A DNA stretch of 63,899 nt, filler included, from Olpidium bornovanus S191 (GCA_017911155.1; 26 parts of 26 records of this genome joined end to end with filler, not necessarily neighbours in it); one strand, 5' to 3'; positions 1 to 63,899 are shown, numbered from the whole stretch's first letter. Numbers and translations are program-made. Notes: generated by a model not told the origin, from the sequence alone.

Positions 1-657
1 CATGGCCGGCCGGACGAAACGCCGCTAGCTTTCCGCTCGCCAACATCTGACGGCTCGGGGTTGATGGCTGGCAGCGACCGGGGCCTCTCCCCCGCGGCCC
101 TGGCTGTGGTCGCGATGGCGGCCGCGAGGGCACGTTCGGGGATCGGGAGCGCGGAGGATCGCTCGCGGGTGCCCTCGCGCGGGCCGGATTTCTTCCCGGA
201 ACCGCTTGAACCTCGCGGACGCGGCCAGCAGCAACCCCCGCCTCAGGAGCGCTTTCTGGTCCCGGAGCCGGCCCTGCCACCCCGTCACCACCACGATTCC
301 TACCGCGACCACAACGGGTATCCCCTCCGGCCATCCCCGCCGTCCGGACACCGCCTCGACCAACGCCGCCCACCGTGGGAACCGCAGGTGCTCCAGCACG
401 GCGAGCTGCGCGACGACGCCGAGAGGCCGCCGTGGGAGGCCGGGACCCTGTTGCGCATGCCGCTGGGGGCGCGCGTGCTCGCGCAGAATCACGGATGGCG
501 GGGTCCGCCTTCTCCAGTGCCGCCGCAGCACCAAAGTCAGCACCAGGACCCGCGACAGAACCGGCAATCATTCAACCGTGGCCGCGGACGAGGTCGCGAC
601 CGCGCCGGATCTCCTCACGGTGCTGGACGCGGGGGCGACAAGTGGAAGGCAGGATGA
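1..657 (+). CDS. C-terminal fragment of a Pro/Arg/Gly-rich low-complexity protein ending in RG/RGG repeats
   Basis: Frame 1 is open from the contig edge to TGA at 655-657 and ends ...FNRGRGRGRDRAGSPHGAGRGGDKWKAG. No domain recognised. Confidence 0.45.
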   Translation, partial: HGRPDETPLAFRSPTSDGSGLMAGSDRGLSPAALAVVAMAAARARSGIGSAEDRSRVPSRGPDFFPEPLEPRGRGQQQPPPQERFLVPEPALPPRHHHDSYRDHNGYPLRPSPPSGHRLDQRRPPWEPQVLQHGELRDDAERPPWEAGTLLRMPLGARVLAQNHGWRGPPSPVPPQHQSQHQDPRQNRQSFNRGRGRGRDRAGSPHGAGRGGDKWKAG

Positions 658-1542
658 CAAACGCCCCGAGCGCGCCCGTTGCGGCACCCCGCCCGACCTC
701 TCCTTTAACCCGAATTCTTCTGCTATCTCCCCTCGCTACACGCCCTCCGCGTCCACCCACATCCCGCCCCTTCTCCCGTTGGCTCCCTCAATTGTCGACG
801 CCCCTCGAATGTCGACGCGGGATGCGCATTTTCGCACCGGTCCCGTCGCGAGACGAGGACCGTTCGTTCTCTCCCTCACACACACTTTTTTTTTTTCATT
901 GCACCCCTTTCCCCCAAGCGTTTCTCGTTTTGTCCCTATGTAAGTAAATGTCTTTTCAGCCAGATTCCGGCTAATACCTCCGATTGCTCCCCAATTTTCG
1001 GCCCCGCGTTCCGGAATGTCTCCGGTCTGCAGATGATTACCCCCTCGTTTGCGCTCGATTCTTGGTGCGGTAGTTCCCGGCCCCCTCCCCCCCTTTTTCC
1101 CCTCCTTTGGCAGATTGAGCAAATCAAAAACGTGGCGTCCGCGATCTGTGCGGCCGGAGCTGAAAAAAGAAAAGCGCGGAGCGGTCGTCGCTTTGCGTTC
1201 GCGCGAAAGGAGGAGAGGGGGAGGGGGCAGCAGAGTTGTGGTTGCGCGGCGGTGTTCATTTGCCTGCGGGGTGAAACCCGAATTTGGTGTTTCGTGGTTG
1301 GGGAACGCGTCAGCTTCGCGGTCACGTGATTCGACAACCGGGGCCGCCCTCCGCCCGTACCCCCTTTCCCCCCCGACTCTCCCTCGACCCCCTCCCAACC
1401 GAAAACCCGCCACGGTTGTCCACGCGGGAAAACGATTAACAACTGTACACAACTGGAGGCGACGTAGTCCAGGCAGATGAAGCGAGGCGTCCGCGAGACG
1501 GGAGAGAGCACCAAGGAGCGGGCGGGGGCGACGGCCGAGGCG

Positions 1543-2143
1543 ATGCCGGGGATAGCTAGCGGCCGCCACCAAAAGGGGGGCAGCGTGGCGCCCCAGGTCG
1601 ATTTCTCGGCGCCGCGCACCCACGAGCATGTCAGCGAGAAGCCCTCGCCGCTCGAGGACTTCCACTGGGAGTACACCGAGGAGCCGCACGCGACTCGCCG
1701 GAAGCAGATCCTCGCCAGGCACCCCGAAGTCAAGGCGCTCTTTGGGCCGTGCCCCGCGACGAAGTATGTCACCGCCGCCCTCGTGGCCCTGCAGCTCGCG
1801 CTCGCCGTCCACCTGCGGGACCAGCCGGTTTTCTCCTGGAAGTACCTCGCCGTCCTCTACTTCGTCGGCGGCACCGCGAACCACGCCCTTATGCTCGCCA
1901 ACCACGAGATATCCCACAACCTCGCGTTCAAGTCCATCGCGCTTAACCGCCTCCTCGCCATGTTCGCGAACTTGCCAATCGGCCTCCCGTACTCGGTGGC
2001 GTTCAAAGGCTACCACGCCGAGCATCACAAGTTCCAGGGCGTCGACGACGTGGACACCGACATCCCCACGGAGGTCGAGGCGAAGTACATCAGGGGCCGC
2101 GTGGGCAAATTTCTCTTCTGTGTTTTCCAGATATTCTTCTACG
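1543..2143 (+). CDS. DES1: Sphingolipid delta-4 (dihydroceramide) desaturase, first exon; the rest is missing
   Basis: N-terminal Lipid_DES motif DFHWEYTEEPHATRRKQIL, His boxes HEISH and HAEHH, and DTDIPT. Donor GTGAGT at 2144. An alternative in-frame ATG lies at 1477. Confidence 0.95.
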
Positions 2144-2495
2144 GTGAGTGTGGGCTCGGCCCGAAACATGTGTGTGACTTGGCACTCAAAAGTGGGCCTG
2201 GGGGGGGGGGGGGGGGGGGGGGTTTCGGGGCGGGGGGGGGGGCCGGGGGGGGGGGGGGGGGGGCCGGTTTTTTTTTTTTTTTTTTTTTTTTCGCCCGCCG
2301 CGGCTTTTCGTCTTCTCGCAGGAAGGGGGGGGGGGGTTGTTGGAAAGGGGGAGGCATAGTAAAGGGGGGGCACTGCGCACTCTCCGCCCCTGCACCGTAG
2401 TTCTCCCCCTCGTACATATAGAATAAACAAAGGCGGCGGAAAATACAGCCTCGGTAGAGCTCCTCCGTACCCCGAAGAACCGTCTACGTTCTTCA

Positions 2496-2507
2496 GGTTA
2501 TGAGCCC
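2496..2507 (+). promoter_or_regulatory. Copia-type primer-binding site (complementary to the 5' half of tRNAiMet), copy 1
   Basis: ...CTTCA|GGTTATGAGCCC. This is the reverse complement of GGGCTCATAACC, the anticodon arm of fungal initiator tRNA-Met, as in Drosophila copia/Ty5-type half-tRNA priming. Confidence 0.75.
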
Positions 2508-2586
2508 AATCGTGACTTTGTCCCTCCGATTGTGGTTGCGCGGGTGGCCGAGCCCCGTTGACAGCAGTGCCTGAGGTGCCTGGCTC

Positions 2587-2595
2587 GAGAGGGGG
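2587..2595 (+). promoter_or_regulatory. Polypurine tract (GAGAGGGGG) directly before the LTR
   Basis: GAGAGGGGG|TGTTGG. The 13-mer TCGAGAGGGGGTG also marks the PPT/LTR junction of the copia at 38079-38091 (minus strand). Confidence 0.75.
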
Positions 2596-2727
2596 TGTTG
2601 GAATGGTTTCGCAGGGCGAGCCAGACACCTGGCAAATAGGGCAGATAGCTCAGTTGGTAAAGCGTCCCTCCGGGATAGGGAAGGTCCCGAGTTTGACCCT
2701 CGGTCGGCCCATTTTTGATGCGCAACA
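2596..2727 (+). mobile_element. 132-bp copia-type LTR containing a tRNA-derived sequence
   Basis: Terminal inverted repeats TGTTG (2596-2600) and CAACA (2723-2727), with a PPT directly upstream and a PBS directly downstream. Confidence 0.8.
2639..2711 (+). pseudogene. tRNA-like cloverleaf (73 nt, GGG at the anticodon position), probably a tRNA-derived Pol III promoter or pseudogene
   Basis: Acceptor stem GGGCAGA/TCGGCCC (1 mismatch), discriminator A, D arm GCTC-AGTTGGTA-AAGC, anticodon arm TCCCT-CCGGGAT-AGGGA, variable loop AGGTC, T arm CCGAG-TTTGACC-CTCGG, then TTTTT at 2712-2716. Non-canonical positions are A5, A22, C33 and T56. Confidence 0.85.
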
Positions 2728-2739
2728 GGTTATGAGCCC
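2728..2739 (+). promoter_or_regulatory. Copia-type primer-binding site (complementary to the 5' half of tRNAiMet), copy 2
   Basis: CAACA|GGTTATGAGCCC directly after the LTR. The 16-mer CAGGTTATGAGCCCAA is identical at 2494-2509 and 2726-2741. Confidence 0.8.
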
Positions 2740-2773
2740 AACCCGCGACCAACTCCCTGTCAAAGACGCAACC

Positions 2774-3044
2774 ATGGAAGACGGTCGCATGCTCCCGCGA
2801 CACAGTAGCCGGCTGCGGCTGCGCGACGAAACGCTCAGCATGCCGGGAGCGTTGACCACGAGCCAAGACGAAAACGGCAGCGTGGCGTCAACGGCCTCCC
2901 GCATCTCGCGCATGTACGTGGCGGACTCCCTTCGGGCACTCCAGGAGCGCCACCAGAAGGAAGACGAGAAAAGGCATAGGGAACGGGAGCTGGAAGACCT
3001 ACGTCTGCGCCTGGCAAGAGCCGAGGAACACTCCAGGGTACTGG
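2774..3044 (+). CDS. Open ORF just after the PBS; possible gag N-terminus, truncated by the contig end
   Basis: ATG 35 nt after the PBS; about 90 codons open to the contig edge, with a charged helical stretch (LRALQERHQKEDEKRHRERELEDLRLRLARAEE). The gag call rests on position only. Confidence 0.35.
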
Positions 3045-3144
3045 NNNNNNNNNNNNNNNNNNNNNNNNNNNNNNNNNNNNNNNNNNNNTTAATTAATTAA
3101 NNNNNNNNNNNNNNNNNNNNNNNNNNNNNNNNNNNNNNNNNNNN
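3045..3144. other. Artificial contig spacer (N44 + TTAATTAATTAA + N44), first of 25
   Basis: Identical 100-nt spacers with stops in all six frames at 3045-3144, 4337-4436, 6300-6399, 9551-9650, 11463-11562, 12671-12770, 20062-20161, 21846-21945, 23543-23642, 26706-26805, 30593-30692, 32579-32678, 33788-33887, 36227-36326, 39194-39293, 43543-43642, 47552-47651, 49053-49152, 51274-51373, 54973-55072, 56309-56408, 57424-57523, 58810-58909, 61242-61341 and 62686-62785. Confidence 0.99.
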
Positions 3145-3326
3145 AAAAGGGCTTTCGCGAACGCTGGATCCAAGGGCGTTCTTGACCGACCTTGACCGTC
3201 TCGGCCGGTGTCTGCGCGCGGCCGCATTTTATCGTTTTTGACAATTTCCACGTGCCGAGTACATGCGTTGAGTGGATGCTCTGATTGGTTTTGGGAAAAG
3301 CCAAGGTAACGCTGGGGAGCGTCCAA

Positions 3327-3366
<40 letters not shown>

Positions 3367-3477
3367 TAACAAAAAATAAGGAATTGCGCGACCCGTTCGG
3401 CCTGAATAACGATGCGGAAAAGGTAAAAAAAAAAAAAAAAAAAAAAATTGCGTTCTGTCTGGGGGCAAGAAACGTAC

Positions 3478-4336
3478 ATCGGGAAGGTCATAACAACAAC
3501 CCAGTTGGAGAAGTAGTTTGCAAAGTTCGCCACGCCGGCGGCGACGGCCACGGCTTTGGTCGGGAAGAGCTGGTGCGAGGCAGAGGCACATCAGATTTGG
3601 CCAGTAGGTTCGGGCAAGACGAGAAGGAAACGCGTGGGTGGGAGCAAGAGACATGAAATATCCCCGTACCTCAGGAGTAATCACGAATGGAATGGGGCCA
3701 AGGCCGACGGCGAAACTCGCGACATATAGGTTGATGCCAAGGACAACCACGAGGGGCGCGTCGAAGATCTGGCCGGCGACCACCATGGCGGTAAACAGGG
3801 CCATTCCCAAGAGGCTGAAGCCCATGAGCGTCTTGCGGCCGTACGTGTCCACGAGGAAGATCGCAGGGAAGGTGGAGCCGAGGTTCACCAGCGAAACGCC
3901 GAGGGTCAGCATGCCGGCGACGTCCGGGTACGATTTTTCGAATATGCTCGTCGAGTACATGAAGATGCTGTTGATGCCCGTTATCTGCTGGCAGAAGTGG
4001 ATCCCGACCGCGATCAGCAGCATCCTGCGCAGGCGGGCGTCCCGCAAGACTTCGGAGAAGGACAGCGGGGCGGAGCTGCCCGAGGCCGCTGCCGCCGAAT
4101 CGCGGGCGTCGACAGCCTCGCCGCTTTCGAGAGCGGCGCCCCTCGCGACGATGATGTCCGCGCTGGTTCTGCGCGCCACCTCCCCGCCGTCGAGCATACC
4201 GGCGCGCTCGGCGTCGGCTGCGCTGGACTCGTCATCGAACGTGAACAGCGCGGGCCTAACCGCGACGACGTCCCCCCAGCCGGCCGCTTTTTTCGCCAGC
4301 GGAACGTCAGCGCAGTACCCCTGGGACTTGAGCATG
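3478..4336 (-). CDS. MFS sugar (hexose/GLUT-like) transporter, internal/C-terminal fragment
   Basis: QQITGINSIFMYS, LVDTYGRKTL and GLGPIPFVITPE|LFPTKAV motifs. Intron at 3669-3570 and a further donor at 3477. Confidence 0.92.
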
Positions 4337-4588
4337 NNNNNNNNNNNNNNNNNNNNNNNNNNNNNNNNNNNNNNNNNNNNTTAATTAATTAANNNNNNNN
4401 NNNNNNNNNNNNNNNNNNNNNNNNNNNNNNNNNNNNCATGCTCTGCAGCACCCAAACGACGCCAGCGAGGATCGATTCCGGAGTTCGATCCGCCCGCCGC
4501 ACAGTTCACCTGGCCCGGCACAGATGAGCCGCATTACCACTCCTCACCCGCTCTCACTCCGTCATCACCGGCCTCCGCCAAGCCGCCA

Positions 4589-5683
4589 ATGCCGGTGCCG
4601 GCACGCCCGCCAAGGATAAACTCTCAGCAGCTCCACTTGTCCACACAGCGATCACCGTTGTCAACCGGAGACCTGTTGGAGGAAAAGAAGCACCCCCTGA
4701 GTCTCTCGTCGCTGCCAAGAGTCTCTCTCTCAAGCTCAGACTTGGAAAAAAACAGCCGGCCTATGACGCCACCCTCGGTTAGCGCTCGAGGACCATACCA
4801 AGAGTTGGCGGTAGACAATTTTCCCAGGAATGTAGGTTCTCCGGACCGGCCGCCCAAACCGCGCAAGGCCATGTCGGTCCCGGGGTTGAGTTACTCAGCG
4901 CCAGCGCGGTCGGCAACCGACGATGTCGGTGTTGAGCGGCACCGGACACGATCGCAGCCAATCTGGATCCCGCCACCTCCGCAACCCTGCACGCGTTGGA
5001 GAGACGTCGGCGCGACCGGAAATCCGTCGGCGCGGCCGTCAGCTTCGACCAGCCGCCGGCGGAACCCCGTCATGTACTCTCTGGTTCCCGGCCCACCCGT
5101 TCCTCCGGAAGTCCTTAAGGCGGCGTTTGAGTGCCCGGCTGCGCCGCCCCCCGGCGGGAAGCCGCCCCCGCGACCTTCTTTCGTCCCGAGGCACGTACGC
5201 CCGCGCGGCTCCATCGGCGAAGAGCCGGGGACGTCGGCGGACAAGGAGACGGAACTCGCGCGGGCGGCAGGCGAGCCGGCGTCTTCGGACGACAGCCGCG
5301 CGGTTGTCCCGCGGGAAACGTCAGCATCGCCGGCGGCGTCGACGGTGTCGTCGGAAATGGAGGCCGCCGCTCCGGCAACCGCAGCGCCGGCCGCACCGGA
5401 AATATCCGCGGAGATTTCGACCCCGCCGGCGAGCCGATACCCCGCCGGCACCAGGGAGGGCGGCGCCCCGCCCGCAACACCGGCGGAGCCCGACATCGCG
5501 GGCCCGGAAGCGCGAGCGCTCGCGTCTCGGCCGCTCACGCCAGGCGCGAAAGGCGCACGGCGCCCTCCTGGTACCACCCAGGGCAGCGTCAGGCGAGCAC
5601 GCGCGCCGCCGCCGCCGCCGCCGCCGGGGGCGCAGGCGCCAAGGGCGGACGAGGTGGCGGCGGGCTCGGCTGCACCGCCGTGA
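4589..5683 (+). CDS. Hypothetical Pro/Ala/Ser-rich low-complexity protein
   Basis: 364-codon ORF with no recognisable domain. Long ORFs arise easily at this GC content. Confidence 0.3.
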   Translation: MPVPARPPRINSQQLHLSTQRSPLSTGDLLEEKKHPLSLSSLPRVSLSSSDLEKNSRPMTPPSVSARGPYQELAVDNFPRNVGSPDRPPKPRKAMSVPGLSYSAPARSATDDVGVERHRTRSQPIWIPPPPQPCTRWRDVGATGNPSARPSASTSRRRNPVMYSLVPGPPVPPEVLKAAFECPAAPPPGGKPPPRPSFVPRHVRPRGSIGEEPGTSADKETELARAAGEPASSDDSRAVVPRETSASPAASTVSSEMEAAAPATAAPAAPEISAEISTPPASRYPAGTREGGAPPATPAEPDIAGPEARALASRPLTPGAKGARRPPGTTQGSVRRARAPPPPPPPGAQAPRADEVAAGSAAPP

Positions 5684-6119
5684 GCAAACCATCCGCGACC
5701 GCACGCACCACGCGCGCGGTGGCCCAACGGGCGCGCCCTCACCCGCGCGGACCGAAAGAAGAAATGGATTCAACACCAGGCGACCGCCACCCACCCGCAG
5801 CAACCACACACACCCACCCAAGGCGGCGATACGTCGCGAACCAATCGATTGCAAACGAACAGCTCTCCGCACACACCCAATAGATCATCCCAACCACACA
5901 CCCCCCACCCCCCAAGTCACCCGCACCCACTCACACACAGCCCGCATCTCGTCATCCCCCCCGGCTCACCACGGCGCCTGCGTGTGCTTACCCTGCCTGT
6001 CCGAGCCACCAGGCAACACGGCGGGTTCGAATGTAAAAAAATTCGCCGGGGCTGGTGTGTAAGGTCGGGCCCCATATTCTCCAAATGGCGGAGTTTCGCG
6101 TTTCGTCGTAGGTCGGCGA

Positions 6120-6299
6120 GGATTTCGCACGGGATACAGCTCCAGTTGGAATTGATCATACCCAGAGTACAAATCACCCATGGAGTGTATTGCTCGTCCC
6201 GCAAACTTCTCCACGTACTCCCCCAGAAGAAGCGCGACGCCGGCATCACGAAACGCCGGTATCACGAATGGTAATTTTGTTGACAGGTTGTAATTCCCG
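6120..6299 (-). mobile_element. Degenerate Ty3/gypsy reverse transcriptase fragment
   Basis: ELQPVNKITIRD...FAGRAIHSMGDLYSGYDQFQL (DLYSGYDQFQL at 6175-6143). Frameshifted by an imperfect duplication of about 16 bp at 6235-6266. Confidence 0.75.
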
Positions 6300-6399
6300 N
6301 NNNNNNNNNNNNNNNNNNNNNNNNNNNNNNNNNNNNNNNNNNNTTAATTAATTAANNNNNNNNNNNNNNNNNNNNNNNNNNNNNNNNNNNNNNNNNNNN

Positions 6400-6951
6400 A
6401 CGGCCGCCAGCGTCGCCGGACGCGCCAGTCGGCGCCGCCGGCGAGGGCGCGTCCGCTTGGCTCCCAGGGGATAGCATTTGCACTGCGACTTTGGTCCTCA
6501 GCACCGTGTAATTCATGTAGGAGACCATTGCTTGGAACCCGAGCTGCCACAGGGTGAGCAGAAGCACAAGCGTCCCCTCTTCTCCTTCAGTCCACGCGGC
6601 GTGGTTCAGCGTGTGGTGGACGACCACAGGCATCCTCTCGAGATTCGTGATCGGGTAGAGTAGCAGCCACAGCGCAGCCAATGCCATCGAACAGACGGCG
6701 AGTGACGTCGCGACCAGAGATGCGGCCGAGAAGAACATCGAGCACGCAGTCTCAAGCGGAGTCTGGACAGTCGGTTCCGGGTAATACGGCTTATGCCCAT
6801 GCTGAACGGGTCCCGGATCGCGCCCCCCGTCCCCGTGCGCCGCCGCCGCGCCGCCGGTTGTCGGTGCAGCTTCCCGCTGCTCGCGTCCGGAGCCGACGGT
6901 CCACATTGCGCTCGCCGCACGAAACCGTTCGTGACGATCCCGCTCGCACAC
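6400..6951 (-). CDS. Hypothetical membrane protein (two hydrophobic segments), divergent from the KIAA0930-like gene
   Basis: Open frame with the hydrophobic stretches FFSAASLVATSLAVCSMALAALWLLLYPI and TLVLLLTLWQLGFQAMVSYM; runs off the contig. Confidence 0.35.
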
Positions 6952-7560
6952 CGCGCTTCTGCGCCTTGTTTCGTTCCGGCCGCCGGAGATCCTACGCCGC
7001 TTTCAATCCGCGAACCTCGGCTGCGGGAGGGGCTCCGGCGGCTTGGGAGCGCGGAAACATTTATTTCCGCGCGGGCGGGCAGCCGCCGTCCGTTCCCAAT
7101 GACAACGACGACATCCCCGGCCGCTGGGGGTTTTCTCTTCGTCTCGTTTCGGGCGAGCCAAGAAGGCAAAAGGGAGCGGGCGCTAGCAACCGCCTCTCGC
7201 GCAGTTCCGCACACTGAAAAACGCCGAGGAGGCGTCATCAGACTCTCCGGGCAGGCAGCAGCCGCGCGCAGTCTGCCTAGGCAACGGCAACCAGACGGCG
7301 CCAGGCGGCGGAGACGGTCGGCGACGAGCTCCAGAGCAACGACGGAAGCGCGGTGAGCTGGGGCGAGAAACTGGACAGACTGCGCACGGGACATTACGTG
7401 ACTCCTCTGGCGTGGAGATGACCCCCTCATTCCACCCAACTTGCCCAACCTTACGCTGTCCCCTCGTTGCGCAAAATTTCTGACCCTTTGAAAAAAAGGA
7501 CAGATCGAATCACAGAACGCGGGAAACGCCAAAGATCGAGGCGGGTGTTGCTTCGGCCTC

Positions 7561-9248
7561 ATGCCTCCACTCGCGGACATCCTGAAGAGGCTGTCCGAGG
7601 AGGGCCTGCTGCAGCCCGCGTCCGCCGCAACCCCGAACCCGCCGGCCTTGCGCGGCGACTTGGTCGGGAGTCGTGCGACGGCAGACGCTTATGACTCCGA
7701 CCCGAGGTGTGATGAGCCCACGTGGCTGTCTGTGTGCTCTGGTGCTCTCAAAAGTGGGGCGGTGAGGGGAAAGGAGAGGAGGGCGGTTGCTGACTTCATC
7801 AAACTGGCTCGCGCGCGACCCAAGGTGGGCGCGCCTCGCCCTCGAATACTTCATAGAACACAATGGCGACGACGGCGGCGACGACATGCTGTTCTTCGTG
7901 CGGGACACCGGGCGCGGCGCCCCGCCGCGCCCCAACTTGCCAGAGGGCCGCAGCACGCCGGTCGCCTCTTCGCCGGATCCGGCGCAGGCCCTTGCGGAGC
8001 TCGCAGAAACGGAAACGGAAAGCGTCTTCGTGAGGCGGAAGACCTCCGGACGCCACGCGATTTCGGGGCTCGCGGACATCGTTTACTGGAAGGCCACGTT
8101 TTTCTTGAACGTCATCTGCCAGGTGCGAAAAAAGGTCGAAGGCGGGGGGTGGGCAGCGGGCCGATTCCCTTCCCGGCTCACGCGCGCCGCTCAAACGCCT
8201 AAACAGCTCCCGTGCCAGCTGACGGTCGCGGTTTGCCGAAAGGAAGCAGCCGACGAGGCGGAACCGACGAGACCAGACATGATCTGCACGTCCCGGCGCG
8301 TGTCGCGGCAGGTCTACGCGCTGCCCTCCCGTTCTAAAGTTAGCGGCGACACCTCCGCCCGCACGGCGGTCGGCTCGTCGCCCGGTGGTGCCGGCTGGGA
8401 GTGTTCGTTCCCTTTAGTGTATTTCACCGTGAACGACTTCGACGACGTTTTTGAGGACGTGGTTATAACGGAGGCGGAGCACCTGTGCGTCGAGCTCTCC
8501 GTCGCTTTTCCCACGCCCTTGACGGCGTCCGCAGTCGAGCGGAGCCGAACGGCGGCCGACGCCGGAAGGGGCAACGCGGACGGCCAGTTCCCGCCACGAC
8601 CCCCGCCTGGAATGACAAAAGTCGCCTTGTTCCAAGGCTCCGCGTCCTACGAAGCCCTCTACGGAGTGTACCTCGACAAGGCCGGCGGCAGAATTGCCCG
8701 GAGGTTGCGGCTCAGCAACAATCCTACGGAGTACGTGTTGATGAGGGGACCGGGCGGGAAGGGGCACGCGCAGGTACAACTGTTCCGTCTTCTGCCAGCC
8801 TGCATCCACAACCGCGCCGCTCGCCCCCTTCTCCCCGCGCACGTCTTCCTGCCGCCCGGGGATGTTAACTTGGCCGCCTCCCCTAATGCCGACCGTTGAA
8901 GGTCGCAGTCACCTCCTGCGGAACTTCATTGGTAGAGAATTTGCAGCCCGGTCCTGCCGAATCCTTGTCTTCGTCGATGCTGCCGGCCGCCGGTCGGCGT
9001 TACCCCCACGGTTTGTCGCTGCTCAACTCAGTGCGGCGGGCGGCGACGGCGATCGTGTCGGCACACTCCGCCCCGGCTGCTCCCGAGAACCTTCAATGTT
9101 GCATGACCTTCGTCAACATGCACTGGGCGTCGGTTGTCAAGTACGCGAAGTTCTTGTGCCCTAGCCGCCCGAAGTACTTCCACGTCAGGTCACTGACTTG
9201 CTGATTTTCAGTGACATCGCGAACGCCTACAGCAGAGCCGGACGATGA
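7561..9248 (+). CDS. KIAA0930/DUF2045-family uncharacterised conserved protein, multi-exon, apparently complete
   Basis: Motifs DDMLFFVR, VYALPSRSK, FPLVYFTVNDFDDVF, LCVELS, LFQGSASYEAL and EYVLMRGPGGKGHAQV. The last intron (9141-9211) has a CTGAC branch point; stop at 9246-9248. Confidence 0.82.
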
Positions 9249-10225
9249 CAGGTCCTTTCGTGAACAACGTATTATCCCGTTGTCTCGAAAACGACACCGG
9301 GCGCCGTCGTTTTCTTCTTCAGTGACCAAGTTCAAGACCGCGGGAAAAAAGCCGGGCCCGTCGTTGAGTCACCGCATTTACAAAAACAACATATCTGATG
9401 TTCGCATACCACCGTTGAAACCCATCGCTCATGTAGTTGCTGCGATATTCAAACACGTAAGGCTCAGAGAAGCTCACGGTGTGGCCGAGGTGAGGGCCTC
9501 AAAAGCGCAGCGACTTGGGGCAAAATCGACGGTGGCCTCTGTCAAAGCTGNNNNNNNNNNNNNNNNNNNNNNNNNNNNNNNNNNNNNNNNNNNNTTAATT
9601 AATTAANNNNNNNNNNNNNNNNNNNNNNNNNNNNNNNNNNNNNNNNNNNNAACTCCCTTTGGCGGTGTACTGGCCTTTAACCAGACTGCGAAAAAAAAAT
9701 AATCGCGTTTTGCTAGCGCTTACGTGTCCTCCCGCTTTTCTTTTTTTATTTCACGGGATACTTGACTCATGCAAATTGGGCCCAAGCGGGGCTTTCGATG
9801 GGGAGAGGAAGGGGGAAGTCCGAGGGGCTATCCCTCAATTTCGCGCTTCGCGGGGCGCTCGCCGACGCTCATGAATCATTTGACGCAAGGGCGAGCAGCG
9901 CGGAAGGGGACGCCCACGTTTCCCGAAACAGCGCGTTGCTCCTGACAAGGGCTCCGCGGCCTGACGAGGACAACGACGTTTTATAAACTCGTCCCACCAC
10001 GCACAATCCTCTGCGGACGAATGTCGGTTCCTCCCGCTTCAATTCCGCATCGCCTTTTTTTCAGCAAACGAACCGGAACCCCGTCGGCGCACGGGCTTTC
10101 AAGAATTCTTCGATGCGCCAGGTCTGTAATATATCAAAATCACCACCTTTGCACGTCGGAAAACCAGACCGGCTTTAACACCTGTTGTGCGAATATTAGA
10201 CACAATCAAAAAAAGGAATGTGCGA

Positions 10226-11416
10226 CTAGTCTGAAAAAGACCACGGCGGCGAGGGCGGGCAGCCCATCGCCGGCGCGGGAGCGAGAAGCATCTGGTCGTC
10301 GCCGCCGTAGTCTGCGACGGCGTGGATTGAACGTAGTGGCGGAGAGGACGGCACGAAAGGTTCCCAGGCCGTCGGCGGTGAGCTCGTCAACGCGTCGAAC
10401 GCCGGGCCGTTGTCATTACGCGGATGGTAGTGTCCCGCCGAGATCTGCAGGGCGTCGACGTCCGAAAACGACGAGCGCATCTCTGCAAAGAACGGCTCGC
10501 CCGGGTCCACTGACAGTAGCTGGACGTAGCGAGCGGTGTGTGAGCGCCGAGGAAACGTGCGATCTGAACGTTCTCAAGAGAGGTACGGCGCCAGGCTAAG
10601 AAGGAACCCCGACCTGGGTGCCGGTGAACTTCAGCTTGGGCAGTTTGACTCTGCTAGCAACAGCATATAGGCCGGCCGCCGTCAACGCCGCCGCCCGCTC
10701 TGCATCCTTGACGACGTTGCCTTGGGGCGTCTGGCATTTGTCCGCCTGAACGTTTGCTTCGGGGAATCCTCCCGAACGGGATCAGGAAATGAAGAGCATG
10801 GCGTCCGCTGAGCCGGGGAGGGGGATTTGTCAGCTTCCGTACCTCGAGCAACCCCACGGCTTTCCTCCCGAATTTGGGCCGCCGCCGGCACAACCTTGCC
10901 ACGGCGGCCGAGATGGTTGGGATGTGCCTGCTGATGTGCGTCACCCTCTGGTCATCATACAAAAACAGCACGGCGCAAGTCAGCTGAGCTCCAGCACAGT
11001 GCGCGGTTTCTTTGGGAGTAGCGGATCGGTTTCTTATGTAACCTTGCTGTACCCGGGGACGAAGACCCGCGGGTACGCTCTGCGGAGCTTATTGCACAGC
11101 AGAGTATGCACAGCAAACCGGTAGGAGGATTCCACAAAGCTGGCAATGGCTTCCTCTCCGAGTTGCACGGCTGGAGTGGTCAGGTATTTGCGAAACCTCG
11201 GGGTCTGTGATCAAACGCAAAATGGCACCTATCAAGGAGTTCGTGAACAGCGGCAAAACTGCGTCAAAAAAACCAACGGAACGACAGAAAGGATATCCGC
11301 ACAATCCCATCGCACAGTCAGCACGATTTTTCGCATGGTCCCATGATCGGGCTTTGCGCCGTGAGCATCCGTGGGAACAAGCGAGATAGCGTCTACCTCC
11401 GGGGTTAGATATGCAT
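10226..11416 (-). CDS. Hypothetical multi-exon gene fragment, unidentified
   Basis: Spliceable exons, including (D)AYLTPE..., TPRFRKYLTTPAVQLGEEAIASFVESSYRFAVHTLLCNKLRRAYPRVFVPGYSK and RVTHISRHIPTISAAVARL..., and a terminal exon ending at 10226. An acceptor with a CTAAC branch point precedes 11416. Confidence 0.4.
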
Positions 11417-11562
11417 CTGGGAGAAAATGCGACGTGTTAGACTTTGTGATGGACAACAAAACNNNNNNNNNNNNNNNNNNNNNNNNNNNNNNNNNNNNNN
11501 NNNNNNTTAATTAATTAANNNNNNNNNNNNNNNNNNNNNNNNNNNNNNNNNNNNNNNNNNNN

Positions 11563-12670
11563 CATGTTGTCCCTGGCGCGCTCCAACATCTTGTTCAGAG
11601 TGGTCAGGGTGCCTTTCTCAAACGTCCGTTGGAGGCCGTTTTCCTTCAGGATACGTTCAATGAAAGCCGGCTCCTCGGTTTGCGAGCTGCGCGGTGTCCC
11701 GAACCGCCTCTCCGGATGAGACGAGTGGCCGCTTGAACTCGGGGAGTCCGTCATCGGCGCTGGAACCAGGGGCTTCCCGTCGGCGGCCAAGGCATTGGTT
11801 TCTACGGTCGAACGTTCAGCCGCCGATAAACTCCTTTTAGTCGCCGTCGCCTGATTGCCTTCTGCGGCAGACGCCTCTTGACCTTCGGCCTTCGGCTGGT
11901 CCAAGTCCTCGGTAGCAGCATGCACGCCTCCTGAAATGGAAGAGTCAACTCGATTCTCCAAATTCTTCCTTCCCTCCTCGTTTTCGCCGGCACCGGCCAC
12001 CGGGACACCGGAGCTGCCTCCCTGTTTTTCGGAGACCGTCTTAGTCCTGTCGCCAGTTTTGCCGCTCTCCATGTTATCGCTGTTACCGCCATGTAATGGG
12101 CCGGATTCTGGCGCTCGTCTTGTGCCTTCCTCCACATGCTCGCCGACGCTCTTGCAGCCCGACGCGCCTTTGCTGCCGGACTCGCTCGTGTCACAGCTGT
12201 TCAGATTCCTGTTATTAAAACCTTGTGCGACGCTCGCCCCTTTGGAGGAGCCAAAAGCGCCGCCCGCTGTGGCTTCCTCCGGCCGCGAGGGCCCGGCAAT
12301 CTGAAGGTTTTCCGAACCAGTCCATTTTTGCAGGATGCGGATCTGCGTGTGCAGCGAACGGGTTACGGTGGACCACGAGTTGAGCACGTCAATCATATGC
12401 TGAACATGTGAGGACGCGTACTGGGAGATGTCCGCCATCATGGCAGCTCGTGACGGGTACAGAGATTCCGCGCGGTCCACGCGGGCAAGAATCTCTGCGA
12501 CATACTCGAGCACTATTGCGGTGTATTTCCTAGACACTGCCAAAGGGGACATGCCAGGAGCATTGGCTGCAGGTACGTCGGAGTTGGATTGGTAGGACTT
12601 GACGTCTGCCGCTATCGACGCCGCTTCGTTGATCCTGTCGATGGGATGATTGTAAATCGCCAGCACTGCG
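11563..12670 (-). CDS. Hypothetical protein, internal fragment (helical region plus acidic/Ser-rich linker)
   Basis: The whole 1.1-kb contig is one open minus-strand frame. Confidence 0.6.
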
Positions 12671-12770
12671 NNNNNNNNNNNNNNNNNNNNNNNNNNNNNN
12701 NNNNNNNNNNNNNNTTAATTAATTAANNNNNNNNNNNNNNNNNNNNNNNNNNNNNNNNNNNNNNNNNNNN

Positions 12771-14599
12771 CATGATGGTCGGGTAAAAGCCGTGTCTTCC
12801 GCCTTCGCACCGAACGCTGCTTCCGTCGCGCCCGAAGCGTAGGCTCCCAATCTGTCGGCAATCTTTCCCGTGGATCCAGCCGGCTTCCTCTTCTGGGATC
12901 GCCGACGAGGCGCACGTCTTTGTTGGTGCAATGCTCGCCGGTTCTGCCGGACGTCAACGTCCAACTCCCGGCCGGGCCGGTAAGACGGGTCAGCCAGCTC
13001 CGACGGCCCGCGAACCTCGCCGGAGTCACTAGGTTCCGAATCGCTTCTCCTCACGGCCGTATCTAAAACACTCGCGGGCTGTCGCTTCCGCGGGCTTCGC
13101 CGGGGAGAGGGGGATCCCGCCGCGGGGGACTCCGTTCGCGCGTCAGGAGAAAAACGGCGCGTGTGGGAGCGGCGGCTGCGCGGCGGGATTGCCACGACCA
13201 CCGCGCCGGGGTGCGGCCGCTTCCGTCCCGGCAAGCCCGGCGCCGACGTTCCTTCCGTGGGCCCTGACGGCGGCGGCGTGCGAAGCCGCCCGCCTTTGGC
13301 CTGCTGGATTTCCGCAGCCGGCGGCCTCCGTTCCGGCCGCTCAGCAGACTCCTGTGGCGTTTCGGCCCGCATCGTCGAGCACGGCCCCCTGCCCTCGAGC
13401 AACACGATGGCCGTCAGGCGCTTCTTGCTCTCGGCGACATCGAGCGGTATCCTTCCCGCCTGATCGCAAACGGACGCGCCGCAGCCGACGCCGCTCGCAA
13501 CTTTGCAGATTTGTCTCGGCGAGCGGTTCTGCCGTTTCCGCGCCTTTGGGCTCCCGGGCCGTCTCGCCTCTGCAGTTCCCGCGATCTGGGCGGCACGTGC
13601 GGACATTTTCCCCGTGGCTTCATCACCTGACGCGGGCGCAAGTAGCTGCGGGGGGGTATCGCAATTACTGTAACGAAAGAAGAACCAAAAAAGAAAACAT
13701 GAGAAAAGATAGGGCAAAACCAAAGGAGCCGTCAAGCCAAACGCCAAGAGTAACGCAGTTCCGATCCGCGCTAGAAATGGACTGAAGTGCACCTCAAGTA
13801 ATCGTGCCAGTGGTATAACGCATCGCGAAGAACCCTAACGGTGAAGTCCCACTTGTAATGGGACTTGTGCAGGACCCTCCCGTTCTGGTAGAAGTCAAAC
13901 TCTCTTGCCAGCGTCCATGGCTTGCGGACTGATTCCACGGGAAATTGGTAACGGCGCCGACAATCCCCACCCCCCTCGACAACAGCTAGCTTCCGCCGGG
14001 TGCCGCGGCCGAGATCACTAGCTGTGTGCGCGCTTACCCGTTTCCAGCACGTAGACGCCCTCCCTGCGGCTCGGTCGATCGGGAGACTTTGTGTCCAGCA
14101 GCCTCGCGAGGACGCTTTTCTTCAAAAAGGCGGAGGAAATGGAGGAAGTAGGAGGTGTTTTTTAGCGCGTCGACTCGGGTTGACAAAACGACCAGAACGG
14201 CGCCGGGCGACGGCAGACCTGCAGCTCCGCCCTCAGCTTCGCGGAGCACGAATACTCGTTTCTCAACAGCTGGTACTCCCTGCGCCGGCAAAGAAAAATT
14301 ATTCATTTTATTTTATTTTATTTTATTTTATTTTCTTTTTTTTTTTTCGTTTTCGTTTTCGTTTTCGTTCAATCTTCCGAACTTTTTGTAGGGCGTCGCC
14401 CCGCCGGCCGCCGGAGCGGAAGTGGAAACCCCGCCCCCCGGGGGCCCGCACGGCTTCGAGGGAGAACAAAAAGTTTCGGCGCCCACCCTCCCCACGAGAT
14501 CGTGATCTGCACCACGAAGTCGCCGTCCACAACAAGCAGGTGCGGGTGCGGGTCCTCCTCTTCCCTGACTGTGATGGTAAACGGCCTGAAGGCGGCCAT
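12771..14599 (-). CDS. Hypothetical multi-exon protein, 3' truncated
   Basis: Exon-like blocks MAAFRPFTITVREEED..., EKRVFVLREAEG...YFLHFLRLFEEK and RYQFPVESVRKPWTLAREFDFYQNG...HWHDYL, then a long Ser/Arg/Pro-rich exon. Introns are T-rich. Confidence 0.45.
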
Positions 14600-15308
14600 G
14601 TGCTGTACAGGCGGGCGTGGTCAGTGGGCGGGCTTCGCGCTGCGGTTGGTCGCGGGGGGAAGCCGAGAGGGCCCCCAGCTCAGCCCCGGGGCCGGCAGGC
14701 CGGATCACGTGACCGATTCCGCGTTCTCCGAAACCCCCCTCCCCGCGCCACCCCTCTCCGCTCGCGCGCGCCATGAAAACGAGATGCGTGCCAGAGCTAG
14801 AGTCAGCACGGCCAGATGTGAAAATGGATTTTATTGGGAGCGGCAAAGTCAAATCCAATGCGACTCGAGTGCCTTCCGGTCAAACAAAAGACAGGGTTCG
14901 CGTGTCGAGCGAGACGCGCGGGTCTACGGGACAGTCACGTGTCATTCGTCCATAAACATCTCCAATGCGGCTGTTGTCTGCTGCCTCCCCGGTCTCATTG
15001 GACAAGTCACCCTCTGTGGGAGAATTTGTGAAAAAATCCCCACGAAAATCTCCCTCCTGCCTCCCTGCCTTCTGGACATCAAAGGCCGTCCCGAAGGGCG
15101 GCCGAAAGCGCTAAGTGATAATAAAGACGGCTACGAAAGCGCTTCCGAACAAAACGCAACGGAAAACCGGCTCGAAACGTTTCTTCCCCACCCCAAAACG
15201 GAGAAAGCAAGCGGGTGTGGTACCGCGTCTCGACATAAAATCCCCGGTTCCTCTCCAACGCATTCCCCATCCCCATAACCTCGCCCCTCACTTCTCCCTT
15301 CGCGTACT

Positions 15309-18300
15309 TCAGTTCCTCCTCCGCCCCTTCTTCGACACGACCTTAAACCCTGCGTCACCCACTGCCTGCGGTTGGGAGACAGGGCCGACCGTCCCGGTTG
15401 CCGCTGCGGAAGGCGGTTTCAGCGCGTCGAGCCGCCGGCGCCGCACGAATTCCTCCGCGAACGCCCGTCCGTTGATCGAGGTGCTCGATGAATACACCGC
15501 CTCCGCAATGATATCCACCGTGCTCGGGTTGGGCTCCGGCGGGAACGTGAGGAACATCTGGATCAAGTTCTCGACTGCCGAAGGCCAGAAAGTGCGCAGC
15601 GCGCGCGGGCAGATGCACACCCCCGTCAGCGTGCGGTTTTCAGACGCTCCAAAATGTGTGATTGACAATTGACGGCCAAAAGCCACTGCTAGAAACGGAA
15701 GGTTGCCTTACCATTCGCGGTGTTCACGGCTCTCAGGGTCTGCCGGCACCAGTTAATGAACTCCTGGCTTGGCCCGCTAGGTGCGGCAGAGCTCCCAAGC
15801 CCCTTCTTCTTGTCGTCCGCAGCCCTAGACGGTACGCCGGCATTCCGCGTAGGGTCCACGGGGGGCCTGGCAACTGCTGGGGCGGAGCGAGCGGCGGCTT
15901 TGCCGCCGACGGTGACCCATGCAGAAGCACCCGCGGGCGTCGATCCGGACCCGCGCCGCACTGCCGCCGCCGCGCCGGCGGACGCAGGCCCGTTGGCGGC
16001 CATGTCGGCGTAGCGCTTGTTGGCCAATCCCACACCCGGCATCACGCCGCCGGCCACGTGATTCGCCGCAGGCGCTTGCCGCTGTTGCTGCAGCTGCGCA
16101 CGCTGCCTGCCCACAACCGCCGCTCGCTGCCTTTCCTCCTCCTCCTGCTGTATCTGCCTGAGGCTATGCTTCGCCGTCTGCGCGGCCTGCCACGCTTGGC
16201 CGCCCTCCGAGCGGTTGGGCGGGGTCCAAGCCGTACGTGTGGCAGCAGCCTCAATCTCCTGCACCTTGCGCACCTCGGCCGCCAGGGCCGCGGCGACCTG
16301 CCGCTCTTCCTGCGTCCGCGCCGCCTCGGCTTCGATGGCCTCAGCCGCCTGAATATCCCGCAACAACGGTGTTCCCGCGTTGCGAGTCCGCGGGTCATCA
16401 TCAAAGCACGCCCAGGGAGAAGACTTTGTAGGAGAAGGAGGTAGTTGAGCTTTGACGGTCGCAGGGGTCTTGTGCTTCCTTAACGGGACGGCACCCTCGC
16501 CAGGTTCCAAAGGCACAGAACACGGTGTCATGCTTGGTGCCTTGCGACCTCCGCCAATCGCTGCGTTGGAGGACCGGACAGAGACTTGCGCTACCTGCTC
16601 CTCGTGATCCGAGATGGGCGACCAAAGGGAAGACTTTACCGACTCCTCCGTGACTTGCCGTGCGATCGGCTCCCCGAGGGGTTTTGGTACCTCAACGGCG
16701 GGACCTTGACACGCCGCCGTCTTGTCCTCGACGAGTTCGTCTGAAGCTTCGATGCACACGGCCTTCATCATTGCCTTGGCCGTTTCGATATCGTTTCTAC
16801 CTGAAATTTCTTCCGAGGCAGCGAGAATCGCAGGTTCCGGAGCCTTCAGTGGGGAGATCGCGTCCCCGGTCTCCTGGTGCTTCTCCGGCTCTGGTGGTTG
16901 CGCCTGCTGCTGCATAGCATGGTCCACCTCCGCCGTCCCGTTCAGCAAAGAGGTAAACATTGATCCAGACGGAACCTGGGCCCAGATGGGGACTGAGTCG
17001 GCTCGTGCGGGGAATACCCGAGCGTCGCCGAGAACCAAGTTTCGCGGAGCCCACCCGTCCCCTGGACACCCGGATAACACGTTCGTCAAGCCCGAGCACA
17101 CCCCCGGCTCCGAAATGCCTGACGGCACAATCGACGTCGCGGTTGACGGCATCAGATCGCCCTGCTGCTGTGGCTGCTGTCCGTGCGGGAACTGGTGCGG
17201 CCGATGGGCCAGTTGGTGCGGCTGCTGGGTATGTTGTTGCTGCCTCAAAAATTTCTCCTGCATTTGCTGAAGCTGCACACCCTGGAGGTGGTCCGGCCGT
17301 TCGAAATTGCCGATCGTGTGCCCGTAAAATTGATCATGACCTTGCACGCCAGCGCCGGCGGCGCGTACAAAGAGCGGATTTTGGCGGTCGAACTCGGTGT
17401 ATGACGGCAAGTCCGCGGCCTGGCCGCGCGGTGGCCAGCTCGGGCCTTGCCTGTCGTTCCAATGTCCGGGTTGCTGCAGCGGAGGCGGCGGCGGCGGCGG
17501 CGGCGGCGGAGGGGGCGGCGGCGCCTGCAGACCGGTTCCCGTACCGAAAACCGTATTGCCAAACGGCACCTGGTTGCCCAGTAACGGTCCCGCGCCAGAC
17601 GCGGGAGCAATGCCGAAAAGGTTGAGTGCCGGAGGATCGGCAGTCGGGGAGTGCAGTCCACCGTTGAACGGAAGGTCGGGGGGGGCCGAGCCAAAAATCG
17701 TTCTGCCAAACGGCTGCTGGTGCAGGGGCTGCGGTGGCATCGATGACAGCGCAGGGCGCGGATTCAAGAAAGGGCGCTCGCTGTCGGCGAACATTTCGAT
17801 CAAACGACCTAGCAACGTAAAACTCTGGTCGTCCTCACGCTTGACCAGAAGGTCGTTTTTGAAAAAATGGCGGGAATACCAGTCGTGCATGTCTCTTCCA
17901 GGAAATGGACCTGTTTTGAATCAGTGGCTTGTCAGGAGCGGCAACAGGCCACGGGTCTGTTCATGATGTACTTTTTCGATCAGCAGACTCACCTTGGATG
18001 TTTCCAGCAGGGTCCATGTACACCCACAGCGCGGACGCGGGAGATGGTCCGGAGGAAGGTTGAATCAGGCCGGGCAAACGCGCTTGTCGCATCCGTCCAG
18101 CCGACATCTCCTGGAACACGTTGTCGATCCCCGGGTGCTGTTCCTGACCGACGTAGCCGTGCCCATGCACACGGTCCGCAGCGGGATAGCGAAGCGGTTC
18201 TCTTAACACGAGGTCATCGCCGTCTGGCGGCTTGGCGAGCGAATCCGGCAGCTGCTCCTGTTTGGTACCAACGGCTGTCAGGGATTTGCCGGTTGGAGAG

Positions 18301-20014
18301 GAGCACCCGTCCAAGAATGCGGCCTCAGCTGAGGAGCTGACATTGGCGGTCAGCACGGTGGCGAGCCCCCTAGAAAGATTGGATGTCCCCCCATTACCAA
18401 GAACAGGGATCGCACTACTTCCACCTGGGGAGGTCTGCAGAGCAGACGGACCTTCGGCTGTAAGGCAACCATCGTTTCGCTGCTTTTGGTCGCCTACATT
18501 AGTTGACTGACCATCGTCGCTGGACGTGAGAGGACGAGCGGGGATTCCAGAATCATCCGCTTTGTTCACACGGACGCCGTTCAAACTGTTGTCTGATTGC
18601 TTCTGGTGGTCCTGATTCAAAAAGCGGAACGTCCCGTTAAGCGGCGTGATGTTCCAGAATCCTGGAGTCGCCCAAACGAAGCACGTACATGTAAGGGGCT
18701 CTCCTCAGAGTCAAGGCTCTTCGCCATCCCGCCAAGGGCGGTTGTTCCGACAGAAGCAAAACCGGCATCGGCGACAACCACAGGGCTTGGCGACAGCGGC
18801 CCGGAATTTTCCCGGGCGGTATTGCCGCGGTCAGAGTGCCCGCCTCGTTCGGGGCGTTCGTTCCGCCCCCGCCGGGAGTACCGGTCGCCACCAATCGGCT
18901 TCTCCTTGGAGGCGCTGGAAGGGCCCCGCCGGACGTCACTGGTAACCGAGCCGCCGGCAAGGACCTGCAGACGCGAAGTTGGGTCGGAAACGGGCTTCAG
19001 AACTCACCGGGAGCTGGCGACAGAGCTTCCCGCGCCGCGCTTTTTACCCTCTTTTCAGCTTCGTTTAACGGCGAAAACGCAACGGGCGGCAGTGGTTCGT
19101 GGTTCGTAGCATACGCGTGCACGGCGATGTCCACCGGTAACGGCACAGGCCGGTACAGGGCGAGTATCGCCTCGCACGAGTATCGGAAGGGATGCACGTC
19201 GCTGTCGGGCAGGCCTCCTGCGCTCCCGGTAGTCCCCGGCGTGGAGGGTTTGCGGACCTTGGCGGCGCTCGCGCAGCACGCGGCCGTGTTCGCGGCCGAC
19301 TGTCCGCCGCCGGCTAAAACTCCCGGCGAAACCGCAGGCCCAGAGGCGGCTGACGGCGCGCGGGTGGCGGTCAGGTCGATGTGCGCCGGCGCGGCAGTCT
19401 TCGGACCTCGGCGCATCCTGCGCGCGTCGAAAGGGGAGGCAAGGGGGCGGACGGGGTCAGCGCGCGCGCGCCACGCTCGTCGGCTTTCCAACCGTGATGC
19501 CGGCAGGGTTTGTGTCGGCGAGCCGACCGCGCTGAAACCGGCGAAGCGGGGAAACGGGGTTCCGAGCAAATGAGGCCTCGCAGGGCACCTGCCAGAACGG
19601 CACGCGCGCCGCGACCTCCCGTCTGCGGGTAGTCGATCCCGGTCCCGTCAGACCACACCACACGGGCGGTGCGCGCCCTGCCCGCCCGCCCGCCCGCCCG
19701 AGTCTATCTATCTTTCCCGGCCCGGTGCGTCCCCGGGCGATTTCAGACCCGGCGGCGGCAGGTAGGGCAACGCGACACGCCGCAGCGGCTTTCGCCGGAG
19801 CGGCGGGACGGCCGCGGGCGCCTCGAGAGGAGGTTGCACAGTCCAGGGGGGGGGGGGGGGAAGGGGGGGGGGGGGGGGCGGCGGGGGGGGGGGGGGGGGG
19901 GGGGGGGGGTGGGGGTGTGGCGCCGCGCGGTCGCCGGGCGGGGCGGCGGCGAGGGCGCGCACACAGTAACAAAACGCACCAGGCCGGGCCAAAGTTCATT
20001 GTGTTCGAGGTCAT
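15309..20014 (-). CDS. GYF-domain protein (GIGYF/Smy2/Syh1-like), multi-exon
   Basis: N-terminal MNFGPAW, FRYSCEAILALYRP block, GYF domain WVYMDPAGNIQG|PFPGRDMHDWYSRHFF, and C-terminal EFINWC...IIAEAVYSSSTSINGRAFAEEFVRRR. Stop at 15309. Confidence 0.9.
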
Positions 20015-20161
20015 GTGGGCTTGGCGGTGGCAGTCCGTGGCTGCGGGGCGGGGGGGGGGGGNNNNNNNNNNNNNNNNNNNNNNNNNNNNNNNNNNNNNNN
20101 NNNNNTTAATTAATTAANNNNNNNNNNNNNNNNNNNNNNNNNNNNNNNNNNNNNNNNNNNN

Positions 20162-21692
20162 CATGCCAGCCGAGGGGGATTATGAAGTGTCAGCATTTCA
20201 AAGTAAAAGAGACAATCTGGCCCGCACCTCCGGACCACTCGGCTCTCCGCGCGCCCCCGTCGTACGGAGAACCGACCCTGTGCATAATCATCGCCCCCTT
20301 CGGCTCGCCCGTCGTTCCGCCGGTCCAGCACAGCGTCGCGACGTCCTCGGGCTTCGGCGGGATGTGCGGCCTCCGGTTCGCGCTTCCGATCTCCTCCACG
20401 CGCCCGAACGCCACCAGCTCCACCCCCAACTTTTTAGCCCTGTCCTCCTCTTCCGCCGCCGCGTCGCCGTCGACCAGGACCAGGAGCTTCAACCACGCCG
20501 CGTCCGGCTTGGCCTCGAGCAGGCCGGCGAGGTGCTTTCGCGACGTCACGAGGGCCGTGAGACAGGTCTTACCGAGAATGCGCTTGACCGTCTCCCGACC
20601 GGTGGCGTCGTACAGCGGGCACGCGCAAAGGCCGTAGAAACCGCAGGCCAGATCGGCAACCAGCCACTCTGGCGGCGTGGCCGGGAAAAACAGTTAGTGA
20701 GGCTACCCTTCACCGCTCTCGAAAACAAAAAGGCGGGAAAAAAGACCGTGGCAGGGGAGTGGGAAGGAATGACCGGAAGCGGGCAAGGCGTTTTGCGGGA
20801 CCGCGCGCGTACCTGGCGAGTCCTTTCGAGCAGAGCGCGGCAGGAAAGGCGCGCGGGTGAGCAAGCTTCTTTTTAGTTTGCGAAGCGAAACGAGTTGAGC
20901 GTTGCCGTTTTCGGGGCGGGGCGTCCGGAATCACCGTCATAAAAATGCCGAGGAAATTTTTGGAGAATTGTCCGGGGCGCAGGTCGGCCAGCCGCAGGAG
21001 GCCCGAGCCAAAGTTTGTGACGCGCTCGCTGATCTCTTCGTACGACTCCTAATTTGTCTCGTCGCGGAGGGCCCGTCGGGAGGAGGGCGCGCGAGGGGGG
21101 AGAACGCGGGAGCGCGAACGCGAACGCAGGGGTTCAAATTCAGCGGCTCTCTCCGGGCGTCTGGCAGGGGGGAGGGCCGCAAGCGCCTCATGGCATACCC
21201 AGGTGTACGGAGCGCCGGGCACTGGGCGGCGGCCCAGGTACGGCTTATTCCTCGCGCCGTTCAGGCCTTCGTGAAAAGCGTCGTAAAGCGTGACAACACC
21301 CCGAGAACCCGCAAGCCTGGGCCAGAGGGGGCAATGGAAAATCAGCGACGTCTCCACCGCCCACCGCCCATGCAAAAAAAAGAGAGAAATAGAAGGGGGG
21401 GGAGGGGGGAGGAAAGATAGAGAGAGAAAAAAAGACGCTAGCGGCAGCGGGGGACGGCAGGTGGTGAGAGAAGTCAAACGTACAAGGGCATCCCGTGGGG
21501 AGCGAACCTGTGCCTGTAAACGGCGGTCTCTTGCGAGCTGGCCCTCACCCTCGAGACGGCGGCCTGGCGGGCGAGGGCCAGCGGGTGAACGTCGGGCTCG
21601 GCGGCCTCGAGGGCCCGCGAGTACAGAAATGCCACGAGCAGCAAGAGTGCCGCCAGCACGAGCGAGGCGGTATTGAGCTCGAGCCCGGACAT
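20162..21692 (-). CDS. Long-chain fatty acyl-CoA synthetase, 5' half
   Basis: N-terminal membrane anchor, TLYDAFHEG...PYLGRR, PLYDATG, and the AMP-binding motif DVATLCWTGGTTGEPKGAMIMH. Confidence 0.85.
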
Positions 21693-21697
21693 TTTTC

Positions 21698-21731
<34 letters not shown>

Positions 21732-22045
21732 GGGGGGGGGGTTTTTTTTTTTTTTGTTTTTTTTTTGGGGGGTTTTTTTAAAAAGTTTTTGGTTACCCGG
21801 GGAAAACAATTGTAAGTTGCCGGGTGGGGCCCCCGCGGCCTGGGGNNNNNNNNNNNNNNNNNNNNNNNNNNNNNNNNNNNNNNNNNNNNTTAATTAATTA
21901 ANNNNNNNNNNNNNNNNNNNNNNNNNNNNNNNNNNNNNNNNNNNNCCTCTGAAAACCACTGCCATTGCCAAGAGCGGCGCAGAATTGGGGCATCACACGG
22001 AGCGTGCTCGAGCGACAGACGCTGGACGAGCGGAAAACTTCAGCG

Positions 22046-23292
22046 CTAAGTTTCAGTTTCCATGCCGGCAACATGACGTCCATCGCGATCACCGTGTTCA
22101 TGAGAACGAGGTCGGTGGTGGCGATCTTCTTCGTCGTTCTTGTGGTGGCCGCCACGACGATCGCGGCTAAGGTCGCGTTTGTCGCTCCCTGGACGCTCTC
22201 TGCTGGCTAGTCGATCACCAAGATAGCGGTCGTCATCGTAGCGACGATCGTGATGGCGGCGGTCGCGGTCGGCATAACCCCGGCGGCGGTCGTATTCGTC
22301 TACATACCGGTCGTATCGATCCCTTCCTGAGCGGCGGTAATTGTCGCGGTCGCGCTCCTCGTCGCGATGCCGCCGGCCGTTGTGACCGTCGTATCGGTCT
22401 CGCGTGCGGTCCCGTTCTCTCTCCTGTCCACGGTCACCTTTGGAACGGCTGCGGCTGCGCCGGCGAGCCCTGCCGAAGTCGTCCACCTCTAAGTCGGGGG
22501 AACGTGAGCGGCGCCTCACTGAGCCGGGCCCGTAGTCAGGGGAAGGGCGCCTGGGTCTCGTTGACATGCCGTAATCGGGCGACGGGCGTCTGGAAGAAGG
22601 TACAAAAGAAAAGAAATGCGTTACCCATCGAACATTCCAATGAACGTTCGCCCAGCGTACTGGAACTCACCTTGGCGCAACTTCGTGAGAACGCATGGTC
22701 GACGCGCGGGCTTCATTATCATAGTCTTTCAACTTTTGTTCTACCTCCCGCATTACAGGAACAGGGATGCGCGGCAGCATGGTGTTCAGGAACTTCTGCT
22801 CCGTAAGAAGACTACGGCAGAGCTGCCCAATTGTTCTGCACATTAAAACGCAGCAACAGTGGTCAGATCCAAGGGAATAAAAGAAAAAGAGCGGGATGTT
22901 GTGGGACAATTCGGCAGCGGGGACGAGCTACCGATAATGTGCACGTACACCTCAGTTTTACGGACGCCTCCTGCTGTTGTTACCATATCCTCGTCGTCCA
23001 GATACGGCGCGAACCAATCCCACAAGCCTGAAGGCTTGCATACATACCGCAGGTAAAGGAAGCCTAACGCACGCACGAAACTGATTTTGGGGATCCAAGA
23101 TAGGTCAAACAGCGTATCTCCAAAAACTTTAGACGCGACAATCCGGGCAGGGCCGTCGATGTGGTCGCACGACGCACGTGTTATCCTTGCATTCGACCAA
23201 GTTCATCAGCTGTTTCACAGTAAGCCTCAGGGTCCAAAACTTGAAAAGCAGACAAAACGCGGTTGACGCCGTCCTCCCCTTGAGGAAAGGTT
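22046..23292 (-). CDS. PRPF38B: Pre-mRNA splicing factor 38B-like (Prp38 family with an RS/RD-rich tail), 5' truncated
   Basis: STAFCLLFKFWTLRLTVKQL, VRALGFLYLRYVCKP.GLWDWFAPYLDD and TMLPRIPVPV, then an Arg/Asp/Ser-rich C-terminus ending at 22046. Confidence 0.9.
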
Positions 23293-23642
23293 CTATTAGG
23301 CCGCCGGAAAAGGCCGAAGCAACAAACAGAGATCGAAGTCACAGTCAGAATTGCGTGCAAACTTGCAGACGATGACGATGAACACAATAGCGCGGTCGCG
23401 TACTGCAATGGACACCGGATCCATGAAGCGCGAGCTTGATAAGCTTTAAGCTATGAACGCACCCAAATTCGTGACTGGATATAAGAAACAAATAAGTCAA
23501 GTTACCGCGAAACGTTGACCTGCATTCCCGACAAGGCATACANNNNNNNNNNNNNNNNNNNNNNNNNNNNNNNNNNNNNNNNNNNNTTAATTAATTAANN
23601 NNNNNNNNNNNNNNNNNNNNNNNNNNNNNNNNNNNNNNNNNN

Positions 23643-25071
23643 CCATGCGGTCTGAGCGAACCAACCACGGCGAACAGGCTGCGGGTCTGAGCCAATCCAG
23701 TCAACTTCCTCATATGGCCCTTACGTAACGGGATGCGGCCGGTCGCCACCTGTGCATTCCGTATCCATTTTCACCGCAGTGATCTCCTCTCCTTTCGCAA
23801 CTGGCGTCAGGCTCGGCTGGATGTCGAGAACGGAATTACGACGATCGAAAATTAACAATGGAGTTTGGGCAGCTGAAAGGTATGAACTCAATGCCGCTGC
23901 CAACCGGGACACGCCAAGATGCAAGAGGGGAAACGCACAATCCAAAAACTCGGCAACTTCGGCCGGGTCTGTTCCGCCTGCCAAAAGGTAGGCAGAAAAA
24001 CGTGTCAGCACTGTTCCAAAAATCGGCCGGGTAAGCGGAGCGTCCACGGTGCCTAAACAATGCACCTCTTCTCTCTCAAGAGCAGCCAGAGCGCGTTCCT
24101 TCTCTTCCTTTGAGCGCGCCCGCATCTCATCTACGTCCAGCTGAAACACGTCGCCCTCATTTGCGTCTACTGGCTTGTGCTCTGGTCGTCCGCCAGCGCG
24201 GGAGCACACGAACCAGCAAGGGTAAGCAGGAGTCTCAGTGAACACAACTACGACTGGCAGGAGCCTTCTAACCTTTCCCGTCCGTCTCCACCTGCGCCGG
24301 CCGGTCAGCATCGCCCACTGCACTCTGCTCTTTGTTTAACCGGGACATAGGAAGGAAGTGCGTCTGCGATTTTTCAAACTCGTCCAAGAGCAGCTGGTGC
24401 GCCTCCAACTCCCGCTTGGCAGCCGCGGCTTCCCGGAGGGCGACGATCCGCCCGGCCTCTTTCTGCTGACGCGCGATTTCCTTCTTCTGAGCAAGGATGT
24501 TCTCGTAAAAGCACTCCTTGCAGGCCAAATGACCCTTTGTGCTGGGTGTGTTGAGAGCAACGAATCCGTCCATGGGCCCACTGCGGTTTCCATCGACCTG
24601 ATTTGGCGCTACTCCGGGATGAAAAACCTACCAGCAAATGGGATCCCGTGCAGTCTGCAAGCAAAGAAAGCAGGCGTCGAAGTCCCTCATTGAGTCCGAA
24701 CCCAGGCGGCTCGTCTTCGTTCCGTACTGCAGCTGCTGCCTCTCATGGTAGGTAAAGACGCTGGGGAGAGGAGGAGAGGGCAAGCAACGAAGTCCGGATG
24801 AGCACCTCCCAAAAACGCGGACCAGCCCGTGATCGCACGCCGAAACCTCCCCCAAACCGCAGGATCTTACCTGCTGGCGGTGTTGTTCTTGTTCAACGCG
24901 CGAAAGCAAAAGGCCGGTTGGGAACGGCGTTGCCGCTGTCAGGCGGCGGGAGCATGCGCGCGCGGGAGAACCGGTCTCCTTCTCTCGCGAAAAGACAACG
25001 GGGTCACTGCCCGCTTCCCTTTCCGTCCGCGCGGCGAGCGCGCCATGGCGTCCCTTCGAGTGACGGGACAT
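23643..25071 (-). CDS. NOSIP: Nitric oxide synthase-interacting protein homolog (RING/U-box-like), 3' truncated
   Basis: MSRHSK|NNTAS|SVFTYHE...RLGSDSMRDFDACFLCLQTARDPIC and GHLACKECFYENILAQKKEI. Confidence 0.87.
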
Positions 25072-25220
25072 GGTTCCTTCCGCTCTCGTGCGCGTCCTGC
25101 CGCTCCCCGAGGAGAAAGGGACAGAGAGAGAAAGAGAGAAATGGTTTCAAAAAAAAAATAAAAAAAAGAAAAGAACCACTGCCCTGTGGTCCTGTTGTGA
25201 GCCAAACAATGAGCTCACGG

Positions 25221-25230
25221 GTCACGTGAT
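25221..25230. promoter_or_regulatory. E-box GTCACGTGAT upstream of NOSIP (bHLH/Cbf1-type motif)
   Basis: RTCACGTGA also occurs at 1321, 14704, 36782, 36872, 36882 and 38049, mostly in promoter-like or LTR DNA. Confidence 0.4.
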
Positions 25231-25471
25231 CATTTAAGCGCTGCTAGTCGGCGCAGCCCCTGCCTCCGACTTCCCGCCGCGCAGAAAAAGCAAACAGGGA
25301 AAACAAATAAGAGCTAAACGACAACACGCTATGATATCAGCACCCAAAGCTCTCCTCGGGGGCGCCGGGCGCGACCGCCCATCTCCGCTGCGGCTTCTTC
25401 CCCCGTCTCGCGCCGCGGGGACGTACCGGCCAGCTTCGGCATCGCCGCGGCGGCGGCGTTCGCCCGCTTGC

Positions 25472-25613
25472 CGTCCCACGTAGACACGCTGCCTAGAATC
25501 ACACGATGCGCAACCGCCGCGACTTGGGCGCGCGCGCCCCGCGCGCGCGTAAAAGGCGCGCTACCCGCGCACATTCCATAGATCCCCACAAACCCAGACC
25601 CAGACCTAGAACC
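25472..25613 (+). repeat. Dispersed repeat head, copy A (homologous to 37049-37220)
   Basis: Shared blocks CGTCCCACGTAG...CCTAGA..TC.CACG, GCGCCCCGC.CGC...AAAAGGCG.GC, and CCAGAC/CTAGAC hexamers ending in AGAACC. Confidence 0.75.
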
Positions 25614-25626
25614 ATCGAAAAAAACG

Positions 25627-26630
25627 CGAAAATCGTGCAGTATTTACTTCACCCCATACCTTATCACTTGCCACCAGCAAAGGAAATCAAAATGAAAAAT
25701 GTTGAAACTCGGCACACTTATAGTACTTTACAAGGGCTTTCAAACGAGCTAAAGATCAGCTAGATTCAATTACAGCATCTAGAAAGCGCAGCATTCAAAT
25801 GTGGTCACCAGAAAAGCGAAAATAGTGCTAATACTATAGCATTCCCTTCACTTCAATCCTGATCACTTACCACCAGCAAAAGAGATCAAAGTGGAAAATT
25901 TTGAAGCTCGGCACGCTTATAGTACTCGACGAAGGCTTCCAAACAAGCCAACGATTTGCCAGATCTGATCACTGGATCTTGAGAACGCAACACTCAAAAA
26001 ATGGGAAAATAGTGCTGATAGTATTTACGTCATACCAACCCTGATGTACTGTGGACGGTCAAGTTGCGCTTTGTATGCAGCGGTCAGGTCCTTTGTCGAA
26101 GGAGGTCGCGAGACAGAGCATTTTTATTCACGGTCAAGGCTGGCTACGTGTGAGCGCGTAAGGTACACGAGCGAGTAAAGTACAACCCGCGTCGTCTTTT
26201 TTGGGTGCAGCGGAAAAAGGGAGGAGGGGTGGCTATTTATGCGGAGGCCGCGCTGCGCCTTGCGGGCGTCCGCGCGGGTCCCCACGCGGACTTCGCCCGT
26301 GGTCGCCGTCTCACGCAGTCTCCGTTCTTCTCCTCGGCGCGGTCCCCGTTCTTCTCCGCGCGGTCCCCGTTGGGGAGTGCGTTGCCGGGGTGTGGCGCAC
26401 GCGGGATTTCTGGGGGGCGAAGAGGGGTTATAGGGGGGTTGTCTGGGGGGTTGGGCCCGGTCGCGAGGCCGGGGCCCGCAAGGGTGCCTGCGGCGTCGGT
26501 CCCGGACGGTGCCCGAGGCGCGCGCGCATCAAACCTGATCACCCCAGCAAAAGAGATCAAAGTGGAACTCAGCACGCTTATATGTAGTACTTGATGAGAA
26601 ATTTCAAACGAACCAAAGATCAGCGGTATG
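25627..26630 (+). repeat. Degenerate AT-rich tandem repeat of about 190-200 bp (3 units, the third interrupted)
   Basis: The core C(A/C)CCAGCAAA.GA.ATCAAA.TG.AA...CTC.GCAC.CTTAT..AGTACT recurs near 25663, 25862 and 26538. Confidence 0.8.
26045..26531 (-). mobile_element. GC-rich insertion of about 487 bp, solo-LTR-like
   Basis: TG...CA ends; interrupts repeat unit 3; flanked by duplicated CCTGAT (26040-26045 and 26534-26539). The minus strand carries a TATA-like ATAAATAG followed by AATAAAAA. Confidence 0.55.
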
Positions 26631-27183
26631 AACCAAAAAGCCCCCGGCCCGAACTGCTCATTCCCCCTCCTCCAAAAGAAAGCCACCGATTCCGACCACC
26701 AATCCNNNNNNNNNNNNNNNNNNNNNNNNNNNNNNNNNNNNNNNNNNNNTTAATTAATTAANNNNNNNNNNNNNNNNNNNNNNNNNNNNNNNNNNNNNNN
26801 NNNNNCCTTCTTTGCACGACCTTAACGAGACGTGTCCGCCGTGCACCAATCCATTTATCCCAGTCCACTCAGCGGCCCCTGCATCGCAAAGTACACGCAT
26901 GGTACCGGATGCGCTGCTGAGCGTTTGCCAGGACTGCGTTTGACAGGAGAACGTCAAGTCTTCATCTGACGCGTACAGTCGCGGTATGATCGTTACTAGC
27001 GCCAGCCAGCGTCCACCCACGCTCATGGCAGTTCGTAAAATCACGAACATACGGTGACGGGAATCAAGTTTTGCGGTATACTATTCCCGCGAAAATGCGC
27101 CGTGAGTAACAATATCAATTCCACCCCTCCTCTTACCTATACAAAAAAAATGAAAAGAAATGAAGTGATAACGGGGAGAACTC

Positions 27184-28762
27184 TCATTGCACGTATTTGC
27201 TCCTGTGTTTTGAATCGCGAAATGTCAAGCGCAATCACAAATGTAAGGAAGGCGGAAAGGTGCCGCTGGAAACTTTTCGGACAAAACGGAAATCCCGAAA
27301 AAGCGAAGAAAGGCGTCGACGCACATGAACTTGCGGTGGAAATCGGACCGCAGGGTATCATTGATGAATCTCTTTTTGGGACGCTCGTCCACGCCGCGGG
27401 CCTGGTTCTTAAAAATGACATCATCGTCCCACCGACGTTTCACACTGAAATCCTTCGGCGCCGACGTAGGCGTGGCGCCGAGATTTAGCAGCGGATTTCC
27501 CGTGGCAATCTGCTCCTGCCGCTCCGCGGCGCTCTGCGCCTCCTGCTCTCTTTCCTGTTGTCCCGGCGCGCACGGAGGGAGTGAAGCGTCAGGTGAAGGA
27601 GAGTCGCGCCTTGGGTTGTTAGGTTCCGGGCGAACGTTCGGCACATGCAGGGTAACACTTGCCTGTCTGGCTTTCTCCTGCGCCCGTTCACGCTTGATCT
27701 TCTCGAGCTCAGCAAGAAGGACCGCCGTGTCGTCTTCACCATCGTCGTCGCTGTCGCTCGCATCGTCGTCGTCATCAGCGTCGTCGTCGTCGTCCGAATC
27801 GTCGGCGTCCAAATTCGTTTTCACCACCGCCGCTTTCTCCTCCTCGGGCGACTGCTTCCCCAACAGCATGAGCGTCGAGTTTTCGTCCTCCTCTCTTTGC
27901 GCGCCGCCGAAACTTTCATGGTTTTCCTCTTCCTCCGGAGGCAACTCCGGAAGGCCCTTCTCCGCTCGTGCCTTGTTCTGCGCTTCGCGTTCGGCACGCC
28001 GCAGCTCGGCCTTCAGAGTTTCCCTGTCCTGCGGCTCACCCCCCTGGCCAGGCTGCCGGTACTTGAGCTTCGTGTGCGCAGCCTGATCCCGCGCAGAGAT
28101 TTGCCTGATGGGCGCATTCTTGTCCCTGGCAGTTCCTCCGCCTGGTGGCCGCCGCCAAAGAACGGGGCAAAGTAGCCGCACAGGCGGGCATGTTAATTGA
28201 CGCGGGCCGCAAAGCCCAAACGTTCAACCCCATCGGTTGCTGGAGGGTTCAGGGCGTTCGTGCACGAAAAGCTCTCGCAATTCGCGAAACCGTTCGTTTT
28301 CGACTGAGGTGCGGCTGCTTCTCAAGTCGCCGACTGTGCCGCACGGCGGTTCACGCAGGAAGAGTGCGCTGCCTGCCTCAACCCGCGGTCCGTGTCGACT
28401 GTCAAGCGCAAAAAAGCAATTGCGCTCACCTCGGGCAGGATCGAATGTGGGCCTTGCCGCGGTGGTCACTGCAGCACCGGAGTGAGAACGTGACAGGCAA
28501 CGGGACGGTCAGCGAGCGAGTTGAGCCGGGCGTTCGTTTCCAAGAAAGACCGCGGGTCGCTTCGATCGGAGACAGGGTCGGCGGCCGCATAGAAAAAGGG
28601 ACGACAAGAGCACGCAAGCGGGGAGAGCCGGGAAAGGAGCGGGGAGATACGCGAGCGGAGCGGAGCGGAGCAGCGGAAAAAGGATAACCGCAAACGAGCA
28701 CGTCCGGACGCAAACAGGGGTGCGGCGGGAGAGAGAGAGGGGCACACCAGCTCTGGCTTACT
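27184..28762 (-). CDS. CWC15: Pre-mRNA splicing factor Cwc15/Cwf15, complete; the ATG is split by an intron
   Basis: (M)[40 protein letters not shown] and [17 protein letters not shown]...[15 protein letters not shown]|SKYVQ*. Stop at 27184-27186. Confidence 0.95.
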
Positions 28763-28995
28763 TCTCCGTCTGCGGTGGGTTCTTCTTGCGCTGGTCAGGG
28801 GGCGACTGCGTGTGCGGGTTGGTAAGGGGGCTGAAGGAGGAGGGGCTGTCGCGGCCGGGCGGGGCCGTCCGGGCGAGGGAGGAAAGGACGGAAAGGAACG
28901 AGGGGGAGACTGAGACCGGCAGGCAGAGAGGGTGGCGTTTTTTAACAACCCTCCGCCGCCCCACCCGCGCAGGCCACCGAACAAGGGCGTGCGTA

Positions 28996-30494
28996 ATGCC
29001 GCCGCCGCGTGCCGCCTCGTTCGCCGCTTCCGCCGTCTGCAGGGGACTGGCCGCCGCCGCCGTTCCTGCTGCTGCCGTTGGCCTCGCCTCGCCGTTGCCG
29101 TCGTCGCTGCTCGCGTTGCAGGCGCGCGCCCTTGGCGCCGCGGGCGCCGTCGTGCGGACCGCCCGGCGGACCGCAGAAGGACCGCTTTCGCCTTGCCGAC
29201 GCGACCGCAGCCCCGCAGTGCGTGGTTGCTTCCGGTCTGTTCGCGTCTGGGACGGCCGCTGTCACTTCGCACATTCCAGCCTCCCGCTCCGCGTTGCTTC
29301 CGATGCCAGCGGTAGGTTTGCCACCGGGGACGTTGGCTCCGGCGCATTGGTGTTGTGGTAGCTGATCACAGGTGAATTCCTAGACTCGGCAGAAGTGGAA
29401 GCTCAAGCCGAGCGCTACCTGAAGCGGTTCTGGAAGACGGCGAGCGTGGCGGAATCTGCCGGTAATTTGCCGGTAAACAGCGTAAACAGCGCGCACAGTT
29501 CTTTGAGACGTCCGCTGACCTCGGTCACCACGGCTATCCCTGGCCAGACGGATTCCGGATTCTTCTCGACAACAGGCCTCTTAAAACACCCGAGGGCCGG
29601 CTGCTAGTTGTTCCTTCGCACAGGCGAACTTTGGCCATGCTGGTGGCTGGCGAGTGGGAACGGCAAGAAACGGTGCTCAAGAGCCATTCGCTGCCTTTGG
29701 TGTGTACGTTTGCTGCTTCGTTGTATACAGGCCGGGTCTCGGTGAATTACGCAGTGTTCCGAATGATGCGCAGTGTTTTTGGCCGACGGGTAGATCGCTC
29801 ACGACGGCAGTTGGTTTACTGTCTAGACTTCTCTTGTCGCAAGAAGCATTGACGGCTTGAGTGATTGGGATGCCCGGAAGTCAGCAATAGACAAGCTGAT
29901 GAAGTTCCTCGAGACGGATACCGTCTGGTACGCCGCTCATTCTCACATCTCTGGCCGTATCGATTAAATGCGTTTGCACATGAACCAAAGAAATTGCGCC
30001 GTGTCCAGCTACCAGCAAGCATACCCGGACTCCTTGGTCCAACTACAGCAAGAATACTGCGCTCCGATTGTAAGGTGGATCCAGGACTACTTTGACGTAA
30101 CACTCAGCGTGACCAAAGAGCTCATTGGCGTGCCTCACCCGGAGGAGACAATTGCACGGCTTCGGAAGGAGGTGGAGGGGATGGAACCATTGTCCTTGGC
30201 GGGTGGGTGGCTGATGCGTGGTGCCGTGCGTGAAAGACGCGCATGCCAAGTGGGAGAGCCAGCGTTTCGTCTTTACGGCCCCACAGTTCCCGCACATGGC
30301 TTTAACAACTTATACCTGTTTTATTTGCCTTGCTCCTTTCGTGACCCTGACAGCGTTTGAAAAGGCGACGATTCACGCAAAATCTTTCCTCATTGCTTTG
30401 GCGCTCGTGAAGCGAGCGGTGTCGGCGAAAACGGCCTCCAGAGCTTCTCGCGTCGAAGTCATGTCGCAGATCATGTTCTGGGGAGAGGAAGACA
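28996..30494 (+). CDS. ATP12: Mitochondrial F1-ATPase assembly factor Atp12, 3' truncated
   Basis: Presequence-like N-terminus, KRFWKTA, LLDNRPLKTPEG...EWERQ and AFEKATIHAKSFLIALAL...SRVEVMSQIMFWGEED. Confidence 0.92.
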
Positions 30495-31089
30495 GTAAGT
30501 TCGCGCGGTTCACAGCCAAGTTGCATTTTTCGTATTTTGAGGTTTCCATTTTCGAGTCTTTCTTTCGGCTGTTGGTGGTGTTTGTGTTGCGCNNNNNNNN
30601 NNNNNNNNNNNNNNNNNNNNNNNNNNNNNNNNNNNNTTAATTAATTAANNNNNNNNNNNNNNNNNNNNNNNNNNNNNNNNNNNNNNNNNNNNCATGAATC
30701 TCTTTTGGGGGGAGGCCACAACGGTTCGATTTCAGGACGGCGCGGCAAAATGCTACGGCGGATCTGCGAAGTCTGAGTTGCCGGTCTGAATTGCATTAGC
30801 CTCGGCATACTGCGATGAAATGGCAAACTGTGCCAGAACAATCCCAAAACCCCAGGGAAAGGGAGCGACACGTCCCGTAATGACACAGAACTCCTTGGCT
30901 CCGATCCCCAGGGTTTTCTGCTTCAGGTCCCGGTTAGAGCCTCTCGGGCCGACCGTGATGCGTACATGTCAGACCCACGGGAATGTTCCCCTGCTTGCCC
31001 TACGCTGGCAAAATTGGTAAAAACACAGCACACGCTTTGATGACTGGTGACTTCGCCGACCACGTGCTTGTTAGTGCCAAAACATGAGA

Positions 31090-31530
31090 CATTCCAAACG
31101 GCGGTGGACTGAATTCCTGCCGTAAGCGGGGACTCAAAGCTGCAAGGGCACTCAGTCCTTGTGCTGGTATCCACCGGTTGTAAGAACCGTTGCAAACTTC
31201 TCCAGCGCATCACGCGACCGCAAAAGCCAGCAGACGGAAAAGCACCGGTTACAGCGCGCCCCTTGTGGACCGGATGGAGGACTCCAAATAATTGGTGCTG
31301 CAACCAGGAGTCAGGAAGCAACCTCCCGGATTCAGGATCCTGAATCCCAGGAATGTCAGGGGGATGGCGCCGGCTTGACGGGTGGATGGACCAGGGCGAC
31401 CAGGGGGTAGAACCCGGTGAAACCCGGAAGAAGCCCAATGGAGGGCAGATGACAACTGGCACCCAAAACGAGATCCAGGATGCCGACCCCTGGATCAAAA
31501 GTGAGGGGGGAAACGGTGTGACGGCGCCGA
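31090..31530 (+). mobile_element. Possible decayed gypsy remnant (protease-like motif and PPT-LTR junction)
   Basis: KLQGHSVLVLVSTGC resembles a retropepsin motif but lacks the catalytic Asp. GAGGGGGGAAACGG|TGTGACGG at 31503-31524 resembles a PPT and LTR start; no matching LTR end found. Confidence 0.25.
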
Positions 31531-32450
31531 GTAACCTAGAATAAAAGGGAAGACCATAGGCATAAAGAGGTAGAATCCACGATCCCACGACAAAAATCCC
31601 CGTCGTCTAGACCAGACTCAATTCGCAGATTCTATTCGCAATTTCCTTCAGCCAATATCAGGCGTAGGACTTACTTGTTGTGAACCGTATGATGCGCTCT
31701 ACGGGTCGCGTGACCATTAGCGTTCTACTGCCAGGAGGAGGAGCTGGTATCCGGCTTCCTCCCTCTCGGCCACGAAAGCAAACGAAGGAAGAGAAGAAGA
31801 AGGAAGACGGGAAAAAAGACGGGAAGGAAGACGAATGCATTCTTTTTTCAAAGGGCCTCTACCGCTCGATCACGCTGGGGGCCTTCGCGATCAATTCTCG
31901 TTTTGGGCCATCTCCAACGCAGGCGCGTTTTTGTGTCTGGACGGCGATGATGGCGATCTGGGTACCCCACCCGACGGTAACCGCGTACACGCAGGAGATA
32001 ATCAGGCCGCTGGCGGGGGCAGAGACCTCCTCGACCACAGCTCCAACGGTTATACGCGCAAACTCCGCAAACAGCTGAGGGGCTGAGGGAGAGGCGCCAC
32101 ACATCTTCCCAAACCGGCGAAGGGTTGAGGCACCCCAGCGGAAGAAAAAAACGAAAGATTCTAAAGGCTTGATAACGAGGGGCTTCATCCACGTCAAAAA
32201 AAACGATTTGTTAACTATGGGCGTCATCCATGTCGCCGAGTCTGGTGAAAGCTAAACGGGATCTGAAAACGGAGCCTTCTACACGGGAATGCCGGCGCCC
32301 TAACCACCACACGTCCCAGAACGTCGGGATGTATTTCCCTTGATCTGAGAAGGGTTCCGTGGCCTCCTCCCCCGCCTCCGCCTCCGCCGGCCGCCCTATT
32401 TCTTGAGTAAAACTTCCGCCGGATCCCCGCGCCCGCCGGACTCCCCCCCT

Positions 32451-32491
<41 letters not shown>

Positions 32492-32505
32492 GGGCCGCAA
32501 GAGAC

Positions 32506-32572
<67 letters not shown>

Positions 32573-32678
32573 AGGTCCNNNNNNNNNNNNNNNNNNNNNN
32601 NNNNNNNNNNNNNNNNNNNNNNTTAATTAATTAANNNNNNNNNNNNNNNNNNNNNNNNNNNNNNNNNNNNNNNNNNNN

Positions 32679-33710
32679 CATGCGGACACTCGCAGTTTCT
32701 CCATCCGGAATAACAGCTCTTTTGGCCAACCGCCTCACGGTGGGAAATTCGCCTGCCGCGATGGCTTTCCCTTCGGCAGCAAGGCTCTCCAATCCGCAAA
32801 GCGACACCGGAACATATCGGAGGGACGAGATGACTGACGACGGTAGAATATACACCGCGGACTGGGTTCCCCGAGAAGCCGTTCGCGACACGAGGCTGAC
32901 GCTGCTGGAGTCGGTGTCGTCTAATGTGATTCCCGAATCGGGCCAGTGGTATGCAATACGACTCACTATGACAACCAGAGACAGCGACTTAGTAAATGGA
33001 GCACGAAGTGCTAAGAAGTTTGTAGGCGAGCAAGCGCAGCGCAAGCTGACGTACACTGAGTGGATGCTTCTATTTGAAAGTATGTGTCCCTTTCTTCCAG
33101 CGTGGATACTTGCGGCGAAATTGCCACGCCGAGGTGCACTACAGAGGTCGCGTCCCAGTTTGCGAGCTTTAGCAAGGTAAGGCCGCCCGCACGATGTGAC
33201 GGGTCGACTTTACTCCCCTCAGTTTGGCCTACGTCTGGCGCAAGAGTACCGCCGTTACCAGGACCCGGGTTCAGAATGCTATCCGAATACCAGAGCTGCA
33301 GAGGAGGTCCCCGGCATGTGCTCAGCGAGATATGCAGGGTCAATGTGCCCTCCCGTGTTAACGTCAGAAGTTCGGCTGGTGGCTTGAACGCGAAATGTGC
33401 TGTCGACCCAGGGGCGGCCTCGGCGGAACGGATTCTGAACGGCAAAACCTGGCCGTCGACCAACGGGACGGTCCGATCTAGTTGCGCAGCGTGCCATGCG
33501 GCCGTCTCCTCGAGATCACGCCGGTCCTGCCAAGTGGAGGCGGCCGTCGAGCCCGGCAGGCCGACCACCAGAATTGCTGCGGCGGCGGCAGACCACGGAA
33601 AACGCGTCTTCTTTCGCGCCTTCCGCTTCGCACGCGAGACAAGATGCGACGGCCGGGCGGCCGCGTAGGCCGGCGCGGCACTATTGGCGACAACGGCGGT
33701 GGCCAGCGCT

Positions 33711-33720
<10 letters not shown>
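32679..33720 (-). CDS. Putative Mid1-like subunit of the fungal Cch1-Mid1 Ca2+ channel, N-terminal fragment
   Basis: Hydrophobic leader (WSAAAAAILVVGLPG), then LHISLSTCRGP, TYFQIEAS, ITLDDTDSSSVSL and SLCGL, which resemble Mid1 blocks. Recognised from memory only. Confidence 0.4.
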
Positions 33721-33757
<37 letters not shown>

Positions 33758-33887
33758 AAAAAACCACCTCCTTTCAACCCGAACCGGNNNNNNNNNNNNN
33801 NNNNNNNNNNNNNNNNNNNNNNNNNNNNNNNTTAATTAATTAANNNNNNNNNNNNNNNNNNNNNNNNNNNNNNNNNNNNNNNNNNNN

Positions 33888-36226
33888 AGCTTTCAACCTA
33901 CCTTGGCCTGCGTGTACTTGTCCGAAGAAATGTCGAAAATCGCGTCGGATACGCCCTTTGCCTTCGCAACCAATTGCGCACGAGGGCGGTTATTTGGTGT
34001 GGCGCATGCAATCCCCAGTGAATCTTCCAAGGCCTGGAGAGCCTTCCGTTGCTGGCCAGAACGCCACAGCCACTTGGCGCGTTCGACGTGCGAGCATCTG
34101 GAATCGGCATTTGTCGAGCTGATGACGCCGTTGTAGGCGATCTGCAAGTATCCGGCCTTCCTGGCGGTCTTCGCGCTCTGGAGCCACAGTTTGCAAGTCT
34201 CCCGCCTGATTAAGTCGGCGTCCGGCCGCAGCTTGTCCCTGGAGGTGGCACACGCATGAACGCACGGTCGATAGCCGCCACCAAAACAAGTTTGGGGGCC
34301 TCACCTACTCAATGGTCCTCAGGAGAATGCGCCGAAGGTTCAGCAATGGCTCTCGCACTTTAAACGAGGGGACGGTCATTTCCAAGCGCCTGTCCCAACT
34401 TCGCGTAATTGACGTGAGTTTAGCGTTCACGTCTCCGTTTGCCGGCCTGGTCAGCCCGAAGACAGACGCAATCTCCGACAGCAGGTGAAGCTTGAGAATG
34501 GAGTCGTATCCTCGGCTGTACGACTCCATGCTGGCTGCCGAAAGCGGAGCTATGTGGCTTCGAAGGGATGCGTCTAGGCTAGAAAGAAACCGCGAGTCTT
34601 CATCCTCTTTGATCGCGAGCAGAAGCTCGCCAATGGACGTCTCGAAGCTGCGGTAGTGCGGCTCCTGCAAATATTTGCTCAGCGAGTCCCAGTCGGCCAT
34701 CCGCCAGGAAGCTTCTATGGCGTAAGTATTGACATTCGAGTTCCATTCAGGATGCGAGGACCTCAGGCCTCGCGCGTGGGTGAGCAGCGCATCTGTCATG
34801 GTTAAAACATTTTCGGTTAAAGCTCAGCAGCAGAGATGGACCATATTAAAATATGTGGCTCACCGAACAACCCCAGGTTCCTCAAACAGTTCATCATCCC
34901 CAAATGATGGTCAAGCACATCACCCTCGGTTGTAATTGAAAATTCATAACACGTCAGGGCAGCGGACCATCGCCCGGCGCTTTCATGTTCCAACCTCTGT
35001 TGTTCCAATTGCGCATCTCTGAGCTTTGCGGAAATACCATCCATGCCGTCTGGGTCGTCCACATGGCTATAAATCCGTTGCATTTGCCGGTACCATTGCT
35101 GCATATCTGCGGCCGCCCACGAGGACCAGTGGCCGCGCATGTGCTGCTCCAGATGCATGAGAGCTCTAGCGTAAGCTTTGCAGCAGTACGAAGCGCTGGC
35201 CATTACCTCTTGCGGTATCTTCGAGAGCAGGTTTTGCACCACCGACAATGAACTCTCTTTGTCCGACTCTTCGTCCGCCGATACAAGTTTTCCCATCCGC
35301 CGCGCGAGATCCTGCTTCACACGCAGTGCGTGTTGCTTTTTGAACCGTATCCAACGCGTGAGGTAGTCGAACAAACTGAAAATTGTCTGACGAACGAAAC
35401 TTCTGAGTCAGCGAACAAAGGACTTTGCCCCCTCGCGAAAAATGTGATTCCGGCGCGATCCGGTCGCACCTGAGTGCAAAGCTGCCGTTGCTCGTACGCC
35501 GCGTGGTTCGTAGGGCCGCGATCGTCTTGTAAGATAGATAATATCTCAGAAAGAACCCCTTCTCTTGCGTCTTCGCCGCCGCAGATAAGAACGTTGAGAA
35601 CAATGTGCGGCAGCAAGAACAGCGCAATGCTGGTGTCGCTGCCTTTGACGACGCTGCGACACGCGAAAAACACGCTTCGGGCGTTTTCCCCCACGGTCGC
35701 CTCCATCAAGGAAAGCACCCACGATTGCAGCCAACTGAGAAACGTGACCGTTTTGGGGTAAATGGGGCTTTTGCAGGACGAGAACGGCGCCGTTTCGACG
35801 CTGTAACGCGCGTCCAGAAGGGGAGTGACCGTTTCGACGACCGTTTTCGGAAACCTGTCCCATCGCAGCTTCGCGCGGTTCTGATCATCGCCCAAGACGC
35901 GAGGCGCGTCGCCGCTCGGTGCCTGCTGGTCGGTCCCGACGAGCGCGGAAGTAAACCCGCAGAACTTGAGGAGTTTTTGAATGGCGTACGCAAGGTGATC
36001 CTGGTGATTGACGTCGCGTGCGGACCGGAAAGCTCCGACCAGGCGCTTCTCGATCAGCTTGCAAGCGAAGCTAATGCTCTCTTCCTTGTCGACGAAGTTG
36101 CTGAGCATGATGACGACGTCCTCCACTCGGGAAATTTCGACGCGGCTGGGATCGATCGCGCCGATGAGCCCGATGCATTCGACGGCCAACCTCTGGATGG
36201 CTTGGTCAAAGCCGTTGTAAGTGACG
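33888..36226 (-). CDS. MEC1: ATR/Mec1/Rad3 checkpoint PIKK kinase, internal fragment (around the FAT region)
   Basis: ECIGLIGAIDP, FLLPHIVLNVL, ASYCCKAYARALMHLEQ, IYSHVDDPDGMDGI, AIEASWRMADWD and WLQSAKTARKAGYLQIAY...ERAKWLW. Confidence 0.95.
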
Positions 36227-37048
36227 NNNNNNNNNNNNNNNNNNNNNNNNNNNNNNNNNNNNNNNNNNNNTTAATTAATTAANNNNNNNNNNNNNNNNNN
36301 NNNNNNNNNNNNNNNNNNNNNNNNNNACCGGAGGTTTATTCCCTTCGTGAATATTTCTCCCGTCGGCGCATATCCGGCAAAGCAGGTCCCGCGTGCCTCG
36401 GCCGTGGAAGAGCCTTTCGGCGGGGCCAGCGTCTCCGGGCCGTCATGCGAACCACGAGAGGTCTCGCGGGAAAGCACTGTTTGAGATCCGGCACCGCAGT
36501 GAGGAGAGGCAGTGAGTAAATGTGCGCGAAGGTGAAGAACAGGTTCGTCGTTTACGAATCAAGCATCTTCCTTAGGGACAAGTCTCCGAGAGGAAACCCG
36601 GAAACATCTTGCACGGGTCTCGCAAGAGAATCGTTCCGCTCTGCCCGGACTTGATACAGGCAGACAAGAACTCTTCGGCCCCAATGACGACCACATTTCC
36701 GGCCCACAGGCCGAATTTCCGCACGAGAGTCGCGATTCTGGCGTCGAGTCAAACCACCCCTGCGAAACCACAAATTAATCAATCACGTGACGTCATCCCG
36801 TGCCAAGAGCCGTTGGCTATGCCAAGGATTGCAGCCGTATGCGCTCAAGCTTTGTCGGCGCTATTGGGCCAGTCACGTGACATCACGTGACTCTCCAGAC
36901 CGAGACCTAGCACCGAGGCCTAGTGTGGGCCTGCGTTGGTTCCAAGAACACCAATGTGGTGGCATCGCTACCGGAGAATTTCCCCCTTGGAATATTCTCT
37001 GAGCCAAAGGCTAGGTACCAGGTCCACGCCCGGACGCGCGGCACGCCA

Positions 37049-37220
37049 CGTCCCACGTAGGCCCGCTACCTAGATCGCACGCCCTGCGGCGCCCGTCGCC
37101 TTTGCGCGCTCGCGCGCGTCTGCGCCCCGCACGCACAAAAGGCGTGCGTCACGCGCGCGCATTTGGGGGTTTCCTACCGATCCAGATCCTAGATCCAGAC
37201 CTAGACCCAGAGCCAGAACC
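37049..37220 (+). repeat. Dispersed repeat head, copy B (homologous to 25472-25613)
   Basis: See copy A; about 28 of 34 positions match in the first block. Confidence 0.75.
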
Positions 37221-37239
37221 GTGAATAATTCCAGATAGC

Positions 37240-37945
37240 GCCACGCGCAGATTCAGCATTTTCACGCGTTACATTCAGACTCATAATCCTACGCAGATTC
37301 AGGAGGCGCAGGCTCCGACGCGGACTCCGACGCAAAATTCCGAGGCGATCTCGGACGCAGAATCCGATGCGGATTCAGCCGCAAAGTCCCAGCGCAGATC
37401 CCGAAGCAGAATTTTGTGACGCAGATCCGGACGCAGAATTTTCGAACGAAACGCAGAATGCGACGCTGATCCAGACGCAGAATCAGACGCAGAAATTTCG
37501 ACTGCAGATTCTGATATGACGCAGATTGCGGCGCAGAATTCGACGCGGATTCGGGTGCAGAACTTGCACAGAATACTACGTAGATTTTGACACAAGAGGT
37601 CGACGTGTATTTTGACGCAGAATCCGAGCAGATTTAGACGCAAGATTTGGGCGCAGAATCCGACGTAGATTTTAGACGCGGAATCCACGGAGAATCCAAA
37701 TGCAGATTCAGGTGCAGAGTTCAAGCGGATTCCGATGCAGAATTTAAAGCAAATTCGAATGCAAGTTTTGGCAGAGGTTTTTTCAGACGCAGAAAATAAA
37801 ACAGAACTTGGCACCGATTCAGACGCAGATTCAAAGACTCAGATTCAAGATGCAAATTCAAACGCAGATTCAGACGCAGAATCTGACGCAGAATCCAACG
37901 CAACGCAGGTTCAGAAGCAAAACTTCAAAGTGAAACTCTATGTAG
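37240..37945 (+). repeat. Degenerate 12-bp minisatellite, consensus GACGCAGA(A/T)TC(C/A)
   Basis: Dozens of GCAGAATC/GCAGATTC variants. Reads as D-A-(E/D)-S tetrapeptides, but the frame shifts repeatedly. Confidence 0.8.
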
Positions 37946-37949
37946 ATAC

Positions 37950-38080
37950 TGACGCGGACAACGTATAGCTCTCTCTTTTTTGTATTGACGAGAAGAGGAG
38001 GAGAGACGGAGGGGAAGGAATGCGGCATGCGTGGCGTTTATGTGCGTGGTCACGTGACCGGCTGGTCAAAATCTACGTCA
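37950..38080 (-). mobile_element. 131-bp 3' LTR of a copia element
   Basis: Terminal inverted repeats TGACG...CGTCA; PPT GAGAGGGGG (38081-38089, minus strand) directly upstream; lies about 130 nt after the pol stop. Confidence 0.8.
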
Positions 38081-38212
38081 CCCCCTCTCGAACTGGCGTG
38101 GGTGTTAAGTAAAAGGATACATAACAGTGGATGTGGAATGGGGACTATAACGGGAGGTGATGTTGGTGAGGGGAACATCTGCTGTGGGCACCCTTGGCGC
38201 CAAGCGCACCCT

Positions 38213-39193
38213 TCACGCCATCATGGTCAAAGTATCAACCATTCCCAGCTCCCCTCTGCACTCGCGGAAGCGTTGTGTTGGCGGTTTCGTCAGCGTGTCG
38301 GCGGTGTTGTTTGCCGTCGGCACGCGCACCATCTCAAGATCTCCACGATCGACGGCGTCGTGCACGTAATGGAAGCGAACGCCAATATGTCGCGACCGAG
38401 GGTTGTAGCTTGCCTTTGTCGCAAGGTGGCGAGCGCCCTCGTTGTCGATGTAGATGAAGGTTGGTGGTAACCAGATGCTCTTGTTGTTCTTGTCGGGGAC
38501 GAAGTAGCCGAGTGTTTTGAGGGCTAGCCGTCGTAACCAGACTGCTTTGCGAGCAGCGTCGCTTGCAGCGATGTACTCAGCTTCGCAACTTGAAAGCGCA
38601 ACACATGGTTGCTTACGTGATTTCCAGATTATTGGTGCTGCGAGCAAGAAGAGAACGAACCCAGTGCGGCTCTTGCGATCGGTGGTGTCGCCGGCCCAAT
38701 CCGAGTCTGTAAAGCCTATGAGCGACGTTGCCGCGCTGATTAACTCACCGTCGGTATTGCGTGTAGTGCTTTGGTGAGGGAAGAACAGTCCATAAGCCGC
38801 AGTGCCGATAAGGTATCGAAGGACTCTCTTTGCTGTACCCATGTGCGCACGCGAGGGGTTGCTGTTGTATTGGGACAGCACTGATACCGCATGCACGATG
38901 TCAGGCCGCGTGCACATTTCCAAGTAGAGCAAGGAATCGACCATCTCAAGATATCGCTTGGAGTCGGTGGCCTCTTTGCCCTCTGAACGAGGAAACAGAC
39001 GTAGACCCGGCTCCATTGGCGTCGCTGTCGGAGTCGCTCCCGTCATCAAGAATCGTTCGGCTAATTGTCGGATGTAGTGTTCCTGGTCGAGAGCGATGCC
39101 ACGCTCAGAGCGAGTGATTCGGATGCCGAGCAGAAATGACGCTGGTGACCAGCCGACGGTCTCGAACTTCTGATGCAGGGCTTCTTGTTCATG
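38213..39193 (-). mobile_element. Ty1/copia pol C-terminus (RT thumb plus RNase H), uninterrupted frame
   Basis: TRPDIVHAVSVLSQY, GFTDSDWAGDTTDRKSRTG, WKSRKQPCVALSSCEAEYIA, IDNEGA...RSRHIGVRFHYV and NTADTLTKP. Open from the contig edge to the stop at 38213. Confidence 0.96.
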
Positions 39194-40599
39194 NNNNNNN
39201 NNNNNNNNNNNNNNNNNNNNNNNNNNNNNNNNNNNNNTTAATTAATTAANNNNNNNNNNNNNNNNNNNNNNNNNNNNNNNNNNNNNNNNNNNNCACTACG
39301 CTAAATTTAACCTTCATTGATTGGCTATGCTGCTCTCTAGTTCCCTGAGCATATAATGCCAATAATCTGCGGTGAATGTTCTGGTAGAGGGATTTGGACC
39401 CACAGTCCTTCATGGTATCATGAAAGGGCAAGGCCATTATCTCATCTGGCCAAAGCATAGGATTATCTATGCAGGACTATTGCCAGCACGACGTCCCAGA
39501 CTTCTGCAGTAAACACCATCGACATGGTGGATTGACGTTCAAGGAATAAAGTGCTCCCTAACTAAACTCATATAATGGGCACCTTCGGTGACTTGGAAGC
39601 GGAAAGCGCTGGACAACATCCACAGCGGACGGCCCGACCAAAATGTCTGGAACGCCGGCCCGTGAACTGTACGAACTGCCACCTCCGAACACAAAAACCG
39701 ATATACCTGGCAGACATTCACCCGTCACCGTGCAGCCAGGGTTCCGTCGACTTGCTGGCTCAAACTTCCATTCTCTTCGAGTCCGTCCTTGTCCGCTCGG
39801 AACTTGTCAACACCGGGCCTTCAACCACATCCTCAATTTCCGGGTCTTTTTTGTTTGCCGCAATGTTCAGGTCCCTTTACAGCGATTTCAAGAATAAGTA
39901 CTGCGGTTTCACTGGTAAGGATAAATTGACCCATAAAAAACATTCACCTGCCGCTGTGTCGGGAGGTTCTAGTTTGGAAAGGCGCGTGAAACAGCCTTGT
40001 TCCGCTTGTCAACCGCGAGGGCTCCATGCTCACGGATCTCGGCGCGAATCTTTTCAATGCTCGCACGAAGAGTAGAGCTCACAGCAGTTCCGCCTTAGAC
40101 GGACAACGTAGAGTATAAATATTATTTCGGTCGTATGCTTTGGAACATCGTCGAATTAAAATAACAAAATCTGCAGTATTTACTCAATCTAGCTGTAGGA
40201 TGGGCGTCGCAGAGGGAATTTCGGCGGCCTGCCGTCTTCGGCTGACAGATCAAATGAAAAGCTGTGCGCGTCAATAATTACACGCAGAGGATTGCTTGTC
40301 TGCAGAAAGCGTAGAGCAACTAACCGCTTGCCGTATTGAAAACCACGGGAGTGGCTTACACAACGACGTTGCCCTTTGTGCAAAAAGCACACATTCCTGA
40401 TATTAGAGTCTGTAATGATGACGTCTCGGTGCATTAGAAATGTTCCTACTGCACGAACCCGCCCTCACCTAGCTGTGAATTCTGCGCTTGACCGCAAAAC
40501 CTTGCGTCTGGTGAGCGTTGCGGATGACAGCGTCGAAAAATCAGCAGCGTGTTTCACCGGTTCGAGTTTGGCATTGCAGGCATTTACAAAGGCAGCTAG

Positions 40600-42549
40600 C
40601 AAACACACCGCAACTCCAGATCTTTATATTGGGCCGCAATCCGCTCTTCCGTCTCTCGTAACCTCTTCCGTAGTGCGTGAATGGTGGTGCGGATGATCTT
40701 CCTCTGGTTGCGGACGGTCTCCAACGTGGCGTTGGCGCACTCCGGGACGGCAGCCGACGTCGCGGACAACAACTCAAGTTTGCACATAAGGTTGAAAATG
40801 TCGACGAAGGCCAGTCGAAAGGTGGGCAGCAATGCAGAAAGTGAATCATCATTTTCCGCGTACGGAGAAGGCTACAGGGAGAAAAAAAGTTTGAAGCCTC
40901 AGCTTTACAATCATTCAGCAATTCGTAAAAACAAGCCGACCCGTCCCCCATCTGACAATGCGTTAGACAGATTCTTTTATTCGCACCTGCCGCAGCAGCC
41001 CTCCGGATCCGGGATTGACTGCGTCGCGGTGAAAATCACCGTTGCTGTCGTTAGCACTGTGATACTTGAAAAAACCTAACAAGAAGCAGTCAACCGAGCC
41101 GAAACCCTACAAATTATTTCCGCAAATTCTTCTTAGCCCGCAGATGACACACCTCGCCTATCTCTGCTCTTTGTTGCCCACGTCAAGAGGCCCAACCAGA
41201 CATTCTCCGCGTCCTGCGCTTGCAGCCGCGCGCAGGTAGCTAGCCGGTCAAAGTCCGCTATGTGATTATCGGAGAGACCCCCTAGGCCACGGTTTTTGAT
41301 GCATGTAGTCCGCACAGTTGACATCGACGTGAGGGGCTCCTGTCGACTTGGGCTTTGAGAAATAACTACATCGTATTTGATGGCGTTCCGGAGATTCGTG
41401 ACCTCTGCCTAGGCCAAAGGGGTAGTGCAGCGGGGTCGTCGTCAAGCAGTCGCCCCGAAGGACGGCTTCTTGGCTATCGCTGCCCTTGTTTTTTCGTCGC
41501 CCACCTGACTTTCCTCGCTGGCCAGCCAGAAACTCGTTATCTTTTCTGCAATTTGATTGTAACGTTTCTGGGTTTCCAGCTCCCGGCGCGCGCCATCCGC
41601 CGTCCTGTCCATTTCCAACTGGATGCTCAGCCTGAGCATGCTCGCCAGTTCAGCCTGACGTTCCGGATCCACGAAATCGACCGGAACGGAACAAGCTGTC
41701 GGCAATGTACGTCGAATGCTGAAGCGTCAATCAGATCGTCCTGCGACCGGTTAATCGAACACTTCGGGAGTTCCGCTTCCCTACCGGGGGCAAAGTCCGG
41801 AGCAAAGTCGCGCTCAAGGACAACTTCGACGACGTGGTTGGATAAACACAGCATCAACTCATCGAATCTGCCCATTTGGGGTTACAGCCCAGCATCAGCA
41901 TGGCGCTCTAGAACGCTTCCGCAAAGAAAAATTCTTCCACTTCGGCACCTTTCGCCCTTGCATTCGTCCAGGTACGAACGGCGGACGGCCACATCCCAGG
42001 GTATATGTCCAGCCTTTTTGAGAGCTTCCAGCCACTTGTACACGACGTTCCGGAATTCGCGGCCTACCGCGCGATCCGAGATGGGCCAGCAATGAGCAAA
42101 GCGCTGCGGGGTTTGCGCCAGCATCCGGAAACGACAGCCGAGTTAAAAACGTCGAGTCAGTCGTGTTTTCTCCACGCGGGAATCGCGTCCGCGTCCCAAG
42201 TCGCCGATGGCCAGATCGGATTGCCCGACGAGCATGTCGGTAACAGACAAACGAGTGATGCTCCACATACGACCGCGGTCTCCAGCGCGTCGAAATTCCA
42301 GTGCAGAAACCATATCGCGGCTTCCATTGCCTTGAACCGTACGGTTGGATTGCTGGAGAAGAAGGCGTCCCTGGCCGAGATGTCCTCCGCGAAAAGAGGC
42401 CGCACAGCGGGTGCCGTCCGCTTGGCCCGGGCGTCCTCGCAACCCGCACCCGCGTCGGTTTTAGCGTCTCCGCGGCTGAACTCTTCAAACCCCAAGAGAG
42501 CGAGGTTGGTGAAGCATCGCGTCCGCATGCGCAGTCCCTCGTCACACAT
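40600..42549 (-). CDS. HAUS6: Augmin subunit HAUS6/Dgt6-like, multi-exon; 3' boundary uncertain
   Basis: FTNLALLGF, KAMEAAIWFL and CWPISDRAVGREFRNVVYKWLEALKKAG...RRSYLDECKGE|RFDELMLCLSNHV match the HAUS6 N-terminal pattern; coiled-coil exons follow. Confidence 0.72.
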
Positions 42550-43253
42550 TCCCCGCGCGGGCGTCGGAGATGAAAATCAGGGAGTCTTCGCTGTCGGCTC
42601 CCGGTTGGCCGGCTCGACACAGGCGGGACAAGGTAGGCGTCAACGACGGTTTAAGTCCGGGACCGCGCGGGCCTCCGAAACGGCTGAGCGCGCAGAGGAG
42701 CGGGGGCGGAGGGAGGGGGTCGAGAACGGACGGCGGCGGCGTGCGAGCGTGAGCGGTGCAGGGAGGGCCGGCGGGCGGGGCTTGGGTGCAAGGCTCGCGG
42801 CTGGAACACACCGGACCACCGTCGGGCCACACACAGAGCAGGAGAGCGGGTGAGGGACGCCGTGAAATCGCGGCAGCGAAGAAGAGCAATCCCGCTGTCG
42901 CGAGACGGAGCGTCTGTTACTTTTGCGACTTCTGCCCCTGTCCAACCTCCACATCTGGCGCTGACACGTTCTATGATTGCGCTTTGCACTCTCCGCGATG
43001 GCGAACGGATGAGTAAGGAACGATGAGCCGACGAGAGCAGCGGACGTTGTGGCAATCAGGTGACAGTCAGAAATGAGCGGCACCGAGACGAATTTGTCAT
43101 TTCGTAATTCAAAACACCTGTGTCGGTTGGCTCACTGAATTTTTAGAGTCAGGAAGGGGACGGTAAATGCTATCTTTTTGGTAGAACCTGCGTTTTGGAA
43201 TCGGATGGCGGGATCGCCGACGGCGACCGAGGTGTTTGCAGAAAAACCCGCAA

Positions 43254-43542
43254 TCAACGCGGAAAAAGGGCAGCCACGATGGAAGCCATAAGGAAGACCA
43301 GAAAACATTCAAAGTAAGGGCGCACGGATTGATGCGCCGCGCTGGGAAATCCGGCCACTATAGTCGCCGAAGCCGACGTTGCTGTCGACGCTTTAGCACT
43401 TGAAGTTGAGGTCGAAGTTGCCATGACGTTTGTTGTGGTCGCATCGGTGACGGTGGTATTGATGAAGGTACCCCCTCTGTACATCGGCCAGGGCGGATTC
43501 GCTAGGCATTGCTCAATGGTGGTCACTTTGTAGCCCATCGCC
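43254..43542 (-). CDS. C-terminal end of a probable GPI-anchored chitin/polysaccharide deacetylase (CE4)
   Basis: GYKVTTIEQCL is typical of the end of a fungal NodB domain; it is followed by a Thr/Ser-rich stalk and a hydrophobic GPI-type tail, FECFLVFLMASIVAALF. Confidence 0.6.
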
Positions 43543-44387
43543 NNNNNNNNNNNNNNNNNNNNNNNNNNNNNNNNNNNNNNNNNNNNTTAATTAATTAANN
43601 NNNNNNNNNNNNNNNNNNNNNNNNNNNNNNNNNNNNNNNNNNGAGCCGCAGCGCGGGGCCGAACGGTCGTCGTGGCCGGACTGGAAACGGGCGGAGACGG
43701 TTGAATGAGCGAAGGCGCGTGGATCAAGTTTTGCGTCGCTTCTTGCGGTATGCATCATCATGGCTCGGCTGGGTCGCCGGCCAATGCTGGGCATGGGTTG
43801 CGGCCGCGAAGCCGGCACTACTTTTGTTGTATTATGTAGGTGGAAATTTAATCCGCGTATGCATGTATAAAATTCATCCTCGAGTGAACAATAATTACGG
43901 TGCAAACAATAATTGGCCACGCCCGAACGTTCGATGCACGCAAAAGCGTTCGCGCGGGGCGGATTCTGCGGGCGCTTGCCGCTTTCGTTCAAGCGGGGGT
44001 GCGACGGAGCGCGCGCCTTCTGCCGGTTGCGAGGAAAACCGTTCAGGGCGGGGGATTTCCCGCCAGAACAACCAAAAAAAAAAAAAAAAACGGGGTTTTT
44101 GTTGTTACGCATCAAAAAGTGAGCCGACCGAGAGGCAAACTCGAGACCTTCTCCTACCCGGAGGGATGCTCTGCCGTTGAGCTATCCGCTCTTCGCACCA
44201 GGTGTCTGGCTCGCCCTGCGAAGCCAAATTCCAGCAGGTTTTTTTTTTCCACTGCTCTCCCACCCGAATTTCTCCTTCCGCCGTTGGGGACGAGAATTGA
44301 AAGGCGGGAAAAGAAGGAAAAAAAAAAAAAAAAAACCCCGGGAAGGGAAACGACGCGAGGAGCAAGTCCTTCCCCTCCCCGCGCAGC

Positions 44388-47300
44388 ATGTTTCCCGATC
44401 ACGCCCGCGTGACCCGCGCGCGGACAGCCTCTTCGGGGGCCGCAGAGAGCGCGCGCCGGGGTGACAGGGCCGCCGCCGTGGCTCAGGAGGAGCACGTTGC
44501 CGGGAGAAGGAACGCGCCGAGGAGAGCAGCAGCCGCCGCGGCCGCGGCCAGGGCGGCCGGCTCGAACCGCGTTGGCAGTTCGCGCGCCGGCGAGGCCCGC
44601 GGCAGGATGGCCGAGGCGCGCAGGGCAGCGGGGAAGGAGCGCAGGGGCCAGGCGGAACAGGACGGTGGAGGCGCCCCCGCGGGGAAAACGCCTGGCGGCC
44701 GGGTGCTCGCGTCGCCAAACGCCCCCCCCGACACGCAGTTTTCAGAACACAGGTGGGCCGCCCGTGGAGGCCGGTTCTCTTATCGCCAGCACCTCTATCC
44801 GCCTCACCACCGTCGTTTCCGTTGACCAGTTGCGTTGACCGTAACCACACGTCAATGCAATTTTTTGTTTAAACCCCGAATGCGCCGTAGAATCGAAGGG
44901 CCAGCGACGCCCACTCCTAGGAATTTCGGATCAGTCAAATCGCTGGCGGTCGAAAACGAAGAGAACGCCTCTCCAGATAAAGTGCGTCAGCGCCGTTTGT
45001 GAACGGGCTGTTTGGGCGCTAGCCAGCGGGCTTTGAGATTGCGATGTTGAACACGACTGCCCTGTCTATCCAGCGGTCAGCCGCAGCGGCCGAGATGCGC
45101 AGACAAAGCCACAGTTCTGGCTTACGACGGAGTTCGCGTCGTCGAACGCCTGCTTCTTCTGGTGGTACGTCGTCATTGCTCGAGCACTTTGCCGACGTCT
45201 TTGTCTCAGCTCATCGGCCCAGCAGAAACGCCGAAGACAGGAGTGCTTTCGGGTACGCGGAAAGCGCCAGCGAAGCGGAAAAAGGATTCCGGGAAGTCAA
45301 CTCCCGGTGACTCTTGCCAGCCAGACACGTACCTTTACGGTATGGTGAAGGAGAGAAAGCAATTGCAATCGACCAGGCATAGAATTGGCATTAAGTGTTC
45401 ATTTCCCCCCGTGATTGCGTTTAGATTTCATGCTACAGGCAAATTCACCGTTGGATCAAGTAGTGACGGACTGGTTGGAGATGTATTCTGGCGACCAGAT
45501 TGGCCCTCTCCTGCAGCTAGTTAATTTTCTTGTCCACGTACGTGGCAACTGTGAGATTTCACCTCAGAATCTAAATACACTGCGACTGATTGCACATCGC
45601 CACAGTGCTCTGGATTGCGTGAGGTCATCACGAGAGACCACTTCGAGAACGAGGAAGTCGTGGACGTCCTATCGATAATGCAAGAACACTTTGACCAGGT
45701 TGGAACCCTCGCGCGAAGCCTGGCTTATCGCTTTTTCTTATAACAAGTTCCACATTGCTTAACTGAGAAAATGGACAAAAAGGATCTGCATCAAGACTAC
45801 CCGCTGATTTCGAAATCGAAACAATACAAAAGGTTTCGGTATAACGTTGTTAATTTTATGAACAAGCTTATCAAGGGCGCGAGGGTGGCTTGTCTAAGCG
45901 ACGGTGTCTTTATAGACACCTTTCAGACCTGGGTGATTGCGATGTCGAGGTTTGTCCAGTGTGTCCGGGAGTCGATGTGTGATCTTAAACTAAAGTCGTC
46001 TGAAATACTCGCGCCTTGCTGATCCTCGTTGCAGTTCTCCTTTCCGCCCGTTCCGCCACACTGCCGCTGTCATTGGTTTGGCTGTAACCACGGCTTTGTG
46101 CGAACTCGGCCAGGCGGTCGCGAAGGCGCTGGCTGTAGCCGAACGTCAGCTAGGCACCGAAAAAAAGAATGCCACTCCAGGCGGGTTGCGAAACAAGGAG
46201 CGAGCTCTAGAAAACAAAGTTCGGGATTTGCAGCAAGAAAAGGGAAGACTGATCGGTTTTATAAAAGGACTGTTTGAGGGGTATGGAAGCGGCTTAGGTC
46301 GACTTTGGAGATGCAGCGTGTTCGTATATAGTTTGAGAAACCAAGCTAAACGACAAAATGCCGCCGGATCCCCAGGATCTTTATTTTGCGCTACAGGGAC
46401 GTCGATCCGGCCATACGTTCTGACTGCATCACCGAATTGGCGTCTTGGATGACGATTTTTCCCGAATATTTCCTAAGTGATCAGCTTATGAAATATATTG
46501 GCTGGCTGCTTTCGGACAAAGTAAAAGCCGCCACAAACGAACGTGGAGTTGTAATAAACGAGCTCAGGTTAACTTCGAGAATCTCTAGGTCGCGCATGTG
46601 CGCATCGCCGCTCTGAAGGCCACAACGCAGCTCGTGGAAAAACCGGCCCAGTCGACTGCAAGTAGTGTGCTGCGCCGCTTTTTCCAGCGGTTCCACGGCC
46701 GGATTGTGGACATGACGCTACGGGAGTCGGACTTGCACGTGCGCGCCACCGCCCTTGCCCTCTGCGCAATCGCCGGTCAACACGGCCATTTGCTTGAATC
46801 GGATGCGGAGGACTTGTGCCCGCTGGTTTTTCACAGCAACTTCGAGGTGCGCCGTGGCGTCGCTCCTTTCTTCGCCAGCGTCCTCGAAGGCGAAGTTACC
46901 GAAGCTGTCTCTGCAGTCGAGGCCCGCGTCGGGGACGACGTTGACATTGACGAAGACAAGGTCAAGCTTAAGGTCGTCGTGACCTTACTTGCGCGCTACG
47001 GGAACCGGGTTAAAGCCCAGGCGCTTTTGAAAGAGGACGAGTCAATGGACGAGGAGGAAGACTCGGAGGCGATGGACAAAGGATCGGGAATTTTGGAAGA
47101 CCCGGATGACGCAGGCGTGCCGTTTGGCGGACGTATCGGGAAGGCTGTGGAGGCCATTTGGTCGGCCACGCCCATTCTCCATGTGGGATGGCGGGTTGCA
47201 TTCTTAAGGGCCGGACTGTACGAGAGGATCGTGGACACAATCTTTTGACAACGTGCCGTTTCTCCTTTTGCAGAGGTGGGCTCTGCTGTTGAACTACGCC

Positions 47301-47551
47301 TGTGAGGACCAATCCGCGCAGGCGGCAAATGACGGTTCGCAGCCAATGTCCGGCGCGGCTGCGCGAACGAACCGCATTCTTGACGGCCTGTACAAGCTCA
47401 CTGAACTAGAAGACGCAGCCCTTGTGCAAGTCATGGTTGCCAGCGTCTACTATTTGACGACGCCTGAAGCAGTTCCAGGTTTGCGTGTGAAGGACAAGAA
47501 AAAGGTATTACTGCGTGAAAATTGTCGCGGAGTCGCAGTCAAAGAAGCTCA
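44388..47551 (+). CDS. SCC3: Cohesin subunit Scc3/Psc3/STAG, 3' truncated
   Basis: DYPLISKSK, WVIAMS|SSFRPFRHTA, RYRDVDPAIRSDCITELASWM, YIGWLLSDK and RFHGRIVDMTLRESD. Confidence 0.93.
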
Positions 47552-49152
47552 NNNNNNNNNNNNNNNNNNNNNNNNNNNNNNNNNNNNNNNNNNNNTTAAT
47601 TAATTAANNNNNNNNNNNNNNNNNNNNNNNNNNNNNNNNNNNNNNNNNNNNCATTGACAAATGGGGGCGTGGGCCTGCTGAATGATTAACATCAACTTCG
47701 CTAACATCGACGACATTGCAGTTTAGTAGCATATCATTTTCTTTTCTGGCTGAGGAAAACTTCTTTTTCATGCGCGATTGCAGGACAGAACGTCCAGTCC
47801 GTACGGCAGCACAGGGCCACTGATTCATGGGCGATTTTTGCTCAAATCACTTCGAACTCCCTATCTAAGTGCGCCTCTTTTTCCTTTTTTTTACGTCTAC
47901 ATCCGCTTGTTCGCTTCGGGTGAGAGTTTTTGGAGAGCGGGAACGGCGCGTGCGAGGAGTCCTCTTCCTTTTGGGAGGCTACGTGTAAATTGCTCTCGCT
48001 CGCTGAAAACACAAGGTTTTGGGTGTGTGGGGGATGGAAAAGCCCTCCTGCGATAACTACTGAGGGCTCTTACGCTTAGCTTCCCAGCGCCTCAATGGGA
48101 ATAAGTCTCCATGTCAACCAAGCCTTTACTTTCCTGCCGCTGATTGAAATTTTAGGCCCGAACTTTAAAATGTTTATGCTAGACTTCCGGCTTTTCGCCG
48201 ATTGGTGTTTCCCGCGTCGCTTCCCCTCCTTTAATCCAGCACTGTGGAAGAATACCCCGCCACGAACGAGATTGACAGGGCTCATTCTCCGGAACACTGA
48301 AGAGGTGCCTCCGAAACGACGAGCGATAGAAGCAAATTAGCGCTTTACGCACGGACTAGAAGAAGGAGAAGGAAGAGAAAGGAGGGAAATGTATGTGGAG
48401 CGGCGGAGGGATAGAAAATGGTGAACGCGTAAAAGTATATTTGATTGGTGGAACACACCCGAGCTGGGGATGTTTTACGGAGAGGTGGCCCCGTCCGCAC
48501 CGGAACTAGTTTCCCAAACAAAACACCCGGAAACCACCCAAACGCGTAGAGCGGAAAAAAAATAGAGAGCGGCCCCCGGTCGCCGAAACCAGTGCAGACG
48601 AAACAGCACAGCCCTTCCGCTGTGTGTAATTTAGAGAGCCTTCAAACGCGAAAACGCGTTTCATAGTCACAGGCCCCTAAGGTTCTTCTTGGACCTGTAG
48701 TACGGCCGAAGCCCTTTCGCTTTTGGACACAGCGCCAAGTGTTCGAACGACCGCAGACGACCACGCGATCGTGGTCAGTAGTTCCGTTTGTCCCTTTGTA
48801 GACCCGTTTAAAGGTTCCTCTGCAAAAACTTTAGAGTGAACAGGCTCGCTAATTTCTGACCGCCACATTTCCCGCTTGCGCTCTGCGCACTTCCCGTCCT
48901 CAGCTGGTTCCAAAACCTTTATTCTGCGTTTCATGTCTGCCGCGAAGTCGGCTTACTTCAAAAAAGAAATTTCGCGAGTTTTGGCCAAAAAATCGCCACG
49001 GAAAATCAGACACAAACTGCCATACCCAAATCAACCCTTCCCTTTCTCCCCCNNNNNNNNNNNNNNNNNNNNNNNNNNNNNNNNNNNNNNNNNNNNTTAA
49101 TTAATTAANNNNNNNNNNNNNNNNNNNNNNNNNNNNNNNNNNNNNNNNNNNN

Positions 49153-50855
49153 CATGCCGGCCTCCTCTGCCCGGTGCCGCGCATACTCCGCGTTGTACAG
49201 CATATCATCCACGGCTTCCTGAGCCGACTCTTTGGCCGCTTCCATCTTCTCCTGCACGGCAACCTTCGCCTTGTGCCCCACGCCCACTGCCGCCTCGCTC
49301 AGCCTGGCGGACATTTCTGCTGCTTCATCACGAAGCACAAATGCACTTTTTTTCACAGCATCCTTCGCCCTATTCGTCAAATCGTAAGCCCCCGAAACCA
49401 TATGACGAATGTCTTCCCCGACGTGCGCCGCCTCCTGTTTCATCTCTTCCCACACCTCCTCCGCGGCCTGCTGGACGCGGTCACGGAGCTGCTGCGCCGT
49501 TAGAGCACTCTTTCGGACCTGTTTAACAAGGTCGTCCGTCCTGGAACGAAGCCGCGTCTCGAACTGTTGCTTCTTCTCAACTGGGACGCGAAGGGCGCTG
49601 CGCAGCGAGTCCGAGAAGCGGCCAACTACTTGGCGTACATACTCTTCGGTTTGTGAGCCGTCGAAGTTCCAAGCTAACTCATCTTGATGGTTTGTGTCGT
49701 CCTGGCCGACAGAGCGGGTCGCAGCGGAGTGAAAACCAATTTTCTCCTTTACTGCATCCCCAAAGTCATGAACTTTCTCGCCAAGCACCTCCATGATCTG
49801 GATAACACGGCCGCGAGGCCTGTAGCCCTGGAGCGGCTTGACGTTTACTTTCAAGACGCCATGGTCAAGCTTTGCCCGTGCCGTCTCCATGTCCGCTTCA
49901 TCAGGGAAACGAATTTCCTCGAACACGTGACGCTCAATGCAGATTGGCTCTGTATGGTTGTGAAACGTTCCCGGTAACCAGTTAACGGGGAAAGCGCAGT
50001 CCACGAGGCAAACTTTGTACTGGCGTACCATTTCGGCCGTCGCCCCTGGTCGGGCAGGTATGCGTCCCGCGAATGGACAGGATAGGACCCATGGAGTAAA
50101 TGTTGACCTCGTCCCGTGTCAATCCGGGTACGTCCATTTGCAGGAGCCAGCCATCCTCGGTATTAATTCTCTCCAAAGCAGTGAATCGCGGCGACTCCCG
50201 GGCATTCCGAAGCGCATCAAAGTAGCGGAGGTCAGGTTTGGCTCCCCGGTGTTCATATACTAAAACTCTTGATAAAGATTCGCCCGCGCCCAATTAAAAG
50301 TCAAGCGTTACGAGGTTATATGCAGCGAAGAGCGACGGACGCGTCAACAGCTACGACCAAAGACAGCAGGCATAGAAGCGGGGCAGCAGTTTGTGGTGGC
50401 AATTATCACGCGACTTACTGTTTATTCGTCAAGAACAAATCCGGGTTTTGGTAAGCATAGAGGACCGCCAAGCCCAGTAAGGCGAGAAAGAGCGCGTAGT
50501 TCCAGAGTGGACGCTCGCGCCGTGGTTCGTAGACCAAGAGCGGGGTACCGTCCTCAGCGACGACCGTGGTAGACCTCATCGCGGCGTAGCAAACCTCGGC
50601 TGGGGCGGCGGCCGACTTAAGCGTTTCCTTTTCGTGCGGACGCTTCATACGTTCCCTCGCCCTAGATTCTCCCTCTGACGACAACGTGCCTAGCGGGGTG
50701 GTCGCCGTGGAGGCGGCGGCGGCCGTCCCGACAAGCACTGTGCGCTGCTTCCTCACGGCGTGCGCCCGTTCCCGCGCCGTTTCCTCGTCCGAGCCGACGC
50801 CGGGTGCGTACTCCTCGCGCGGGTCCGCGGCGCGGCTGTCCGCTGCGACCGTCAT
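49153..50855 (-). CDS. HSP20/alpha-crystallin-domain protein with an upstream TM segment and a LEA/apolipoprotein-like helical C-terminus, 3' truncated
   Basis: Predicted exons 50855-50419, 50267-50029 and 49949-49153. TM segment LWNYALFLALLGLAVLYAY; alpha-crystallin domain WLLQMDVPGLTRDEVNI...LSIRG...EIRFPDEADMETARAKLDHGVLKVNV; then A/E/K-rich amphipathic helices. Confidence 0.75.
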
Positions 50856-51373
50856 CGTATGGCTCCTACTTCCGTTGAGCTCCTTCCGATTTTGCTTCCG
50901 GTCCCGGTGGCGGATAAGCGTGGGGTAATTGTGTTACCGGCAAGCGTGGGGTTTCCACGTGCCGGAGCAAAACGGTTTCTGACGGAGTAAACTGACTTCA
51001 CTGCGGACCTGCACCCGCAAACATTGATTCAAGTCACTGAGAGGAGGAACGGGAAAACTAAACCACGGACGAGGCCGGCGAGTGTATTGCAGACCAGATG
51101 TTATCGCCTCAAAGGCAGCGAAAAGTGGATGCTATCCGGGCATCAGCGGGATCCGTCTGCCCTGTCACCACGAGAGCAAGGTCCGTGTTGACCGCTGTTT
51201 GATGCGTCCTAGCCTCCGTTAATGCTTCTCCGTCTCGTTGACAACTTTCCCGGTGGTCTGTGCGGCCGCCATGNNNNNNNNNNNNNNNNNNNNNNNNNNN
51301 NNNNNNNNNNNNNNNNNTTAATTAATTAANNNNNNNNNNNNNNNNNNNNNNNNNNNNNNNNNNNNNNNNNNNN

Positions 51374-53146
51374 CATGAGAAAGAGCTTGATCGGGTGCGA
51401 CTCGAGGTTGACCGGGATGCGGCCAAGGTGGGAACATGTTTTTTTCCGGCACAACGTCAACCATTATTTCCGGTCGATTTCGCCTTCTGATGCCCCTCGC
51501 GATTTGCGACGCAGAAGGCGAAGACGAGCGAGAAGTTGGAATTCGCGCTAGAAGCAAGGGAGCAGGCAGAGGACCTGCTCAGAAAGCGCCAGCGTGATGA
51601 CCAAGATACTGCGGGCAAATACGAACGGCGCCTCCGCGGCTTTGAGGAGGAGCTCAAGGGCTCGTCCGAGGAGCTCAGGCTCGCGAAACAGACGCTCAGC
51701 GACGTCAGTGCCAAGCACAGGGAAGAGATCTCTGAGAAACAGGCGTTGATCGACAACCTCCGCCACACTCAAAAGCAGGCCGAAGAGCAGATCAAAGCTT
51801 TGGAGAAGTCGCACGAAGAGGCACTCACGAAGATTCGCTTCCTCGCCGGCGAACTGAAAGAGAAACACGAACAGGCGGTGGCCGAGAAGAAGCAAGCCGT
51901 AGAAAAAGCGACTGCAGAGCTAGAACGGGCACGCGCGCAATACAAGGCGGAGCTTGCGTCCTTGGCTCAGGACCTTCGGGCCGCGGTGGCTGAGAAGGAA
52001 CAGGCCGAAGAGCAGATGCACTTGTCGCAGGAGAGGGAGGCCGCCCAGGACGTCCGCATCGAAGAGCTGGTCGCCCTGCTCGAGCTGGCGCAGAAGCGGA
52101 TCTGCGCGCTGCAAAGGCGGCTGGAAGAGTCGTCCGAAGTCATCGCCCGCGAATGCGACGGCCACAAGCGGGCCGCGCAGGAAGCGAAAACGGCCAGGCA
52201 GCTGGCGGAGAAGCAGCTCGGCCAGCTCCAGCTGACATCCCAGAGCGAAAGGTCCGCTCACGAGGAGCTCGTCAAGACCCTCGAGAAATCGCTGGAGGAC
52301 GCGCGCACGGAGGCGAGAGGCTGCGCCACGCACCTGAGCGAGCTGAATCTGCGGTACGCGCAGGAGATGGCCAAGGCACAGGCGCGAGCGGACCAGGCAA
52401 TCGCCGCCCGCGAGAGCGCGGAGGCCGTGTTTGAGAAGCAGCGCTACGAGCTTATTGCCCACGCCTCGCGGGCCGAGTCCGAGGCCAGCGACCTCAAAAG
52501 AAGACTGAAGGAAATGCGGAACGAGGTCGTCGCCGCGGAGGACAAGTTGCGCGAGCAGCTCAGCAAGGCTATCAGCGCCGAGACGGCGCGTGACAGCGTT
52601 CGACAACAGCTTGCTGCCAAAGGTTCCGAAATTGCGCAGATCAAGGAGAAGCTCCGCAAAGTCGAGAAAAGCAAATCTGCGGAAGCGGAAAATCTGCGGA
52701 GCGCGCTCCTCGCCGGCGGCGAAGAGGTCGAGAGGCTGAGAAAGGAGTCGGATAAGCAGAAACGTCTGGTCGGCGAGCTCAAGCAGGCTCTGGAACGACG
52801 AGAGTCCGAATTCTCCGCCCGGACGCGCCGCTTGGAGAAGCAGCTCCTGAAGAGGGAGAAGGAGCTGGCCGCGGTGATCAGCGCGATGAAGAAGAAGCAG
52901 GTTGACCTTGACCATGCGTACGACGAGGTCGCGGGATTGGAAGAGGTCAAGGAAAACATGTCTATCCGGCTTCTTTCCTACGAGGAGGACGCGTCCCAGA
53001 CAGTGCAGAGTCTGGAGGCGGAGATAGATTGTCTTTCGTCGGAACGGAAGCGACTTCGCGATGAACTCCATGGCTGCAGATTAACTTTGGAGTCCACCGA
53101 AGAGGCTTTGGCAAAGATGAAACGTAACGCGAGTCCTCATCGATGA
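51374..53146 (+). CDS. Long coiled-coil protein, fragment
   Basis: A short exon at 51374-51427, then an E/K/A/R/L-rich heptad ORF of more than 530 codons from about 51515. No catalytic domain. Confidence 0.75.
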
Positions 53147-55695
53147 GAGTGGTTCGCATAATCCGATATTTCATTGGATCACGGTTTTTCTTTAAATTAT
53201 TAGCTGGATGATCCGACATTTTGGGATTCTTGGGGAATCCGTAATGCCACATGCGACGCTGGAGAAATTTAATTAGAAGATCTGCATCGGTACATTAAAC
53301 GTGGTCATTGTGTGCAGATTTTATCATAGGTCTCTGATGCTTTCCTTGCGAAAATTTCCTAAACGGTTCTTTCCAACAGAAGTAGATACCTGTATCATTT
53401 TTGAAACATGTTACAATGTGTACTCATCTGGCAGAAAAACTAAAACTGCGAGTCCAGTACTTGTTTCCAAAGCAATGCTGTGGTTTTGCAAAAAACTGCT
53501 TAAGTTGATACAGTCTTTGCAAGAACACCACTGTCGCGTTTGAAATATACTTGTGCTGGCGTGCCATTAGCTTGACAATTGCGGTCTCTGACGGACCGGT
53601 TCCCTGAGTTCCATTTGTCTGGTAACGGCGTTTGGTGAGATGTATTAGATGATGGGGTGTATCCAACTGCATTCCTTGCGCAGCCGCAAACCGGCAACGA
53701 ACTCAGCTTGCAAGATGTTGTTGCCACGCATTTCTGCCTGGCCCCCTTGAGCACCACAACATTGGCCCTCCATTGTAAACCATTATGTCGCCCGTGGCTG
53801 CCTTTGCTTCACGACAATTGGCCCAAGTGGCGTCAAAATACGTGATAATACCTGTGTTTTGCCTTGTCTGGTCCAGTAACATAGATCCCGTGACTTACAG
53901 TGCCAGGAGGTACCGCAGCGTTCGCTTTGGAGACCCCCAATGGCGTCTTTTGGGTGTCGCACGACGTCTTGCCAATAAGACACTGCAAATGCCAAGTCCG
54001 GCCGCATCACACGGGATTTCTGGAAGAATTGGACGGAACACGGCCGAAGATTTGTACCCGGGGAAAAAGAGGCCTTCCAAATCATGTTGTAGCATGATTT
54101 CGATGTCCTCCAGAGTAGCCGAGTTCACAGGGGTGCGGCGAGACTCCTTCATGATGGAATCCAGCTTGTCTGCCCCAAACTCGCTCGTGAGAATATTTTG
54201 GCGACGGGGGAGGACGGAGTACGAAACGAATCCAATTCTGGAGGATCAGATGGTAAAGGTTGCGGAAGTAGCTCGAGAGACGGTCGAAGAGATGGCTCAT
54301 GAGCGATATGAACCGGACGCTTTGCGCACCTACGATGAAGGGTTCTGTTTTCCTTCCTGAGAATTGTCTCTATATCGCGCCGCATTTACTCCAAATTTCT
54401 TTGCAAGTCACAAGAATAATAATTGTTTTCGAGCAAGCGGCCCTTGAACTACGACGGCCCTGATTCCTCGATGACGATATGTAGGCAGTTTATGATCCAT
54501 GGGAAATCTTGGGGAGATGCGGGGAAAAGACTGATTTCGTTATGCACTGACCTACCGAGAGGCTGCAAATCATGCGCGATTAAAGGGTACGTACTTGGGA
54601 CCGGACCAAACTCGGTCTCTGATCCCGCTTGCTAATAGTGCTACCTGCAGCAGAATGGCCGGTCAGGTCGGAAACTGGGAGAGTGGTGCCCCGAGACCCC
54701 GACGGTCAGACAATCACTGAGTGACTGTCAACGGTGCTGGGACAAGGGATTACTCGTCAGTTTTACTATTGTAAGATCAACCGCGAATGCGCAATGTTTA
54801 TTTTGATCTTTCTCGGCAGGTTCGTAACTGACCGCGGCAGCCGTCTCAACTATAGCCACAACAGTGGCAACGACGCGCGAGAAACCGAAAAGATGAGTGT
54901 GACATCTGCGCCGCCAACTAGTCGGTCGGGCTCAGTCAGCTACTCGTGCGGGGGGGGGGGGGGGGGGGGGGGNNNNNNNNNNNNNNNNNNNNNNNNNNNN
55001 NNNNNNNNNNNNNNNNTTAATTAATTAANNNNNNNNNNNNNNNNNNNNNNNNNNNNNNNNNNNNNNNNNNNNAGCCGGTTCCGGTTTGCGACGGCGGTTG
55101 GAGGACCCTCCCGTGGTAAGTTTGAAAGCCTGCAGCGCGTCCTTAATCTGTTTTCTCTTCTCCGGCGCCGCGTCGCGTTTTACGCTTCACAATATTGTCG
55201 TCGGTCAAAGCCAGTCGCCGGCCGAAAATCGAGACGGCGCCGATGGATAACTCTCCGTGATATTTCCTCGGTTTCCCCGACTGATCGTCTTTCGTTCGAA
55301 CAGGGCTCCGCCCCATCGCGAAGCTTCCCGGGCCGGGACCGTCCGGATTTTGGGTCGGCTCGTCAACCGCCCCGCCGAAAGGTTCGGAGGGCTTAAGGAG
55401 CAGTGGGACGAGCAGCTGCTCCCTTCCTTTTCAGGAAACGTGCCCCTCGTTGGAAGTCCTGACGGCCGTTCCGCCGTTTACGATTTGTTGCTCAACACTA
55501 TTTTTATATATTAGTCTTAAATATTGATATAAACGTCTGTACCTAGGCCCGCTTCAAGGGCAAGCACAGGCACGACGTCCCCATGCGCGTCCTGTGGAAC
55601 CAACATCGCCGTTCAAGACAGCCCCGTCGAGAGATAGCCGTTGCTCAATTTGTCCAATCAGATTATAATCCCTGTAAATGCAGAGGGAAACGTCA

Positions 55696-55739
55696 TGGCG
55701 CCAGTTACTATAGCTTTTGGCGCCAGTTACTATAGCTTT
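55696..55739 (+). repeat. Perfect 2 x 22-bp tandem duplication (TGGCGCCAGTTACTATAGCTTT)
   Basis: Read directly from the sequence; followed by ATGACTCAT (an AP-1/Gcn4 consensus) at 55743-55751. Confidence 0.9.
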
Positions 55740-56470
55740 TTCATGACTCATGCGCAAACACACTTTTGCTTTTGATCAATGCGCACTAGCTGCACCAAGT
55801 CTTGCGTCGGCTGTCCCATGTCAGATACGGCCGTCGTGCATCTGCCGATTGTCAGACGCTAAATGTCGGAATGTCCGATGTCGGTGATTTTGTAAGCAGG
55901 TAGTCGGCTCGTACAGGGTAGATTCGAGGAATTGGTGCACAACTGGTGCATAAAGATGGATTCTGGTTTTGGTCCGGACTTCTCTCCAAGATGGATTCTG
56001 GTTCTGCGCACGGGCTCTCTCACGCTTGCTCTCTCGCCCCCGCCCCCCAAACAGGCCCTCCGCCCCTCCTTCTCTCCGCAACCGGCCCCTCCGCTTCCGT
56101 TCGCTACGCGTCTCCGCCTCCTCCGTTCGTTCGCTTACGCACTTCATCCTCCGTTCGTTTCGCTCATCCTCTGTCCTTCGCTACGCGTCACCGCCTCGGT
56201 TTGCTCGCTACGCGCTTCCGCCTTCGTACGTTCGTTACCGCTTCCGTTTGTTTCGTACCTCCGCCTCTCTTCGCCTGGCGCCTCGGCCTCTGTTTACTTT
56301 GCGCCTCCNNNNNNNNNNNNNNNNNNNNNNNNNNNNNNNNNNNNNNNNNNNNTTAATTAATTAANNNNNNNNNNNNNNNNNNNNNNNNNNNNNNNNNNNN
56401 NNNNNNNNCATGAAAAAGTGAGAGGGAACCCGATGCGCCGCCGCACGCGGCCGGGCGCGGCGGGGCCCGG

Positions 56471-57349
56471 TCACGCGTAGACGACGGTGTAGAAGACGCC
56501 CAGGGCGGTGAGCGCGCTCCAGGCCTGCGGCAGGGCCTCGAGCAGGAGGCCGTAGGCCGCGAACACGACGGACAGCTTCGCCATCCTCGACCACGAGTAC
56601 CGGGCGGCGACGGCGACGGAGACGACGTCGGAGATGAAGATGTGGTGGGCCTTCCACGGGTCGGGGACGGCCGGGAGGACGACGTACATGTACACGCGGC
56701 CCTTGGTGAACGTCGAGAGGTAGTTGTAGAGCGTGCGGGCCGCCCTCCGGTGCGCCGCCATGTCGCCCCGCCGGGCGGTGGCGGCGACCTGGACGACGCA
56801 CTTGACCGTCGCGGTGAAAGTCATACAGTAGAACGCGGTCCGCGCCGCGCGGTAGTCGACCACGAAGGCGTTCATCATCAGGATCGTCGGCGAGTGCACC
56901 AGGAGCTGGTTCGCCAGCACGACGTAGCCCAGCGCCCTGTGCGCCGCGGACCGGGGGCTGCCCGTTTCGGACCGGCCCGGCCGCGCCGCCGCGGTGGCCC
57001 GCAGCTGGTTCCCGCACTGGTGCCGCATCCCGAACAGCGACACCAGCCCCGCAAAGAAGTGCACCAGGAGGATCGGCCGCTTGTAGTGCTCCAGGTACCC
57101 CGGCAAGACCACCCACTGCCGGTGGAACCAGTAGGCGATGTTCGGGTCTCCGGGGGGCTGGAAGAAGAGCGTGTTCACCGTGTTTACCACAATGAACAGC
57201 TCGACGAGGAGGTACACCGCGTCAGCGACCCGGAACTTCAATCTCGTGAAGTGATTTGCTCGATCCACGAGCGACCTTTCGGAAAAACGGGCGCGCGTCA
57301 GCCGGGTGAAGAGCTTTTGCAAGCCGGGAATCGACGAAGGAACGCGGCG
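56471..57349 (-). CDS. Multi-pass membrane protein, DUF2306-like
   Basis: LVHFFAGLVSLFGMRHQ, AHRALGYVV and ARRGDMAAHRR resemble the conserved DUF2306 His/Arg motifs. No intron seen; the start is lost in a poly-T run. Confidence 0.55.
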   Translation of the reverse strand, partial: RRVPSSIPGLQKLFTRLTRARFSERSLVDRANHFTRLKFRVADAVYLLVELFIVVNTVNTLFFQPPGDPNIAYWFHRQWVVLPGYLEHYKRPILLVHFFAGLVSLFGMRHQCGNQLRATAAARPGRSETGSPRSAAHRALGYVVLANQLLVHSPTILMMNAFVVDYRAARTAFYCMTFTATVKCVVQVAATARRGDMAAHRRAARTLYNYLSTFTKGRVYMYVVLPAVPDPWKAHHIFISDVVSVAVAARYSWSRMAKLSVVFAAYGLLLEALPQAWSALTALGVFYTVVYA

Positions 57350-57408
<59 letters not shown>

Positions 57409-57523
57409 CCCGCAAAAAAAAAANNNNNNNNNNNNNNNNNNNNNNNNNNNNNNNNNNNNNNNNNNNNTTAATTAATTAANNNNNNNNNNNNNNNNNNNNN
57501 NNNNNNNNNNNNNNNNNNNNNNN

Positions 57524-58227
57524 ACGACTACATCGCTCCCGTGATCCAGCAAGCGCTGCACCAGGCGTACGTGACAGCGGAGCCGGCGGCACAGGTGCGG
57601 CACCAGCCCCAGCTGGACACCAGCCACGTGCAGAACGACTACATTGCTCCCGTGATCCAGCAAGCGCTGCACCAGGCGTACGTGACAACGGGGCCGGCGG
57701 CAGAGGCGCGGTACCAGCCCCAGGCGGACGCCAGCCACGCGCGGAACCACTACATCGTTCCCGTGATCCACCAAGCGGAGTCGCTGACGGTGGTGCCGCT
57801 GACGCAAGCTTTCCCGGAAGGCCCCGCGCGGTTGCCGAGGATAGGGAGCCGGGACTCCGACGTCTCGACGCTACTCCTCGCCAAGGCGCAATCCGCAGCG
57901 CCGCAGCCTCCGTCCGCGGTCCTGGGCGGCTCACACGAGAGCGGCCGCGGCGCGAGCGGCGCGCCTCAGCAGTACGAGCGCCCGACGGCCCACCGTCCGC
58001 CCGACGCCCGCGCCGACCCTGCGGCCTGGCCGCCGCCGGGCGCGTTCCAACGCGGGTACGCGGACGAAGACGGCGACGGGAAAAGCGACGACGGCGACGG
58101 GAAAAGCGACGACGGCGCGTCCACCATCACGCCCATGGACTCGATCTCGCAAATCGGGTCGCGGGACTCCGACGACGAGCGTCCGTACCGCTGCCCCGCG
58201 TACGGCGGCGGCCCCGCGCCGGGATAT

Positions 58228-58260
<33 letters not shown>

Positions 58261-58596
58261 TACTACGAAACCCCTCCGGACGCGGCGCACTACCGCGATC
58301 CCGCGGCGCCGAGGCCCGGGCGGGCCGGAGCCTGGGACTACCAAACCGCCGCCCAACCGCCGCAAAGCTACCAGGCCGCGCCGCAGCCGCAAGGCTACCC
58401 GGGCCCGCCGCAACCGCAGGGCTACCCGGGCGCCCCGCGGCCGCAGAATTCCCCGGCCGCGCCGCCACCGCAAAGCTACACGTTCCCGCCGCCCCCGCAG
58501 AGCTACCTGCGGCCGCCGCAGTCGTGGCCCGACGGCGGCCCACCCGAGCGCTACAGGGCGCCTTACCCTCCTCAAAACGACCGTGTACTATTTTAA
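57524..58596 (+). CDS. C-terminal part of a tandem-repeat, Pro/Gln/Tyr-rich protein
   Basis: Open from the contig edge to TAA at 58596. Contains 111-bp (37-aa) repeats at 57524, 57634 and 57745, a 21-bp duplication at 58069-58110, and 9-aa P(Q/P)PQ(G/S)Y repeats. Confidence 0.6.
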
Positions 58597-58750
58597 ACAC
58601 CTTTACATACGGCTACGGTAAAACGTCCTCCCGTTCCCGTTTTCTTTTTAGAAGAACGCGAGAGACCGTTTTCCGCCGCCCTGGTAATGAGGGAGAGAGA
58701 AAAAGGGGGGGGGGGGGGGGGGGGGGGGTTGGGGGGGGGGGGGGGGGGGC

Positions 58751-58809
<59 letters not shown>

Positions 58810-58909
58810 NNNNNNNNNNNNNNNNNNNNNNNNNNNNNNNNNNNNNNNNNNNNTTAATTAATTAANNNNNNNNNNNNNNNNNNNNNNNNNNNNNNNNNNN
58901 NNNNNNNNN

Positions 58910-59530
58910 CATGAAGAAGGATCGCGGCGAGAGTGTCAGAACGGTCTCAAACAGAGCGGTCACGTCTGAAACTAATGACTCCATCAAGGGTTGACATCAT
59001 TGCGGAACAAGCCCTTGCGTCTATGTTTTCAGCGGAGACCAAGACTAAGTTTGCCTCCTAATCGTGGTGTACGTCGACGACTTGTTGTCGACGGGACCAG
59101 ACGAGAAGATCATACACGCAATTTGAGAAAAACCTGGAAGAGAAGTTCAAGATGTCGGAAAGAGAAGAGCTGTTCTTCATTGTGGGAATTAGCGCAACGG
59201 AGCAGAAATTGGTTCTGTCACAATGGACCAAAGGCGCTACGCGGAACAGGTGCTGGCGAGGTTCGGCGTGACGGAAGCGAACCAAGGCAGTACCCAAGTC
59301 GAGCACACGTCCCTCCAAGCGTTGGCGACGGAAGACGAGACAAGCAATGAAGGGCGCTACGCGGAAGCTGTCGGATTAATCATGCGAATAACCACCATGA
59401 TTCGGCCGGACCTCGACTCGGTGCGGAGTTTTTGCCGTGATTCACGCCAACGCCCACGAGTCGGCGTCAGGAGTCTGAAAAGGGCGTTGCGCTACATACA
59501 AGGTACCATGGGACACGGGATTTGGTTTAA
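58910..59530 (+). pseudogene. Degenerate Ty1/copia reverse transcriptase
   Basis: GLKQSGHV*N, PCVY, LIVVYVDDLL (YVDD at 59070-59081), DQRRYAEQVLARFG, IRPDL and LKRALRYIQGT; in-frame stops and frameshifts. Confidence 0.88.
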
Positions 59531-60187
59531 TTTGCAGGAGCAATTTTTATTTTATTTTATTTTATTTTTTCAGATTCCTTGGAGGTCCATACATTTTTTT
59601 TTTTGTAATTCCGCCCTGTGAGGCGGGCGGGGTGTCTGAAAAAGGAGCCACATTACAAGTTTGAAAAGGTGGACATCAAGGGCCAGCTGCTCCCCATACA
59701 AAACAGACCGGACGGACATGACGTAACTAGTTCCGTCGAAGAGGCTTCCTCTGCTTCCCGCCTCGCCTTGGGTCGTCGCATTCGCACGTTCCTCGTCCTC
59801 CTCTTCCTCCGCCGGCGGAGTTTTTCGTTGTTGTGTGGTGGCAATCCGGCTACTCTTCCCCGTTGCTCTCTTCGGCGAACCGGACAAACGAAAATATTTG
59901 CGACAACGCTCCGCCCCGCTTTTCTGCAACCCCGTCTGCGCTGGCGCTGCGCTCGGCAGAACTTCCCCGCCGCAGTTCGAGCCCGCCTTGTCGCGGACCG
60001 CTGACCTTCCTGCGACACGGAAAACCGGGCCCCTGAACCCCACGCCGCCGCGGCGCCCCGTCGCCTCGTTTAGGGCCGGAGCTAGAGGGTCTTCCCCGCC
60101 CGCCTCCGCCGAAGCAGAGCCTCGGAGACGGAGTGAGAGAGACGAGAGAAAGAGAGAGAGAGAGGGAGAGAGAGACCGGCCCGACCC

Positions 60188-61241
60188 ATGCCGCCGAAAA
60201 AACGGCCGGCGGCCGCGCCGCAGGTGTCCAACGAGGCGGGGCTTGACGAGCTGGAGGCCGGGGTGCTGGAGTTCTGCCGCGAAGTCCCGGACGTGAGTTT
60301 CGCCTACCTAAATCGTGGCGTCTTTTTGGGGGAAAACCTTCGCGCGTCCTCCGACGCGCGCGCGTGTGCGCGGCACGACCAAAAAGCAGCCCACAAACTC
60401 GTGCCCGCCCGCTGCCTCTTTTTTTTGGGACGCCAGGGAGCGACGCAGGAAAACCTGTCTGAAAGGTTTCCGGACGTGTCTGCCGAAGAGCTCATGAAGG
60501 CACTCAACGAGCTCGTGAAGAGGGTGGGTGCGTACCCCCCACGTCCGGGCTTTCTAAGCGCCTAAACCCGACCGGGCTTCCGTCGCGCCGGAGGGTAAGA
60601 CTAACAATGGCCGGCTTCCAGTCGCTGCTGGAGTTTTTGCAGCGCGGAAGCCAACCGCTGTTCAGGCCGATAAACGTTGACGTCGCCGACAAGTGAGCAC
60701 ACCTTTCGCGAAACCGGCTGGTCGCTTCGCCCGAGTCGGCCGTCTGAAATACGTCTTGGCTGTCGGCCGCTTCGAAACCCAGGCTATCATCGCTTGACGG
60801 CGAGGAGAGGATGATTTACAACGTCATTCGGGAGTCGGACAACGAGGGAGTCTGGACGAAGATCATCAAAAACAAGACCAATCTCCATCAAAACGTCGTC
60901 ACAAAATGCATAAAGAGCCTCACGCACAAGGGTTTCATCAAGGCCGTGAAGAGCGTCAAGGTTGCCGCACCCTCGCTGCTTTTTTTCGTGGGAAGTTTCA
61001 CGACAGGGGGTGCCGAAGATGAAAGAAGCGGCTTATGATTACCCCATTTCCCCCTTTTTCTGCTTTCGCTTTCTTCCTCCTTTGGGAATCGAAAAAGGCC
61101 GGCCCAACACGAAAGGTTTACATGCTTGCCGAGATCACGCCGTCCCACGAGACCACGGGGGGTGTCTGGTTCACCGACTCGGAGCTGGACACCGAGTTCG
61201 TCAACAGGCTGTGCTCCAAGGCGCTGCAATGTGTAGCAAAA
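60188..61241 (+). CDS. RPC34: RNA polymerase III subunit C34/RPC6, 3' truncated
   Basis: MIYNVIRESDNEGVWTKIIKNKTNLHQNVVTKCIKSL...IKAVKSVK and RKVYMLAEITPSHETTGGVWFTDSELDTEFV. Confidence 0.93.
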
Positions 61242-61341
61242 NNNNNNNNNNNNNNNNNNNNNNNNNNNNNNNNNNNNNNNNNNNNTTAATTAATTAANNN
61301 NNNNNNNNNNNNNNNNNNNNNNNNNNNNNNNNNNNNNNNNN

Positions 61342-61772
61342 CATGACGCCGGCGAAACGACGTGCGACTCCGCGTGGATCAACCTCTGCATCGCCGCCGC
61401 CGGCGACCAGTTTGACGGCCCCGTGTGCGGACTCATCGTCCAGCGTCGCCCGCGCGGCGACCGCATATCGATCTGGATACCGCGTTGCGACGAGGGGCGG
61501 CGAGCCCAGATAAGGTTTGAGTTCAACGAACTTGCGTTTTCTCGGGCTCTCGTTTACTTTTCCTGGTCGCTCCCCCCCCCCAGTTTTGGACCCCGACCGT
61601 TTGACCCCGTCCGTCGGTTTTTTCGTTTCCCTTCCCCCCTCTCCCCCTTCCGGGTTTGCTCCTCCTTTGTGCGTGGCGTGCAAGGGAGGAGATGCTGAAG
61701 TTCGCGGACGTCCAGTTCCCTCCGGACGCGCTTCCGGTCGAGTTCGAGGAGCACAACCGAGCCAACCGCTGA
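61342..61772 (+). CDS. eIF4E-family cap-binding protein, C-terminal fragment
   Basis: AWINLCIAAAGDQF...VCGLIVQRRPRGDRISIWI; intron 61515-61684; last exon ...VEFEEHNRANR* ends at 61772. Confidence 0.72.
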
Positions 61773-63057
61773 ACCGGACGGCACACCGAGCGACCGCCGC
61801 CGAGAGCGGCGCAATATGAAACGGTTTTCGGTCCTGCTGACCCCGCGGTCCCACGCTTTTCTCTTTCATCCACACTCCAGTTTTGCGGCGTCGGCCGTCT
61901 CTTGGTGCACTCCGGGGGAAAGCATCCCGGTCGGCGGCGCCGCAAGGGTTCCGCGGCTTCGGCGGAGGCGAAAATTCTGATTTCCACGGGCAAGCGCATG
62001 AACAATACGGATGGTAAAATGCATATCACGCCGGGCGAATAAAGGAAGCTGTTTCATGTTTCACGTGCGCCTGGCTTTCGATAGAAGCGCCTCATTTTTT
62101 TTTCAGAGCATCCCGTGAACCGAGGGGGAAGGGGGGGGGGGGAAGGCAAAATCCGGTTCCGTGTGCCGAGCGTAATGGCGCGGATGCGGAAGCGCGCGCC
62201 TGCTGCACGGCCATTCTGAATCTGCGAATCCCAAGAACCTGCGAATCTGCCTCCGTCTCCGTCTCCGGCTTTCCCTCCGTCTCCGGCTTCGGCTGACGTC
62301 GTACGCGACGTAGCACTAACATGTCGTAACATGCGCTACGTAGACAACTGCGGCAGCGCACCCAAAGCACCCTATGTACCCTACAGGCCCAACGCACTAC
62401 GCAATGTGCGCAACGCACTCAACTTACCCAAAATACCCAACGGCATCGACACAATGTACACAACGCAGGCCCGCAGCGTAGTACACGACGTAACTCAAAA
62501 GAAAAGGTTGCGAAGTCTCGCCCGGACGTGTAAAGCTTTCCCCGGTTTTGAAAAAATAAGCTTGCTTCCTTACTTCTTGCTCTCCCTCTTTCCCGGCGAA
62601 TTGACTGCCCGCGGTAGTTAACGGGCCCTTCAAATGCCAAAGTATCCTCACTCTGGCAGCCATTGTTCGGTAGCCGCAAAGCATGNNNNNNNNNNNNNNN
62701 NNNNNNNNNNNNNNNNNNNNNNNNNNNNNTTAATTAATTAANNNNNNNNNNNNNNNNNNNNNNNNNNNNNNNNNNNNNNNNNNNNCATGTACGCCTATAA
62801 AACAAGGGTTGGTGCGCTGAGTTATTGCGTGCTCAGGTGGTTAGGCGAACAGAATTAACCGGTAAATTTTAGTGCGCGATATTAAGTGTGGGGGTTTTTT
62901 GGGGGGGGCTACGGACTGCTGGTTCGCTTAAGAAAAATCTTCCCCCCAAGGGTTTTCCGCCGTTTGCAATAAATTAAAAAGGGATACAAAGTTGCTTCTG
63001 GGTGGTTGGTTGGGGGTGAGGGGTTGGGGGCAGGGTCTAAAAACGAGCTTTTTTTAT

Positions 63058-63807
63058 TCATTTTGCTTGCTTTGTGGCCCATTCCATCCCTTCCTGGACC
63101 CCGTCACCCAGCTTGGCCGACGACGGTTGTATCTGCCACTTGTGGTCGCGGATCGAGTGCAGGTTTAACGTCTGAGCTATCTGTTCATCGTTTTTTTTTT
63201 GTTTTTTTTTTTTTTTTTTTTTTGCAGGCCGGGTGCCGTCAGAAAAAGAGCGCGCGCGGGAGGGTTGGCCGAGGTGACCGGCGCCGCTCTCCCCGGAAAG
63301 TCTTTTCCCTTTCCCCCTCCCCCGCTCCCGCCAGAACAGGCGAGCGAGCGAACAAAAAAAAAACCTGTACCTTGTCTGCGGGCAGCGCGGTGGCGAGGTC
63401 CTGCTTGTTCGCGAACACCAGCAGGGAGACGCCCGCGAGCTTAGGCTCCTCCAGCAGGCTGTTCAATTCGATTCCGCTTTTTTTATGTTGGAAAAAAAAT
63501 TGCGGGGAGTGGGGGAGGGTTGCGCGGAAAATTCGTGCGGGGGGGGGGGGCCGGGAAGAAAAAAAAGAAAAAAAAGGAAAAGGAAAAAGAAGAAAAAAAA
63601 AGGAAAAAAAGGAAAAAAAAAAGCGGCGAAAAGAAAAGAAAAATCGTCAGGAGGGAAGAGGTTAGGGATTGGCCGCCCCGACAGTTTTTTTTTCCCCACG
63701 CACGCAAAACGCGGGTGCGCACGGCTCTTTCTCGGCCATCACGCATATAGTGCATATACGCACGTCTCCTCCAAACGTCGGCGATCGGAACTGTCGATCA
63801 CGTAGAT
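63058..63807 (-). CDS. ARL3: ADP-ribosylation factor-like GTPase 3, C-terminal three exons
   Basis: Exons 63807-63764, 63476-63371 and 63180-63058 give [84 protein letters not shown], which is closer to ARL3 than to ARL2. Confidence 0.85.
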
Positions 63808-63899
63808 CTGGAGGGAAACAACAACGAAAAAAAAAAAGAAAGAAGAAGAAGAACAAGAAAAAGGATGTGAGGGGGATTTGGGCACGACGACAAGAGGGC

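Follow-up and report, generated by a model that had tools for sequence, protein, structure and literature searches.

An LTR that contains a complete tRNA-like Pol III cassette and stands between an upstream PPT and a downstream PBS raises two questions: what kind of element owns such an LTR, and how did it come to stand in this order? The window in which it was found is a stretch of 63,899 nucleotides made of parts of 26 records of Olpidium bornovanus S191 joined end to end with filler, and the part analysed here is the entire 3,044-bp contig C3604, so that position 3044 is its right-hand limit. Copies were sought in the O. bornovanus assembly (28.2 Mb in 13,525 contigs, mostly 1-5 kb). The working assembly of this species was described as metagenome-binned from a non-axenic sample, with about 13,700 contigs and 29 Mb (Chang et al. 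2021).

The contig also carries part of a host gene. The protein encoded by 1477-2143 is 100% identical to an Olpidium bornovanus protein named at NCBI as a sphingolipid Delta4-desaturase-domain protein, which agrees with the early-diverging fungus that the earlier note had supposed as the source. Directly past this exon, the 5′ end of an intron reads GTGAGT at 2144, and in two contig runs (X10 and X14) the exon end at 2143 is spliced to a further exon, ...FFYALRPMFV. Because they carry this spliced junction, X10 and X14 represent RNA, though X10 is labelled 'DNA?', and the same splice places all of the analysed sequence downstream of 2143 within the intron. A search of the assembly for the second desaturase exon did not find it. 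The first LTR of the contig, a copia LTR termed LTR-A, lies behind a tract of G and T runs, and further copies of LTR-A are likewise inserted in G- or C-rich tracts. The G run preceding LTR-A was considered as a PPT and rejected: genuine 3′ copies of LTR-A are preceded by ...CCCAGTGAGGCGGGG, and the solo copies lie in G/C-rich targets. The features of the contig are collected in Table 1.

Table 1. Positions of the host exon, the two LTRs and the associated features in contig C3604.
Feature	Position	Strand	Basis or detail
Sphingolipid delta4-desaturase (host gene), first coding exon	1477..2143	+	ORF; Pfam PF08557 + PF00487
Low-complexity G-run/T-run tract in intron, retroelement target region	2197..2337	.	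sequence and repeats D1/D2
LTR-A, 158 bp, assigned as 5′ LTR of an autonomous Ty1/copia element	2338..2495	+	TGTTGGAAAGG...TTCTTCA; TATA-like CATATAGAATAAA; at least 39 copies
First PBS, GGTTATGAGCCCA	2496..2508	+	complement of host initiator tRNA-Met positions 28-40
Non-coding internal region of Helenus-type TRIM	2509..2586	+	30 genome matches to probe 2494-2600
Hairpin with arms 2574-2587 and 2617-2630, enclosing PPT and LTR start	2574..2630	+	inverted repeat I23, 14 nt, 93% complementary
PPT, GAGAGGGGG	2587..2595	+	sequence; GAGGGGGGG in most copies
LTR-B, 132-bp LTR of Helenus-type TRIM	2596..2727	+	at least 55 copies; starts TGTTGGAATGG, ends GATGCGCAACA
tRNA-like cloverleaf, 73 nt	2639..2711	+	ARAGORN, tRNA-Pro (GGG); Rfam RF00005
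T5 run, candidate Pol III terminator	2712..2716	+	CTTTT (T4) in 34 of 41 near-full copies
Second PBS, GGTTATGAGCCCA, identical to the first	2728..2740	+	exact repeat D11
Leader and start of gag frame (ATG 2774) of the copia element owning LTR-A	2742..3044	+	runs off contig end

The LTR that contains the cassette, LTR-B, is the terminal repeat of a miniature element with many copies. No fewer than 55 matches to it lie in the organism's own assembly, with 56 distinct copies among the fetched loci, and a probe for the internal portion (2494-2600, a stretch that takes in the PBS, the PPT and the start of LTR-B as well) gives 30, about half of the LTR count. LTR-B lies downstream of the internal portion in every match whose downstream end is visible, and the PPT, GAG(A/G)GGGGG, adjoins it in the copies with a visible junction. 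The full element is about 365 bp long and consists of LTR-B (132 bp), PBS, 78-86 bp, PPT and a second LTR-B; this LTR-PBS-internal-PPT-LTR layout is seen at loci L011, L015, L019, L020 and L029, and pairs of 132-bp LTRs set 98-102 bp apart occur at these five and at L012 and L074. Perfect 5-bp TSDs flank four of the full elements (CGACC at L011, CTGAC at L015, GTCAG at L019 and CAAGG at L020), and that of L029 matches at four of five bases (AATCC/AATCT). Solo copies of LTR-B are found at L014 and L028, while at L002 three LTRs and two internal portions stand in tandem, in an array cut by the contig end. The internal portion, about 100 bp with PBS and PPT included, is too short for an ORF, and most of 22 junction copies are predicted to form the hairpin stem around PPT and LTR start. 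Two other descriptions of the repeat were considered and rejected: a plain tandem satellite with 232-bp spacing, since the units show LTR, PBS and PPT anatomy and TSDs, and a SINE with 16-bp TSDs, since the 16-bp repeat is the PBS itself.

We put at about 0.85 the probability that 2596-2727 is the LTR of a Helenus-type TRIM that has recombined with a copia element. The figure covers structural identity; the anatomy, the copy number, the TSDs, the match of PBS to tRNA, the copia partner and the recurrence of the chimeras are observed. The earlier note had placed the PPT at 2587-2595, a 132-bp LTR with TGTTG...CAACA ends at 2596-2727 and a PBS after it, and all three lie where it put them. It had also named a single-copy unit as grounds for abandoning its reading, which the 55 or more matches of LTR-B speak against, and had proposed a search for paired LTRs with 5-bp TSDs, which yielded the CGACC, CTGAC, GTCAG and CAAGG elements. 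Pairs of LTR-B within an element are 80-92% identical, against a family background of 86% for random pairs; as the pairs are no closer than this background, the insertions are old, and present-day activity of the family is doubtful.

Both copies of the PBS lie within a 16-bp exact repeat (CAGGTTATGAGCCCAA, D11) at 2494-2509 and 2726-2741. The genome has five tRNA-Met(CAT) genes of its own with an initiator-type T loop (GATCGAAAC) and the anticodon arm GATGGGCTCATAACCCAAATG; they were found with a pattern linking the anticodon loop to the initiator T loop, earlier patterns having hit nothing but additional copia PBS sites or sequence that is not tRNA. All 13 nt of the PBS are complementary to the anticodon stem-loop (positions 28-40) of this initiator tRNA. 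The tRNA would thus have to be cleaved within the 3′ strand of its anticodon stem to serve as primer, the way Ty5 and Drosophila copia are primed and in keeping with the half-tRNA-primed copia type that had been proposed for the element. The PBS with ...AAGC or a similar extension occurs at no fewer than 48 further places in the genome. The earlier note had overlooked the second copy of the PBS and the separate LTR at 2338-2495.

This separate LTR, LTR-A, is found in other contigs in the company of coding sequence. In C4235 it stands behind an open 580-aa RVT_2/RNase H frame and the PPT AGTGAGGCGGGG, and in C1900, C3201, C4301 and C526 it is followed directly by PBS, leader and gag, the leader and gag of the first three being 90-96% identical to 2742-3044 of the window. 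The gag frame continues in C1900 to a Retrotrans_gag match of 21.7 bits, below the Pfam cut-off of 24.1. Solo copies of LTR-A are flanked by 5-bp TSDs. Because an RVT_2 frame precedes it, PBS and gag follow it and its solo copies carry TSDs, LTR-A is identified by its sequence context as the LTR of an autonomous Ty1/copia element. The elements with LTR-A, which contain an RVT_2 pol, share with the TRIM the 16-bp PBS block, the TGTTGGAA start and 5-bp TSDs. The Helenus-type TRIM codes for nothing and would depend for copying and integration on the Ty1/copia elements of its genome, to which it can be tied because they share its PBS, TGTTG...CA termini and 5-bp TSDs.

The cloverleaf occupies 73 of the 132 bases of LTR-B and scores 50.7 bits (E 3e-9) against Rfam RF00005, for which the gathering score is 29. 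The A box, TAGCTCAGTTGG at 2646-2657, is canonical, the B-box region at 2690-2700 reads GAGTTTGACCC, and ARAGORN calls a tRNA in nearly every copy of LTR-B (43 copies). When the 41 near-full copies are compared, the window copy has a base other than the commonest at six positions (2607, 2633, 2634, 2660, 2694 and 2712); the change at 2660 (G22A) breaks the D stem, that at 2694 (C56T) turns the B box from GTTCGA into GTTTGA, and that at 2712 makes the fifth T. In the commonest state of the family, the B box is GAGTTCGACCC / GTTCGA, the D stem is intact and the A box is canonical, which settles in the affirmative whether the family, as opposed to the window copy with its C56T and G22A, keeps B box and D stem. 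The cassette is genuine and the window copy is slightly decayed. Its earlier description as a 73-nt cloverleaf with A- and B-box-like motifs filling more than half of the LTR stands; the TTTTT that was part of that description is not typical of the family, being present only in the window copy and one other of the 41.

The cloverleaf cannot work as a tRNA, because it has C33 where U33 is expected, its anticodon is GGG and its best identity to the organism's own tRNAs is 72%. The last value comes from a search for a recent parent among 39 own tRNA genes sampled (63 of about 620 first-look candidates were scored), in which no such parent was found and a tRNA-Ile was the best match. Acceptor and D-stem mismatches are present in the window copy, and measured against what a functional tRNA should have (U33, an anticodon used by eukaryotes, intact stems and closeness to own tRNAs of the same isotype) the cloverleaf falls short.

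LTR-B may be divided into a U3-like part (2596-2638), an R made of the tRNA-like part and the T run (2639-2716) and a U5 (2717-2727), and we lean somewhat towards transcription from it by Pol III. The polymerase would start at the tRNA-like part of the 5′ LTR, read through the weak T4 run there and stop at the T run of the 3′ LTR, giving an RNA of about 310 nt in which the tRNA-like part would serve as R and GATGCGCAACA as U5. The window copy is probably a poor Pol III template because of C56T in the B box and the mismatch in the D stem. RNA-type contigs of X10 hold the joint of LTR-B end, PBS and internal region as well as Helenus pieces fused to other sequence, and Helenus-type sequences are thus in RNA; the contigs do not indicate the polymerase.

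The tRNA-like part could also be a passive relic of a SINE or tRNA gene captured in an ancestral LTR, with no promoter role in elements transcribed by Pol II or by host read-through. We regard this as unlikely, although several observations suit it. The boxes are no better conserved than the rest of the LTR: conservation among copies is 0.92 in the tRNA-like part vs 0.93 in the U3-like part, and hence nothing in the copies points to selection on the boxes. CpG-type decay is seen in the B box across copies; together with the flat conservation it is what neutral decay of old copies would give. Pol III would be halted ahead of the PBS by the T run that immediately follows the cloverleaf, the RNA-type contigs that join Helenus internal regions to unrelated flanks (loose ends at 2494 and 2728) resemble read-through, and a cloverleaf with C33, GGG and a 72% best match among 39 cannot serve as a tRNA. 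Against a relic stands the promoter content of the LTRs, the 43-bp U3-like part of LTR-B being without a TATA-like motif whereas LTR-A has one, and the commonest state of the family keeps both a canonical A box and a GTTCGA B box. The T run is a weaker obstacle than it seems, as the usual run is only T4, which is a weak terminator by the T-run strengths of yeast Pol III. The predicted RNA of about 310 nt fits Pol III, and Cassandra, a TRIM with 5S rRNA in its LTRs, is reported to be transcribed by Pol III.

The second question concerns the order of the parts, which in the window runs host intron, LTR-A, PBS, Helenus internal region, PPT, LTR-B, PBS, copia leader and gag. The four contigs in which PBS, leader and gag directly follow LTR-A hold one PBS; the window has an extra 232 bp exactly between two copies of the 16-bp PBS block, and this extra block consists of the Helenus internal portion, PPT, LTR-B and second PBS. 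From the PPT-LTR-PBS order the earlier note had deduced a tandem or recombinant array, and the window indeed holds a recombinant, between a TRIM and an autonomous copia element. It is one of several. At L010 the same architecture is built with another copia LTR and a clearly different leader, the Helenus parts being 90-96% identical to those of the window, and this difference in copia LTR and leader makes L010 an independent event. A non-Helenus LTR precedes the Helenus internal region in 7 of about 27 units (the window, L010, L006, L017, L021, L138 and L075), and each of these seven heterologous joins is located precisely at the PBS. The opposite combination, LTR-B followed by PBS and a non-Helenus internal region, occurs at five places with five different sequences: a copia-type leader follows at L016, L071, L010 and in the window, and at L084 there are matches to Retrotran_gag_2, zf-CCHC and Pol_BBD above the Pfam cut-offs and one to gag_pre-integrs of 21.2 bits, below its cut-off of 28.4. 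The hybrid at L006 consists of a 78-bp 5′ LTR, PBS, internal region, PPT and LTR-B; its 5′ LTR belongs to a family of at least 13 copies that start exactly at the TGTTG of L006. As its two LTRs are unlike each other and its ATTCC TSD is perfect, L006 was integrated as one cDNA.

A template switch during reverse transcription, the simplest origin and one to which we give an even chance, would account for the order in the window as follows. Helenus RNA would be packaged together with copia RNA and reverse-transcribed from a 3′-truncated initiator tRNA. Copia minus-strand DNA that has reached its own PBS could anneal to the PBS of the co-packaged Helenus RNA, copy U5 and R of Helenus and jump to the 3′ R; from there U3, PPT and internal region would be copied back to the PBS, and completion of synthesis in the usual way would give the order seen in the window. 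The same switch between two Helenus RNAs would give tandem arrays. Intermolecular transfer of plus-strand strong-stop DNA between two minus strands with the same PBS would produce X-PBS-internal-PPT-LTR-B, where X is the foreign LTR, together with the reciprocal LTR-B-PBS-copia; both kinds are seen in the genome. Taken more broadly, and with confidence a little short of even, the chimeras with at least five copia lineages at the shared PBS may be products of strand transfer within virus-like particles. They would then be direct genomic evidence that a Pol III-type TRIM RNA is packaged and reverse-transcribed together with copia RNA, and the PBS would be a recombination hotspot at which autonomous and miniature elements swap LTRs and with them promoter types. 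Such swapping, if it takes place, offers a route by which LTRs bearing a tRNA could be acquired and spread.

The composite and the other PBS-centred hybrids might instead have arisen after integration, by recombination (ectopic or unequal) or gene conversion where neighbouring or dispersed elements have PBS or LTR sequence in common. Complex elements with a common LTR are classically explained in this way (reviewed in PMC1950507); the elements are old enough to have had time for rearrangement, tandem arrays that could act as donors exist (L002), and the outer TSD of the composite lies beyond the contig end at 3044. The joints themselves, however, make such an origin improbable, somewhat more so than a relic cassette. 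Both sides have only the 16-bp PBS block in common, a very short length for homologous recombination; the seven heterologous joins coincide with the PBS, where strands are transferred; and the hybrid L006, with unlike LTRs and a perfect 5-bp TSD, implies integration of a single hybrid cDNA.

Far less probable is an artefact of assembly, in which the junctions 2495/2496 and 2727/2728 would be chimeric and the genome would hold copia and TRIM copies only separately. The assembly does consist of 13,525 short contigs, built from short reads and metagenome-binned from a non-axenic sample, both junctions are within repeats, and neither LTR-A nor the gag part is covered by the RNA-type contigs. Short-read assemblers, however, normally use words of 21 bases or more, and because the shared block of 16 bp is shorter than such words a mis-join in the graph is unlikely; moreover, the architecture recurs in L010 with a different copia family, and the L006 hybrid has a TSD. 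Least probable of all, by a small step, is that LTR-B is native to one autonomous copia family, of which the 365-bp element would be an internally deleted derivative and whose 5′ end the window would show: LTR-B is followed by PBS and copia coding sequence at L084 and by copia-type leaders at L016, L071, L010 and in the window, but the five internal regions adjoining it all differ, no copy of it was seen behind a copia 3′ end, the PPT-bearing element sequence before it, where there is one, is the Helenus internal region, and the leader and gag of the window go with LTR-A in four other contigs.

Drosophila copia and yeast Ty5 have, as in Olpidium, a PBS that matches the anticodon stem-loop of initiator tRNA-Met and not its 3′ end. 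Both also have LTR termini of the TGTTG...CA type and 5-bp TSDs. Unlike the Olpidium TRIM, they are autonomous and have Pol II LTRs. Structures with three LTRs, in which two internal regions share the middle LTR and which were attributed to a switch between co-packaged RNAs and carry one TSD, resemble the composite in the window; they were described in the Triticeae as fusions of closely related autonomous elements (Angela-type, Squiq and Opie) that switch at R (Sabot and Schulman 2007, PMC1950507). The Olpidium composite differs in that it joins a 365-bp TRIM to a copia element with an unrelated LTR, in that the joins are at the PBS, and in that its outer TSD would lie beyond the contig end. 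Cassandra (Kalendar et al. 2008, 2020) is like the Olpidium TRIM in having a Pol III gene inside each LTR, in being non-coding and in forming tandem arrays of LTR-internal-LTR, for which template switching has been proposed as the origin. Its LTRs carry 5S rRNA and not a tRNA-like sequence, it is found in plants, and Pol III transcription has experimental support for Cassandra where we infer it for the Olpidium family.

The closest relatives in kind are the Helenus elements, defined as TRIMs with tRNA-derived sequence in their LTRs and grouped with Cassandra and Ajax as TRIMp3 (Kojima 2024, PMC10886601), and the mention of Helenus/TRIMp3 in the earlier note was correct, the kind having been published in 2024 (PMC10886601). 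According to the same study (PMC10886601), fungal Helenus elements make 5-bp TSDs and solo LTRs, are mis-called as tRNA genes, mostly have a PBS that matches the anticodon loop of initiator tRNA-Met, show a link to Copia in the similarity of the PBS and were reported only from Pucciniales and a few Agaricomycetes; multiple origins are argued for Helenus, so that sequence kinship is not needed for the name. The Olpidium family has two short LTRs and a short non-coding internal region, box A and box B in the LTR (defined for Helenus as TRGCY..YGG and GGTTC, respectively), PBS and PPT, and 5-bp TSDs. A look-up of short strings in the data file of that study (PMC10886601) found that GGTTATGAGCCC opens 48 internal portions and that the LTR start TGTTGGAATGG occurs 0 times, and because this start is absent from the file the family is new, as far as a comparison of short strings goes. 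The literature search found no paper linking Olpidium to tRNA-bearing TRIMs.

The Olpidium family is therefore Helenus/TRIMp3, an already published kind; what is new is a family in Olpidiomycota, a phylum outside Dikarya, along with the chimeras with copia elements that recur at the PBS, one of them in the window. Helenus in Olpidium, a zoosporic lineage beside the terrestrial fungi, suggests that the partnership of copia with tRNA-bearing LTRs is older or more widespread in fungi than so far described, or that it arises repeatedly. Roughly 40-60 'tRNA-Pro(GGG)' calls in the O. bornovanus genome are LTRs, so tRNA counts made on the assembly have to be corrected. The repeated joins at the PBS make it possible to test which autonomous elements mobilise such TRIMs, a question that for Cassandra had been left unanswered and for Helenus had been approached only by indirect means.

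Compared in detail, the published Helenus elements LTR-1_PGr, LTR-1_PTrit and Helenus-2_PGr (PMC10886601) resemble the Olpidium family in PBS, PPT, 5-bp TSDs, solo LTRs and tandem arrays. The PBS of Helenus (PMC10886601) and that of Olpidium have the same first 12 bases, GGTTATGAGCCC, and both complement the anticodon loop of initiator tRNA-Met; in both the presumed partner is Copia, and the LTRs are called tRNA genes by tRNA finders. At 365 bp, the Olpidium element is near the lower end of the published Helenus range of 311-1263 bp. The hosts differ, Olpidiomycota on one side and Pucciniales with a few Agaricomycetes on the other, and so does the evidence for the partner: the Kojima paper has only similarity of the PBS and one similarity of an internal region, whereas in Olpidium the TRIM is joined at its PBS to several copia lineages.

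The 11-nt tail of LTR-B (GATGCGCAACA), the stretch of this 132-bp Helenus-type LTR that separates its T run from the PBS, acts as a block of its own. In locus L021 of the same assembly it is tandemly duplicated at the LTR-B 3′ end, while in L075 the tail alone is added onto the end of another LTR (...CCAACA), before the PBS. This behaviour would fit the tail being U5. At L073, a complete LTR-B is followed directly by a diverged partial LTR whose first base is that of the tRNA-like part and whose end reads ...TTTCAACA; this partial copy is an R-U5-like fragment without U3.

Locations of features in the window and in loci fetched from the same assembly.
Feature	Sequence	Positions	Strand
Desaturase splice site	window	2143/2144	
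Homopolymer-rich tract at LTR-A	window	2197-2337	
Hairpin, first arm	window	2574-2587	
Hairpin, second arm	window	2617-2630	
78-bp LTR-like repeat	L006	576-653	reverse
LTR-B with partial LTR	L073	1-220	reverse

The PPT lies, together with the first 21 bases of LTR-B, within a strong hairpin. Most of 22 junction copies are predicted to form this stem, the 75-nt stretch folding at about -25 to -36 kcal/mol, and it may have a role in PPT use or RNA structure.

LTR-A, the 5′ LTR of the autonomous copia element, is inserted at homopolymer-rich G/C or purine/pyrimidine tracts, both in the window and around its copies in L033, L034, L036, L037, L039, L040, L042 and L063, with AAGGG, CTTCC and GGCCC among its TSDs. 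These sites suggest a target preference of the copia LTR-A for such tracts. The association may also be a sequencing or assembly artefact, since long poly-G and poly-T stretches often occur at contig ends and near elements. Splicing of the host desaturase transcript spans the retroelement-bearing intron. The exon that follows was not found in the working assembly, and the annotated 249-aa protein is therefore truncated.

A first look across the genome gave about 620 tRNA candidates. In the loci fetched, ARAGORN made 43 calls of ‘tRNA-Pro’ (GGG, AGG or TGG), every one of them within LTR-B, copies of which probably inflate the tRNA gene counts of the O. bornovanus assembly; the genome may also hold further tRNA-like repeat families. 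Initiator-type tRNA-Met is represented by five genes (L141, L142 and L144, and also on contigs C2019 and C8508), with an anticodon arm of AUGGG/CCCAA that carries an A27-A43 mismatch, and a T8 run at the gene end.

The 78-bp LTR-like repeat of L006 (TGTTGCGCC...) occurs in at least 13 copies, and its first 8 bases are an exact inverted repeat of the LTR-B end (GCGCAACA). This repeat may belong to a second miniature element, as its LTR. In L012, on contig C544, one and the same sequence (CAGCACGACAGGAAAC...ACATTACC) occupies the 40 bases on either side of a full Helenus element, so that this element sits within a direct duplication of larger extent and not between simple TSDs. The PBS with its extension ...GGTTATGAGCCCAAGC is common genome-wide, in at least 48 places, and the half-tRNA initiator primer is shared by many copia lineages of O. 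bornovanus.
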